Shown piece after piece: positions 1-64,000 of a stretch of 64,000 nt of DNA (within the stretch, counting starts at the first letter, position 1; each line of letters opens with the position of its first letter). The position numbers and the translations under genes are program-made. Source of the DNA: Alloascoidea hylecoeti (lineage: Eukaryota); assembly GCA_001600815.1 (NCBI GenBank), contig BCKZ01000011.1:62001-126000 (forward strand), given 5' to 3'. The notes under the pieces are model-generated. The model worked only from the letters and a program-made list of their open reading frames with translations, had not been told where the DNA came from and did no database searches.

Positions 1-449
1 AATTGCAAACAATTAAACAAAAATGATAATTAATTCCTATCTGATACTATAATTAATTTTGTTTAAAAGATAATCCTTGATCATTCGTAAACATAACCTT
101 AAAATATAGTAATCATCCTTTCAATTAAGGCTTTAAAATTATCACTTTCGGGAAGTTATTATACATGATGAATTAACCATTCATATGGAAGATCCGAAAC
201 ATTTAAATATTGGTACATAATTTATAAAAAAACAATTAATTATATTCTAATACGGCTCAGGAACAAATCAAAATTTAAAATTTTAGAAATAAAATCTTTG
301 TATCAATCAATTTATTATTATTATTATCATTATTATTATTGCAACTGATTCATAAATTCTAGATATTGATAGATCGATTCTTTAATAATAAAGATTCTCT
401 ATTAACTAAGTAAATGTAATTGTTTTGATTCATAAGTTCTTAATTGATA

Positions 450-800
450 AAGTTTTAGGCGACTGGTGTAATATCAATACATTTCATAATTAATTAATAT
501 ATGAAGAATCGAGACCAATCTTTTTAAAAAATTGCCTCCTTGTTTTATTATTATTACTATCATGATACTAAATAATTAAATACACAATCTTAAGCTTAAA
601 CTTATAGTAGAGGAATATTGAATATCTAGGATTCAATTTACAAGGTCTTGATAACATATTAATTATTATTGATACAGCTGCAAATTTTTTAAAAGTTAAA
701 CAGCTAGGAACTATCGCCATTCACGATAATCTAACTCTAGCGGGATCAAATTTGATGTGACTCTATACGTTATATAGGAAGATCCATCATCTATGTCCAA
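450..800 (+). mobile_element. possible highly degenerate LINE (L1-like) reverse transcriptase relic
   Basis: The frame from ~617 reads IEYLGFNL...HDNLTLAG, resembling the L1 RT 'YLG' motif followed ~30 aa later by 'LSLAG(R)'. There are many stops and the bounds are approximate. Confidence 0.3.
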
Positions 801-3479
801 ATATATTGGCCTAGATATGACTCCAGCTATAGTTAGATCTATAGCTACTAAAGCTGAGCTAGTTATATTTTCAGATAGATACAGTTTAGCTTCAGTTCTT
901 TAAAATTGACCTAGCTATATAGAAGAACCAGTAAATATTATATATTTCAAAATGAAGATTATGTAATTATAAGATCTTTCTTAATTATAAGCTTAATTAT
1001 GGCATGGTGATTACGTGTGTCATCTAATACTGATATATACTCCTTTCAATCACATATAACCCATATTTTACTTTGAAATTTGAATTAACATAAAAATTAA
1101 TTATAAAAATCCTTACTTTTCCAAGAAATCAGAGAATCAGATCTAGAGAATCATAGAAGCAAATGAATAAATTGATGTACCGCACCTACTAGTGGTACTA
1201 AATATTAATACATCTGAAATTTTAAACCATATATGACATGTTTATTATATGGATTTTAAATTACATGTATTTTAAAGCAGATATACTATGATTAATATAC
1301 TGCCTTCATTAAACTTCGGTCTTATAATTACTTATAATTGGTACGTTTTATGACATAAGTTATCATAATTATAACGTTGGATAATTGTTAACGTTGATAT
1401 AATGATATGTATTACTTAACAAAACATCCAAGCATATATTATTTTATAATATTATTTTTCGATTACAGTAATATCAAGGATTAAGTAAAAAATAATTAAA
1501 CAATTGCAAATCAAAACAATTTTTAATTAAAATATTTATTTTTCTATGCATAATATTTTCATACTTGTTGGATTCACTGAGACATAATTTGCATATAACA
1601 AGTCGATCTCCAATATATCTTTTTGTGGTTAATTAGACCGGGTTTGGATATATTGGACAATAGATTGAAATGTGCTTCATGGGTTCACTGTTCAGGTCCT
1701 TAATAAGAAATTAAAAATTCACTTATAATTATATAAAATAATATATTTCAAAATAAACAAATCTTTAAAAAATGATTGCAGATTTAATTAATATAAATTT
1801 GTAATTGTAAGATAAAAAAATAAGGAGCAAATCATAATATAATTAAGAATATTTAGAATTTACGAATAATAATAATTTATTATGTTATTGAATTGTCATA
1901 TTGTTAAGTATATTTAATTAATATAATATACATGTCATCAAACTTAATTACACGGCCTTTGTGTAACATATGGGAAATAAACAAATTAAACAATATCCAT
2001 TTCCAAATATTAATATTTTTGTCTTCAAAAGAAGAAAGAAGAAAAGAAAAAGAAAATTGATATAGAAGTTTTCCAAAAGCTACTTAATTAATTATGAGAA
2101 CTAACTTTGGTAGACTTTGTTTACTTGGGCTTTATTAGGCGACATGTTGTTAGTTTGATGACATGAAGTGAACCGATTCAACAGGGGTAGAAACTACACG
2201 TCATAAGATATATTATGTCACGCTCAGTAAACTTCAAAGGGCATTGGGCATCAACGATATTAAGTCTGCGAATGTTTACAATTGTGTGATGGTTATAACA
2301 TCGAACTAGGCATTTTTGGAAATTATAATATATTGTAAGCATATACGGTGTAGGTACCGACAGATGTCTGTTATTGATGGAAAATGTTTATATGACCTGA
2401 GAACTTCCTGGTAGCTTATAAATATTCAAAATGCCGCCTTCAACCGTCTCTTAGGCACTTTTGTTTTGTTATATGGAATTTTCATGTGATTTCATAAAAT
2501 AGTTATGGTGTTTGTTTCTTCATGGTTAGATGCCCAAAATTTGTAATAATTATGAAGGTCTGCACCCGAAAATATTCTTCATGATCATCGTAATCGTAAT
2601 ATAATCAGTTGAACTTGAGAACATAAAGGTATTAAAAATTAAATTCATAATTATTTATAATTAATTTGATTTATTTTTAAACCATAATACGATGGTTCCT
2701 TTTAATTAATATTTTGGATTGTAATTAAATTGATGTAAAATGAGGTAAAACTTAAATACATTAACATTTAATTAAAGAGAAGGAGAATATATCAATTTAT
2801 ACATGAAAATTATATAATTATTTACTTTATCAGCGTCGTTAGAAATACACATAAAATCTCTTACATACTCACACCAAAATATAAACAATTCTCAATTTCA
2901 ATTTGAAATTTGTTAAGTGTTAAGCTTTTTAACTCGTTATTTTTTTCTGACTATTTAATTATCATCTATAGTTTATGAATTTCCATTATACGAGCTTATA
3001 TATCCTAATTTATCCATTTTTAACCTCTTTTTGCAATTGTGAATGACATGGATTAGTATATGATATACAATTTCATAAATATCGTGTTTATTTTCAATTT
3101 GATTGTAATCGATGGAGAACTATTAACGTAGGCGTCATATGTAAAATATCTATATTATCAATTGCAATTGAAATTAAAAAGTCAATGTCTATCATCTAGC
3201 TCTAGAAGGTTTGCAATAACTGTGTAGAAACTTCGATTCAACTTAAGCTTTAAATTCGGATTGATCTAGATCTAGATGATTTTTATCATTCTTTGGCCTT
3301 ATTAAACCGCTAAATGTATCCATCTTATAATTAATTGTAAGCTTACTACTATATAGCAATAACAGCAGTTTTTATATATACATAATTATATGTAACTATA
3401 AATTAAAGATAAACATTTATATCAATTGATAATTAAGCTTATTATTAATGTATATAATGTTATAGATAGGGATGCATAT

Positions 3480-4420
3480 GATGGTTGTTGTAAATATCTC
3501 TCTTGACCAATTAAGAACATTCCTGATGTTTTAAGTAATTCCAATTTTCAAAAGAGTAAAGAAGTTTCCTAAAACAAAGATATAAATCTCAATAATAACT
3601 AAATAGTTTGATATCAAACAAGTTCTTTGGATCAATTTAGCTAATTTCTGCCTATTTGGGGCGTCAAACAATTTTGCATGTAAAACAATGATTACTTCAG
3701 ACATCTCTTTTTTATTTCAAATAAGTAGTATGTTACCATTAATGAAAAATAAGGGTAAAACATTTATTGATGATTGTCTCTTAAGCTGCTGATAATTGTG
3801 TTAAAAGATATTTATGTAGTGCAACTTAATTAGTCAGTGGTTTCAGCTGTCATTTTCTGCAAAGACACTGGAAAACAGGTTACTGTCATGATCAATCAAA
3901 AAGAAAATTATATCTTAAAAAGTTATTGGAAAAAAACGCTAGCGTTGTTTCAGATCCTATTTCTTTTCTTAAAAATACTCTTATAATTATATTAAAATGT
4001 TATAATGTATTATAAAAATTAAAATAGAATCGAAAAGTATTCTCGATCTAAAATAAATAAAACATAAAGCGTCGCTTTTCCAAAAAGTATTACCGAATTA
4101 TATAATACATTAAGCGTACCTGCAGCTCTCATTCATAGTTTGACACCTGTGCCATAACAGAATCATCGATATAAATAACAAATTCAGTAATTCAATTACT
4201 TCAATGGAATGTACCTGCATATAACGGATTTTTGAAACATATGCATAAAACTAACCACCTTTCATCATACTTCTTTGAAACCGTAGTTTTTGTGTTCACC
4301 TAAGGCTGTTGATAATAAGTAAAATATCTGTTTTTGTAAACAGTTTGATATATAAATTTTACTTATCTAACATTTCTATAACATTTTTAACATTCTTCAT
4401 AATATACAGTCCGATATTGA
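3480..4420 (-). mobile_element. possible ancient Ty1/copia RT-RNase H relic
   Basis: Scattered minus-strand peptides fall in the correct copia order: NVKN..LDK*NLYIK (DVKxAFL..L.E.IY.K), YGFKE (YGLKQ), FVIYIDDSVMA (LYVDD), INGNILLI* (NGxxIxW), FDIK (HIDIK). The region is heavily frameshifted. Confidence 0.35.
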
Positions 4421-6340
4421 AATATACAAAGAATATTATACATATAATTTGTATTTTATGGATTTTGATAATAGATCAGGAGAATATTAATATTAATTTT
4501 TTAATGCTTACTAAAACTATATACAGCCGTTAAATTCATAGTTGTACAATTAATAATAATCAGCTAATAATTATATTGCTCATTTCACCTTAAATCAAAT
4601 AAATTATCAAGTTTATTCATTATATTCAATATTATATAATGATGTTATGATCTCACATCAATTTAGTTGTTATAGGTTTATCTTATTAAATCTAAAGCAA
4701 CAATTGACTAAAACTAAAACCATTAGACATGATACAATGACAATATTAAACGTAATTTACAATTTTATATTTTGATGATGATACCATGTAACGTTTTACG
4801 TTTATTCTAATATATTGTAAAGTTATTGAAATGTTGATACTTTAGCTAGATAACTAGCTAGATTAGGCCTAGACTTGCCTAAAGCTTACGATTAGTGTTG
4901 ATGACAAGTTGACAACATGAAACTTATAATTAAGATAATTTATGGCTATTTGTTAAACTTATTCGATATCCTGATTAAATCCCAAAATCAAAAAAGAGAA
5001 ATATAATGCCAAATGAATTTACATCGATCAGGTCTAGAAAACTTCATGTTATTTTAAGAATGTAATAAGTAATAATAATGATATATACAGCGCTAGCAGA
5101 TGAAATAGATTCATTATATTGTGGCTGAAGTTATAAATAAACTTTACCCGTATAAATTTCTTTTATATTTCAATTGATCATGACATCGATTAATATATGA
5201 GAATTCCTTTGTCGATAGATTAGTAATCATATCAATCAAGTAAATATTGCATATTTATGTAAGCCATAATTTCACCATCACATAAATATAAATCTGACTA
5301 ATGAGCGACCACTAGACTAATATTAATGATATATGCTGTAGCCGAGAAACTTTAGAACAATAATTGTACCCGAAAGAATTAATCATCTGAGAAATTTCAC
5401 AAATGGAACATCATTTTTTCTAGAATATAAGTGTATCACCTAGCCTTCAAATTTACTAATTTTAAAGTGGTGTTACTTTCTTATAATTAGTATAATATGC
5501 AATTTTTAAATTTGGTTATGAGTATATTAAGCTTCTGTCATCTTAAATATATACGCGTGATTATGATCTGATCTATTAATTTCATATTACATATGCATGT
5601 TAACATAATTGCAATGAAAAACATTTACAGTAATAATTATAATTGACATGCATATGATAGGCTGCAGTCTTTTTCCAGTTGAAAAAGTAAAAGAACAATG
5701 ATATTAATAATTTTCATTTGTATTCATACAGTAAAATCACACAAGTAATAAAATGTGGAAAAATACAAAATTAATTCGTCAAGTGGGAGTTAATACGACT
5801 CGCACCACAATATGCACATACACTTATTGTCAGTACAAAATATTCACTAAAGGCAAATGTTAAAATATAAAAATCATCAGCTATGAAGCTCTTTGTTTAC
5901 AGTATTTTTTCAATTCACTGAATATAATTTGATTTCTGCTAACTAACACAAACGTAATTAGCCGTAAATAGCCAACCTGCAATAGTTATACTGTAATGTA
6001 AGTTATACCTTAGGCTGGTTAATGTGTCCGAAAATAAGTCAATTGCTTTGTTTGTTAAAGTATTGTTTCTGTTATATCTGATTATTTTGAGCTAGTTGAA
6101 AATTACAAGAATCTAATTATAAAACCTCTTGAACTATATACTGAACAATTTCACGATCTCTAATATTAATGTTTAACAAATGGCGACTCTTTGGACACTT
6201 CGTGACTTCATTGTATATTATAGAAATCCAATTTATAATACTGCGGTATTATAAATCCCGTATAATTAATGTATTTGAAGAATATGCATTATAACAATCT
6301 CTAGTAGGATTCAAGTATACTAAATTTTATCATCGATAAC

Positions 6341-6407
6341 CAATAAAGTTATAAGTGCCTGTTGATCTCTTGTGAACAGTTCTAAGAGTGTCATATAATA
6401 TTCAACA
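6341..6407 (+). mobile_element. 67-bp mini LTR-like element, degenerate copy
   Basis: Homologous to 26478-26570 (minus) and 37544-37594 (AAAGTT..AAGTGCCTGTT; GTGAAC.GTTCTAAGAGTGT; ..TCAACA end). It is flanked by the direct repeat ATAAC (6336-6340, 6408-6412), and the left TGT is mutated. Confidence 0.65.
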
Positions 6408-6829
6408 ATAACTTTTCCCTTACCTATATTAATTTGACAGTATAAAGAATTTTTATATAGGCCTACAGTGAGCCTATAGGGTAAGACGTGTAACAACCGC
6501 GATTTTGAAGTCCCGTAAAACTTAAACTTTTTAGAATATCCAACCCAACACCAAAATAAAGTATAGAAAAACTAAAGAAATGGCTAGAAGCTGAGAAAGG
6601 ATGTCTAAAATTTTAAAAAGCTATTTTATACAGCCCGGGTATTTTAGATGAGAAAAAACTGCACGAGTCCCAAAAACACTGAAAGGTCGAATTAATTACG
6701 TTGTTTTCAAAAAACATCGACCATCAACAACTAGTCGAAATGAAATCTAATAGTTCAAAAGAAGAGGCTTAAATCTCAAATCATATTGAAGAAAAATCTG
6801 AGTTTGGATGTGAGATCACAATTTCTTCA

Positions 6830-6960
6830 TCCTATTCCATTATTCCATGTTAATATATTCGAGCAAAGGTCTGTTTTGAACACTCTAATTTGTTCAAAGT
6901 AAAAGTTCTGGATCGCCACTACACCTGTTAAGGGTATAATGATTGACCAATAGGAAAGGC
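6830..6960 (-). pseudogene. degenerate 18S rDNA fragment (V4 region)
   Basis: The plus strand CCTATTCCATTATTCCATGTTAATATATTCGAGCAAAGGTCTGTTTTGAACACTCTAATTTGTTCAAAGTAAAAGTTCTGG is the reverse complement of the conserved fungal SSU segment with several substitutions. It is only ~130 bp and has no flanking rDNA. Confidence 0.85.
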
Positions 6961-7923
6961 TTGATTACATTGTTGTTGAGGCGCTTATTTTAAACAAGCC
7001 AGACAATTACAGAAGTTTTAATCCTCGAATGAGAATGATATGTATAACGGATGGTTCTATGCCTTCAATATTTGACATCAGAAGTTGAGATATAAACATG
7101 CAACTTACCCATTCCTGATTCAAAGAAGGAAGAGGTATCATTGGTACCGTTTACAGCGTCAACAAATATAAGGCCTTACATATAATAAGAGGAGCATTTG
7201 GAACATGATTAGCAATTTTCAAGGGAATTAAAGTTGTTCTAAACTAGGTGGGAAATTTTGGTGAAGCTTAAGAAAAGCATGAAAAGTGGGAAGTGATTTC
7301 ATTCAATACAGAAGATAAAAAAATAATTCTTTGTAATTGTAGATGCATATGATTTAAAAGTATATTTATGAAGAACGTATGCATAGATCTGACCCAAATG
7401 TAGTTTGTTTATCAAAGACAGACACAATAGTTACATAGAATAGAACTTTATAAAGCTATGTAGAATTAATAATTTCGAGGTTATTATTTCTGTCTACACG
7501 TTTCGTATAACATGTCACTAATGTTAGATGTGACGTGCTATAACGGTAGCTTGAGGCAGCTTACAAGAAATATAATGCAGAACATTACGTAAGTTTGGCC
7601 AGAAATTCCGTTCCTACTACCCAGAAAGCAGAATTCTTGGAACAATATGATACTTATCGAAACTAGGTATTGGCCTCTAGGCTGTGACACACTGGCTGGT
7701 ACAAATTATCATCATTAAATCCGGAAGAAGTGTTGAACAAGTAATGGAAGAAACACAACCAATTCAAAATAAGACCATCATATATGGAGGGCTCACTAAA
7801 GAGGCTGATAGACTCAACATTAAGTTGGCTGGTTGTGGTAGAATATTTGAAAGTTGCTCATTTGCTGTTGATGATTGAGTCCTATTGGCGCTACTCCATA
7901 GATGTACCAGTGCCACATAAAGC

Positions 7924-7964
7924 ACTCAATCCACTGGAAAACTCAATCCACTGGAAAACTCAAT
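7924..7964. repeat. 17-bp tandem repeat (ACTCAATCCACTGGAAA) x2.4
   Basis: Read directly from the sequence. Confidence 0.85.
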
Positions 7965-8546
7965 TATAACATATTCTAACTTAATTCAGATGCGAGGGTT
8001 TTACAAAATTGTTCCTTTTCTTAACATTTATGAAATCATGGAAATAGTGAACGATACTTCTGTAGCTGCTGATCCAATTGTCTACTATCTAGAGCTGAAT
8101 CTGTCAACCCTGTATCGCTTACAACTCGTCTGACTGATGTATTGGCTAATGATGACTTCTTACAATGGCTTTTAGCATCACTTCCTTGTCTATTGATACA
8201 AGAGCTCTGATGCTTCTTTTAGATTTCACCATTCGTGATCGTGGGGTAATGAAAAAAGACTATAACTTCGGGTTTAATGGAGAAGCATGTGCGAAAACCT
8301 TGGACCATGCGAAAACTTTGGGACTACTCCTATATAATTATAGTGATTCTATTGATTAATTAAAGTATTATGCGAGCAGTATTCCAGTTATAGTTATTCG
8401 TGGCCATGGTCAATTGTATGAGAAGTGTAAGACCTACTTAAGTAAGATCTTAATTATAGTGTATATGAACTTGAAGGTAAACATTTACAAACTTAAGCAT
8501 CATGTTGAAAGAAGATACAATAAATTAAAAAGAAAAACATAAAAAT

Positions 8547-9502
8547 TTATTTGTTAGAATTCGTAGTTGGTAATAATCTTTCAGTTTCATCAAGTTCATT
8601 ATTTAAATTTTCATCTTGTGATGAAATTGAATAACCAAGTTCATTAACACAATTTAACATTTTTTCATGGGTTGTTTCCATTAATTTAGTAACATCATTT
8701 GAATTAAGACCTTTTGTTTCAATTTTTTCCAATATTTTAACTTTAATTATACCAGAATTAAAAATCAATTTATTAAAATTAAAAAGATTACTTGTATTAC
8801 TAATAACAATTGGTATAATTGGTAAATTTGAATCAATTGCTAAATGAAAAGCACCTTTTTTAAAATTATTTAATGCTGGAATTAATGAATTTGATCTTGT
8901 ACCTTCAGGAAAAATATATAATATTTTTTTTGAAATTTTAATATCATTTTCTGCATTTTTTAAAACTTGTAATGATTGTTGACGATTTTTACGATTTAAA
9001 AAATATGTTCCACTTAATGACATATACCAACCAAGTATTGGAATATATTTTAATGATTTTTTTGATGTTATTACACCATATGGTGGCATTATTTTACCAA
9101 TTAAATGAATATCTAAGACTGATTGATGATTTGAAATTATAATTGCTGATTCATTGGTTTGAGATAATTCTTTTAAAATATCTTCATTTTCTATGTTTAC
9201 TTTGATTCGAAGTAAAAATTTAAATAATGTATAAAATACTCGAGCTGTTGAATATTGAGCATATTTCGTCTTTCCAATTAATGCGAGAATAGTTGAAGCA
9301 ATAACACCTATATTATTGACATTGTTAGTTTATAAAGATCTTTAATACTCATGATCGTGTGACAAAAATCTCGAAGGAGCACAAATCAATTGTTAACAAA
9401 TATCCACATACCATAAGATGCACTAACTGAGAGAACAAAAGCAGCTAATGCTGTTTTGTAATAAAACTTCAATGGTTTAAACAAAGTACTAATAATCGAC
9501 AT
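8547..9502 (-). CDS. SLC1: 1-acyl-sn-glycerol-3-phosphate acyltransferase; exons 9502-9412, 9307-8547 (~283 aa)
   Basis: NHQSxLD and FPEGTRS acyltransferase motifs are present. The intron GTATGT..ACTAAC..TAG joins the frames. Confidence 0.92.
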
Positions 9503-9899
9503 TTTAAAATAATCTCACAAATGGAAGTCATAATCTTTTTTTTTAGTTTCTTTTTAGATGCTTTGTGAATGGATGTTTCAATAAACTTTAACTATTATAA
9601 TTTTCTTATGTGAGCAATGAGCATCAAAAGAACCACAATTTTTTTTAAAAGTTTAACGAATTTGTTTACTGTCGGTATAAAAGGTACACTTCTTAGATGA
9701 GACACTGGAGAATCTGGTAGTGTTTTTATATATTTTAGAAATCTTTGGTGCTGTTTAGCAGGTGGAATACATCTTAAAGAAGGAGGCATATTCCCCGCAA
9801 AGAGATCCGATTAACTAGTATATTTTGTTATTCAAAAAGGGTGATGATGGCCGACAAATAACTGCTTTCTTTTCTCTTAGATCAGTTGAGGATATCCAG

Positions 9900-10290
9900 A
9901 ACATGATGGCCACCCTTTGCCTGCCATCCAAAACTAACCAAGAACGCAAGTACTGGCCATTATGTGAGTAAGCTATGTTTGGGGTGGTTCGGGAAATTCT
10001 TAATCAAACACCAACCGCGCGAGACTCTATCAGGCCATCGAAGGTGGCTAATCTTCACTTGTTTCGCTCTTTCTAATCGAGCCCTACATTGGCAATATAT
10101 ATTTTCTGGTCATACGACTCAACTGATCCTGTTGTTGGACGTTATCTATTTTGGTCCATTGAAGATGACGTTCCACAGATTCAACATAAATATTCTCTAC
10201 GCACCAAAATCAACTCACCTATCGAAAAAGAACTTTGTACCGGTGATCTATGCAAGAAATACACAAGATGAATTGAGAAATTTTTCATAG
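9900..10290 (+). mobile_element. pogo/Fot1-type (DDE_1) transposase relic
   Basis: The peptide ...LGWFGKFLIKH...SGHTTQLILLLDVIYFGPLKMTF...KKNF...AR matches the DDE_1 consensus W...F...PPHxTHxLQPLDVGxFGPLK. The LDGH segment is deleted and no TIRs were found. Confidence 0.65.
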
Positions 10291-10881
10291 AAATTAGTCC
10301 TTTTAAATTTGTAGGTTGAAAGCAACCACTATGCGGGGGACATATGTTAGAAGGATAATTCTTAAGGAGTGAAAACTAATTGCAAACGATTCAATTTCTG
10401 GACTTAAACAACCTATATTTCTCTTAAAAATAAAATGAAGTAATTGAGGAACGATAGGAAAGGCAAGAGTTAAATTGTTTAAAGAAAATCCAGCAAGCCT
10501 AGAGCGTAAAAAAAAGAAACCTCTTTAACTTTGAATTGAGAACGGAGGAACTTATCAGACATTGTTAGGGGAATTCGAATCTATTAGGATAAGTAGTTTA
10601 TATATTACTTACAGAATATCTGATGAATTCATATTTATTTATGTTGATTGCTTTTAGTAAACATTTGTTTTTCAGTTTATATTACTCTCTATAAGGATCC
10701 TAGTCTGTGTGAAACTAAATGATCATCTCTTAATTCATAAATGGAAATATTCGATTAATATGGGGTTAATAAATGGATAGCTGATTACAAGAATGATAAA
10801 CATTAAACATAACATGAAGATAAATATAGAATGATTTACTATGGACGAACTCACCGTATCTCCAAATTCAAAACATTATAA

Positions 10882-11817
10882 TTATTCAGAATCATCATCT
10901 TCTGTATATTCAACATCTTGTGGATCTTCATTATCAGGAATAACTTCATCTGATGATTCAGAATAATCATCTTCTTCATCTTCTAAATCATCGCTTTCTT
11001 CATCAAATATTATTGCAGGTCTCGGCCGTTTTTGATTCTTAATTTTATTTTTTGAATTTGAAGTTTTATCATCAGTTTCTGTTTCATTATCCGTAATTGT
11101 ATTACTATTTTCTCTTGAAGATTCATCATTATTTATTTCATTTCCATTTTCAACTTCAATTTTTTTAATTTTATTATTTTTTTTAATTTTTTTTAAATCA
11201 ATACCAATTCCTTCTAATTCTTTTTTTAATTCTAAATTTTCTTTAATTTTTTTGGCCTTTATTTGACTAAATCTACCATTCATACCAATATCTTTTAAAA
11301 TTGTTTTCAAATAATTAATTTTTTCAAAATTTGAATTACATGGTAATAATTCTTTTTTCCATTGTTTTATAATACCACATTGTCTTAATTGCTTTGTTAA
11401 TAAATTGATTTTATCTAATTCATTTTTATTTAGATCTCTTGATGTTATATTTATTTTATATTTTTCAAGTTTTGATGTTGATGTTGATGTTGATTCTAAT
11501 GTTGATTTTGATGTTGAAGTTTTATTTGAAGTACGTGACTTTGAATTACGATGTGCTTTTGATTTTTTATGAACATCATAGCGAGATATTTCTGGTGATT
11601 GTGATTCTGAAGGTAAACGTCCTAATTTTGGTTTTTTAACAGAGGTTGAAGTTATTGAAGATCCTGAATCTTCATCGTCCGATAGAATACGCGTTCGCTT
11701 TTTCCGTCTTTGAGAAGGGCGTTCCATTTGAGATAGTTGAGTCGATTCTAATTCAGATTCTCCTTCAATATCCGAAGCTGTAACTTTTTCAGCAGATGTG
11801 TATCTATCCGTAATCAT
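10882..11817 (-). CDS. HIRIP3-like acidic/basic histone-chaperone-type protein (311 aa)
   Basis: The core LRQCGIIKQWKKEL...LKTILKDIGMNGRFSQIKAKKIKE..EL resembles the conserved HIRIP3 C-terminal domain. The protein has an acidic tail. Confidence 0.65.
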   Translation of the reverse strand: MITDRYTSAEKVTASDIEGESELESTQLSQMERPSQRRKKRTRILSDDEDSGSSITSTSVKKPKLGRLPSESQSPEISRYDVHKKSKAHRNSKSRTSNKTSTSKSTLESTSTSTSKLEKYKINITSRDLNKNELDKINLLTKQLRQCGIIKQWKKELLPCNSNFEKINYLKTILKDIGMNGRFSQIKAKKIKENLELKKELEGIGIDLKKIKKNNKIKKIEVENGNEINNDESSRENSNTITDNETETDDKTSNSKNKIKNQKRPRPAIIFDEESDDLEDEEDDYSESSDEVIPDNEDPQDVEYTEDDDSE

Positions 11818-11885
11818 TTCATAGTATTTGATGTTGTAATATTAATTGTTTAAATGTATATTATTTTAAATTAGTAAGGGAAAAA

Positions 11886-12608
11886 CTATTTAAGGGAACT
11901 CCAAACATCAGATAAACCAAAAAAAGAAGTAACAACACCAGAAATTCCAACAATTCCATCATCAACATCAACATATTTTAAACGTTTACTAATGATAATA
12001 ACATCCAATAAATCCCATATAAATTTTTTTTGTGATTGATAAATTTCATTATTATTATCATTAATTAAATCTTTTTCACTTTCATAATCACATTCATTTT
12101 TTAATGCATTTTTTTTATCATAACCAATTTGTAATCTACGTAAACTGTTTATCATGCCACTTATTAAACCCAATAAACAAAACCTGTAACCAATATCTCT
12201 TATCCACCTTCTGGTAATTTTAGTTCTACCTATTACCCCTATAATCATCAACCAATTAATTGTATCGATTGTTAAATAAATAGCAAACGAAATGTTTCTT
12301 ACTACCCCGCTTAATCGTAAAACACTATCTCTCAATCGATCATCCATAATGGTAGTAGCAGCATGGAATAGAGATAAAGGCCTCAAAGCTCTAAAAGGTT
12401 TCCTTGCTAAAGATAAATGTTTTGATATATTTGTCCAAAACCGCGAACTTGATTGAGAATAACCGGTCCTATGACGATGAAACGCCATAAACAAGGATAG
12501 ATACTGAATAACACGTAATAATCTTTCTCTTCCTGCTGTTTTTTCCAACAACCTCAGTAAACGAAAAAAAGAAGGATGATACATTAAAGTCTCTAATATC
12601 AACGCCAT
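11886..12608 (-). CDS. PEX11: peroxisomal membrane protein Pex11 family (240 aa)
   Basis: N-terminal YHPS..R....LE..AGRERLLRVIQY, ARKPFRALRP and C-terminal DDGIVG..GVVTS match Pex11. Confidence 0.88.
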   Translation of the reverse strand: MALILETLMYHPSFFRLLRLLEKTAGRERLLRVIQYLSLFMAFHRHRTGYSQSSSRFWTNISKHLSLARKPFRALRPLSLFHAATTIMDDRLRDSVLRLSGVVRNISFAIYLTIDTINWLMIIGVIGRTKITRRWIRDIGYRFCLLGLISGMINSLRRLQIGYDKKNALKNECDYESEKDLINDNNNEIYQSQKKFIWDLLDVIIISKRLKYVDVDDGIVGISGVVTSFFGLSDVWSSLK

Positions 12609-12735
12609 TTCTTTCTGGATCTATAAATATTTGTGTTTAAAATAAGAGTATTGTCAGATGGAAGGTTAATGTTTTGAGTATATGCACAGTCACGTGCAGA
12701 TGTCTCACGACGGACAATAAATAAAAAAAGAAATG

Positions 12736-12822
12736 CTTCCCCGCCAGGGGTCGAACCTGGAATCTTTCGCTTGTGACCAATTTGAATCGTAGGCGAACGC
12801 CTTGCCATTGGGCCACGAGGAA
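12736..12822 (-). tRNA. tRNA-Arg(ACG) with 15-nt intron (12772-12786)
   Basis: The minus strand reads TTCCTCGTGGCCCAATGGCAAGGCG-TTCGC-CT-ACG-A-[TTCAAATTGGTCACA]-A-GCGAA-AGATTCCAGGTTCGACCCCTGGCGGGGAAG. The cloverleaf stems pair, and a T-run Pol III terminator follows. Confidence 0.95.
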
Positions 12823-13211
12823 CAAGCTTTATGACAGTTTTACACACCTGCCATTAGGACTATCACTACAGATATGCTGATCCTCAGGATCCTCCTTTTA
12901 TTCCTGGATTAAATACCAGTGTCAAGGAAAAAATTTTCATTTATAAGTAGCTATAAATCTGATCTTGAGATTATAAATGAGAATACTTGATTTATCTAGA
13001 AGGGCGGGTCTACCATTGAAGGAATTGTTCTTACCTGAGATGTAAAGTTAAAAATCCTAATTGAAATCTAAAAGATACCAGTACAACATTAAAAAATCAC
13101 TTTAAATATAAATATAATTTACAATAAATAATTAAATAACCATCCTTCAAACTCATCTAATCTCATATACTATAGAATTTAAAATTCATTCCAAATCCAA
13201 ACCTTTAAACA

Positions 13212-16200
13212 TTAAACCATAAAAGTAGCCTTTTCAGTCATTTCAATAATATTCATATCCCCACAAACATTTTTAAAATATTTATAAAACCATTTACTAT
13301 CATTTTTATTTTTATCATTTGAATTTAATGAATATATTGGTTTGATTATTGAACTTCCATGTAATTTAGGATAACTTTTTAAACTTAAAGGATCTAAAGA
13401 AATTAATAAATTATCCTTTCTTTTTTCAAATTGATTGAAAATAATCATTGATATTTTTAATTTATTATCATTCGAATCAATTTTAATATTAATTTTATAA
13501 ATTAATGATAAATCTTTAATTTCTTTATCTATTAATATAGCATGTCTCCAAATATTTTGAATTTTTTTAATTTGTTCATCACATGTTATACCAACTGGTA
13601 TAAATCCTAATAATTTAGATGCAAAAAATTGTAAAGGAATTGATTGATTTTCATTTTCATTATCAAGTTTTAAATCTAAAATTTTTGGATTTTTTTCTAA
13701 TGATATTGATATAATTAATCCTTCAAATAAATAATCAATGGATTTATCATTATTTAAATTTTTAAATATTAAACCAGTTATTGATGATAATAAATCATTT
13801 TTTAATTTCATTTTTAAAATATCATTTAATTTATAAATTTTATTTTTTTCATAAATTAATTCAGATTCTTTAATTTTAAATTTTAAATTTTCAATTTTTT
13901 CTTTATAATTTCCAATTTTATTCTTCAAATCATTATGAATTTTTTCATTTTTATTTAAAATTATTTGTTGTAATAATAATTCTTCTTTAATTTTTATAAA
14001 ATCTTTTCGAATTTTTATTAATTCATTAATATTAATATTTTTATATTGTTCTTTTAATAATTTTAATTTTGATAATTTTAGTTTTAATTCTTTGTTTTTA
14101 TCCTTTAAAATTTTAAAATTCTTTCCAATTTTATCCTCAAATTCATTCAATTTAATTTCATCATTTTTTAATAATTCTTCATTTTTATTAATTGCTATTA
14201 AAATACCATCAACCAATTGAGTTCTCCAATTATACCAAACCATTTTTGCTTGTTGTCTTGAATAATTTTTAATCATCATAAATTGTCCATTCATAATAAT
14301 TCTTGCAGAATTTGTTGATTGAAAGTATTCTTTAATTAATAATGGATTTTCTTCTAAAGTTTCTTCTTCCAATTTATTAAAATTTTTTTTACCATCTTTT
14401 AAATTTTTTTTTAATTCATTACATCCAAATTCAAACATTTCTAATAACGGTAATTGTTGAATTGCATTTGAATAATCAATTAAATTTGGTTTTTCTTTAT
14501 TATTAGAATTTCCTAAAATTGATGATGATACACCTTCAGAAACTTCTAAATCATCATAAAATTGTGCACCAATTGAATCCAAGAATGTATTTAAAGAAAC
14601 TGGAACATAATTTGATACTACTCTATTATTATTATTATTATCAGAAATTTCATCATCATCATCATCTAATGGTGCTAATTTGATTTTTTCAGTAACTGTA
14701 TTTAAACTTGGTGTATATAATCTTTCTAATTGAACTTTTTTAACTGATCTTAATGGTGTAAAAGCAGCAACATCATCTTCAGTTAAATGAGGTGGAGTTG
14801 AAATAGTTGGTGTTAATTGAACATCATAAACTTGTAAATTTGAAGGTAATTGTAAGGACTGTGATTTTTTTGGTGTTAAAGCTGAAATTCTATCTTGGAT
14901 TGTTTCATTATCTTTAAATTTATTATCTTTTTGTGGTGTTCTTTGGTTTGTAATAAAAGGACTAATATTTTTTAATGGACTTCTTTTTGGACTTTTAGAT
15001 TTTGATCTTGTTTTTTTAATTGGAGTATTTGTATTTGAATTTGTCTTTGAATTTGAATTAGATTCTGGTTGTAAATAATTTTCTGTTTTTAAATCTTTTA
15101 AAACATTAATAGGTCTATTTGAACTCATCATGGATAATCTTGATAATCTTGATTTTCTTCGACTAGTAGGACTTTCAGGAGAACTAATTTTCTTAGGACT
15201 TCGACTTTTTCTTGGACTTCGACTTTCCCTACTTGGAGATTCTGACAATTTTTGTTTTTTATTATTTGAATTCTGAATATTTGTTGGGCTTGGTCTTTTA
15301 TTACTTGATACTTTAGAAGGAGTCAGAACAGTTGTCATATCCATATCCATATCTTCATCATCTTCGTCATTAGAAACATAATTTGTTTTAATACTACTAA
15401 TAGCTTTCGTAACATCCATTGTAGTTTCCATTTCAATACTTTTATCATTATTTGATGTATTAATTGAACTAACAGCTCTTGTAACATTCATTGTCATATC
15501 CATATCACTTTCACTTTCACTTTCACTATCATTTTCGTTTTGAGAATTTTTATTTGAATTTGTGATTGATCCAAGAGCCATAGTAACTTCCATCATAGAT
15601 TCTTCTTCATTCTCACCTACAATAGATTTGATATTACCTAATGGTTTAGTTATATCCATTTCTTCAGCATCATTGTCATCTTCATGATTTGTTTGATTAA
15701 TGATCCCTCCAACTCTTGTAATATCCATTGTCATATCGTCGTCATCATCATCTTCTTCTTCTTCTTCTTCGTCATTAACATGTTTAATTGAGCCTCCAAC
15801 TTTGGTAATATCCATAGTCATATTATCATCATCATCTTCTTCTTCGCCATTAACATGTTTAATTGAGCCTCCAACTTTGGTAATATCCATGGTCATATTA
15901 CTTTCTTCCTCATCATTTGAAACTTTATTAATGGAACCACCTATTCTAGTAACATCCATAGTCATATAATCTTCATTATCTTCTTCTTCTTCTTCGACAA
16001 TTGATAAATGACGATTTAATTGAGGAACTATAGGATTAGTATTATTTTTAGATGATGAAGCATCTTCTTGTTCTAATGATTGTAAAAAACTTGATGAATA
16101 ATGTATTGTAGGAATTATTTGATTTATTTCAGAATCTTGTTTAATATTACTAGAAATAATTGTCATATCCATTGCAATTTCAGAATCATTACCTTCTTCA

Positions 16201-17039
16201 ACTGCTGCATTATTATTAGTAGTATTATTTAAAATTATTCCATTGACTTTTGTCATTTCCATTTCATTATCAGATTCTTCAACATGATCAATTCTACTAA
16301 TATTTTCACTGGTTTCATTAACTTCCAAATTTGATGTGAGTTGTGTACCAGTTTCTGTTAATTCCATTGATTCATCATCATCATCAAAAGATTGTTGCAT
16401 AATACTATTTGTTGACTCATCTATATCACTATCTTCTAAAGCTTCTACACCACCATCATCACTTTCAAAAGATTCATTGACATTACTTGATGTTGGAGTA
16501 AATAAAGGAGTATTTAAAGTATTATTTTCATTAGTTATTGATAAACTTGCCTTAATTCCAAAATCAGTATGCCTTCTAAGATTTGATTTTTTAATATTTG
16601 AAACAGCAGGAATTGGTGTTTTATTTGATGATGAGTTTGAATTTGAATTTGAAGTTGAAGGTTGAGCAAATGATATAGTTTCTCTTCTTCTTGGTTTTTT
16701 TTCTTGTTCTTTTATATGTTCTTGTAATTGAAAAGTATGTAAAGTGATTTCTGGAGCAAAACTAACTCTTCTTTTAACCCTACTTCCAAAATCAGTATTT
16801 GTAAAATTATCTTCATCATTTTCTTGTTTTGATGTTAAAACTGGCATGATTCCAGCAATAGTATGATTTTCATCTTTTAATAAAGGTTTTAAAATTCCTC
16901 TTGATGGAACTAAAGAAGATCTTGTACTTCTTCTTCTCATTGCTGTTGGTAATTTAGGAGGTGGAGCATTTGAAATTAATGAAAATAAATTCGGACGAGC
17001 AGGTTTATTTCCCTTTTCATTAATATTGTTATTTGACAT
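13212..17039 (-). CDS. SPC105: kinetochore scaffold Spc105/KNL1 (1275 aa)
   Basis: GILK and RRVSF PP1-docking motifs, ~13 MELT-like repeats (MELT, MEMT, MDIT, MDVT...) and a Spc7-type C-terminal region (SLNTFLD...F.DDL; LLEMFEFGC.EL; WYNWR) are present. Confidence 0.93.
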   Translation of the reverse strand: MSNNNINEKGNKPARPNLFSLISNAPPPKLPTAMRRRSTRSSLVPSRGILKPLLKDENHTIAGIMPVLTSKQENDEDNFTNTDFGSRVKRRVSFAPEITLHTFQLQEHIKEQEKKPRRRETISFAQPSTSNSNSNSSSNKTPIPAVSNIKKSNLRRHTDFGIKASLSITNENNTLNTPLFTPTSSNVNESFESDDGGVEALEDSDIDESTNSIMQQSFDDDDESMELTETGTQLTSNLEVNETSENISRIDHVEESDNEMEMTKVNGIILNNTTNNNAAVEEGNDSEIAMDMTIISSNIKQDSEINQIIPTIHYSSSFLQSLEQEDASSSKNNTNPIVPQLNRHLSIVEEEEEDNEDYMTMDVTRIGGSINKVSNDEEESNMTMDITKVGGSIKHVNGEEEDDDDNMTMDITKVGGSIKHVNDEEEEEEDDDDDDMTMDITRVGGIINQTNHEDDNDAEEMDITKPLGNIKSIVGENEEESMMEVTMALGSITNSNKNSQNENDSESESESDMDMTMNVTRAVSSINTSNNDKSIEMETTMDVTKAISSIKTNYVSNDEDDEDMDMDMTTVLTPSKVSSNKRPSPTNIQNSNNKKQKLSESPSRESRSPRKSRSPKKISSPESPTSRRKSRLSRLSMMSSNRPINVLKDLKTENYLQPESNSNSKTNSNTNTPIKKTRSKSKSPKRSPLKNISPFITNQRTPQKDNKFKDNETIQDRISALTPKKSQSLQLPSNLQVYDVQLTPTISTPPHLTEDDVAAFTPLRSVKKVQLERLYTPSLNTVTEKIKLAPLDDDDDEISDNNNNNRVVSNYVPVSLNTFLDSIGAQFYDDLEVSEGVSSSILGNSNNKEKPNLIDYSNAIQQLPLLEMFEFGCNELKKNLKDGKKNFNKLEEETLEENPLLIKEYFQSTNSARIIMNGQFMMIKNYSRQQAKMVWYNWRTQLVDGILIAINKNEELLKNDEIKLNEFEDKIGKNFKILKDKNKELKLKLSKLKLLKEQYKNININELIKIRKDFIKIKEELLLQQIILNKNEKIHNDLKNKIGNYKEKIENLKFKIKESELIYEKNKIYKLNDILKMKLKNDLLSSITGLIFKNLNNDKSIDYLFEGLIISISLEKNPKILDLKLDNENENQSIPLQFFASKLLGFIPVGITCDEQIKKIQNIWRHAILIDKEIKDLSLIYKINIKIDSNDNKLKISMIIFNQFEKRKDNLLISLDPLSLKSYPKLHGSSIIKPIYSLNSNDKNKNDSKWFYKYFKNVCGDMNIIEMTEKATFMV

Positions 17040-17152
17040 TTATTTATTTAATGGGATTATTTAATTTGGGGGAGTTTTAAAGAAAGAAGGTTTACAAAAC
17101 AAAAAATGTCAACAAATCAAAAATAAAATGGTTGTCCCGGCAATAATAAATA

Positions 17153-17162
17153 ATCACGTGAC
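17153..17162. promoter_or_regulatory. Cbf1/CDEI-type E-box (ATCACGTGAC) in the SPC105-RTT10 divergent promoter
   Basis: It matches RTCACRTG on both strands. Other CACGTG boxes lie at 12691, 21304 and 21315. Confidence 0.4.
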
Positions 17163-17233
17163 CGAGTTTGATCTTTAAAATTTATTTCTTTGATTTTTAA
17201 AAAATAGATTGAAAATTGAAAAATTTATAAAAA

Positions 17234-20200
17234 ATGGATTATAAATTAAAAGTAAGTTTTTCATTATTTCGATCATTGATTATAACGTTAGTACTAAGTT
17301 TATTATATAGGATTTACAACATTATGGTCCTTCAACAGCAGTTAAATTCATACCAAATACACAATATTTATTAGTTGGAAATGGACCAATTGTTAAAATA
17401 TTCAATTGGAAAAATGGTGAATTAATTAAATCTAAAAGAATCTTTTCAAGTAATAAAATCCACGGAATTGCAGTTAATTCTTCAACTGATTTAGATATTA
17501 TGATTGGATTTTGGGGTGGAAGATCTATTTCATTTGTTAACTTAAAGACATTATTAAATGATATTGATTTAATTGTTAAAAACGAAAAATCAATTAATGA
17601 TTGGATTATGTATTTTTCATTTGGAGTTTCAAATAATGAAGGTTTTATATTATCATCTCATAATATTGTTATTTCGATTGACATTAATATTAATGATTTA
17701 AAAAATTCATTAATAATTAAAAATATAATTAATTGTGGTGAAAAAAGCTTATTATATTCAGGTACAATTCAAGTAATAAATAAAGATAAAATATTAATTG
17801 GTTCAGGAACTGTATTAGGATCAATTTTAATATGGGATTTAAAAAGTAACTTAACAAATAAAGACTTTATAAAATTAAATGGTCATGAAGGTTCAATTTT
17901 TGGTATAACTATTTCATCTGATGGTACAAGAGTTATATCATGTTCTGATGATAGATCAATTAGAATGTGGGATATAGATTCAAATTCAATGGATAATTAC
18001 GAAAAATGTATTGCAATAGGTTGGGGTCATTTTGCAAGAATTTGGGGATTACAATTTTTAAATGATAATGAACATATTTTTAGTATTAGTGAAGATTGTA
18101 CTTGTCGATTATGGCATTTAAATGATTCTAAAAATGAATTAATTTGTGATGAAATATTTGAAAATCATTTATCAAAAAATATATGGTCAAGTGATATAAA
18201 TTTAACAAATATGATTTCTGTAACTTCTGGTGGTGATGGTAGAATAAGATTACAAAATTTAACAAAATATGAAAATTTAAATAAAACAATGAAATCATGG
18301 TTACCAAATGATTTATCAAATGATTTATTAAAATTTAAAAAAAATGAAATATTTAAAGACTTTAAAATTTTAAATAATAATATTTCAATTATAACAACAT
18401 CTGAAGGAAAAGTTTTATCATTAAATAATAATGATAATAATTGGTCTTTATTATATCAAACAAATGATTTGTTAAGTTTTTCAAAAATAAAAGGTTGGGA
18501 AAATCTTAATATTGTTATTATTGCAAGTCGTAATGGTAATATTTCATTATTATTAATTAATTCAAATGGTAAAATTAATAAAAAAATTGATTTTTGTATT
18601 AATGACAAATTAAAAGGAAAATTATCTGATATTATTTTAACTTCTGAATATAAAAATAAAAATGATAATAATAATTCTTATATTGGTTATATTTTATCAG
18701 AAACTCAAAATCCAAATGATCCATTTATATTAAATAAAATAATTTATAAAAATAATGATTTAAAAATTAAATCAGCAAAAATTCTTTTACCTGAACCTTC
18801 ATTTTTATGTACAACAATTGAATATATTTATGATTTTAATTTATTAATTCTTGGTTCAAGATTTGGTGCATTATCAATTTATAAAATTAATAATGATGAT
18901 GACAATGACAATGACAATGATAATGATAATGAAATTTTTGAAAAAATTAAAGCTTCAAATTGTTGGAGAAGAGTAATGTCTGAAGATGCAATAACAAGTA
19001 TAAATATAATTTCAACAAATATATCAAAAAGGGAAATAATTCTTTCATTAACTGGTAGACTTGGAACATATCTTTATATCAAATTAACATTACCACCATC
19101 TTTTAACAATCCAACTACAACTAACAATTCACAACTTCAATCAAATAACAATAATGATAATAAAGATGATATTAAAATGGAAATAATTCATTCAAATTTA
19201 TTTTCAAAAGGTTTTTTAGAAAAATCAATTAATCATAAAGAAGGTTTATTATTATTTGGTTTTAAAAATAATAATTTTTATATTTGGAATGAATCAAAAC
19301 AAATTGAAATTTTAAAAATTAATTGTGGTGGTGTTCATAGATCATGGTCAATATTAATTGATTCAAAAAATATTAATAAATTTACATTCATGTTTGTAAA
19401 ATCATCGAAATTATATATTGTTTCATCAATTTCAAATTCAATTACAGATGATAAAGAAGATGATGAAAAATTTAAATCTTCTCTTTTACAAGAAGGTACA
19501 CATGGTAGAGAAATTAGATCAGTTATTATATCACCAATTTTATCACATTTAAATACACGTTTAATTGCAACAGCAGCAGAAGATACTTGTGTAAGATTAG
19601 GTAAATTAAATTCAAATGGTATTATAAAATATTATTGGTCAGAAAGAAAACATGTTTCTGGAATACAATCAATGAAATGGCATGAAACTCCTGAATTATT
19701 ATATTTGATATCAAGTGCAGCTAGAGAAGAATTATTTATTTGGGAAGTTAGAGAAGAAGAAATAATTTCAAATGATAAATTATCATTGACAAATGAAGAA
19801 GAAAAATTACCTTTAATTCATCATAAAACAAGTTTACCACAATTAGTTTCAAATCCAGATTTAAGAATAATGAACTTTGATATTTTAAATATTTATGATG
19901 ATAATTATAATGTAATTGGTTTATTAATATCAACAGTTTATTCAGATTCATCAATTAAAATTTGGTTTTATAATATTATAAAAAATAATTTTAAAAATTT
20001 AATTTCTGGTTTTTATTTATCATGTTGCATTTTAAATACATGTTTCTTAATATTTAAAAAATCATTATATTTAATTATTTCTTCAACTGATGGACATTTA
20101 ACGATTTACTCATTAACTAAATCATTGAATAATTTTAAAATTTTTGTATCGAATGAAAATTCTTTAATAATTTCTAATTTTAACGATTCTTTAAATCAGA

Positions 20201-20652
20201 ATATTGAGCCATTAAGTGGAAAGATTTTAAGATTACAAATACATCAATCTGGTATAAAAGGATTATTAGTAATTAATCCAAATAATTCAACTACAAACGA
20301 ATCTAATGATAATCAAATTTCAATTATAACAGGTGGTGATGATAATGCAATAGTTTTAACAAAACTTACAGTAATAAATGATGAAATAATTAATGGATCA
20401 ATAATTCAAAAAATTGATTCTGCTGCATCTTCAACAATAACATCACTAAGTATTATTGAAAATTCAAATTATTTTATTTCAACAAGTGTTGATCAAATCT
20501 TACGTTTATGGTTTTTAAAAAATAATGAAATAATTTTAAAAGATTATAAATATACAACAGTTGCTGATACAGGATGTTCAGATACAACAATTATAAACGA
20601 AATTCCATTGATTTTAATAGGTGGAGCAGGTTTATCATCTTGGAATTTGTAA
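17234..20652 (+). CDS. RTT10: WD40-repeat protein Rtt10/Trm734/WDR6; exons 17234-17251, 17311-20652 (~1119 aa)
   Basis: GHEGSIF..SCSDDRSIRMW, GWGHFARIW, CGGVHRSW, HGREIR, DLRIM, IHQSGIK, GGDDN and TTVADTG motifs are present. The intron GTAAGT..TACTAAG..TAG restores the N-terminal HYGP. Confidence 0.9.
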
Positions 20653-20816
20653 ATATAAATACATAACTTTAATAAAGATCTATGTTGCGGTTTATAATTT
20701 TATTATTTTTTGAGTTTAATTTTGATTTATTCGTAATATAATGAGTATCTATTTACAAAGAAAACGAAGGTCGTAATACATATATATATTTTATATATTG
20801 AATTTGTTGTATATTA

Positions 20817-21159
20817 TTATCTTCTGTGAATTGCGGTTAATTGTCGTTGTTTATGTCTTGGATTAGATTTGCAATATATATAAGTTCTTCCTTTTCTTCT
20901 GCAAGACTACATTTTTTTAAAATTAGTAAAATTACAACCTCTTTAATGTTGAAATCTTGTTAATATTACTTACATAACAATCTTTGCAAAACTTTTTAAG
21001 AACAGCTCGAACTTTGAAACCTCTTGTTAATGGTGGATGAATATGAAGACAAGGTTGAGTCACTCTTAATGGAGCCGCAAGAGGCATCATTAGCACCGAT
21101 TGACGGTTTATCGGACAATTAAGCCGTGGTGTTGTGACTCTTCGAACGAGAGAAAACAT
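20817..21159 (-). CDS. RTC6: mitochondrial ribosomal protein bL36m; exons 21159-20974, 20906-20817 (91 aa)
   Basis: An Arg-rich presequence precedes FKVRAVLKKFCKDCY|SCRRKGRTYIYCKSNPRHKQRQ (L36 zinc ribbon). The intron reads GTAAGT..TACTAAT..TAG. Confidence 0.9.
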
Positions 21160-22785
21160 TATCTGTGCAGTTTGTGATTTGGTGATGGAGGTGAAGGAGA
21201 TTTTTCAACTCTACGATCCCCCAACACCCGTTGACCCAATTTTTATAAGTCCGAGTAATTCAAAAGGACCCGTCAAGATGGAACCTAGTGTGGCATGTGA
21301 CCACACGTGAGTATCACGTGCTGTGTGTATTTCTACAAAGATAAACCTTATGATCTTCAAACATATACCAGGTTCGATTTTAAATAATGATGATAAATTG
21401 CTTGATACTTCAATTATATTTCCGTTTTAAGTGTTAGTCTTTTGAGAATTGGTGAACAGACCCCCTTAACTTTTAAGTTTTGGAGCTGAGTTTACTATCT
21501 CATTAAACTATCAGTTATCTATGGTTATAAAAGGGATCATATTTAATTTGAATTTGAACCGAATTAATTAGAAAATTAGAAAAAATGAACTTGCTTGTAA
21601 TTATTACGTTAAGTTTGTTACATTCTTTACGTTTGAATTTTAAGAATTTCTTATAAAATTTGTAAATATGAATATCGTATGTTTTCATCCAGAAACTGAT
21701 CAATTGTATGAATTATTGTAACATCTTCAAAGGATTCTAGAATAAGAAAATAGGATGATTAATATAATATTTTCAATATTTAAGAACTTTAGGTAAACCA
21801 AATAGATAAAAAATTTTATTAGTAATGGAAATCTGGAAATTAACAAAAAATATAGATGACATGTTTCATTTGGATAGTATTATACTATCAGTAGTTCAAT
21901 TGATATTAATGACAAATGTTTGGTTTCGTAATAATCATATCATATTTTCGTTCGGAAATCAAGTGTTATTTAATCAACAGATGAATTACAGTTTACAAAA
22001 CATATAAAGTTGCGTTAATGATATCATACATTGTAGAAATTTTGGAGATCTAAGATCCTGGAATATTTAAATTGGTGAAATAATCTCATAAATAAATAAA
22101 TATATAATTCTACAAATTCTCTTTTATGTGATTATAAACTTGAAAGCTCAAATTCAGATTAAAGATGATTCCATATATCATAAATAACTGTGTCATTTGA
22201 AATTCATCAGCTTTTATATAGCTTAAATTCCTTCTAGAATACTAAAATGCACCCGAAATCTTAATTACTATAGCTACTATCTCACTAAAAAGTAGAAATA
22301 TAGACAGCTATACCGGTAAAGTTTTATGCATCCAATTATAGTACACAGAGTGTAACCATTAGATCGGAATAAAACAATAATAATATAAGTGAGTGAGTGT
22401 AACCTAAATCCAAGCAGTTATGGGCCTCATTCTTTTCTTGTTCTAATGTACTAAAATATATAAAAACATCCAACTGGAAAGAAAATCAACAACCAAATAC
22501 TACAATCACTAAAAATGCTACGTCTTTTAAATATATATGAATAGTCAAGAAACTCAACAACGATTTCAAGTTATGGTAAACAAATAAAAATAAACCAAAT
22601 AAGAGAAATTCAAAATTTATTATCAAAAATATACCAAATGAGTTTCCATTCAGCTAATGATTGTGATCTAAAATATTTGTATAAATTTTCCTTTTCTCAA
22701 CACCTCAAAATCATTCATTAAATACATTTTATTTAGGATATCAAGTTAAGATAGAGAAAAATATTTTTCAATAATTAATGCATAT

Positions 22786-22941
22786 TGTTTGATATTTGAC
22801 ATCTTTGAAACTTAGTTATTATCTGTTTATTTTATTGTATATATATCTGTCTTATCAAAACAAGGAATGGCTAACTATATAGTAACTACTGCATATTGAT
22901 CCTTGCTTAATATAGAATCCAACAAAACTTAATACCCAACA
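22786..22941 (-). repeat. 156-bp copia LTR (left, minus orientation)
   Basis: TGTTGGGTATT...AATATCAAACA on the minus strand, directly preceded by the purine tract AAGGTAAAGAAGGAG. Confidence 0.88.
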
Positions 22942-24415
22942 CTCCTTCTTTACCTTATTCATATCTATTTTATAAGGTAACTTTTTAGTTTATTAAATGT
23001 GTTTCCACTTACTGGTTTCGTAAGAATATCTGAATAGTTATCTTCAGTTGGCACTTTCTTGATAGATTCAAAGTGTTGATTCAAAAACAACCTGTTACGA
23101 ATATATTTTATTCTTGTATCAATGTGATAATTTCTTCCTTTAGATACTGGATTAGTTGCCCATTTAATTACCGTAGAATTTTCTTCCATATAATCAATTT
23201 TTATATCTTCACCATAGATAAACTTCAATAAATTCATTAATTTATCAATCATTTCACAAGCGTAGTCTAATGCTAGTAACTCTGATTCAGATGCAGACTT
23301 TGTTATAGCAGATTGTCTGCGGGACGCCCATCCTATAATGTTTCCATTAACCATTAAAATAACACCAGAAGTGCTTTTGCGACTAGAATCTCCCGATTTG
23401 TCCGAATCTACAAAAACTGTTACTTTATCTTCAATGTTATCTTTATTATAAGATAATACGATAAATGTGCATTCAAGTATGCATTACGGAAATCGAAAGT
23501 CGCCATTTTTAACTTTCTTTGGAGTCCATAATTTATCAATAATAACAGAGCTTGAATAGATAATGTTGAAGATGTGTATTGATGATTTATGTCGGTGATT
23601 TCTTTGTCACCTCTCACCACGCAACGTGCCTTTGCCACCTTATGTTCCCCAGAAATCTTCTCCGTCAATACCCATTGTGTAGGTAATATGTTTATCTCTG
23701 TAGGTACCTTTTTAATTTCCATTGGTTCCCAAACATTTAAATCCTCAATCGTTTGTAATTCATCCAACATAGCAAACTTATACTTATCAAATATTGCATT
23801 TGATTTCTGCTCTGTAGCAATCACTAACCCAATGCTTTCACTTGCAGCTTTACGTATGCTTCTAGTAGTCCTCCTATTACCAGTGAATGGAATTCTGACC
23901 TCATTGTTGTCCATTCTCAGATTTCGAGGTATCATTTCATCCTCTACTCCTTCTAAGATATTGTTTTCATTATCTGCCGTATTCTTCAATACATCTTCAT
24001 CACCATATAAATCTTGATGAACAATAATATCTTCAAAATTCTCACTTCCCGTAGTTTCAACATGCTGAGACATTTCATTCATGTTGTTTAATATTGGAAC
24101 ATTGATATCTTCATGCTCATGTACTAATTCATCATCTGAATTATCAATATCTTTATCAATTTTTTTACCATTAAATAATTGGTAGTGTTTAGTGTGGAAC
24201 AACCTGCCATTGTCTAAAGGAAGAAATTATCACATTGATACAAGAATAAAATATATTCGTAACAGGTTGTTTTTGAATCAACACTTTGAATCTATCAAGA
24301 AAGTGCCAACTGAAGATAACTATTCAGATATTCTTACGAAACCAGTAAGTGGAAACACATTTAATAAACTAAAAAGTTACCTTATAAAATAGATATGAAT
24401 AAGGTAAAGAAGGAG

Positions 24416-24571
24416 TGTTGGGTATTAAGTTTTGTTGGATTCTATATTAAGCAAGGATCAATATGCAGTAGTTACTATATAGTTAGCCATTCCTTGTTTT
24501 GATAAGACAGATATATATACAATAAAATAAACAGATAATAACTAAGTTTCAAAGATGTCAAATATCAAACA
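24416..24571 (+). repeat. 156-bp copia LTR (right, plus orientation)
   Basis: Identical by eye to the left LTR, with TG..CA ends and the PPT at 24401-24415. Confidence 0.88.
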
Positions 24572-25168
24572 CATATTAAATATGGAAACTCATCGTCAAA
24601 AGGATTACCGATTTATCCAAGTAATCCTTCGATGACTGATTAATCTTTAAGTTATAACTTATTAACACTCTTGTACCATATTTCTCGGATTTAGAAAGAT
24701 CCACCAGGTCAAAGTCTCAATAAGTACAACGATGAATACAACAATGAAGATTAAAGTTTTAAAGTTTTGTAACACAACCACAGAAAAATGTTGACATATG
24801 AATTTTGAGACTGTTAGTGATTGTGACGAACGAGCTCAAGTCGGACTTGATATCGATTAATATTCATGGTCCTATTAAAAGAATTAAAAGAATTTAAAAA
24901 GTTGTCAATTCAAAAGGACAGATAAAAGATTCTCCATGCTTAATATGGCTTTAATGATAGAGGTGATAAAGGTCTTAATTCCTACTTTGATAGCCATATT
25001 TCTGATATACTCATATTAATGAATATTACTATTTTTATGGATTTTTACATCCATATTATTACTATCTAGGTTTATATTATTCATTAGAGTACAAAAAAAA
25101 ATTCATAGCAAACATTTATTTGAAACAATCCTAAGCCAACACAATATCCTACAGTAGTGTTAAAACTA

Positions 25169-27034
25169 TTACTCTACAGTTTCTTTATATCCAGGAGGAT
25201 ATACTGGTACTCCATCACGCCATTTGATATTTAGCTTATCGTCCTTATCAAGCCCAATATTTAATCCTTCATTGCTGACATTCAACCTTCTTGTAAATTC
25301 CAACTCATAAAATCTTGATAAGTAACACGATTGAAAATTCGGAACCAAAGCAGAAGTAAAGGAGGGAATCTTAATGTTTAAAACTTTTTCATAAATGGTT
25401 TTTTCTGTTTCCGGATCGTAATGGGATTTCCATTCATTCCAACCAATATCCTCTTTGTAACCAAGTTTACCATCGTCAAATCCAGTCAATATTAAGGGGT
25501 TTTCCGAATCAAATTTCGCATTACTACCAACAATATCCTCTATATCTGTAACTTACCTGATCTCATATGCTAGAGGGTATTTCCTTAAAATCTTATATAT
25601 GTTTAAAGATGATTTAGACATACCTATGATGGTATGAACTTGTAAGTATGGTTTCACTAATGTAATAAGTGGTGGGGTCTCTGGTACTCCATCTATTATT
25701 TTTGGAGTATAAAAAACGAACTTCAAAGGAAATGCTAAAAATTTCTTGGCATTGTTAATCATTCTCTTATAAGATTTATATGTTGAAGAAAGATCAAAAT
25801 ATCCCTCCGATATCGTTAATGGTGAAAATAGTACGAGGTGTAATCACTTTAATCGTTGATATGTCCATGGATTGATTCGAAGTCGAATAAATAATCGGTT
25901 TATCCGCCAACCATTTAAGTTGTTTATGAAAATATAACTGTCCTGTTTTAGAATCTATGGAATGAATAGTTTTAAATTTCATATGTTCATTTGAATTTCC
26001 ATAGATATTGGTAGCTGATACATATTTAGTTATATCGAGATATGACTGCAGTATGTAAGAAGGAGGTACAGGATATGAAGGGATGATTTCGAATGAATGA
26101 AATGCTTTTATTGATTCGGATGGTTCTGTGCGGCCTGCTAATAGATCAGAAACTGTAACATAATTCTCGAATCTAGCTTCAATATAATAATTATTGCTAA
26201 CCTTAACATGACGTGGTTTACATGGGCGGATAATATCCCATTTAAACTCATTAGATAAACTGTTAATCGCAGAGGTACGACACATATTAAATTGCGACCC
26301 TGTGTTGGAATTATTGATGTTAGTCACGAGATGATGGTTACTGTGCAATTTCTGCTGGAGATTCTTTGGTATAGGAATGGGAAAGTGATGCATTTGAGAA
26401 TCATAGATGTCAGATCTAAAATGGCCTTTGAAACTAGGAGGTAAACAGTTATGGAGCTGATTATCTAGACACGGTTCTGTTGGATATATATTACACTCTT
26501 AGAACAGTTCACTAAAGAGTCGATTGGCTTTTTGGCGCAACTGGGAGAACAGGCACTTTGAACTTTAACAGGTTCCAATAATTTCTCGGGAATAACAAAG
26601 CTAAAATTTATCGTATATGTCTTGCCAGCTAAAACAATATTACGTTTGCGACCGCTAGTTCCAGAATTCTCCTTTGGTGTTGTTTCATTATAATTTTCCA
26701 TTAAGCTAAAACAAATATCATATCCATTAGGAAATCCAAATGTTTCTAAGCAGTATTCGTATTTACTGATATCTCCTTTCATACATAGTGTAAAATCATC
26801 AAATAGAAATGAAGTTTTAGGAACTAGGGTAACTCACCCGTTAATAGTTTTATCTGGGATATAAAATATTCTTTCGTTTTTGAAAAAAATATTAAGCTCT
26901 GTGGCAGACGGTTTTCTCAATCTAAAGGCACTTCTTGGGCTTATTGTCTTAGTCCTACCATTGATAATACTTAAACCCTCAGTATATCAGGATGTACTTA
27001 TAGAACTGGGGTCAAAAGGCAATGACTTCTTCAT
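25169..27034 (-). pseudogene. Bul1-like alpha-arrestin (Rsp5 adaptor) pseudogene, copy 1
   Basis: It has an N-terminal FYIPDKTING*VTL..F.FDDF....G, C..N.LH..LPPSF, a C-terminal LVPNFQSCYLSRFYEL and PPxY motifs (PPSY, PPGY). Lesions are in-frame TGAs at 26989 and 26836, frameshifts and a 93-bp insertion. Confidence 0.7.
26478..26570 (-). mobile_element. 93-bp mini LTR-like element with 5-bp TSD GGTTC
   Basis: It reads TGTTAAAG...ATCCAACA on the minus strand, with GGTTC at 26473-26477 and 26571-26575. Removing it plus one TSD restores the frame KLLEPCLDNQLHNCLPPSF. Confidence 0.9.
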
Positions 27035-27197
27035 TAAGGAATTTAAAAAAAGGAGAATTAGTCCTGTTAGAATATTGTTTCGAGCGGAATAATATTAGTC
27101 CAAAACACAAAATTTTTTCTTCTCTCTAAGCAAAATATTTCGAAACCTTAATTTTAATCCTACTTGTTCCCTGCGTTTCAGTAGATTATATTTAAGA

Positions 27198-27410
27198 TGA
27201 GAGCAACTAAATAAGCTTAGAAACATTTTATTATTGCCACTTCTGGAAACTGAAACATTGAAAAATTGGATACTACATTGGTATGATTAGAATAGAAGCA
27301 ATTAAATGTAAAAAGAGAGCTCAAAGGTTTTCCACTTTTGGGAGAGGGCAATCAGTAAAAATTAATCTGACAATTATCGAATGTCAAAATAACCTATACT
27401 ATGTGCTTAG
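27198..27410. repeat. ~200-bp non-coding block shared with 57868-58072, upstream of Bul1-like copy 1
   Basis: Shared colinear segments are GAGCAACT, AGCTTAGAAACATTTT, TGCCACTT, AGAATAGAAG, AAAAGAGAGCTCAA, ATCAGT.AAAATTAATCTGA and AATAAC. Confidence 0.8.
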
Positions 27411-28803
27411 TGGGATACTCATTACTTAGTATAAGTTGTAGTAGGATTAAGCTTAAGGCTAGAGCAACCTTAAACTGGAAGGAAAATTAAGGTTTCATAT
27501 AGACTGCAAGGAGGCATTTCATAAAAAAGCGAAACCTCTATCGATACACCGTATATCAGGAATTGAATATATTTTATGTTACAATGAATTTTCAATATTC
27601 TGCAATTAACACATGTATATTCATTAATTAAGTAAAGCTAATAGTTTTTAATATTTAATATTTAATAATAGTAGGTGATGATATTGTAAAAATCAAAAAG
27701 ATTCCTGAATAATTTAAAGCAAATTATAAACTGTAAGAAATATTAAACTTTTATATACAGCTGCTGGTAAGGACCGAGTTATAAATTTATATGGATCTAA
27801 ACTTTAAGATATCAATGTGTCATTAAATATTATTATATATATATATTCAATTAAGAGTCCATCAGGATTATAATTGTGATGTCCCAAATTTACTTTTGGT
27901 TGCATAACTTATTATATATATATATATATATTTCATCACCTGTTATATTTATAAAATCAGTATTAATAATTGAAAATTTTTATTTTAAAGATTCATTTTC
28001 TTGTAATTAAATGCCATTAATATGATCTAACTCTTCTTTAAACTGTTTGAAGTTTGAAGATAATATATAACTTTATTTGACAAGATAACTGGATTATTAG
28101 TTATTTTGAATTGTAAGGATTATGATTTCTACTTAGGACGTAACCTTTAAATTTATCGCTGAAATCTTGCAATTGGGAACCCAGGAGGAAGAGAATCTTA
28201 AAAACTTGTTTTGACATTGAAGTTATAATGAAACCTATCGTCAAGACCAGGGAAACTATGTACGATCTGGTGGACTAGGGCTACCCCTTTCTTAATTTCA
28301 GTGTAAAACTCTTCACGAGAAACGTTATCGAGAACTTCAGATCCAGTAAGTTTTCCATGAAAACTCATATTTTGAAGCACAATGTTCGAAATATTTTTGA
28401 ATGCAGTGGCCAATATGTCGTTCTCAGGATTTTTTGTGAGTAGGAGCATAACATAAATAATCATCGTGTGCCGGTTCACCGACTCCGGCACCGAAACAAT
28501 GGAATGTCTACGGAGTAAGAAGGAGTACTTTATGCTTAGACTAACCTTTTTTCTTTCAAAACATTAGATCATATCAAGTATCATGTGAAAAATGAGTGGT
28601 ACACCTCAAGATTAACCAATAATCAGGAAAGGATGAGAATCAAAAGAAGAAGAAAAATATTTACATCTATTACTCAATACATTATCTTTATCCGAAACAA
28701 CTTTTATGATCGATTCAAAGTTTATAGAATCAATAATTAATGGAGTCTTTGAATAATTAAATTATTTACCTTTTCCGTACTATATTCGAGTTATAAAGCT
28801 GAA

Positions 28804-29184
28804 TTACAAGTGATGTGTTTCAATTGGACTTGGGGCAAGATGTTGTACGTCATTGAAAAGTCTGGTGATAGTCAAAGCTGTTTGGTATGCTTCTTTTGAG
28901 GTTTTCAAATCTGTTGATCCGAATGATTTTTCAAAAGTACTTTCAGCTTTTGATAAAGAAGCTAAATCATCTATAAAGTTTGTAGCTTTTGTTTTGTGAT
29001 GTAAAAAGGCATTTAGAGCCGCCTCTTCTGGTGTTTGACTTGAGCTATACAAGTTAGTGATATGTTTCAAAGTTTCATAGGCATCTTGTGAATGCCAATC
29101 GTTATTGATTAAGAAAACTATTAAAGCGGTTAAAAATTGTACCAATTAAGAACCACTTGGAGGATCTGTTGAGGTGTCTCCCAT
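28804..29184 (-). mobile_element. possible retrotransposon gag fragment
   Basis: DAYETLKHITNLYS resembles the A..W..L...Y pattern of copia gag. The ORF is disrupted upstream and the match is weak. Confidence 0.25.
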
Positions 29185-29369
29185 TTTGAGTTCTGTTTCA
29201 AAATAGAAGCTATAAAGCGGATAATTTTAAAAGGGGAATAAAAATAAGGAAATCGAATGACATTGTGGTTGTGTTTAATTTTATATGGTAGCTTCTGAAT
29301 ATGCATATAACGTTTAAACCAAAGTAATTTATTGACGACTACTCTTAAATCAGAGTGTCAAGCCAGCTT

Positions 29370-30833
29370 GATAATTTCTGTTTTTTATTAATTTATCTCG
29401 TGTAACTAATTTGTTGGGGTTGGTCTTTTATTATTTGAAATTTTAGATGGTGTTGAAACAGTTGTAATATTCATTGTAACTTCCAATTCAATATCATTTA
29501 TTAATTGAACTAACATCTATTGTCATATCCATATCATTTTTACTTTCACTTTCACTATCATTTCCAGTTTCATTTTCATTTTCATATTTAGAATCTTTAT
29601 TTGAATTTGTGATTGATACAAGAGCTATAGTAGCTTCTATCATATATTCTTCTTCATTTTCATTTACAATAGATTTTATATTACTTAATGGTTTAGTTAT
29701 ATCCATTTCTTCAGCATCCTTATTATCTTCATTATTGGAGTGATTGATAACTCCTCCAACTCTTGTAATATTCGTTTTCATATTATCATCATCTTCATCA
29801 TCAATATGTTTAATTCAGCCTCCAACTTTGGTAATATCCATGTACATATTACTTTCTCCCTCGTTATGATTTGAAACTTTATTAATGGATCCACCAATTC
29901 TAGTTACATCTATAGTAATATCATCATCATCATCTTCATCATCATCATCAAAAGATTGTTGCATAATATTATTTGTTGATTCATCTATATCACTATCTTC
30001 TAAAGCTTCAACACCACCATCATCACTTTCCAAAAATTCATTGACATTACTTGAAGTAGAAGTAAATAAAGGAGCATTTAAAGTGTTATTTTCGTTAGTT
30101 ATTGATAAACTTGCTTTAATTCCAATATCAATATGACCTCTAAGATTTAATCTCTTTTAGGATTTGAAACAGGATCCGGAATTGGTGTGTTATGAGAAGT
30201 TAAAGTATGAGAAAAAGATAAAGTTTTTCTTCTTGGTGTGTTTGCTTGTTCTTTTACGTGTTCTTGTAATTGAAAAGTATGTAAAGTGATTTCTGGAGCA
30301 AAACTAACTCTCCTATCAATCTTACCCCCACAATCAGTATTTGTAAAATTTCTCCATCTTCTTGTTTTGAAGGTAAAATGGGTATAATCCCAGCAGTACT
30401 ATGGTTTTTATCTCTTGTTGAAACATTACTTAAATATAATTTAAAAAAGAAAGGTGAACTAACCACAATAATAACCCTCCAGATACTTGTTTATACCAAA
30501 ATTCAATAGCCCCGTAACCTAAATAAGCAATACTCATTTTAACTCATATATTCAATACAGACTCAAGTTAGGTGTAATAGTCAATCAAAGATTTCTTCTT
30601 GATCTTTTTTGGAAAAAAAGGGTCTTTATTAAATGCCACAATTCCGGAACTTATTAGTGTTGGAGGCAACACTAGGACACTCTTATTAAAGGTTTTAAAA
30701 TACTCTTTATGGAACAGAAGAAAGATCTTGTACTTCTTCTTCTCATTGGTTTTCGTAATTTGGGAGGTGGAGCATTTGAAATCAATGAAAATAAATTTAG
30801 ACGAGCAGGCCTAGGCTTATTTTCCTTCTCATA
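29370..30833 (-). pseudogene. partial duplicated SPC105 pseudogene (N-terminal half)
   Basis: It is colinear with SPC105 (NLFSLISNAPPPK, VSFAPEITLHTFQLQEH, ESDDGGVEALEDSDIDEST, MDITKVGG, EMDITKPL). It carries stops, frameshifts, internal deletions and a solo-LTR insertion. Confidence 0.93.
30416..30679. mobile_element. 264-bp solo-LTR-like insertion with 4-bp TSD CTCT
   Basis: It reads TGTTG...GGACA, with CTCT at 30412-30415 and 30680-30683. Excision restores PLIRDKNHS, aligned with SPC105 PLLKDENHT. Confidence 0.82.
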
Positions 30834-31903
30834 ATTTTTAGTCAAACAAAGTAATCTATTGAGAACTTACTATAATTCTTCATTTGTTATATTTATTAGA
30901 TTAGTAGTAATAATTGAACGACATTATTATTATCTCTCTTGTTTAAACTGGAAAAATTTGTAAATAGTTAACTTTATTTGACAATATTACTGTAATGTTC
31001 TAAATTCTCGGGGGAAGGGTGATTATCACCAGTACTGTTTTGTTGTGAAGTTTGTCCAGCCTTCTTATCTAGATCCATTAGTGAAATCAAATGATCTTTT
31101 TTCATAATTATATGATATATTTATTACAGTTGTCTTTACTGGCAATAATGGTAAAGAAAAGGAGTTGGAGTGAAAAAAATCCTACCTTAATAATTTTTTT
31201 TGACCTTATCATCATGTTAGAGATTTGTTCGCATCAAAATTAGAGTTTCTCATCCGACACCATGATTCGAATGGGTTTCGTTTTGGTTTCGGATCTCTGG
31301 ATATTTCGATGGTTATATATTATAATAATAATAGCTGGGTTACTAGCAAGTTTAAGGTGTCTGTTTAACAAATTCTTCAATGATTCTATCATTGTTAAAT
31401 AAGAAATGATTATAAAAGAAAAGATATATCATTTAAATGTATCATTATTATTTGACTAGATTCCATTATAGGTTGGGATTATATTTGTGAAGCCAGAAAA
31501 AATAATTCAGAAATAGAGCAAGCTACCTAAAATATGTAGAGCACCATTTCAAGAAGTAGGTAGGCAAAGTGAGGATAACTTTGGGCAGATTGTATGTACC
31601 GGCAGAATGATACACGGCCCCAATTATTAAAGCCTAAAGGGCCTAAACACAATCAAGTAAAAACACTCTCTGTTATACGTTGTAGATATATAGGACTTCT
31701 CTTCCTCACATATAATACAGTCGTTGGAAAATTTATTCAATTGCAATTGTCATATTCCAAACTGTAAGTTCAAATTACAACTAGATAAAAAAAAGAATCT
31801 AAATATATTAATTTGCTATGTTATATTATAAGTTAAATACATAATTAATTAGTATACCGGTAATATTAATATTAATAGCACAAAACATTAATTAATTAAT
31901 TAA

Positions 31904-33523
31904 TTAATTAAATTGTTGTTGAACTTTTCTTGCTTGAAGTCTAACAGATGAAATATCAGATAAACCTTCAGAAGGTGAATTATTTTCAACTTGTAAACTT
32001 TCATTATTTGATTTCCAACCATCTTTCCACATTTTCATTAATATAATTTTAGTTTGTGGATTATTATTAATTTTTTTAAATTGTTTTGGAATTTTTTTAT
32101 TAATTGTTATTAAATTTGAATTCCCATTTGTACTTGAACTTGGACTTGAATTAATTAAATTATTATTTGTATTAATTTTATTATTGTTTATATTAATTGG
32201 AATTAATAACGAATTTCGATTATTACAACGATTTAATGATTCAAAAACTGGATTTTCATATCTTCTAACAGTTAAATATTCTCTTACTAATCTTTCATAT
32301 TCCATTTTTTGTGGTACATTAATTGCATATGATGATGATATACCATTACCATTTATAAAATTTGAAAGTTGTTGTTGTTGACTTATATCCATTATACTAT
32401 TTTCTCTTTGTAACCATAATCTTTGTTGAGTTCTTGTTATTGGTTGTGAAGTTACTTGTCTTGGATTTGTAATTTGTCTTGAGGACGATGAGGAATTATT
32501 ATTGTTGGATTTTTGAGCTTTTAATAAAGAGGTTGAATTTGAAAATGAATTCGAAAGTGAATTTGAATTTGAATTTGAATTTGAATTTGAATTTGAATTT
32601 GAATTTGAATTTGAATTTGAATTAGATATAGAAATTGAATTTAGAGATTGTGTTGAAGAATTTGATCCATTATCTTTAATATTTGAATTTATATGATTAA
32701 TATTTCCGATTGTTGGAATACTTTTTTTAGTACCTGTAATTCTTAATTCTTTTGGAATTTGTTTAACAATTCCTGATGATTGTGATAAAATAGTATCAGC
32801 GTTAGTAATATCATTACCATTAATATTTGTAGGATTTTTGTTTCCATCATTATTCGTGTTAATATTTTTTAAAGTATTGCTGATCGTCATATTTTTCATG
32901 GTTTCTTCAACATCATTAATATTTGAATTCATTGATAATTTTTTATTTATATTTAAATTTAATTCCTTATCTTTATTGTCATTATGATTATTACTATTAG
33001 TTATCGTAGTTGAATCACCATTTGTATCAGAAAAAGAATCTACTTCTTCTTCAGTATCACTATCATCATCTCTTTCTAATTCAATTATTGCTTTTCTTGT
33101 TCTTATACCACTAGTTAAACCATTCCCATTATGATTTAATTTTTTCTTCGGTTCAACAGATGTTGTACCATCTTTTGAATTAACTCTTTTTAATTTATCT
33201 TGTGATCCTTTTGATTTTGTTCTAATTAATGGTACTCTTGAAACTAAAGAAATAGTACTTTCTGAACTTTTATTCCTTTTCAATCCTCCTGTTGTTGTTT
33301 GACTCACATTATTATTGATTAAATTGTTATTTGTTGATAAAATACCATTTGAATCATTGTTAACAGCTGTTAAAGCAGTCATTTTTGGTAATTTATTAAG
33401 ATTTCTACCTGATAAATTCCTATGTGATTTCACACCAAATTGCTTTGATGCCGAACGACGGGTTCTTCCATTTAATGAAGTTGTGGATTTACCACGTGGT
33501 AATGTAGTTTTCTGATAAGACAT
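31904..33523 (-). CDS. TCO89: TORC1 subunit Tco89-like protein (539 aa)
   Basis: Conserved TRTQQRLWLQRE and EYERLVREYLTVRRYENPVFESLNR blocks sit in a low-complexity N/S-rich protein. Confidence 0.72.
   Translation of the reverse strand: MSYQKTTLPRGKSTTSLNGRTRRSASKQFGVKSHRNLSGRNLNKLPKMTALTAVNNDSNGILSTNNNLINNNVSQTTTGGLKRNKSSESTISLVSRVPLIRTKSKGSQDKLKRVNSKDGTTSVEPKKKLNHNGNGLTSGIRTRKAIIELERDDDSDTEEEVDSFSDTNGDSTTITNSNNHNDNKDKELNLNINKKLSMNSNINDVEETMKNMTISNTLKNINTNNDGNKNPTNINGNDITNADTILSQSSGIVKQIPKELRITGTKKSIPTIGNINHINSNIKDNGSNSSTQSLNSISISNSNSNSNSNSNSNSNSNSNSNSLSNSFSNSTSLLKAQKSNNNNSSSSSRQITNPRQVTSQPITRTQQRLWLQRENSIMDISQQQQLSNFINGNGISSSYAINVPQKMEYERLVREYLTVRRYENPVFESLNRCNNRNSLLIPININNNKINTNNNLINSSPSSSTNGNSNLITINKKIPKQFKKINNNPQTKIILMKMWKDGWKSNNESLQVENNSPSEGLSDISSVRLQARKVQQQFN
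32559..32623. repeat. coding hexanucleotide microsatellite (GAATTT)n encoding (SN)n
   Basis: About 10 perfect units, read directly. Confidence 0.9.
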
Positions 33524-34559
33524 TTGTATTGTAGGATTAAACTCTATATCATAATATTTATAAGATGGATATAAAAATAAATGGCGAATAAAGTAAAATA
33601 CGCTTTGTGTTATAAATGTTTGTTTGGTGATGAGGTTGAAAGATGGTGTTTAATTTTTTTTGCAATTGGGGCGGCGGCGTGGTAATTATAAGCTTATCGG
33701 TCGGACAAAAACATTTTTTCTTTTTTTCTTTTTTTTTTTTTGCACCTGCACTGATTATAATCTTAAACTTTGCATACTAGAAAAACATCATCATTAAAAT
33801 TAAAAAAACATTATCTTCAGGATTAAAAACTCACAATATTAATTATTTTAGGAATAAATCCAGATTCAAAAAGAATATTCTATCGTAGATTTTAATTACT
33901 TACTTTGTATTTATACACAATAATTTACAATAGAAGAATGGAATTTACACTGAAAATTTTATACCTACGTATACCAATACAAGCTTAACTATGACAAATT
34001 ATAATTATAAAGTAAATATGGAGAAGATTAACATAATAAATTATATAATACTATTCTATCGATTATTATCAATTACAACCAGTTTAAATATAGTTTTTTT
34101 TCACCTGGTAGCGATAATCTTAGGAAAAAGTTTGGAAATCGACGCGATAGTTAACATTAATAAACACCGATCTCCTCGAGCTCTAAAAACAATTAATTGG
34201 AAGTTACGCAAGTAAAACATCAGTACTATGGAGAAACATATTGGTGAATGGTGATCCGTTTATTGAAACTTATTCAATCATTCATGTAACTACAAATTTA
34301 AAGAATGCAGGTATAGCCAAAAGTTACACCACTCCAAATAAAAATGGCAATATTAGAACAAGTCAACAAGGCCTTAACGGTTCTTGAAATACATGTATTC
34401 CATAATGGTCCGTAAATTCTAGAAATTATATTAGCCTATATAAAATGACTTGTAACTTAACATCATAAACGGCCGCGGCTCTACATGTACAATGATATCC
34501 CGACCCATGAGATCCCAATATTTTGAAAGACACGTAAACATGATGGCCTTTTTCACTTC

Positions 34560-35040
34560 TACACCATGTGGAAGGCTCATAATCGTACCTTGTGATCACG
34601 ATATCGATCGATGCACCTGTTTGAGGGGATTCCATATGTGCTCAATTGGATTCAGTCCTGTGAATAAGGCGGCCAGTGGCCACGCCAATACCTGTATCTC
34701 CTTGTCACAAAAACAGCTCATCGAGATTCCAGCGTTATGGATAGGGGCGGTATAATCCTTCGTGAATATGGAACCTTCGGGAGTCTATACAAAGCTTCAA
34801 GACTTCTTCCAAAAGCAGTAACGTGACTCCTTTTTTTTCTGATACTATAAGACTTATAGACCCAGACTTCTTTCCAAAAAAATCATCATTATAAATATTT
34901 TGAGGTTCAATGGCCTAGACTGACTTTCCTCGGGTATATACTCTTCCGGACCTAACTGAATACAATCCATCTTCAGACAACTTCATTCCACTCCTTGGGT
35001 TCTTGTAACTTAGAAAAGAGCCTTAGCTTACGTGACAAAA
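34560..35040 (-). mobile_element. Tc1-type transposase catalytic-domain relic
   Basis: The minus strand reads EWNEVV.. (WxxVxWSDE region), IFTKDYTAPIH (QDNAPxH) and IQVLAW / WPPYSQD / LNPIEHIW..LK (WPxxSPDLNPIE). Confidence 0.8.
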
Positions 35041-35904
35041 TTGTTCCATATTTATATTTTTCAGAAGGTTTCTTAGGTGGTCTTTGATATACTATTTTTG
35101 ACCTACAGTAACATTAATGCACTATTGAATCTATAGCTAGAATTAATGATTCATCGCCTCTGTTTAAATAATACTCATTCGAAACTAACAATCACACACA
35201 CCTAATAATCTCAAACCTTCCAAGTTCACAATGTAGATGCTGTATAAATTTTAGTGGTTATTAGGAATAATGGAACCTTAATCTCAATGGAAAAGTTGAA
35301 TAATTGGAACTATGAATTGAATAAATATAATTTTCATAAACAGTTTAAAAAATCAGTCTTAATTCACTTATCGGATTTAAAGAGTTGAAAGTTCCTTACA
35401 TCTACCAAATAAGAAATATCGCTAATTTTTTGAAGTTTCATCAAATAGATCGTTGATCCAATCCTGAGAACAAAGGCTGTTTGGGTATTAGTCCAAGATG
35501 CTGGTTTTATCGGTTAAGATATTTCTAACAATAATAATGATTTATCTTCAATTGTAATATTTTATCAATTGGTTATATTTGGTCTATAAGATGAATATTT
35601 GATCGTTATTTTGTATCGATTGAAATTATAATATGATGAAAGATAATTTATTACAATATAATCCATCAATTATAGAAAATGGGCCAATAGTTATAAAAAA
35701 AACTCTAGATTCTTATGATGAAGATTTTGAATCTACTATTATTAGATGATTTGATTCACGTTTATTTGTTATTACATATCCCAATTAATACGAAATATCA
35801 ATATAAAAGTATACTTTAACTAATTATATAGCGTTTGTACATGCACAAGTAAGCGTTGCAGTATCAACTATAAGCTTCTTTTCTTTAAGCAAGCAATACG
35901 ATTA

Positions 35905-36180
35905 TAATTGCATCTCTTACAATATTGCACGGAGTACTACGAGACGCGTCTAGATTCATTACAAAGCATCTGGTACAGTAGAGTATGCAAAACTAAGAGG
36001 TAGGAATACTACAAAGTTACCATCGAGAGATCGTAGGGGTCTACTAAGAGAATTACAAAAAAATCCAACGGGAAAATCCAAAGAATTGGCTGCTAACCAA
36101 TTTCCGGTATGTCGAAATACAATTCTTAGAGAAGTAAAGAAACTAGACTTTACCAAGGAAAAGGCCCAATAAGCCAATTA
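35905..36180 (+). mobile_element. Tc1-type transposase N-terminal HTH relic
   Basis: SYNIARSTTRRV*IHYKASGTV...GR..KL.SRDRRGLLRELQKNP...KELA....VCRNTILRE matches the paired-like HTH plus GRPR linker of Tc1/Tc3. Confidence 0.72.
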
Positions 36181-37543
36181 CAAAGGGAAAAAAGGTAAAG
36201 GGGATAGTGACATGTGAAAGAAAGGTAAAAGGATATCTTCGTTGTTAGATGTAACAATAATATTTAAGTTGAAACCTAAAGCCTTTAGTGTTTAAAGTTA
36301 TGATCTTGGCTGAAAAGTATTTGTATATTGAATGGTGAAAAAGAAAAAAGGACTGGTCGCAACCAATCAACCCCTTTTATAGATTAGTATCAATGTGAAT
36401 ATATTTCTATTTATAAAAAATCTTAGGGTATACGAGTGAACTAAAGTAAAAGTGTAAGAGTATACATTATGAGTCTTTACTGTAAAATCAAAGCGAACTT
36501 TTTCAAAGATTGTGTTTTTTTTTCTCAATAGTATGTTCCAAGTGAAAGCCTGCAGCATATCCTCTTTGATGGATTCATTTAATTAAAAGATAAAGACTTA
36601 GAAGACCGTGACTGAAATAATGTGAACTTGGTAGGATAGGAGCTATTAGAAAGGCTGAAAACTAGACTTATCTTACTATATAAATTGTCTTAAATTGATA
36701 TAAAAGCCATGTTAAAAAAGATAAGAATGTATTTGCAAACATACCTTATTTTCACCATTTAATAAAATTGGTTACTTATATGCCACATCTGTTGGTATAT
36801 TATATATTTGGTAAACCATCAGCAACTATATGTAATTTATTTCTCCTGGATTTATAACAATAATCTTTCTCCTGAACACTGATATTTAGCCAACGTTACT
36901 GGAATGAAAGAAAGTTAAATAACCCATATGATAGATTAAATCAATTCAATAAAGTTGTTCATCATTTGGTTAGTTTACTAAAAATTCAGGCCTTAGTACT
37001 CCCTAGGGCTAGTATTAGACTGGTATATACACCTATAAGGAATACTTCTCTAATTTTAGAGCCATATGAAGAGTAGTAGCAAATGTCAAGTGGTATATTT
37101 ATTTCGGTGAACAGTAAAAATGAAACGAATGACTCTTAACTGAGCTATTGATGGACTGAACAAAAGAGTGCCTTTCTATAGCCATACAAATAATATGTTA
37201 CACTGATGTAAATAAAGCAATAATTAAATGTGGGCAAACACAAATAAATTTAAGCGTTGGCTTTCTATAACATATTTAATTCCTATCCTCACATTACTAG
37301 TTGGTAGTTACACTAATACATTGGATCACTAGCAAACATTCTTAAATCATATTAAATTATTGTAAATAAAATCGCCAAATATTTCCATATTTATCCGTTG
37401 GCCAAATTTAGTGAAATCACTAAACGACACTAACAATTATTACATAATTTCTATCGAACACTATAACAGGCTAATTAATTATCATTAACTCATTTATAGC
37501 TATTGTAGATTCTTTTATTTATGATTGTATTTTTGATAATAAT

Positions 37544-37594
37544 TGTTAAAGTTCAAAGTGCCTGTTCTCCCAGTTGCGCAATATATATCCAACA
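37544..37594 (+). mobile_element. 51-bp mini LTR-like element with 5-bp TSD ATAAT
   Basis: It comprises the first 35 bp and last 16 bp of the 93-bp element, with ATAAT at 37539-37543 and 37595-37599. It lies 8 bp past the AHP1 stop. Confidence 0.85.
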
Positions 37595-37602
37595 ATAATA
37601 TT

Positions 37603-38409
37603 TTATAATGTTTTAAGCACCTCAGAAGCCTCCGATACTAGATAAAAATTGTAATAAATTGTCAGTCCAAACTAAAGCTAAGGCTTATTTATGGAAATAA
37701 AAAAAGACATTGAACTTACCATTAATACTTGTACCATCTTCTTCAATAAATTTATTGATTACTTTTCCATTTTCAGTAATTAAAGCATATCTTTTACTTC
37801 TTTCATTACCAAATATTTTAGAAGCATCAAATAATACATTTAATTCTTTTGAAAATGATCCTTTTGAATCAGATAAGAAATGGAACTAAAAACATTAATA
37901 ATTAACAGGTTAGTAATTGTCATCTGATATAATATTTATAATTGCATGTATTATAACTTACATTATCTTTATCATCAATTGAAAATGACTCTTTCCATGA
38001 CTTTACTACAAATGGATCATTTACTGCAACAACATAAATTTTTGATATTCCTTTATCTTGAAACCTTTTTAAATTATTAATATAACCCGGAATATGTTTT
38101 GATGAACAACCAGGTGAAAAGGCTCCAGGAACTCCAACAATTAAAAATTTCCCCTATAAGTTACAACCTTTGTAAGTCACAAGCATTATGTTTATTGATC
38201 ATGAACAAGTAAATAAATACCTTTGAAATTTCTTCAGATAGATTGATTGAACTTCCAGGAGAATCTTCAAATATTTCGGTATTTGGAATAGAATCACCAA
38301 TTTGAATTCTCAATGTGTTTGTAAGTCCAAAGTTCCTAACAATTGTGTTTCTAGATATTAAACGAGTACCAACATTGAAGGTTCTAATATTATTTAATGT
38401 TTGTAGCAT
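37603..38409 (-). CDS. AHP1: Prx5/Ahp1-type peroxiredoxin with likely mitochondrial presequence; exons 38409-38221, 38153-37962, 37885-37720, 37637-37603 (193 aa)
   Basis: GVPGAFSPGCS..HIPGY, VNDPFV..W and FGNERSKRYA motifs are present, and all three introns keep frame. Confidence 0.85.
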
Positions 38410-38631
38410 TTGTAGATTATGTTTTTTATCCTGAGTAAATGATGAAAAGAGGAGAAATCCTTACATTTATTGATTAATGCATTGTTACGTAACTAACTTA
38501 TTTATATATCATACTGAAATTTACGCATGATTCACTTTACTTAACAGTTCGAAATCCAAAGATAGACAATAGGTTCACCAATATATGATTGCTAACTGCA
38601 GGCCTAGAGAAGTAAAAGAATACTCAGTATG

Positions 38632-40433
38632 TATCACTATGTAATAATTAATGTAATTGATATTCCCCTAGAATGTAGTACAAGCTCTTTGTACCATAGG
38701 TTTATATAATCATATAGCTAGCTAGCCCCAAGTGGATAGAGTTGATAGTAACTTACACTTCAGTTTTCCATCCAATTTACCAATTATATAGAAAGAATAA
38801 AACAAAAGAAAAAAAGCTGATTCAATCAACTTTCATAATAACACAAAAAACATGATCAACATCAAGTGGAAATTCCAGGTTTTGTTAATATTGTTCTTTT
38901 CAAACGTTATGATACATTAAATAAAGATTCATTATCAATTTTGTTCAACTTGATCTAATTTATCCAGTCTACCCAATTTTTTGAATGCAGCTTCCATTTC
39001 CATTCGTAAATCTTGTGAATATTCCAATATCTTAGTATTTTGAGTTTCTATTTTATCAATTCTTTTTTCTTAAAGACTTATCCTGGTGCTCCGTCTTAGA
39101 TAACTTGTTAATGAGTTGGAATTTTTTGAAGGAGATCGTGAAGTTGCATGTAACTCGACAGTTGGGCTTTGGTATGATACAAGTGGTAATTGGGGGGAAC
39201 TGACAAGGATGGATGTTGTTGATTTTGAGAGCTCATTTAAAGATGTATAGGAAGGTGGTTGTAAATGTCTTGAACATGATAAGGAAGAGTGACAAGGCAA
39301 GGTAGTCATCGTCTGCAATGAAACTTACAGAGTAACTGTCGGTTGATCTATTCAGGATATTTATGCACTTTCCATTTCTATTATGATGTAGCATATGAAT
39401 AACTTATCCCAAGCTGAGCAAATGTATCCATTGTTGTCTCCTCACGGTGTTCCTTATATATTTCTTTGATAAATCCCCACCATTTCTTCCAATTTTCATC
39501 TTTTAGTTCCGGAATTAACTGCATCCATTTGCTTGGTTTCAATATAATTTTGTTTTTATTATACCACTTCTGGCTTATTGATTTAATCGAGTATTTGAAT
39601 ATGTTTTCTTCTTCCATGTCTTTTATTCTTTTTTCGATATCTTCTCCTGCTGGGGTTTCCACCAGTTTTTGTAATGCTTCATTTGTCAATTTTGGTACCG
39701 TTTCAGTCGTTGGTATATTTCTTTTTTTGTGTTATTTATTATGATTCTCCACACTTTCAAGTATGCTATTGTTTGGATTTACTGGTATAACTGAGTTTAA
39801 ACTTAGATCAGTATTATTCAATAAATTACCTATCAAAATATTATACCAGTGAAAATTCAACTCTGTATGATTATCTATTGAGTTCGCCTGATTTTTACTT
39901 ACTGCTTCCTTTAATGTTGTTGCTAAAAATTTCAGGAATTCTCTCATTGATTTTGCATAGTCTTCGTCACCTTGCAATGCACTCAATATCCAGCTGGCTT
40001 GGTGACCTAATAATTGCTTTTTCAGGTCGCTTAAACCAAAACCACCCGCTGAAATGGGGGTTTTCAATTTTTCAGGAAAGTTCATATTTGTAAATGTATA
40101 AAACACAATTTTAAAAAAATTATTCCTACATAGTGATAGTAAAGCCGTAAAATCGTAAGTCCTATAGATAGCTGTAAAGACCTAGGTTCGAACCTGACTG
40201 CTAACTTTTGTAGAAAATGAATTCCCACTTACAAATGCTGGTTACCAAAAAGGAAAGAGTAGAAAATGAAAAAGAAGCTGCATGTAACTACCAGAGACCC
40301 CCAACCTGGCACGAGCAGCAACAAATGTTACAAACAAAAACACAACACGACAAAGACACAAAACACCCGGGAATTAGAATCTGAGGTAGACAACAAAAAA
40401 ATTAAATAACATTAAATAATTAAAAAAAAAAAA
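38632..40433. mobile_element. 5'-truncated L1/Zorro-like LINE relic: ORF2 3' part on minus (~40106-38632) plus terminal segment with poly(A) on plus (~40107-40433)
   Basis: It has the post-RT motif LKTPISAGGFGLSDL, NWKKWW and a degenerate zinc knuckle SCFLC...NQLFFFC at ~38850-38800. An A-rich tail ends at 40433. Confidence 0.72.
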
Positions 40434-40670
40434 ATATAATAAAATTTTTACTTTTAATAGGGCTTATATATCCTATAAGCTTATAACTATAGCTTCAATT
40501 AACATGCCATATAAATATTAATATTTATAATTGTAACGAGTGAAAATTATGAATGTTATAAGTTATAACAAATATATGCCTACAATACATGGATATATCA
40601 CTGTGAACCTGATTCATAAAATACTGATTATAAATATATTCTTAATTGTTTTAAAGTTGGGAAATCCAAT

Positions 40671-41045
40671 TGTTAACCTTGTACAGATTATAGTTTCAAG
40701 ATGAAGGACATCATTTCGGATTGTAACACATTTATGATGTATTGCCGAAACCCCCTAAATGTTTGAATGGAAAGATGCACTTTAAATGTTTGAATGGAAA
40801 GATGAAGTTGAATCAAATCATTCTTGCTGGAAAGGATCAAGCGTCGCGTAATATTTTGGGGGTGATTAGAGTTGTTAGATTGACTTTTTTACCTAACTTG
40901 AGTTAGACTTAAGCGTTGATGGTTTGAGTTAAAAGGACTACTGATTAGTCTGATTACGAGTTATCAAGAGTTAGAGATTACAAGTGATTTAGATTTATAT
41001 TTCCTTTCAGTAGCTGGAAATGTCTGGCCTATGATTAGTTCAACA
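40671..41045 (+). mobile_element. diverged solo-LTR-like relic related to 30416-30679
   Basis: It shares GATTGACT....ACCTAACTTGAGT, GAGTTAAAA.GA.TA.TG and a TTCAACA end with the reverse complement of the 264-bp LTR, and contains an internal 22-bp direct repeat. The left end is uncertain. Confidence 0.4.
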
Positions 41046-41301
41046 CAAAACTACTACTAAGACAGTGTAAGAAATACCAAGAATATGCCCATCAATTATA
41101 CATGTAGATGAATCAAAAAAAAAAGTTTAATATTCTAAATCATTTTATAATCTTACATTGATTAATATTGTAATTTTTAGATATATTATACAATTGTTAC
41201 ATAATTAATATTAATTAAATTAATGTTTTTGACGAGAGTATATATTTTCTTCTTTTTTCATATATTTTTTTTGTATTAAGATACTGGTTAATGATTTTAT
41301 T

Positions 41302-43141
41302 TTAAAAACCTTGTCCAGAAGCTCCAGCATTAAAATACTGAGCAATCATACTATTTCCACTTTGTGCATCTGTAGCAAAGACTTCCATGAAATGGAATAC
41401 AGCACATACACCGGCAACAAGAGCTGGTCCTCTTCCATCACCTCCTAAAATATCTGATGCAACAGCAATTGCTGTAAGTACAGAAGCACCAGCAACTGCA
41501 GCGGTTGGAATAACACGTTTTAATTCTTTTGTAACTGATCCTTCTCTATGACCGGCGATAACAAGTCCTTGTTCTTTAAAAGTTTGTGCAATTCCTTTTG
41601 CTGATGATCCAGTAATATCACTCCAAATTTTAGCAAATGGAGTAGTAAAAGCAAAAGCAAAAACAATATAACCAATGGTTTTAAGAGGATGAAATAAAGC
41701 AACTTTAATATCACTTGGAGGAGTAATATAATATAAAAGACCAGAATTTAAAACATATTCAGTTCCAGTTGAACTTGAAATCCAAGTACCAAATAATCTA
41801 ACAGCAGTATTTAAAGGAAAAAAAGAATATAATAAATAACTTATTGAATTTAATAAAAATAAAATTGAAAATAAGAATAAAATTGGTAAACCACCAGTAT
41901 ATAATAATCTAATTGGATAATTTGTAGCAGCTGATCTTACTTTATTTGATCTTAAAGGAATTTCAATTCTGAAATTTTGAAAATAAACAGATCCAAAGAA
42001 AGTTAAAATACTAACATAAGTATGATTTAAATTTGGTAATGAAGAACGAGTAAAACTTTCAATAATTGCATTTTTAAAATTTTTTGATCTTATTGAACTA
42101 ATAAATGCAGGAATTGCACCAGTAAAAACAGAGCCTCTTGGTGTTGAAACTCGTACAAATGAAAATAAATCATTAACAAATTTTGCACCACTATTAATAC
42201 CAACAAATAATAAAATTCCAGAACCCATTCCATGACCTTTATCTAAAACTTCAGTTAAGAAAATAATTAAAGAACCAGCCCAGAATAATTGAATAACAAG
42301 TAAGAAAATATTTGCTAAACTTAAAGAATTAATTGGTCCATAATAACCAGAAAATACTAAACCAATAGATAATGCAAAAGTTATGATAAAAGCAGTAATT
42401 TTTTGAGCAGATTGAAATAATTCACGATCTTTTCTAATTTCAAAATTAACATTAATAAGTCTTAAGCCTGCTAATAATTGAAAAATAAAACCAGAAATAA
42501 GAATTGGTGCAACTCCAAATTCAATCATTGAACCTTTTGTACTTGCCATGATCGGTCGATAGGCATGAAATGGGTCTGGCCCAATTTCTTTAGCTCCGAA
42601 TATTCTTTGAATAAATATTGTTAGTAAACGAAATGAAATGAAATGAAAGATTTCTAAATTGCTTACGGTAAGTCAAGGATAAGATATATTGCGGCAGCTC
42701 CAAAAGTATAAGAAATTTGTTCATCGAAATCTCCCTGGATGAAAAAAGTTAGTTAAAACACCACAAAATGACATTTTATTTATATCAAATCAATATCAAT
42801 ATCATAATCACTCGAAAATAAATCCGAAGAATATTGATATTTCTCCATAGTTTTTGATAATAAGTTGATTTAATAACATACCTTTGTATATGGAACTTCG
42901 ACCTCAGGAAGAATAGGTATAAAAGGTTTGACCAAATCAAGGAGACGAACTATTATCTTTTTTGTTAGTAATCACTCAGATCATTGTCATTTCCATTATC
43001 ACGAGAAAACCCAACAAGAGGTTTCAGACTTATCAAATCAGGTGTTCATTCAACACGGAATCCATTTAATTCCATCCTTCAATTTTATCTTCACCAAATG
43101 TGACTTTTCTCAAAAATAATTTAAAACATACGTCTACTCAT
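41302..43141 (-). CDS. SSH1: Sec61-alpha paralogue Ssh1; exons 43141-43132, 42949-42882, 42734-42667, 42604-41302 (~482 aa)
   Basis: RLLDLVKPFIPILPEVE, DRELFQSAQK, DKGHGMGSG, YPIRLLYTG and ELKRVIPTAA are present. The divergence pattern (LLYTG) is Ssh1-like rather than Sec61. Confidence 0.85.
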
Positions 43142-43351
43142 TTTTTCTTTTTGATTTTGTTGTTGAGAAGAGAGTGGGCGGAGAGAAAAAAAGGAAAGGA
43201 AAAGGCCACGCATTTTAGGAAGGGCCATCTTTAAATCTGAATTCAATTAACATCACAACCTCCAAAAATTTTCACCACCAACTGAAAAAACATAGAAATT
43301 TAATAGACACTTATAATTTTTAAAAACTAAAAAAATAGCAATAAAAAATAA

Positions 43352-44187
<836 letters not shown>

Positions 44188-44235
<48 letters not shown>
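44188..44235. repeat. (AAT)16 microsatellite
   Basis: A perfect run starting at the TAE1 stop codon. Confidence 0.95.
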
Positions 44236-44236
<1 letters not shown>

Positions 44237-44333
44237 GTATATACCTATATTTATATATATATAAAAGTACAAGATAGTGGGTGTGATAAATCTATTTATT
44301 TAGATTTTATTTTTTGATTAAATATTAACATGA

Positions 44334-47300
44334 TTATTTTCTTTGATTTATTATACTATTTCTAGTCTTGAATAACAATTCAATCATCATTGTCTCAAGT
44401 TCACTTTTTTCATTTGAACTCATTTTTTCTAATGCATCATCATCTATATCCTGAATGGATCCCTTTAAATTATTAAGTAAATTTGTAGTATTTGTTATTT
44501 CATGTGAATGAGCATCTGATTCAATCAATGCAACTTCATTCTCAGTCCGTTTTGCAACCATCATATTATTTGTTTGTTGTTTTAAAGAACTCATTTCTAA
44601 TTGTTGTGTTAATTCCAAATGTTGTTTAATATCTAAAGAATTCTTCCTGTTATTTGGACTTAATGTATATTTTATATCTTTACCTTCTTCAACAAGAGTT
44701 GTTTGTCTTTCAACTAATGTTTCTGATCTATTTACATCCCATGATCTAAAAGGTGTATGTGATGAATCAATTGATGATGATAATGAGTCAGATACTTGTT
44801 TCTTTGCGGTATGATCAATAATATTATGATTATTATTTGATTTCATTGATGATAGTCTTCTCTTTTTAGAAACGACTGTCGAATTATCATTCATTTCAAC
44901 TCCGACTTCATTATATTGTAATTGATCCCTTTTATGACGATTTAAAATATTTTTAAATGGTATCCAATTCTTAACAGATTCAGAAAGTGATGAATGAACA
45001 GATTGCAATGATTGTGATTTTTTTTTATTTGGTGAAATTGAATTTATTAAATTATTTGTTTCATTTTCATTATCATCATTATCATTTGTCATAATTAATG
45101 ACCAACCTCTTCTTTTTCTTTTTTCTCCAATTTTTGAATCTTCAGAATTTGATATTTGTTGTGTATCTAAAAGTCTTGAATAATCAAAAGATGGATCATT
45201 TTCTTCCTTTTTAATAGTTTTAACAGGTGTTAAAGTTTCATTTTCATTTTCATTTTCATTAATTGAAATTCCTCCTGACATAATAATTATTTCCGGATCA
45301 CTTTCTGATGAAACATCTGATTCATGTTCATTATGATCAGTAATATGTCGTTTTCCTAAACTTATTTGTGTTTCAATAGAAGTATCATTTCCAGAATTTG
45401 AATTTGAATTCGTAAATGATGCATACATATCATAATTATCATTGTTACTAATATTAGTAGCATCATGGAATTCTTCTTCTAAAGATTTATCATCATTTTC
45501 ATTCTCATTTTCAATTTCATTCATCGTTATATTACTATCACTATTGTCTTCATCCACATTGTTAACAATATTAGAAATTGGTTGTGAATCAATTAATTCT
45601 TGTGATGATTGTAAATGAATGCTTTCATTTTGAATTGGTGGATTATTAAACGATGGTAAAGATGATGATGATGGTAAGATATTTTTATCATTTACATTAA
45701 TATCATTATCTGTTTGTGATATTGATAAAGAATCAGGAACAGTTATTTGTTTAATTTCATCATTAATAATTGAATTTTTGACATTATTTTCTTTAAATGA
45801 TGTTTTGGGAAGTTTTTGGATTTCTTCAATTTCTGTGTTTCTCTCAATTTCTTGAGTTTCTTCAAAATCTGTATTTCTTTCAATTGCTTGAGTTTCTTCT
45901 ATTTCTATATTTCTTTCGATTGCTTGAGTTTCTTCTATTTCTGTATTTCTTTCAATTGCTTGAGTTTCCGCCATATGTATTCCAGAAGGAGCGCTAATAT
46001 CCATAGTTTCAATATTTTGTGTTTCTTCAACGTTGTAACTTTGTTGTGAAATATTATCAGATTCTAATCCAGAATCTGCACTTGCAAGATTATTAACAAT
46101 TATAGAATCAGATAACTCAATACTTTTATGAATATAAACATGCGATGGTGATGTCTGAGTTTCTATCTGTGTTTGCGTTTGTATTATTGACTGTGACTGT
46201 GATTGTGATGGAGTATCCTTCCCAGAAACACCATATTCGATACTTAAAGAACGACGATATTGCATTTTTATCGGAGATCCCGTTGTCATAAGTTCATTTG
46301 AATCATTTAAACCATTTGAATCATTTAAATCATTCGAATCATTTAAATCATGGGAATAAGAAATATCTTTAACTGGCAATTTAAAAGAATTTGGAATATT
46401 AGATGATTTAGATTTAGTTGGTGATGAAAATGGATTTTTTTCAATATCTTTTATAAAAAAATCATTTTCGGTCTTAGATTTGACTTTCGTTGAAGGTTCA
46501 ACATTTAATTTTAGTGGTTCAATTATATCAATTAATTCAGTTGATGAAACTTTTGATTTTCTTTTCTTTGAAGTTCTTTTTTTCTTTTTACTACTTCTAA
46601 TTGATGATGGTGCTGTTTGTGTTTTACCTTCTAATTTTCTTTGTAATTTATGAGGTGTTGTTATTAAATTTGTAATTACTAATGAAGAATTATCAGATAA
46701 AGTATCTTTTTCTTCAATTGATGATTTGGAATCATTTATTTCATTACTAAAATTTATTGAAGATTTTGATAAATTCTTTTTATTATTAATAATTGAAATT
46801 GATTCTTCTTCCTGTTGTTGTAATTGTAATGGTAAAATTGACTTTAATTTATTTAAAATTTGTTTTGAAGATGGAAGTTTATAAAATATTGAAATTGATT
46901 TATCTTCTTTAATTATATTTTGTAATAAATTAATAATAATATTTTTATTTTTAATAGTTATTGAAGAAGAAAAAAAACTTGATGCTATTAATGAATCAAT
47001 TAAATCAATTGATTCATTTAATTCATCGATTGAAATTATTGGATCATTAATATATGATAAGAATGATTTATAAGTAAAATTAATCTAAAAATTTATAAAG
47101 TTAGCAAAACAAATTCATGATATAATGAATAATGAAAACTTACAGATGATGTTAAATTTTTTGACAATGAATCATAATTATCCATCCCCCATAAAACAAG
47201 AATTGAAGTAAATTCTTTAAATATTTCTTTTTTAGTAAATTCATTATTATTATATAAATTAGTTATAATAATAAATAAATCGCTAATTATATCAACATTA

Positions 47301-50300
47301 ATTTCAATTTCAATATCATTTGAATTTTTTAATTGTAAATAACAAAAATAAATCAATTGTTTTAATAATTTAATAATAATATTTTTTAAAATTACTGATT
47401 TATTTATTAAAATTGATTGAATTAAATTTTTAATTAATAAAATTGAAAATTTATTAATAAATTCATAATAATAATTAATATTATATTGTAATTTTAAATT
47501 TAATGATGAATTATCATTTAAGAATATAAAATCATCAGGTATTAAATCATTTAATAAATTTAAAAATTTATCATTTTTAATAAAAAATTCCAATGTTATT
47601 AAATTTGTTATAATATTAAACCATTTAAATTGTGATTTTAAATGAATTTTTTGTTTATAATCATCATCTTTACTATTAATATTAATATTATGAATAAATG
47701 ATTGATAAATTAATAAAATTTCGATAATTTCTTTTGATTCATCAATTGTTAATAAATTAATATTATCTTGATCAATGAATTTTTCTAATATATCAAAAAT
47801 AACCAACCATATAATTGAAAAAACAATATCATTATCATTATTACTGTTATTATTAAATGAATTTTTAGTAATTTCACAACAACATTTTAAAAATGATAAT
47901 TTTATTTTTCTTTTATCTAATTTTTCTAATATAAAATTAATAAATTCTTCAAATAATTTTTTATAAATTATTAATTTTTTTGAAAATTGATTAATTTTTT
48001 GAAATTCATTATCATTTAATTTTTTTAAAATTTTAAAATTATTTTTATTATAAAGTTTTTTAAATTCATTATCATTATCATTTTTATTATTATTATTATT
48101 AAAAGATTTTAAAATTTTATCATTATGAATATTAATATTTTCATTATATTCTAATTTTGATAAAATTTGTTGTTTTTTTAAATGACTATTATTAAAATCA
48201 TCATTAAATAAATCAATTAATACTTTAAATATAAACATTAATGGCATGTTTAAATTAATACCAATTGTTGTTATATTTTTATAATTTTTTGATTGATTTA
48301 AATCATAATGAACTTTAGTATTATCATTTGAAATTTTAATTAAATTTTTATCAATAAAAGGATAAATTCCAATTGTATTTATACTTGAATGAATTAAATA
48401 TGGTACAATTTCAATTTTTTGAAGTTTTTGTGATTTTAATTGTTCATTATTATCCTTTGTTATTAAAGAACCAGTTTCTAAATTATAATGAATTGATTTT
48501 TCATCTTCTTCATTATTAAAACTTGATTCATTTAATTCATTTAAATTTGTTTCATCATTTGATTCTAAATAATGAACAATTGATTCATTTGATGATTTTT
48601 CAATATCTATTATAAAATTAATAATCGAAGAAACACAAATCATTGTATCATTTGATGATTGAATTTCTCTTTTTATAACAATTTTTATAGATTTTAAATA
48701 ATTTATCCAAATTTCTAATAAATTTTTTTTATAATTGAACTTTTCATTTTCAATTTCATTAATTTTATTAATTGAATTATATGGTAATTTTTGAAAAACT
48801 AATAATAAAGTTTTTAAAACAATTGAAGAATTTGATCTTAACCATTTTGAATCAATTGGTGTTAAATCATTAATTGGAATTGGAATTAATGATAAACATC
48901 TTTCTAACGGTAATATATCATTAATATTTGTTGTTACAGAAGAATTTTTTGTTGATTTTTTAGGTGTTGATAATTTTGATGATGATTTTGATGATGGAGA
49001 TGGACTACCCAAATTATTATTTAAATTATTATTATTTAATTTAAAATTTGGTTGTAATAAACGATTTAATATATTAATACCATCTTTTAAAATCTCAGGA
49101 TTTGAGCTTTTTAAATAAATATTTAAAATTATTGGTTCAATTAATTTTTCCCATGTTAATTTTAACTGTTTTTCATAATGAATTATAGAAATTATAACAT
49201 TTCTATTTGATAAATTCATATATAAAATTGATATAAATATATTATTTAATGAATCAATTATTGGTTTTCTTTTTTCATTAATTAATAATTTTAATGGATG
49301 TATCATAAATATAATTTTTCTTTTTAAATCAATTAATTTTGAATTTGGATATGATGCAAATGGTGTTAAACACCATGTATAAATTATAAATCTCCAAGTT
49401 TTTGCAGCACATAAAACAACATTAATATTTGATGAATTAAAACAAATTTTAGAAATATGTAACCATTTTTCTAAATTTGACCATTTATCTAATTTATCAT
49501 CTAATGATGGACCCCAAGATTGTAATAATAGAGATATAACACCCCAAATATCCATAACTATTTTACCTTCACCTTGTTGTATCATTGACATTAATTTATC
49601 ATTATAAAAATTAAACATTGTTGGCTGTGATGGATCTATTGGAGTTGAATCAGGTATTGTATCAATATTTGAACTATCATTATGTAATTGAAATAAAATA
49701 TAATGATGATGATTATGTATAGGACTTGGTCTATTAAAAAAATGTAATAAACATCTACCAACATTTGAACTTCCTAATAAAGTTTTAGCTAATTCTTGAC
49801 AACAATTTAAAGCTCTTTGTTGAAGTATACTAGTTGAATCAATCATTGCTAAAATGATTTTTGGAACCCATTCGTGTAATCTATTTTCCATAATACCTTT
49901 AAAATTTTTAATTAACCAAGTAAAACCAATAAAAGTTTCAGATAATAAACCAACGGATTGAAAATTTAAATGTAATTTATTTATAGAAGTTAAATATTTA
50001 TCAGCAATTTCATGATTTATCACTTTTTTTGGTAATTTTTGATAAATTAATAAATGTAAATAAGAACCAACAATATTTTTAGTTGATTTTGAATCAGAAA
50101 CTTTGTCAATTGCTAAAATTATAAAAGATCTTGAAGTTTCAACATCAATTTTTGAAGCAATTTCTTTATCATAAAACATAAATGAAAGAACTTTTAATGC
50201 CTGAATTGAATTTCTTCTTAAAAAAGGATCAATAATTGGTGATTTTTCACATAAATAAACATCACGTTTGATTAGAATAGTTAATAGATTAGCATTTTTA

Positions 50301-50761
50301 TATAAATTTTTCATTAATTGTGAATTATTATGTTCATCTCTCAATATTGCATTGATGAACGCGTAAACTTCATAATTATTCTCGTTTCGTTCATCATGAA
50401 GAGCAAAACAAGCTGAATCTATTAAAGTAGGGAGATGGCCTGGTGTAATATTGAAAGGAGAAGACCAATATTCTCGTGAAGCTGGTGTGAGTATTTCTGG
50501 AGGAGAAGAAGGAATTTGTAAATTTTGGGGTGTTGGAGAGAGTTGTTTTAATATGGATTTCAATGGAGACGGTTCGCGTTTTCTAGTTGGAGAGGACACG
50601 GGGGACGAGGGTGGTTGTAACACGTCTGAAAACACGACTTTTTTGCGGGCAGAAGCGGATTCTGGCACCAATCTTCTCACAGTCGGCAACCCATGCACTT
50701 CCTGTCTTGAGGGGGGCGGACTGGACGAGATTTCCATATTGGCAGAAAGCACGTCCGTCAT
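44334..50761 (-). CDS. RIF1: telomere/replication-timing regulator Rif1; exons 50761-47144, 47084-44334 (~2122 aa)
   Basis: It has N-terminal KKVVF and SILK PP1 motifs, a HEAT-like N-domain and a C-terminal helical ELETMMIELL. A 59-nt GTAAGT..GCTAAC..TAG intron joins the two ORFs in frame. Confidence 0.85.
45822..45968 (-). repeat. 36-bp coding minisatellite x4 (ETQAIERNTEIE) in RIF1
   Basis: Visible in both DNA and protein. Confidence 0.88.
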
Positions 50762-50878
50762 AACTTTTATGTTGTTCGGAGTTGAAGAGAAAGATATTTG
50801 TTTAGTACTCCTCCTAAATTAAAATTCAAACATTTAACTTCTTTGCACAAACACAAACACAATCAAAAAATCAACAAA

Positions 50879-51726
50879 ATGGAAGACCACCCAGTTTATT
50901 CCCACAAATTGGTTCTTTTAGGCGAATCCGCTGTTGGGAAAGTACGAATCAATCATCTAAATATTCTCCATTTATCATTTCTAACCTTCAAATTCTTTAC
51001 AGAGTTCGCTTGTTTATCGTTTTGCTAAGGTGTGTATGGACACAAACAATAATCATATCATACAAAGTATACTAATTATACACAGAACTCTTTTGATGAC
51101 ATGAAAGAATCAACCATTGGTGCTGCTTTCATCACACAGTTTTTCGATCTAGACGATGGCTCAAAAGTCAAGTTTGAAATATGGTGAGTTCATCTTCATA
51201 TCCTCGTCCTTATCATCTTAATATTAACACCGATAAGGGACACTGCTGGACAAGAACGATACAGATCTTTAGCTCCCATGTACTACAGAAATTCCAGTTG
51301 TGCCATCGTAGTTTATGATATCACCCAGAAAAGTTCTCTTGATAGAGCAAGAATTTGGATAAATGAACTGCAATCTCAATCTGATGATCTACTAATTGCT
51401 CTAGTTGGAAATAAATTAGATTTAGAAGCTGAGAGACAAGTCGATAATACTGTAAGTTCATCATCTTTTTATCTTTTTATCTTTTTATCTTTGTATCGTT
51501 TATATTGATACTAATTATCATCATTATTTAGATGATTGTGGATTTCCAATCACAATATGATATTCTTCATTACGAAACATCTGCAAAAACTGGTCAAAAC
51601 GTTCATACATTATTTAAAGATATTGCTACTAAATTACCAAAAAATACTCCTATACAAAGTCCTTCACTTGAATATGGCATAGATTTAACTAAAAATTCAA
51701 CAATAGCTTCTGGTTGTGCTTGTTAA
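50879..51726 (+). CDS. Rab5-family GTPase (Vps21/Ypt52/Ypt53-like); exons 50879-50941, 51003-51029, 51086-51183, 51238-51451, 51532-51726 (198 aa)
   Basis: [39 protein letters not shown] and a C-terminal CAC prenylation motif are present. Confidence 0.9.
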
Positions 51727-51815
51727 TCTCTTTTCTTTATAAGTTATATTATTGATTTCCTTTTTATATTTAAATTTATTAATTTGTTCATGTTGAAGTC
51801 GGTATATTTGATTTT

Positions 51816-54235
51816 TTATGTTAGGGATATAATTATTAGAAGAATAATATGCAAAATAAATAAAATCATTGAGAATGAAAGATTAAAACTTTAGTAATTT
51901 ATGAAAGAAAAAAAAAATGTTAATTTATAAATATTAGATTGATGATTCACTAATATATATAATTTATCACAGAAATAACATACCTTTGAATTTCAAGTCC
52001 AATAGACATTCCAATAATAAGAATCATTAAATTATTCACTTCATGATTTTTAAAAAATATTGTTGATATAAATAACTAAATAATGTTAATGTATATACCA
52101 TTTCATATCATATTATCAAAAAACAAAACAATTGCAATAATAGATTTTAAAAAAACATACCTTAATTAAAACAATGATCAATACTTTTAAATCAATTTTT
52201 GAAATTGTTTTCATTATCCAAAATAAAAACCATCTTTTATTTAAATTTTTTAAATTTATTTTAATCATATTATTTGTAACATTTTTGGGTTCAAATGTTG
52301 TATAAGTTGTTCTTGATGATCTTCTTCTTCTCATACTATTACTTGTAATATTAGTTAAAGAATCATTACCACTTGATCTTCTTCTAATAGGCATATCATT
52401 TATGATAAATCCATCATCATCATCATCAATTACAATTGAATTTGATCTTGATTTATACACATATGGTGTATCCTTTAATTATGAATTAGTATATGAAAAA
52501 TCATCACAAATTAAACAATCAAACTTACTTTAATATCTAATAAATGATCCAATAATTTTAATATATCACTTGCATCAGGTCTTCTTTCAGGTTCAGGATC
52601 AAGCATTTTTTCTAATAATTTAAATATTGAAATTGGTATATCATTTCTTTTAATAAATACACTATTATTATTATTATAATTTGAATCAATATTAAAACCT
52701 TTAAATTCACAAACTTCTTGTCTTAATTTTAAAAAATCAACTCCTGATCCTGATCCTATTGTATTTATTGATTCTTCAGTTATTGATGATGTTGATATTG
52801 AATATGGTAATTTTCCAAATATTAAAAAATGTAATATCATCCCCATTGAAAAAATGTCTGCTTTTGTTGTAAATTCAGATAAATTTCCATCAACTTTTAT
52901 CATAATAGTCATTAGTATTTCAATTTCCATAGAAAAAAAAAAATGAAAAAAAAAACACTTACTCTTTTTAACAACTTCTGGCGCACAATATTCTAAAGTA
53001 CCAGTTGCACCAGTAGCACTTCTTGCCTTTCCAGCAATTTGTCCTTCTCCAAAATCACTAACTAAAACCCTTGGTATATTATTATCATCACCATTATAAT
53101 GATTTATTAATAATACATTTGATGGTTTTAAATCTCTATGAATAATATTATTTTGATGTAATGTTTCAACACCAGAAGTTATATCTTTAAAAAATGATAA
53201 AATTTCTTTAATTGTCAATTTATTATTATTATCATTATTATTTATTGCTGATGATGAAGATATTAAAGGATCTAAATTATTCCTTGATTGTCTTCTTTTA
53301 CGACGTATTTCATTTTTTTTTTCTTCAATTGAAATTTTTTTATTAATTCTTTTAAAAATAAATTCTTCTAATGTACCACCAGAACAATATTCTAATAATA
53401 TAAAAGCACACGGTACTTTTGGGCCATAAGTTGAAACTTTTGAATTTTCTAACCAAACATGATTATAACTAACTAAATTTGGATGTGATAAACCACGAAA
53501 TAAATTAACTTCTGTTAAAACATGTTCTAACCATGTATGATCATCACCAATTGATACTTTTTTTAGAGCAAATAAACCAAGGGATACACCATCTAAAATA
53601 TGTTCAACTTGATAAACTGCTCCTCTTGCTCCACGACCTAATAAACCTTTAGTTACAAAAAATCTAAAAAAAATTGTTAATATAGTATAACCATAGTATC
53701 AACAAAGATTGTCATACTTATCAAAGTAACCTTGAGAAAAAGCAGAATGTGATATCCCAACTGAATTCCCATTATGACCATCAATCAATTCTTTATCCAA
53801 TAATCTAAAATAATTCATATTTATAAAAGTAGGAGTTGTAAAACCATCATTTCCACCATGATTAAATCTTATACCATCTTGATTTTTTGATGTTCCTTCT
53901 TCACCATAAATAAACGGTTTACCACATTTTGAACAATACAACGAATCAACAGTTACCACTTCATGACTATTATTATTATGTGTAATTAATGCATTTGAAA
54001 TTGATTGACGTTGATTATTATTGTTGTAATTAAATGCAATATCATTTATAACGGATAATCTTTTTGATTCGGAATCATAAACAACTAATGCTCCTTTATT
54101 TGTGTCCCTTCTTTTTTTCAATAATAGTTAATAATCTGAAACATTCAAATTTAATAGTATTCAATAGAGTATACTTTTCACATACAAAACAACACGAAGA
54201 TTAGAAGATGAAGAAGAATACGGAATAACCGACAT
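51816..54235 (-). CDS. IKS1: Iks1-type Ser/Thr kinase with C-terminal membrane segments; exons 54235-54186, 54110-53718, 53663-52963, 52893-52529, 52472-52161, 52075-51984, 51888-51816
   Basis: FSQGYFDKFF..LGRGARGAV, FALKK.SIGDDH.WL, NLVSYNHVWLE, GPKVPCAFILLEYCSGG, HRDLKPSN, SDFGEGQ and ATGATGTLEYCAPE are present. The terminal exons are less certain. Confidence 0.85.
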
Positions 54236-54376
54236 CTTTGAAAAAGTTAACTGTGTCATCTCATCGGATAACTCCTCATCTTCTCATAATAGCTGGGGAT
54301 GTTACCCGGACATTTAGTAAGGTAACTGAATAATCCAACTGATCATGAAAAACTCTTTGAGAAAAAAAAATGAAAT

Positions 54377-55966
54377 ATGAATATAATGACACAAAAATTA
54401 AACAAAAAACAATCAAAGAGTAAAAAATGGAAAGAAAAATTAAAGAAGAAAAAATTAAATAATTTTAAAATATTAAAAATTAATAATAATAATATGTCAA
54501 AAGAGTGCAATGGTATTATTGATGAAAAGAAATATGAAATTGTTAAACAAAATTTAACTATAAAACAACATTTTATGAAAGATATTGAAAGATTATTAAA
54601 TAAATCAACAAGTACAAATGGAAATACAGATGAAGATTATTATGAGATATTAAAGGATCCTATGATTATACAAAATTTGAAATGTGTGGATAAAAAAATT
54701 GGTTCAAAGTTTAAATCATCTTATACCATTGGTACTAAACCTGAGTCTGAGATTATTGATCATACTTCAACTAATAATCAACATTCTTTAACGCGGCATG
54801 AAAATGACTTAATATCCTCGGTCATTAACTCAACTGATGATTCTGATATAACTAAAGAACAATTATTAAATCAACAAGTTTCCTTAAAAAGGAAACGTTC
54901 ATTAAATAATTCTAATGATAATGAAGATGAAAATGAACAATTAAAGAAGAAATTACAAACAACACCATGGATTAAAGGTATCTCTCATCATTCACGTTTA
55001 GAAATAACAGATTGGTTAACATATGAAATTAAAAACTTTGTTCATTATATATCACCAACAAAATCTGAAATTGATAACCGTAACGATGCATTTAATAGAG
55101 TTAAAGATTGTATTGAATCATTTTGGAATGATTGTAATGTATTAATGTTTGGTTCATTTACAACAAATTTATACCTTCCTACATCAGATATGGATTTAGT
55201 GGTTATTTCATCAAATAATAATTTAAATGAAAAATATAATAATATACAATTAATTTATTCATTGTCATCATATTTAAAAAAAATTAAAATTTCTTTAAAA
55301 ATTGAAGTTATTAAAAAGGCAAAAATTCCAATTTTAAAATTTAAAGAATTAAAATCAAATTTAAATTTTGATATATCATTTGAAAATAAATCAGGTTTAA
55401 TTACATCAAATACAATTAATAATTGGATTTCTCAAACATCAGGACTTTTTGAAATTACATTATTAATCAAATATTTGATTTCAATTAAAAAATTTAATAT
55501 TGTCAAAGATGGTGGTATTGGTGGATTTTCAATAACTTGTTTAGTTTATTCATTTTTAAAATTACATCCAAAAATTCAAACAAATTCAATTAATATTGAA
55601 AATAATTTAGGTGTTTTATTAATTGAATTTTTAGAATTTTATGGAAATGTTTTTCCATATGAAAAAATTGGAATTAATATTTTAAAAAATGGAAATTGTA
55701 ATTATATTATTAAAAAAAATTCATATATTGAATGTTCAGAGCGTGGATTTCTTATTATTGACCCAAATGATCCAACTAATAATATTAGTAAAGCAACTCA
55801 TGCTGTTGGAAGAATTACAAAAGCTTTTTCAATAGCTTTTAAACGTCTTACTGAAAGATGTTTAGAATTAAATAATGCTACTTATAAAGATAGAATTGGT
55901 GAGTCTATTCTTAGTAGTATTATTAAAATTAAAGGGCAACCAAGAGAATTTGTCATTAATGAATAA
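54377..55966 (+). CDS. PAP2: non-canonical poly(A) polymerase Trf4/Trf5 (529 aa)
   Basis: DWLTYEIKNFV.YISP, FGSFTTNLYLPTSDMDLV, AKIPILKF, GGIGGFS, NLGVLLIEFLEFYG and IDPNDPTNNISK are present. Confidence 0.9.
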   Translation: MNIMTQKLNKKQSKSKKWKEKLKKKKLNNFKILKINNNNMSKECNGIIDEKKYEIVKQNLTIKQHFMKDIERLLNKSTSTNGNTDEDYYEILKDPMIIQNLKCVDKKIGSKFKSSYTIGTKPESEIIDHTSTNNQHSLTRHENDLISSVINSTDDSDITKEQLLNQQVSLKRKRSLNNSNDNEDENEQLKKKLQTTPWIKGISHHSRLEITDWLTYEIKNFVHYISPTKSEIDNRNDAFNRVKDCIESFWNDCNVLMFGSFTTNLYLPTSDMDLVVISSNNNLNEKYNNIQLIYSLSSYLKKIKISLKIEVIKKAKIPILKFKELKSNLNFDISFENKSGLITSNTINNWISQTSGLFEITLLIKYLISIKKFNIVKDGGIGGFSITCLVYSFLKLHPKIQTNSINIENNLGVLLIEFLEFYGNVFPYEKIGINILKNGNCNYIIKKNSYIECSERGFLIIDPNDPTNNISKATHAVGRITKAFSIAFKRLTERCLELNNATYKDRIGESILSSIIKIKGQPREFVINE

Positions 55967-56449
55967 TTGAATTAGCTGCAATTTTTTATAGCACAAGCTT
56001 CGAAATTTGATATTATAAATATGTGAAAATTAAAAAGCTATTCGATATATCATAGAGAATATAAAGTTATATCGTAAATTACTATTAAAAAGCTCCCAAT
56101 TATTACAAATTATCAGTATAGAAATATGCTTTCTAACAATGATAAAACATTTGTTGCATTTACATAAAAACTTGTGGTATAAATTATATTATAAGCTATA
56201 GGTTTCTATGTTTTTTAAGCAATCCCACTCAATCTTTTCACATCTCGAGCTCGGTGACTCGTCTCTACCACAATTGGTAAAAAGTTCCTTCTCTGTTGAA
56301 GCATATACATAAGATGGATTCGAAGAATTACCTTTTGATTTTAATACAACATCAATTTAAAGAAAATCGATAAATATTGGTCCCTGAAAAATTTAAAGAA
56401 AAAGAATTATAATTTATTTGTGATCCGGCTGAAGTATTATTACGATTAT

Positions 56450-57776
56450 ATATTACAATTATGAAAGTATTTCGATTTTATTGATGTTAATGTGTTTTCA
56501 ACAAATCTTAGATTGGAAACTGGAGTTTGAGATTTCAATTCAATTCTGAATTCCAATTTTTAAAATCTTGAAAAGAAACAACTTTGAAAATTTGGAACTA
56601 AATTAGAAGCGATTGAAGGTATTTAATATTTGCACTTTGTTCATATTTGATCACTAGACCCCCTCGATTATATTGCAATGTCCATTGACTCCAGATATTT
56701 TCATTACATCCACGTTTATTAGGTGCAGCTGTGTTAGTGGGCTTCTCACTACCTTCAATGGATCCGGCCATGGGGTCACATTTCTTATCAATAACTTTTC
56801 TGTTTTGGGGTCAATAGTATAAAGTGTTTTAAATTTCATATCCTTATTCGCAGATATATGGGCGTGATCCATTGATACATATTTTTCAGTATCGAAAGAT
56901 AGCTTCAAAGGTATGAGGGGAAGCAACAGCTCAATATGAAGGTATGAAGCCATGAGATCCCTTCAAATATGTATGGCCGCTGGTACATGTTACTGTTCGA
57001 TTAAGTTGTATTTCAAACTTACTAAAGATGTATTTACAAACTTTTTTTCGATAATCGCTGCAATAGAATAAGTGACATGAATATCAAACTAAGGATTAGT
57101 GTAAGGATATCTGTTCCTAAATTATTGGTAAAGATTCCTTGTTGACCTCTAAAGATACGACACAAAGCGCGCTGCGTTAGTATAGGTACTTTGTATTTCA
57201 ATTGCTCAGCTGGAATACTCCTTGTTTCTCGATGTCCCACAGGCCTATAATATAAATTAGTCTCCGTGGAATCACGGGAATCATTATTATAAGACAAATA
57301 TGGGGGTGGGATAATCATGAACACAAGGAGGCAGACGGTTACGGAGCAAGTTATCTTTGCATTTGTATCCTGATACCCTTTCAGGAATATAGAAGCTAAA
57401 AGATATAATATACTTCGTACTAACTAAAGCTATATTGTCTTCGGGGTCTGTTGCTGTATCTGGGAATGTATCATCGAAGTTGTGGAATAATATACCATCG
57501 AGTCCTTCCGTTTTGCCGACAAGTCCTTTTATACCTAGTAAAAAATTATTATAAGAAAAAGTGGCTTCGGGTAATAGGGTAAATAATATCATCTTTTTTG
57601 AATATAAAATGGTTTTTCATTTTCGATGCAGACGATGAGCTTTGCTTTTATTTGTTCTTTGTTGCATTGTAAGATATAATGACACCAAGGATTACTAATT
57701 TTTTCCCACTCCAACAGTTCCTTACTCCAACAGTTCCTTACTCCAACAGTTCTTTGTTCTCAGGAATGTCATCCAT
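56450..57776 (-). pseudogene. Bul1-like alpha-arrestin pseudogene, copy 2
   Basis: Fragments homologous to copy 1 (SFSFYIPE..CKDN..NRLPP; MKFKTLYTIDPKT..L; IPSIASNLVPNFQSCFFSRF) with stops, frameshifts and a deletion. Confidence 0.68.
57708..57752. repeat. 16-bp tandem repeat (ACTCCAACAGTTCCTT) x~3
   Basis: Read directly; it disrupts the 5' end of Bul1-like copy 2. Confidence 0.88.
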
Positions 57777-57867
57777 GATAAGATATTGTAGAAAATTTGA
57801 CCGTTTTAAAAGAGTTATAGTTGACACTGAAACATATAAAACTATATTTTTTACCTATATGTCAGGT

Positions 57868-58072
57868 TGGGAGCAACTCATCAGCTTAGAAACATTTTTT
57901 ACTGCCACTTTTGGACGCTGCAGCATTGAGAAATTACATCGTTATGAATAGAATAGAAGTATTCCAGCGTGAAAAGAGAGCTCAATATTTTCCCACCTTT
58001 GAGGAACGTTTATCAGTTAAAATTAATCTGATAGTTGTAGAGAATCACAATAACTTGTATCTGTGCACTAAG
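57868..58072. repeat. second copy of the ~200-bp block upstream of Bul1-like genes
   Basis: Colinear with 27198-27410. Confidence 0.8.
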
Positions 58073-58584
58073 TATGCGTTAAGGAAAAGGTTGCATATAA
58101 ACTTCAACATTTCATTTAGAAAAATTTCATGTAAAATTAGATAAGAAAAATACATCTGAATAGAATAGGTATAATATTGATGTAGAAAAAGTTTTATTTA
58201 ATAGTTTTAGAGCCTTTCAAGTATGATATTTTCAAGTTTTTTCCAGTTTTATATATTAAAAATATATTGATAGTTAGTTGCAACATAAGATATATAAGTT
58301 ATACGTTGTAGATTTAAGATCTCACACGACACTAGGGAATTCTTTTACCCGTCAGGTCACCCGCTACTAATTGGTCCACCAAAAATATACATATTATCAG
58401 CTATTAAACTTTATGGAAAATGCAACACTATAGACTAGTATAGGATAGTATCCTGTAGGGACTTGCTCTGTTCTGTTTTGATTATTACTCGCTAAGCAGG
58501 CATACAGCTACTTGGTTTGGGTACTTGTGGGAAACCCTTTCCACAAAATTATGAGCTTAGATTATTAGTACTGAACTGTAATTA

Positions 58585-58795
58585 TTAGAAAAGAAGGAGT
58601 ACCGTTCCTATTTACTATTCTTAGAAGAGACTTTAAGCTTTGAATAGACTCCCGAAGGTTCTATACTCAACAAGTATAACGCTCATATTCCTAAACCTTG
58701 AATCAAGAGGAGATGGTTTGGTGACAAAGAGTAAAGGGTATGGGCGTGACTCCGGTATTAACTGGAACTAATCCGATTGAGCCCATATGGGTGAT
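58585..58795 (+). mobile_element. Tc1-type transposase relic, same family as 34560-35040
   Basis: It shares AAGCTTTG.ATAGACTCCCGAAGGTTC, GTGACAA.GAG and AATCC.ATTGAGC.CATATGG (NPIExIW) with the minus strand at ~34.7 kb. Confidence 0.78.
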
Positions 58796-59419
58796 TATTC
58801 ATAAATATCTACTAATATTGATTAACTAACATCATAAGTTAATGGTGATATCTTATACAATTTCATCTTTTCTTCAGTAATTGATTTATATTAACAGAGA
58901 AGTCTCAATTGAAAAATTTTCTGAATATTATTACGAATAATCCTATAAAATTTTATATTCTAACAAAATTTTTAATTGATATTTCTAATAAAATTAAAAC
59001 ACCACCAAATTAAAGGATATAAATTTTTATAGAATTACAGCCTATAATAATTACCTAATCAATCAAACTCATAATCAGTGTTTAGTTCAAACCCCAATTC
59101 AGATCCATTTATGTCTTTTTAACATTTTAATAAATATCATCATTATGTGTGGCATTGATAAACCTCAGATTTAACAAAAATATACCATCAGATCTGTAGA
59201 TACCAGACGGTACTAGGATTCAGGACACAACATAATTGATATTTTCAACCATCATTTTCTTAACCAAAAACTAATATAAATTAAATTTAATACTATCACT
59301 AAAATCTATTTAATCTGGTACCCATCTTGGAGTTACTATGAAGGGGAAAAGCGATTTGTGTCCTCTACTCAAAAGAAGTTTGCTCAAATTAAATTCCCGA
59401 GAGGTGAGCTCATCTCCAA

Positions 59420-59549
59420 TGGTTCCAGAACTGCTCCACTCATTATTTTATTAGACGGGCATTCTAGTCATATCTCATTTAGACTAGTTATGGAATGTAT
59501 TAAATATGATACTCGACTCTTTATATTGCCTGCGCACACCAGCCAATAA
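59420..59549 (+). mobile_element. pogo/Fot1-type (DDE_1) transposase relic
   Basis: LIILLDGHSSHIS..LV.EC......LFILPAHTSQ is a near-consensus DDE_1 motif. Confidence 0.8.
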
Positions 59550-59650
59550 GATCTTAAAATTATAATATGCTTATAATATGCTTATAATCAATACCAAATA
59601 TAAATATAAATGAATAATGACCATTATAACGTAATATTAATAATTACCAA

Positions 59651-59704
59651 TTACTAATTACAATACATAGTACTGATTACTGATTACTGATTAGTAATTA
59701 CTAA
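59651..59704. promoter_or_regulatory. cluster of three Yap1-type elements TTA(C/G)TAA upstream of ZTA1
   Basis: TTACTAA at 59651, TTAGTAA at 59691 and TTACTAA at 59698. The AT-rich background weakens significance. Confidence 0.4.
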
Positions 59705-59802
59705 TTATAAAAACCCGACGTTCTCCTTTTTCGTCAGAATGCATCGAATTATTTTCTAAATTCATATTATTCATTAGTACTAGTACTAAAATTGAAATTA
59801 TA

Positions 59803-60798
59803 ATGTTATTACCAACAACTCAAAAGGCAATTGTCATTCATGAAAATGGAGGTCCTGAAATTTTAAAATATGAAGATATTCCACTTCCTAAAATCAAAGA
59901 TTCAGAAATCCTTATTAAAAACAAATACTCTGGTATTAATTTTGTAGAATCATATTTTAGAACTGGATTATTTCCAACTAAAAAGCCATACATTTTAGGT
60001 TGTGAAGCATCTGGTGTCATTGTTGAAATTGGTTCACAAGTAACAAACTATAAAATAGGTGATAATGTTGCTTATCTATCAGCATCCACTTTTGCCCAAT
60101 ATACTGCTATTTCAGTTGAAAATGGAAAGATTTTAAAATTACCTAAAGGTATAGATGAGGAAGGATTTAAAATATATGGAAGTGTTTTAATTCAAACATT
60201 AACTGCTTTAACTTTGATCACTGAATCTTATAATGTTTTAAAAGATGATTATATCTTGGTCCATGCTGCTGCTGGTGGAGTCGGTTTAATATTAGATCAA
60301 TTAATTTCGTTACGTGGTGCTCATGTAATCGGAACAGTTTCAACACTAGAAAAGGCAAAATTGGCAAAGGAAAATGGAGCTGAATATATTATAAATTATA
60401 CAAATGAAGATACAGTTTCAAAAGTTTTAGAATTGACAAATGGAAACGGAGTAGCTGCTGTTTTCGATGGTGTTGGTAAAACAACATTTGATATTTCTTT
60501 AGAATCTGTTGCTAGGAAAGGAACAGTTATTAGTTTTGGTAATTCAAGTGGTGCTGTTGAACCATTTTCTCTTTTTAAATTAACTAAAAATATAAAACTT
60601 TTAAAACCTGGAGTTTTTAGTTATATTGTTACAAAAGAAGAATGGAATCAATATTCTCAAGAATTAAATAAATTAATTGTTGAAAAGACATTAAAGTTTG
60701 ATATCAAAGTTTTTGAATTGAAAGATTATAGAACTGCAACTGAATTGTTGGAAGGTAGGAAAACATCTGGTAAATTGACTCTTAAAATTCCTCAATAA
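59803..60798 (+). CDS. ZTA1: NADPH:quinone reductase, zeta-crystallin family (331 aa)
   Basis: GGPEILKYED, GINFVESYFRTG, LVHAAAGGVG, FDGVGKTTF, SFGNSSG and LEGRKTSGKL motifs are present. Confidence 0.92.
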   Translation: MLLPTTQKAIVIHENGGPEILKYEDIPLPKIKDSEILIKNKYSGINFVESYFRTGLFPTKKPYILGCEASGVIVEIGSQVTNYKIGDNVAYLSASTFAQYTAISVENGKILKLPKGIDEEGFKIYGSVLIQTLTALTLITESYNVLKDDYILVHAAAGGVGLILDQLISLRGAHVIGTVSTLEKAKLAKENGAEYIINYTNEDTVSKVLELTNGNGVAAVFDGVGKTTFDISLESVARKGTVISFGNSSGAVEPFSLFKLTKNIKLLKPGVFSYIVTKEEWNQYSQELNKLIVEKTLKFDIKVFELKDYRTATELLEGRKTSGKLTLKIPQ

Positions 60799-61659
60799 AG
60801 TTCATCTCTTTACGGAATCAAATTAAGGTATGTCGCAAAATGTACATTTTACATAAAAGATGTGAACATTTGTGTCTGGAAAGCTTTACCTGTTGCTATA
60901 AAGCTTGCAATACCACTTTTTTCAATACGCGCATGAGGATTGCAAGTTATAACAATATTCATAATATAACTTATATTAATTTTTCAATGTAATCACGATT
61001 TAAATATTATTATTAAACTTATGTAACATCATAATTAGATTTTCCCCATATACTATAAACTACCATTGTTATTTACATCTATATATTAAGTTTTCATGGT
61101 AAAATTTAGTATAATATACACTTTGAAATTTTATGATGTTGATTAATAAATAGGTTAATAAGACTATTTAAATTAAAAACATTTAACTTATATATATTTC
61201 CTATTATGATTCAAAGAGATTTATTTGGTGGCTAGAAGATTTTGATTTAAGAAATAAATACAATGATAATAGGACCTATAAATGATAGTAGATTTAACAA
61301 ATATAAAACCATTTGCAACCAACTTTTTTTTAAGTAACTTTATACTTAAGTTTGCTCAACTTCAGATTAAAGATGATTCCATAATCATTTATAACCAATA
61401 ATCATCATGGATATACCGGTACCCGCTGACCTTGGCTAGGGTTAGGTACCGGTGATTATTCCTCTCACTTGTGACTCCTATTCAACTGCATATTTTTGTA
61501 AATGATTCTAGTCTATATATCATCATATATTGCATCTAAGAATGCTCACAAGAAACCAACAATCAATATATTTCTAATGTATAAAACTGGAAAATTTAAA
61601 ACATTCATACTTGTAACACTCTAAAATATTAAGTTAAATTTGTCTTAATCAAAATCATA

Positions 61660-62232
61660 CTTTTTCCAATCGTTGGTGATTACATTACTTTTCCCTTGAA
61701 GTTCATCTACACCCCAACAACAATTGATGGAGTACTGCAGCCTCCACCACTTATTACTGCGTTAGAACCATATTTAAAAATTCATAATATTATTGTTACT
61801 GCAAGGTCTTTGTACCAAATATTTAAGAACTCAAGAGAATACTCTCTAGTTGATCAGAACCGGGATATATTAAAGAATATTATTGATGAGAAATGTTACT
61901 CTACAGTCGGATGCTCGAACTCTGGTGGTTACGATATGTCAACTTNCTCGGCTGGTAGGCGTGGATGTGAACTTGGAAATGATAAACTATGGAGTCAATG
62001 GACACAATATGATTTGGAAAGTCAAGAAACTAAATATGAACGAACTATAAATATTAAAATACCTTCAATCACTTCCAACTTATCACCAAATTTTCAATCT
62101 TGCTACTTTTCAAGATTTTACGAATTGGAATTTAAAATTGAATTGAGATCTCAAACTCCTTTCCCCAAAGTAAGCATCATTGAAGAAACTTATAGTTTAC
62201 AACATGCTATAAGCTATATTGTGTATATGTAA
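61660..62232 (+). pseudogene. Bul1-like C-terminal fragment, copy 3
   Basis: FPLKFIYTP.TIDGV..PPPLIT and IKIPSITSNLSPNFQSCYFSRFYELEF are present. No ATG or N-terminal half was found upstream. Confidence 0.65.
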
Positions 62233-63349
62233 CAAAATGTGAAATAACTAGTATACGTCATATTTGATGTATTGATGATAATTGTAATTTACGATATAAC
62301 TTTATATTATCTATTATATATTGATAAGCTTCTTGATTTTCACAAATGTATGAATCAAAGTTCAAAGTTTGTGTTAATGACAGCTGATTCAATAGTCCGA
62401 TTTAGATTGATAATACATAACAGATATTATTGGTTATGTTTTAATTTTAATAATATTCCCAATAACAGACTCCACTACTATATTTCTAAATATTACTATT
62501 TGATTCTAAATATAAAAAGACGATTAAAAGTCATATAAAATGCTTTTGTGATTTTTCCAACGTTAACATCGTTTGTTATATATAAACATGTATGGAATAT
62601 TTAAATGAGAGGTTATACTTAACTTATATATCGAAACCAATCTATTATTATACTTCAATATATATCCTCTACTTTTCTTAATTTATTTACTTTATTAACA
62701 TGTTTGATACAGAAATGACAGAAGTTAACAGTACTATTTACTCTCAGGTGATAAGCAATTCACATATATCATGTTAATGATATAGGTATAATATATCAAA
62801 TCGGAAATATATTACTATAATGAATAAAAGAAGCACAAATGAATATAGATAAACAAATTGTGGGTTAGATGAAGCAATGTGGGTTAGGAATAGTAAGTTA
62901 AATATAAAATTAAATATATTACTAATAAAATATTAAAGCTTCTGATAATTCCTAATAAATTATATATATATAAGCCATCTTTTGTATAATGGAAGATGAA
63001 GGGAGAAAAAAATAAAGTTATGAATATATTAAGTTAAATAGGCAAAACCTAATTTCTTTTATACTAGAGGTTTTTAATTTGATAGTAAGTACTGAATAAC
63101 CTTTTTTTTCTAAAGAAATTACTATCAAGGAAGAAAATTCCAAATCCTGGAAGAATAAAATAACTTTTTAGATATAATGTTCGAATAAAAAGTTATAATC
63201 ATGACCAATGAGCTCCATAGACCAACTGACAAGTCTTTATAAATCCCATTTTCTTTTCCTAGAACTTCATTGACTTGTGTTTCATATATCTTATTTAATA
63301 TATAGCCCTCTACACATGAAGAGAGACCCTTCATTACGAACTATGGGAC

Positions 63350-63795
63350 ATGGACCTCATCCAGGGAAATAATTACAATATTAATTCCAATTGCAATGCT
63401 TCAGGTGTTCCTGATAACTCAATCGAACACCTGGATATTTCTGATTTGAACGCGTTCAGAACTCAAACCCCAACTCCAAATCTTGNNNNNNNNNNNNNNN
63501 NNNNNNNNNNNNNNNNNNNNNNNNNNNNNNNNNNNNNNNNNNNNNNNNNNNNNNNNNNNNNNNNNNNNNNNNNNNNNNNNNNNNNCAAGAAACTAAATAT
63601 GAACGAACTATAAATATTAAAATACCTTCAATCACTTCCAACTTATCACCAAATTTTCAATCTTGCTACTTTTCAAGATTTTACGAATTGGAATTTAAAA
63701 TTGAATTGAGATCTCAAACTCCTTTCCCCAAAGTAAGCATCATTGAAGAAACTTATAGTTTACAACATGCTATAAGCTATATTGTGTATATGTAA
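63350..63795 (+). CDS. possible Bul1-like gene spanning the assembly gap, copy 4
   Basis: An ATG-initiated ORF runs into the gap, and the sequence after the gap encodes the same Bul1-like C-terminus as copy 3. Continuity across the gap is unproven. Confidence 0.35.
63486..63585. other. assembly gap (100 N)
   Basis: Run of N. Confidence 1.
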
Positions 63796-64000
63796 CAAAA
63801 TGTGAAATAACTAGTATACGTCATATTTGATGTATTGATGATAATTGTAATTTACGATATAACTTTATATTATCTATTATATATTGATAAGCTTCTTGAT
63901 TTTCACAAATGTATGAATCAAAGTTCAAAGTTTGTGTTAATGACAGCTGATTCAATAGTCCGATTTAGATTGATAATACATAACAGATATTATTGGTTAT
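63586..64000 (+). repeat. exact direct copy of 62023-62437
   Basis: Identical by eye over 415 bp, offset 1563. Confidence 0.95.

What the first reader, a model, noticed from the sequence alone, without database searches (positions are those of the whole stretch)
22781..24576. Copia derivative with INVERTED LTRs and a genuine TSD: an integrated 'copy-back' cDNA and potential hairpin-RNA silencer
Seen: CATAT|TGTTTGATATT...AATATCAAACA|CATAT. Both ends of this 1786-bp unit are the U5 (3') end of the same 156-bp LTR. They lie in two 359-bp arms (RNase H end + PPT + LTR) that are identical by eye and inverted around a 1068-bp spacer. There is no 5' LTR, PBS, gag, protease or IN core. Known: copia elements have direct LTRs, copia integrase makes 5-bp TSDs at TG..CA ends, and inverted-terminal retroelements (DIRS) use tyrosine recombinase without such TSDs. 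Inference: minus-strand synthesis went LTR->RH->RT->IN and then switched onto minus-strand DNA, copying back to U5, like copy-back defective-interfering viral genomes; integrase then accepted a U5/U5 substrate. Read-through transcription would fold into a 359-bp dsRNA stem, analogous to maize Mu killer, which could silence the parent family if RNAi is retained. Identical arms imply it is recent.
Basis: partly seen in the sequence, partly recalled or inferred. Interest (0 to 1): 0.85.

Follow-up and report, generated by a model that had tools for sequence, protein, structure and literature searches.

The report
Copia insertion with two U5 ends
A broken copy of a yeast jumping gene was inserted with the same end sequence on both sides, most likely because its reverse transcriptase doubled back while copying; it cannot move again, and nothing yet shows that it silences its relatives.

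Summary
The structure is confirmed: a 1786-bp unit (22786-24571) with perfect 359-nt inverted arms (RNase H end, PPT, 156-bp LTR) and a CATAT duplication (chance 0.002-0.006). The left junction and the switch point rest on the window alone; no empty site was found. The parent is a Ty1/copia family of about 20 copies in a yeast-like fungus. Best reading (0.62): minus-strand synthesis skipped, then switched onto minus-strand DNA at a 6-of-8 micro-match, giving a U5/U5 cDNA that integrase inserted. Rivals: two cDNAs each joined by U5, or rearrangement after insertion. Both LTRs point outward and there is no PBS, so the unit cannot transcribe its own hairpin or move again; silencing needs read-through and is untested. 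My paper searches found no U5/U5 copia insertion, but strand-switch products inserted by Ty1 integrase are known. The scan noted other fold-back insertions elsewhere in this genome and one in another (unchecked).

The parts
22781..22785 (.). Left target-site duplication CATAT
   Evidence: chance 0.002-0.006
22786..22941 (-). LTR, 156 bp, U5 end at 22786; the ordinary 3' LTR of the sense arm; its promoter points out of the element, leftward
   Evidence: LTR limits supported by family contigs that start at 24415-24417 and end at 24571 in the mirror arm; promoter direction inferred from LTR orientation
22942..22956 (-). Polypurine tract next to the LTR
   Evidence: mirror of 24401-24415
22965..23461 (-). 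End of RT and RNase H coding region, open to its stop
   Evidence: 32% identity, E 2e-23 to the RNase H region of copia polyprotein P0001; 92% to P0005
23462..23463 (.). Deletion junction: 682 nt of RT (227 codons plus 1 nt, with YVDD) missing, 2-nt overlap, frameshift
   Evidence: loose ends in family contigs; P0003 aligns 1-26 and 254-283 on either side; both estimates give 682
23464..23719 (-). N-terminal part of copia RT
   Evidence: Pfam RVT_2, E 4.1e-08, model 5-99 of 244
23720..24212 (-). Acidic IN-RT linker and probable last residues of integrase; no Pfam integrase hit, label inferred from position
   Evidence: only a weak GvpH hit below cut-off; family contigs continue past 24214 into other sequence
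24207..24214 (.). Strand-switch point; 2-nt exact overlap (24213-24214) inside a 6-of-8 imperfect match to the RNase H sense strand at 23143-23150
24213..24392 (+). Inverted second copy of the RNase H 3' end with its stop
24401..24415 (+). Second polypurine tract
24416..24571 (+). Second LTR, U5 end at 24571, where a 5' LTR's U3 end would normally be; promoter points out of the element, rightward
   Evidence: U5 joined to flank in contigs of X1, X2, X4
24572..24576 (.). Right target-site duplication CATAT

Best explanation
A one-off, dead insertion made by an error in reverse transcription. Shown: both ends are U5, there is a 5-bp duplication, the arms are identical, the spacer is a piece of the family's pol with a 682-nt deletion, and the switch point has a short imperfect match. 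Inferred: in a virus-like particle, minus-strand DNA was started and transferred normally (U5, R, U3, PPT, RNase H), jumped 682 nt along the RNA on a 2-nt overlap, ran on to the IN C-terminus (about 1430 nt in all) and stalled. Its 3' end then paired through 8 nt (6 matches) with minus-strand DNA at RNase H and copied it back to U5. The template was either its own strand (fold-back, then a second priming at the new R-U5 end) or a stalled 360-nt minus strand from the second RNA of the dimer, the two strands priming each other; the products are the same. The linear DNA had TG...CA at both ends, so integrase inserted it with the usual 5-bp duplication. It has no PBS, no 5' R and no inward promoter, so it is not replicated further. 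Any hairpin RNA would be a by-product of read-through.
For: Ends exact at TG/CA with matching 5-mers. Right end is U5 in 3 of 4 runs laid. Family contigs continue past 24214 and past 23462/23463 into parental sequence, so both joints are rearrangements with 2-nt overlaps. The extra similarity lies on the long strand's side: 6 of 8; 3 of 1358 positions on that strand reach 6 of 8, 2 of them with the terminal TC. The family tolerates short-repeat jumps: about 16-19 copies share a 339-nt RNase H deletion between 8-nt direct repeats. Two junctions of one type in one copy fit one faulty round of copying (inference). Ty1 integrase inserts foreign DNA with 5-bp duplication if it ends TG...CA, and composite insertions were put down to strand switching (PMC2939329, introduction and passages). 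Ty particles hold two RNAs (PMC4974528, passages).
Against: The 8-nt window was chosen after seeing it; at 6, 10, 12 and 16 nt the site ranks among 19 of 1360, 6 of 1356, 8 of 1354 and 16 of 1350 positions with the terminal TC, and the duplex is only -3.0 to -4.7 kcal/mol and was not predicted to pair at the 3' end. Two-nt overlaps also fit host end joining (own knowledge). The switch point and left junction are known from the window assembly only. The window differs from the family majority at 5 spacer sites with no depth left for its letter in any of the 4 runs; if these arose after insertion, about 3.4 arm differences are expected and 0 are seen (P 0.035), so either they came from the donor copy or the arms were homogenised, which would weaken 'same template' as an argument.
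Confidence: 0.62

Rival explanations
1. Two separate cDNAs were each joined by their U5 ends at one staggered cut, and host end joining trimmed and fused their inward-pointing halves at the 2-nt overlap.
For: Gives the same structure and TSD. One-ended integrase events finished by host enzymes, with viral DNA joined to further viral DNA in either orientation, are described for HIV and ASLV (PMC5041404, passages).
Against: Needs two U5-only joins at one site and loss of both 5' halves; the RT deletion would be a separate event. In that paper one-ended events mostly leave large duplications or deletions, not 5 bp. The window's LTR letter at 24466 is a minority one (other letter in about 37 of 45, 43 of 49 and 39 of 52 copy-equivalents), so identical arms need both cDNAs from one subfamily.
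Confidence: 0.15
2. A normal direct-LTR element inserted first (hence the TSD); later a replication template switch or conversion replaced its 5' half (5' LTR, gag, PR, IN core) with an inverted copy of its own 3' 359 nt.
For: The LTR's terminal inverted repeat (9 of 11) offers a re-entry point at the very end; it would also explain identical arms beside a more diverged spacer.
Against: Needs two switches, one within the first 4 nt of the LTR, since position 5 already has the U5 letter and the flanks share no complementarity.
Confidence: 0.13
3. Assembly artefact, or two unrelated insertions brought together by the assembler or by a deletion.
For: The family has about 18-24 copies and 45-52 LTR equivalents, enough to confuse short-read assembly; only the right junction was checked against other data.
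Against: Right junction is U5 in 3 of 4 runs. Two unrelated U5 ends would match in their 5-mers with chance 0.002-0.006. The two internal joints have only 2-nt overlaps, too short for an assembler to join by overlap (inference). No N in or near the unit.
Confidence: 0.07

Closest known systems
Ty1/copia LTR retrotransposons of budding yeasts (Ty1; PMC2939329 introduction read)
   Same: RVT_2-type RT before RNase H, PPT next to a TG...CA LTR, 5-bp TSD.
   Different: LTRs inverted with U5 outward at both ends; no 5' LTR, PBS, gag, PR, IN core; RT active site deleted.
Ty1 'composite elements' and non-Ty fragments inserted by Ty1 integrase (PMC2939329, passages and introduction)
   Same: Aberrant DNA attributed to erroneous priming or strand switching, inserted with 5-bp duplication at TG...CA ends.
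   Different: Those were laboratory events with transformed DNA; in the passages seen none is described as U5/U5. This one is natural and made only of element sequence.
Defective HIV-1 proviruses with inversions (PMC9278108, passages) and aberrant one-ended integrations (PMC5041404, passages)
   Same: Rearranged cDNA with internal deletion and inversion that still integrates; 1.3% plus 1.3% of proviruses in that set had inversions.
   Different: The passages seen describe internal inversions and asymmetric direct LTRs, not a second 3' LTR in place of the 5' LTR with a clean 5-bp duplication.
DIRS-1 retrotransposons (PMC7192593, passages)
   Same: RT and RNase H sequence between inverted terminal repeats.
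   Different: DIRS use a tyrosine recombinase, have non-identical repeats and an internal complementary region, and replicate in this form; none applies here.
Mu killer of maize (PMC3440606, abstract only)
   Same: Partial inverted duplication of a transposon with two copies of one end; hairpin would need read-through from flanking DNA.
   Different: Mu killer derives from a DNA transposon and is shown to silence; here transcription, small RNAs and RNAi genes are untested.
Palindromic siRNA loci of Naumovozyma castellii (bioRxiv 10.1101/2019.12.12.873604, passages)
   Same: Inverted-repeat loci in a budding yeast; they gave 74.1% of classified siRNA reads in wild type, so such a locus can matter where RNAi is kept.
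   Different: Those loci are shown to be transcribed and diced; their origin is not addressed in the passages seen.

Membership tests
Ty1/copia-derived sequence | RT of the RVT_2 (copia) type followed by RNase H | tested here: met
   RVT_2 E 4.1e-08; parent-type P0003 RVT_2 E 1.7e-18; RNase H E 2e-23 to P0001
Ty1/copia-derived sequence | Integrase upstream of RT | tested here: inconclusive
   No integrase hit in the 164 residues before RT; label inferred from position
Ty1/copia-derived sequence | TG...CA LTR with adjacent PPT and 5-bp TSD | tested here: met
Intact or non-autonomous LTR retrotransposon (mobile unit) | Two LTRs in direct orientation | tested here: not met
   inverted; right end U5 in 3 of 4 runs
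Intact or non-autonomous LTR retrotransposon (mobile unit) | PBS after a 5' LTR | tested here: not met
   Both LTRs are preceded inward by a PPT and followed outward by the TSD
Intact or non-autonomous LTR retrotransposon (mobile unit) | Several copies of the same unit with different TSDs | tested here: inconclusive
   None in the window; no genome held; no high-depth joint at the switch point listed, whereas the family's common RNase H deletion is listed at 16-19 copies
DIRS retrotransposons | Tyrosine recombinase gene | tested here: not met
   The whole unit is accounted for by pol fragments, PPT and LTR
DIRS retrotransposons | Non-identical inverted repeats with internal complementary region | tested here: not met
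   Arms identical; self-comparison shows no internal repeat of the ends
Hairpin-RNA silencer (Mu killer type) | Long inverted duplication of element sequence | tested here: met
   359 nt, 100%; predicted RNA duplex -590.6 kcal/mol
Hairpin-RNA silencer (Mu killer type) | Transcript through both arms | not testable with these tools
   No RNA data for this organism were available to lay; both LTRs face outward, so an outside promoter is needed
Hairpin-RNA silencer (Mu killer type) | siRNAs, active Dicer and Argonaute, silencing of the parent in trans | not testable with these tools
   No genome held; no small-RNA data

The most novel reading that the evidence does not exclude
In this yeast the copia reverse transcriptase often doubles back on minus-strand DNA and integrase accepts the symmetric products, so retrotransposition itself keeps planting hairpin loci. 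Where such a locus is read through and RNAi is kept, it makes siRNAs against the LTR and RNase H end shared by about 20 family copies: a retrotransposon that writes its own silencer in one step, and a possible origin for palindromic siRNA loci of budding yeasts. Unchecked scan notes on several other fold-back insertions in this genome are the lead for the 'often'.
Probability: 0.12. Interest if true: 0.78.

Novelty: new variant of a known kind. Interest (0 to 1): 0.45.

Why it matters
It is a natural record that a copia integrase completed a normal two-ended insertion on a substrate with U5 at both ends, and that reverse transcription errors can plant long perfect inverted repeats in a genome. 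LTR finders that require direct repeats would miss such units or file them as DNA transposons with terminal inverted repeats. If the hairpin is transcribed in an RNAi-positive host, it offers a one-step route from an active retrotransposon to its own silencer; that part is untested.

Tried and rejected
Whole genome: none held, so no search for parent copies, other inverted units, Dicer or Argonaute. Runs: 10 listed, 6 with any share, no RNA holder listed; this says nothing on expression. I laid 4 of the 10 (X1, X2, X4, X5) on 23110-26109, which holds one arm, the spacer and the right flank but not the left flank. No listed contig spans 24212/24213 or 23462/23463, and in X4 the depth of bin 24210-24309 (57.3) is fully explained by two family contigs; contigs drop rare variants, the window's own letters are also missing at 5 spacer sites, and 238 pieces, 111 loose ends and 70 letter rows were not shown, so this is no evidence either way. 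X5 (share 0.15) has no cover of the flank. Empty-site probe in metagenome contigs: 0 hits; U5 24-mer in metagenome contigs and viral contigs: 0 hits, so the organism seems not to be held there and the blank is uninformative. Protein searches: longer relatives of RNase H gave 2 of 566 candidates, both distant; IN-linker/RT piece 0 of 1552; near lengths 1 of 546, P0003; no full-length parent polyprotein found (best 150 of 15340 include only P0005 as a close relative), so no tree was built. Folding the arm alone: z -0.84, no special structure. A sigma-70 scan on 15 bases was irrelevant. Papers: 'inverted LTRs'+retrotransposon+target site duplication 0 papers; 'inverted LTR'+retrotransposon 8 papers, listing seen, 2 opened; further searches (in one search none of the 15 listed held 'LTRs in inverted orientation'); 0 papers. 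PMC1170264, PMC86530, PMC112432 and PMC189273 (Ty1 plus-strand transfer, composite elements, integrase substrates) are not held; they and older retrovirus papers may describe such products. No supplements were read; those of PMC5041404 and PMC9278108 list provirus structures and may bear on novelty. Rejected: DIRS membership, MITE or DNA transposon (arms are pol, PPT and LTR), a fold-back library chimera (arms stop exactly at the LTR ends, flanks are unique).

Full report
Observation. The unit spans 22786-24571 (1786 bp). Its arms, 22786-23144 and 24213-24571, are 359 nt and fully complementary around a 1068-nt spacer; CATAT stands on both sides and complementarity stops at the first flank base. 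Each arm is the end of RNase H with its stop, a purine tract and a 156-bp LTR whose terminal inverted repeat matches at 9 of 11. A matching 5-mer has a chance of 0.0024 to 0.006 by three estimates from the flanks. It is the only long perfect inverted repeat in the window and no other piece of the element lies there. The host is an AT-rich yeast-like fungus: neighbouring frames hit Spc7, Rif1_N, PEX11, SecY and WD40 models; 'budding yeast' is my reading of that gene set. The unit lies between a ribosomal L36-like gene (E 0.0004, below cut-off) and a broken Bul1-like gene.

What the spacer is. On the minus strand it reads: about 164 codons without a Pfam integrase hit (taken as IN C-terminus and linker from position), the first 95 model positions of copia RT (RVT_2, E 4.1e-08), then a frameshifting joint at 23462/23463 straight into the RT end and RNase H (32% identity, E 2e-23 to copia polyprotein P0001). 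P0003, a Logan protein 87-88% identical on both sides of the joint, holds 227 further residues with YVDD. Protein and contig arithmetic both give a 682-nt deletion.

Other data. Ten runs were listed, six with any share of the words; I laid four on 23110-26109. Relative to flank depth, RT-side sequence stands at about 18-24 copy-equivalents, LTR at 45-52 and the middle of RNase H at 7-8 in X1, X2 and X4 (the tool warns that summed contig depth is no true copy number). About 16-19 copy-equivalents share a different deletion, 339 nt of RNase H between 8-nt direct repeats. Family contigs run on past 24214 and past 23462/23463 into parental sequence, which fixes both joints and shows 2-nt overlaps. 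In X1, X2 and X4 a single-copy contig begins with the last 30 nt of U5 and continues into the right flank with no other letter. These are three samples of three studies, one perhaps the window's source; 30 letters is one short of the tool's bar, but a direct 5' LTR would differ within them. The left junction, switch point and deletion joint were not verified outside the window, and no empty allele was obtained.

Mechanism. Read on the plus strand, the unit is minus-strand cDNA from U5 to the IN C-terminus (22786-24214), followed by a copy of that same strand from RNase H back to U5. The 3' end at the switch matches the RNase H sense strand at 6 of 8; 3 of 1358 positions on the strand do as well, but the window size was chosen afterwards, other sizes rank it among 6 to 19 of about 1355, and the duplex is weak, -3.0 to -4.7 kcal/mol. 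On the other side only the 2-nt overlap matches the parental IN sequence (loose end). This asymmetry fits the long minus strand acting as primer. Two routes give the product: fold-back on itself followed by new priming at the fresh R-U5 end, or mutual priming with a stalled 360-nt minus strand from the second RNA of the particle (two RNAs per particle: PMC4974528, passages). These steps are inference. Ty1 integrase inserts unrelated DNA with 5-bp duplications provided it ends TG...CA, and composite insertions were attributed to erroneous priming and strand switching (PMC2939329, introduction and passages), so acceptance of a U5/U5 end pair needs no new chemistry. I give this 0.62. Two cDNAs joined by U5 and fused by host repair (0.15) has precedent in one-ended HIV and ASLV events, which however mostly lack the short duplication (PMC5041404, passages). 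A later template switch in a normal element (0.13) could use the 9-of-11 terminal repeat but needs a switch within 4 nt of the end. Artefact or chance juxtaposition: 0.07.

Age. Zero differences in 359 nt allow up to 0.83% divergence. Five spacer sites have no depth left for the window's letter in any of the four runs; were they later mutations, 3.4 arm differences would be expected (P 0.035 for none). They may come from the donor copy, or the arms may have been homogenised by conversion or assembly. X4, an environmental sample with 2 other letters in 1369 flank bases, shares the right junction, so the insertion is not a laboratory accident.

Function. Both LTRs point out of the unit and there is no PBS or 5' R, so it can neither transcribe its own hairpin nor be copied again (from the sequence and the Ty1 cycle as described in PMC2939329). 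A read-through RNA would form a very stable stem (-590.6 kcal/mol), but must first cross an antisense LTR that holds TATATA motifs on both strands, which in yeast can end transcripts (own knowledge). Hairpin loci are major siRNA sources in N. castellii (74.1% of classified reads; bioRxiv 10.1101/2019.12.12.873604, passages), and Mu killer is proposed to work by read-through (PMC3440606, abstract), so the idea is reasonable. Transcription, small RNAs and RNAi genes could not be examined here. I put a working silencer at about 0.15.

Comparison and novelty. It is copia-derived but fails the tests for a mobile LTR element (direct LTRs, PBS) and for DIRS (recombinase, internal complementary region; PMC7192593, passages). 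Inversions with deletions occur among HIV proviruses (1.3% plus 1.3%; PMC9278108, passages). My searches showed no integrated U5/U5 copia unit with a clean TSD, but four key Ty1 papers were not held, subscription papers are missing and no supplements were read. Earlier scan notes report fold-back retro-cDNA insertions elsewhere in this genome (e1-7785073, e1-7785205, e1-7784457, e1-7784458, e1-7785085, e1-7785654) and one in another genome (e1-7239956); I did not check them and use them only as a lead for the novel case.

Verdict. Real structure, new variant of a known kind of aberrant cDNA insertion, dead as an element, silencing unproven. Interest 0.45; 0.78 if fold-back insertion proves recurrent and a source of siRNA (probability 0.12).

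Noticed in passing
run contigs laid on window 22999-23347 equivalent: Most family copies (about 16-19 copy-equivalents in X1, X2, X4) share a 339-nt in-frame RNase H deletion between 8-nt direct repeats; only about 7-8 keep the middle of RNase H. The family looks dominated by a defective subfamily.
   Followed up: partly
window 23749 and 24416 (joint in X2 and X4 contigs): A single-copy contig joins element sequence at 23749 to the start of a diverged LTR: probably an LTR nested, in opposite orientation, in another copy of the family.
   Followed up: no
window 23793, 26535-26570 and 37544-37579: A loose end in one X2 contig at 23793 is 27 nt identical to 26544-26570 inside the broken Bul1-like gene, so somewhere a Bul1-like piece is fused to copia linker sequence, both antisense: a possible RT switch from host mRNA. 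The same 36 nt stand alone, inverted, at 37544-37579.
   Followed up: partly
window 25169-27406, 55805-58066, 61554-63956: Three or more broken, diverged copies of a Bul1-like gene (Pfam Bul1_C, E 5.4e-06 for one piece) in both orientations.
   Followed up: partly
window 29369-30844 against 15243-17038: Decayed partial duplicate (76-91%) of the Spc7/Spc105 kinetochore gene, with stops, 14 kb from the intact gene.
   Followed up: no
window 62023-62437 and 63586-64000: 415 identical bases on either side of a 100-N gap (63486-63585): likely a scaffolding duplication.
   Followed up: no
run contigs at window 24415: All four runs hold a contig with the same non-family sequence of 255 or more letters directly before the LTR start, ending purine-rich: another insertion site or a second internal sequence using the same LTR.
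   Followed up: no
window 12735-12822: tRNA-Arg(ACG) gene, the only tRNA found in the window, about 10 kb from the insertion, so this insertion is not tRNA-adjacent.
   Followed up: no
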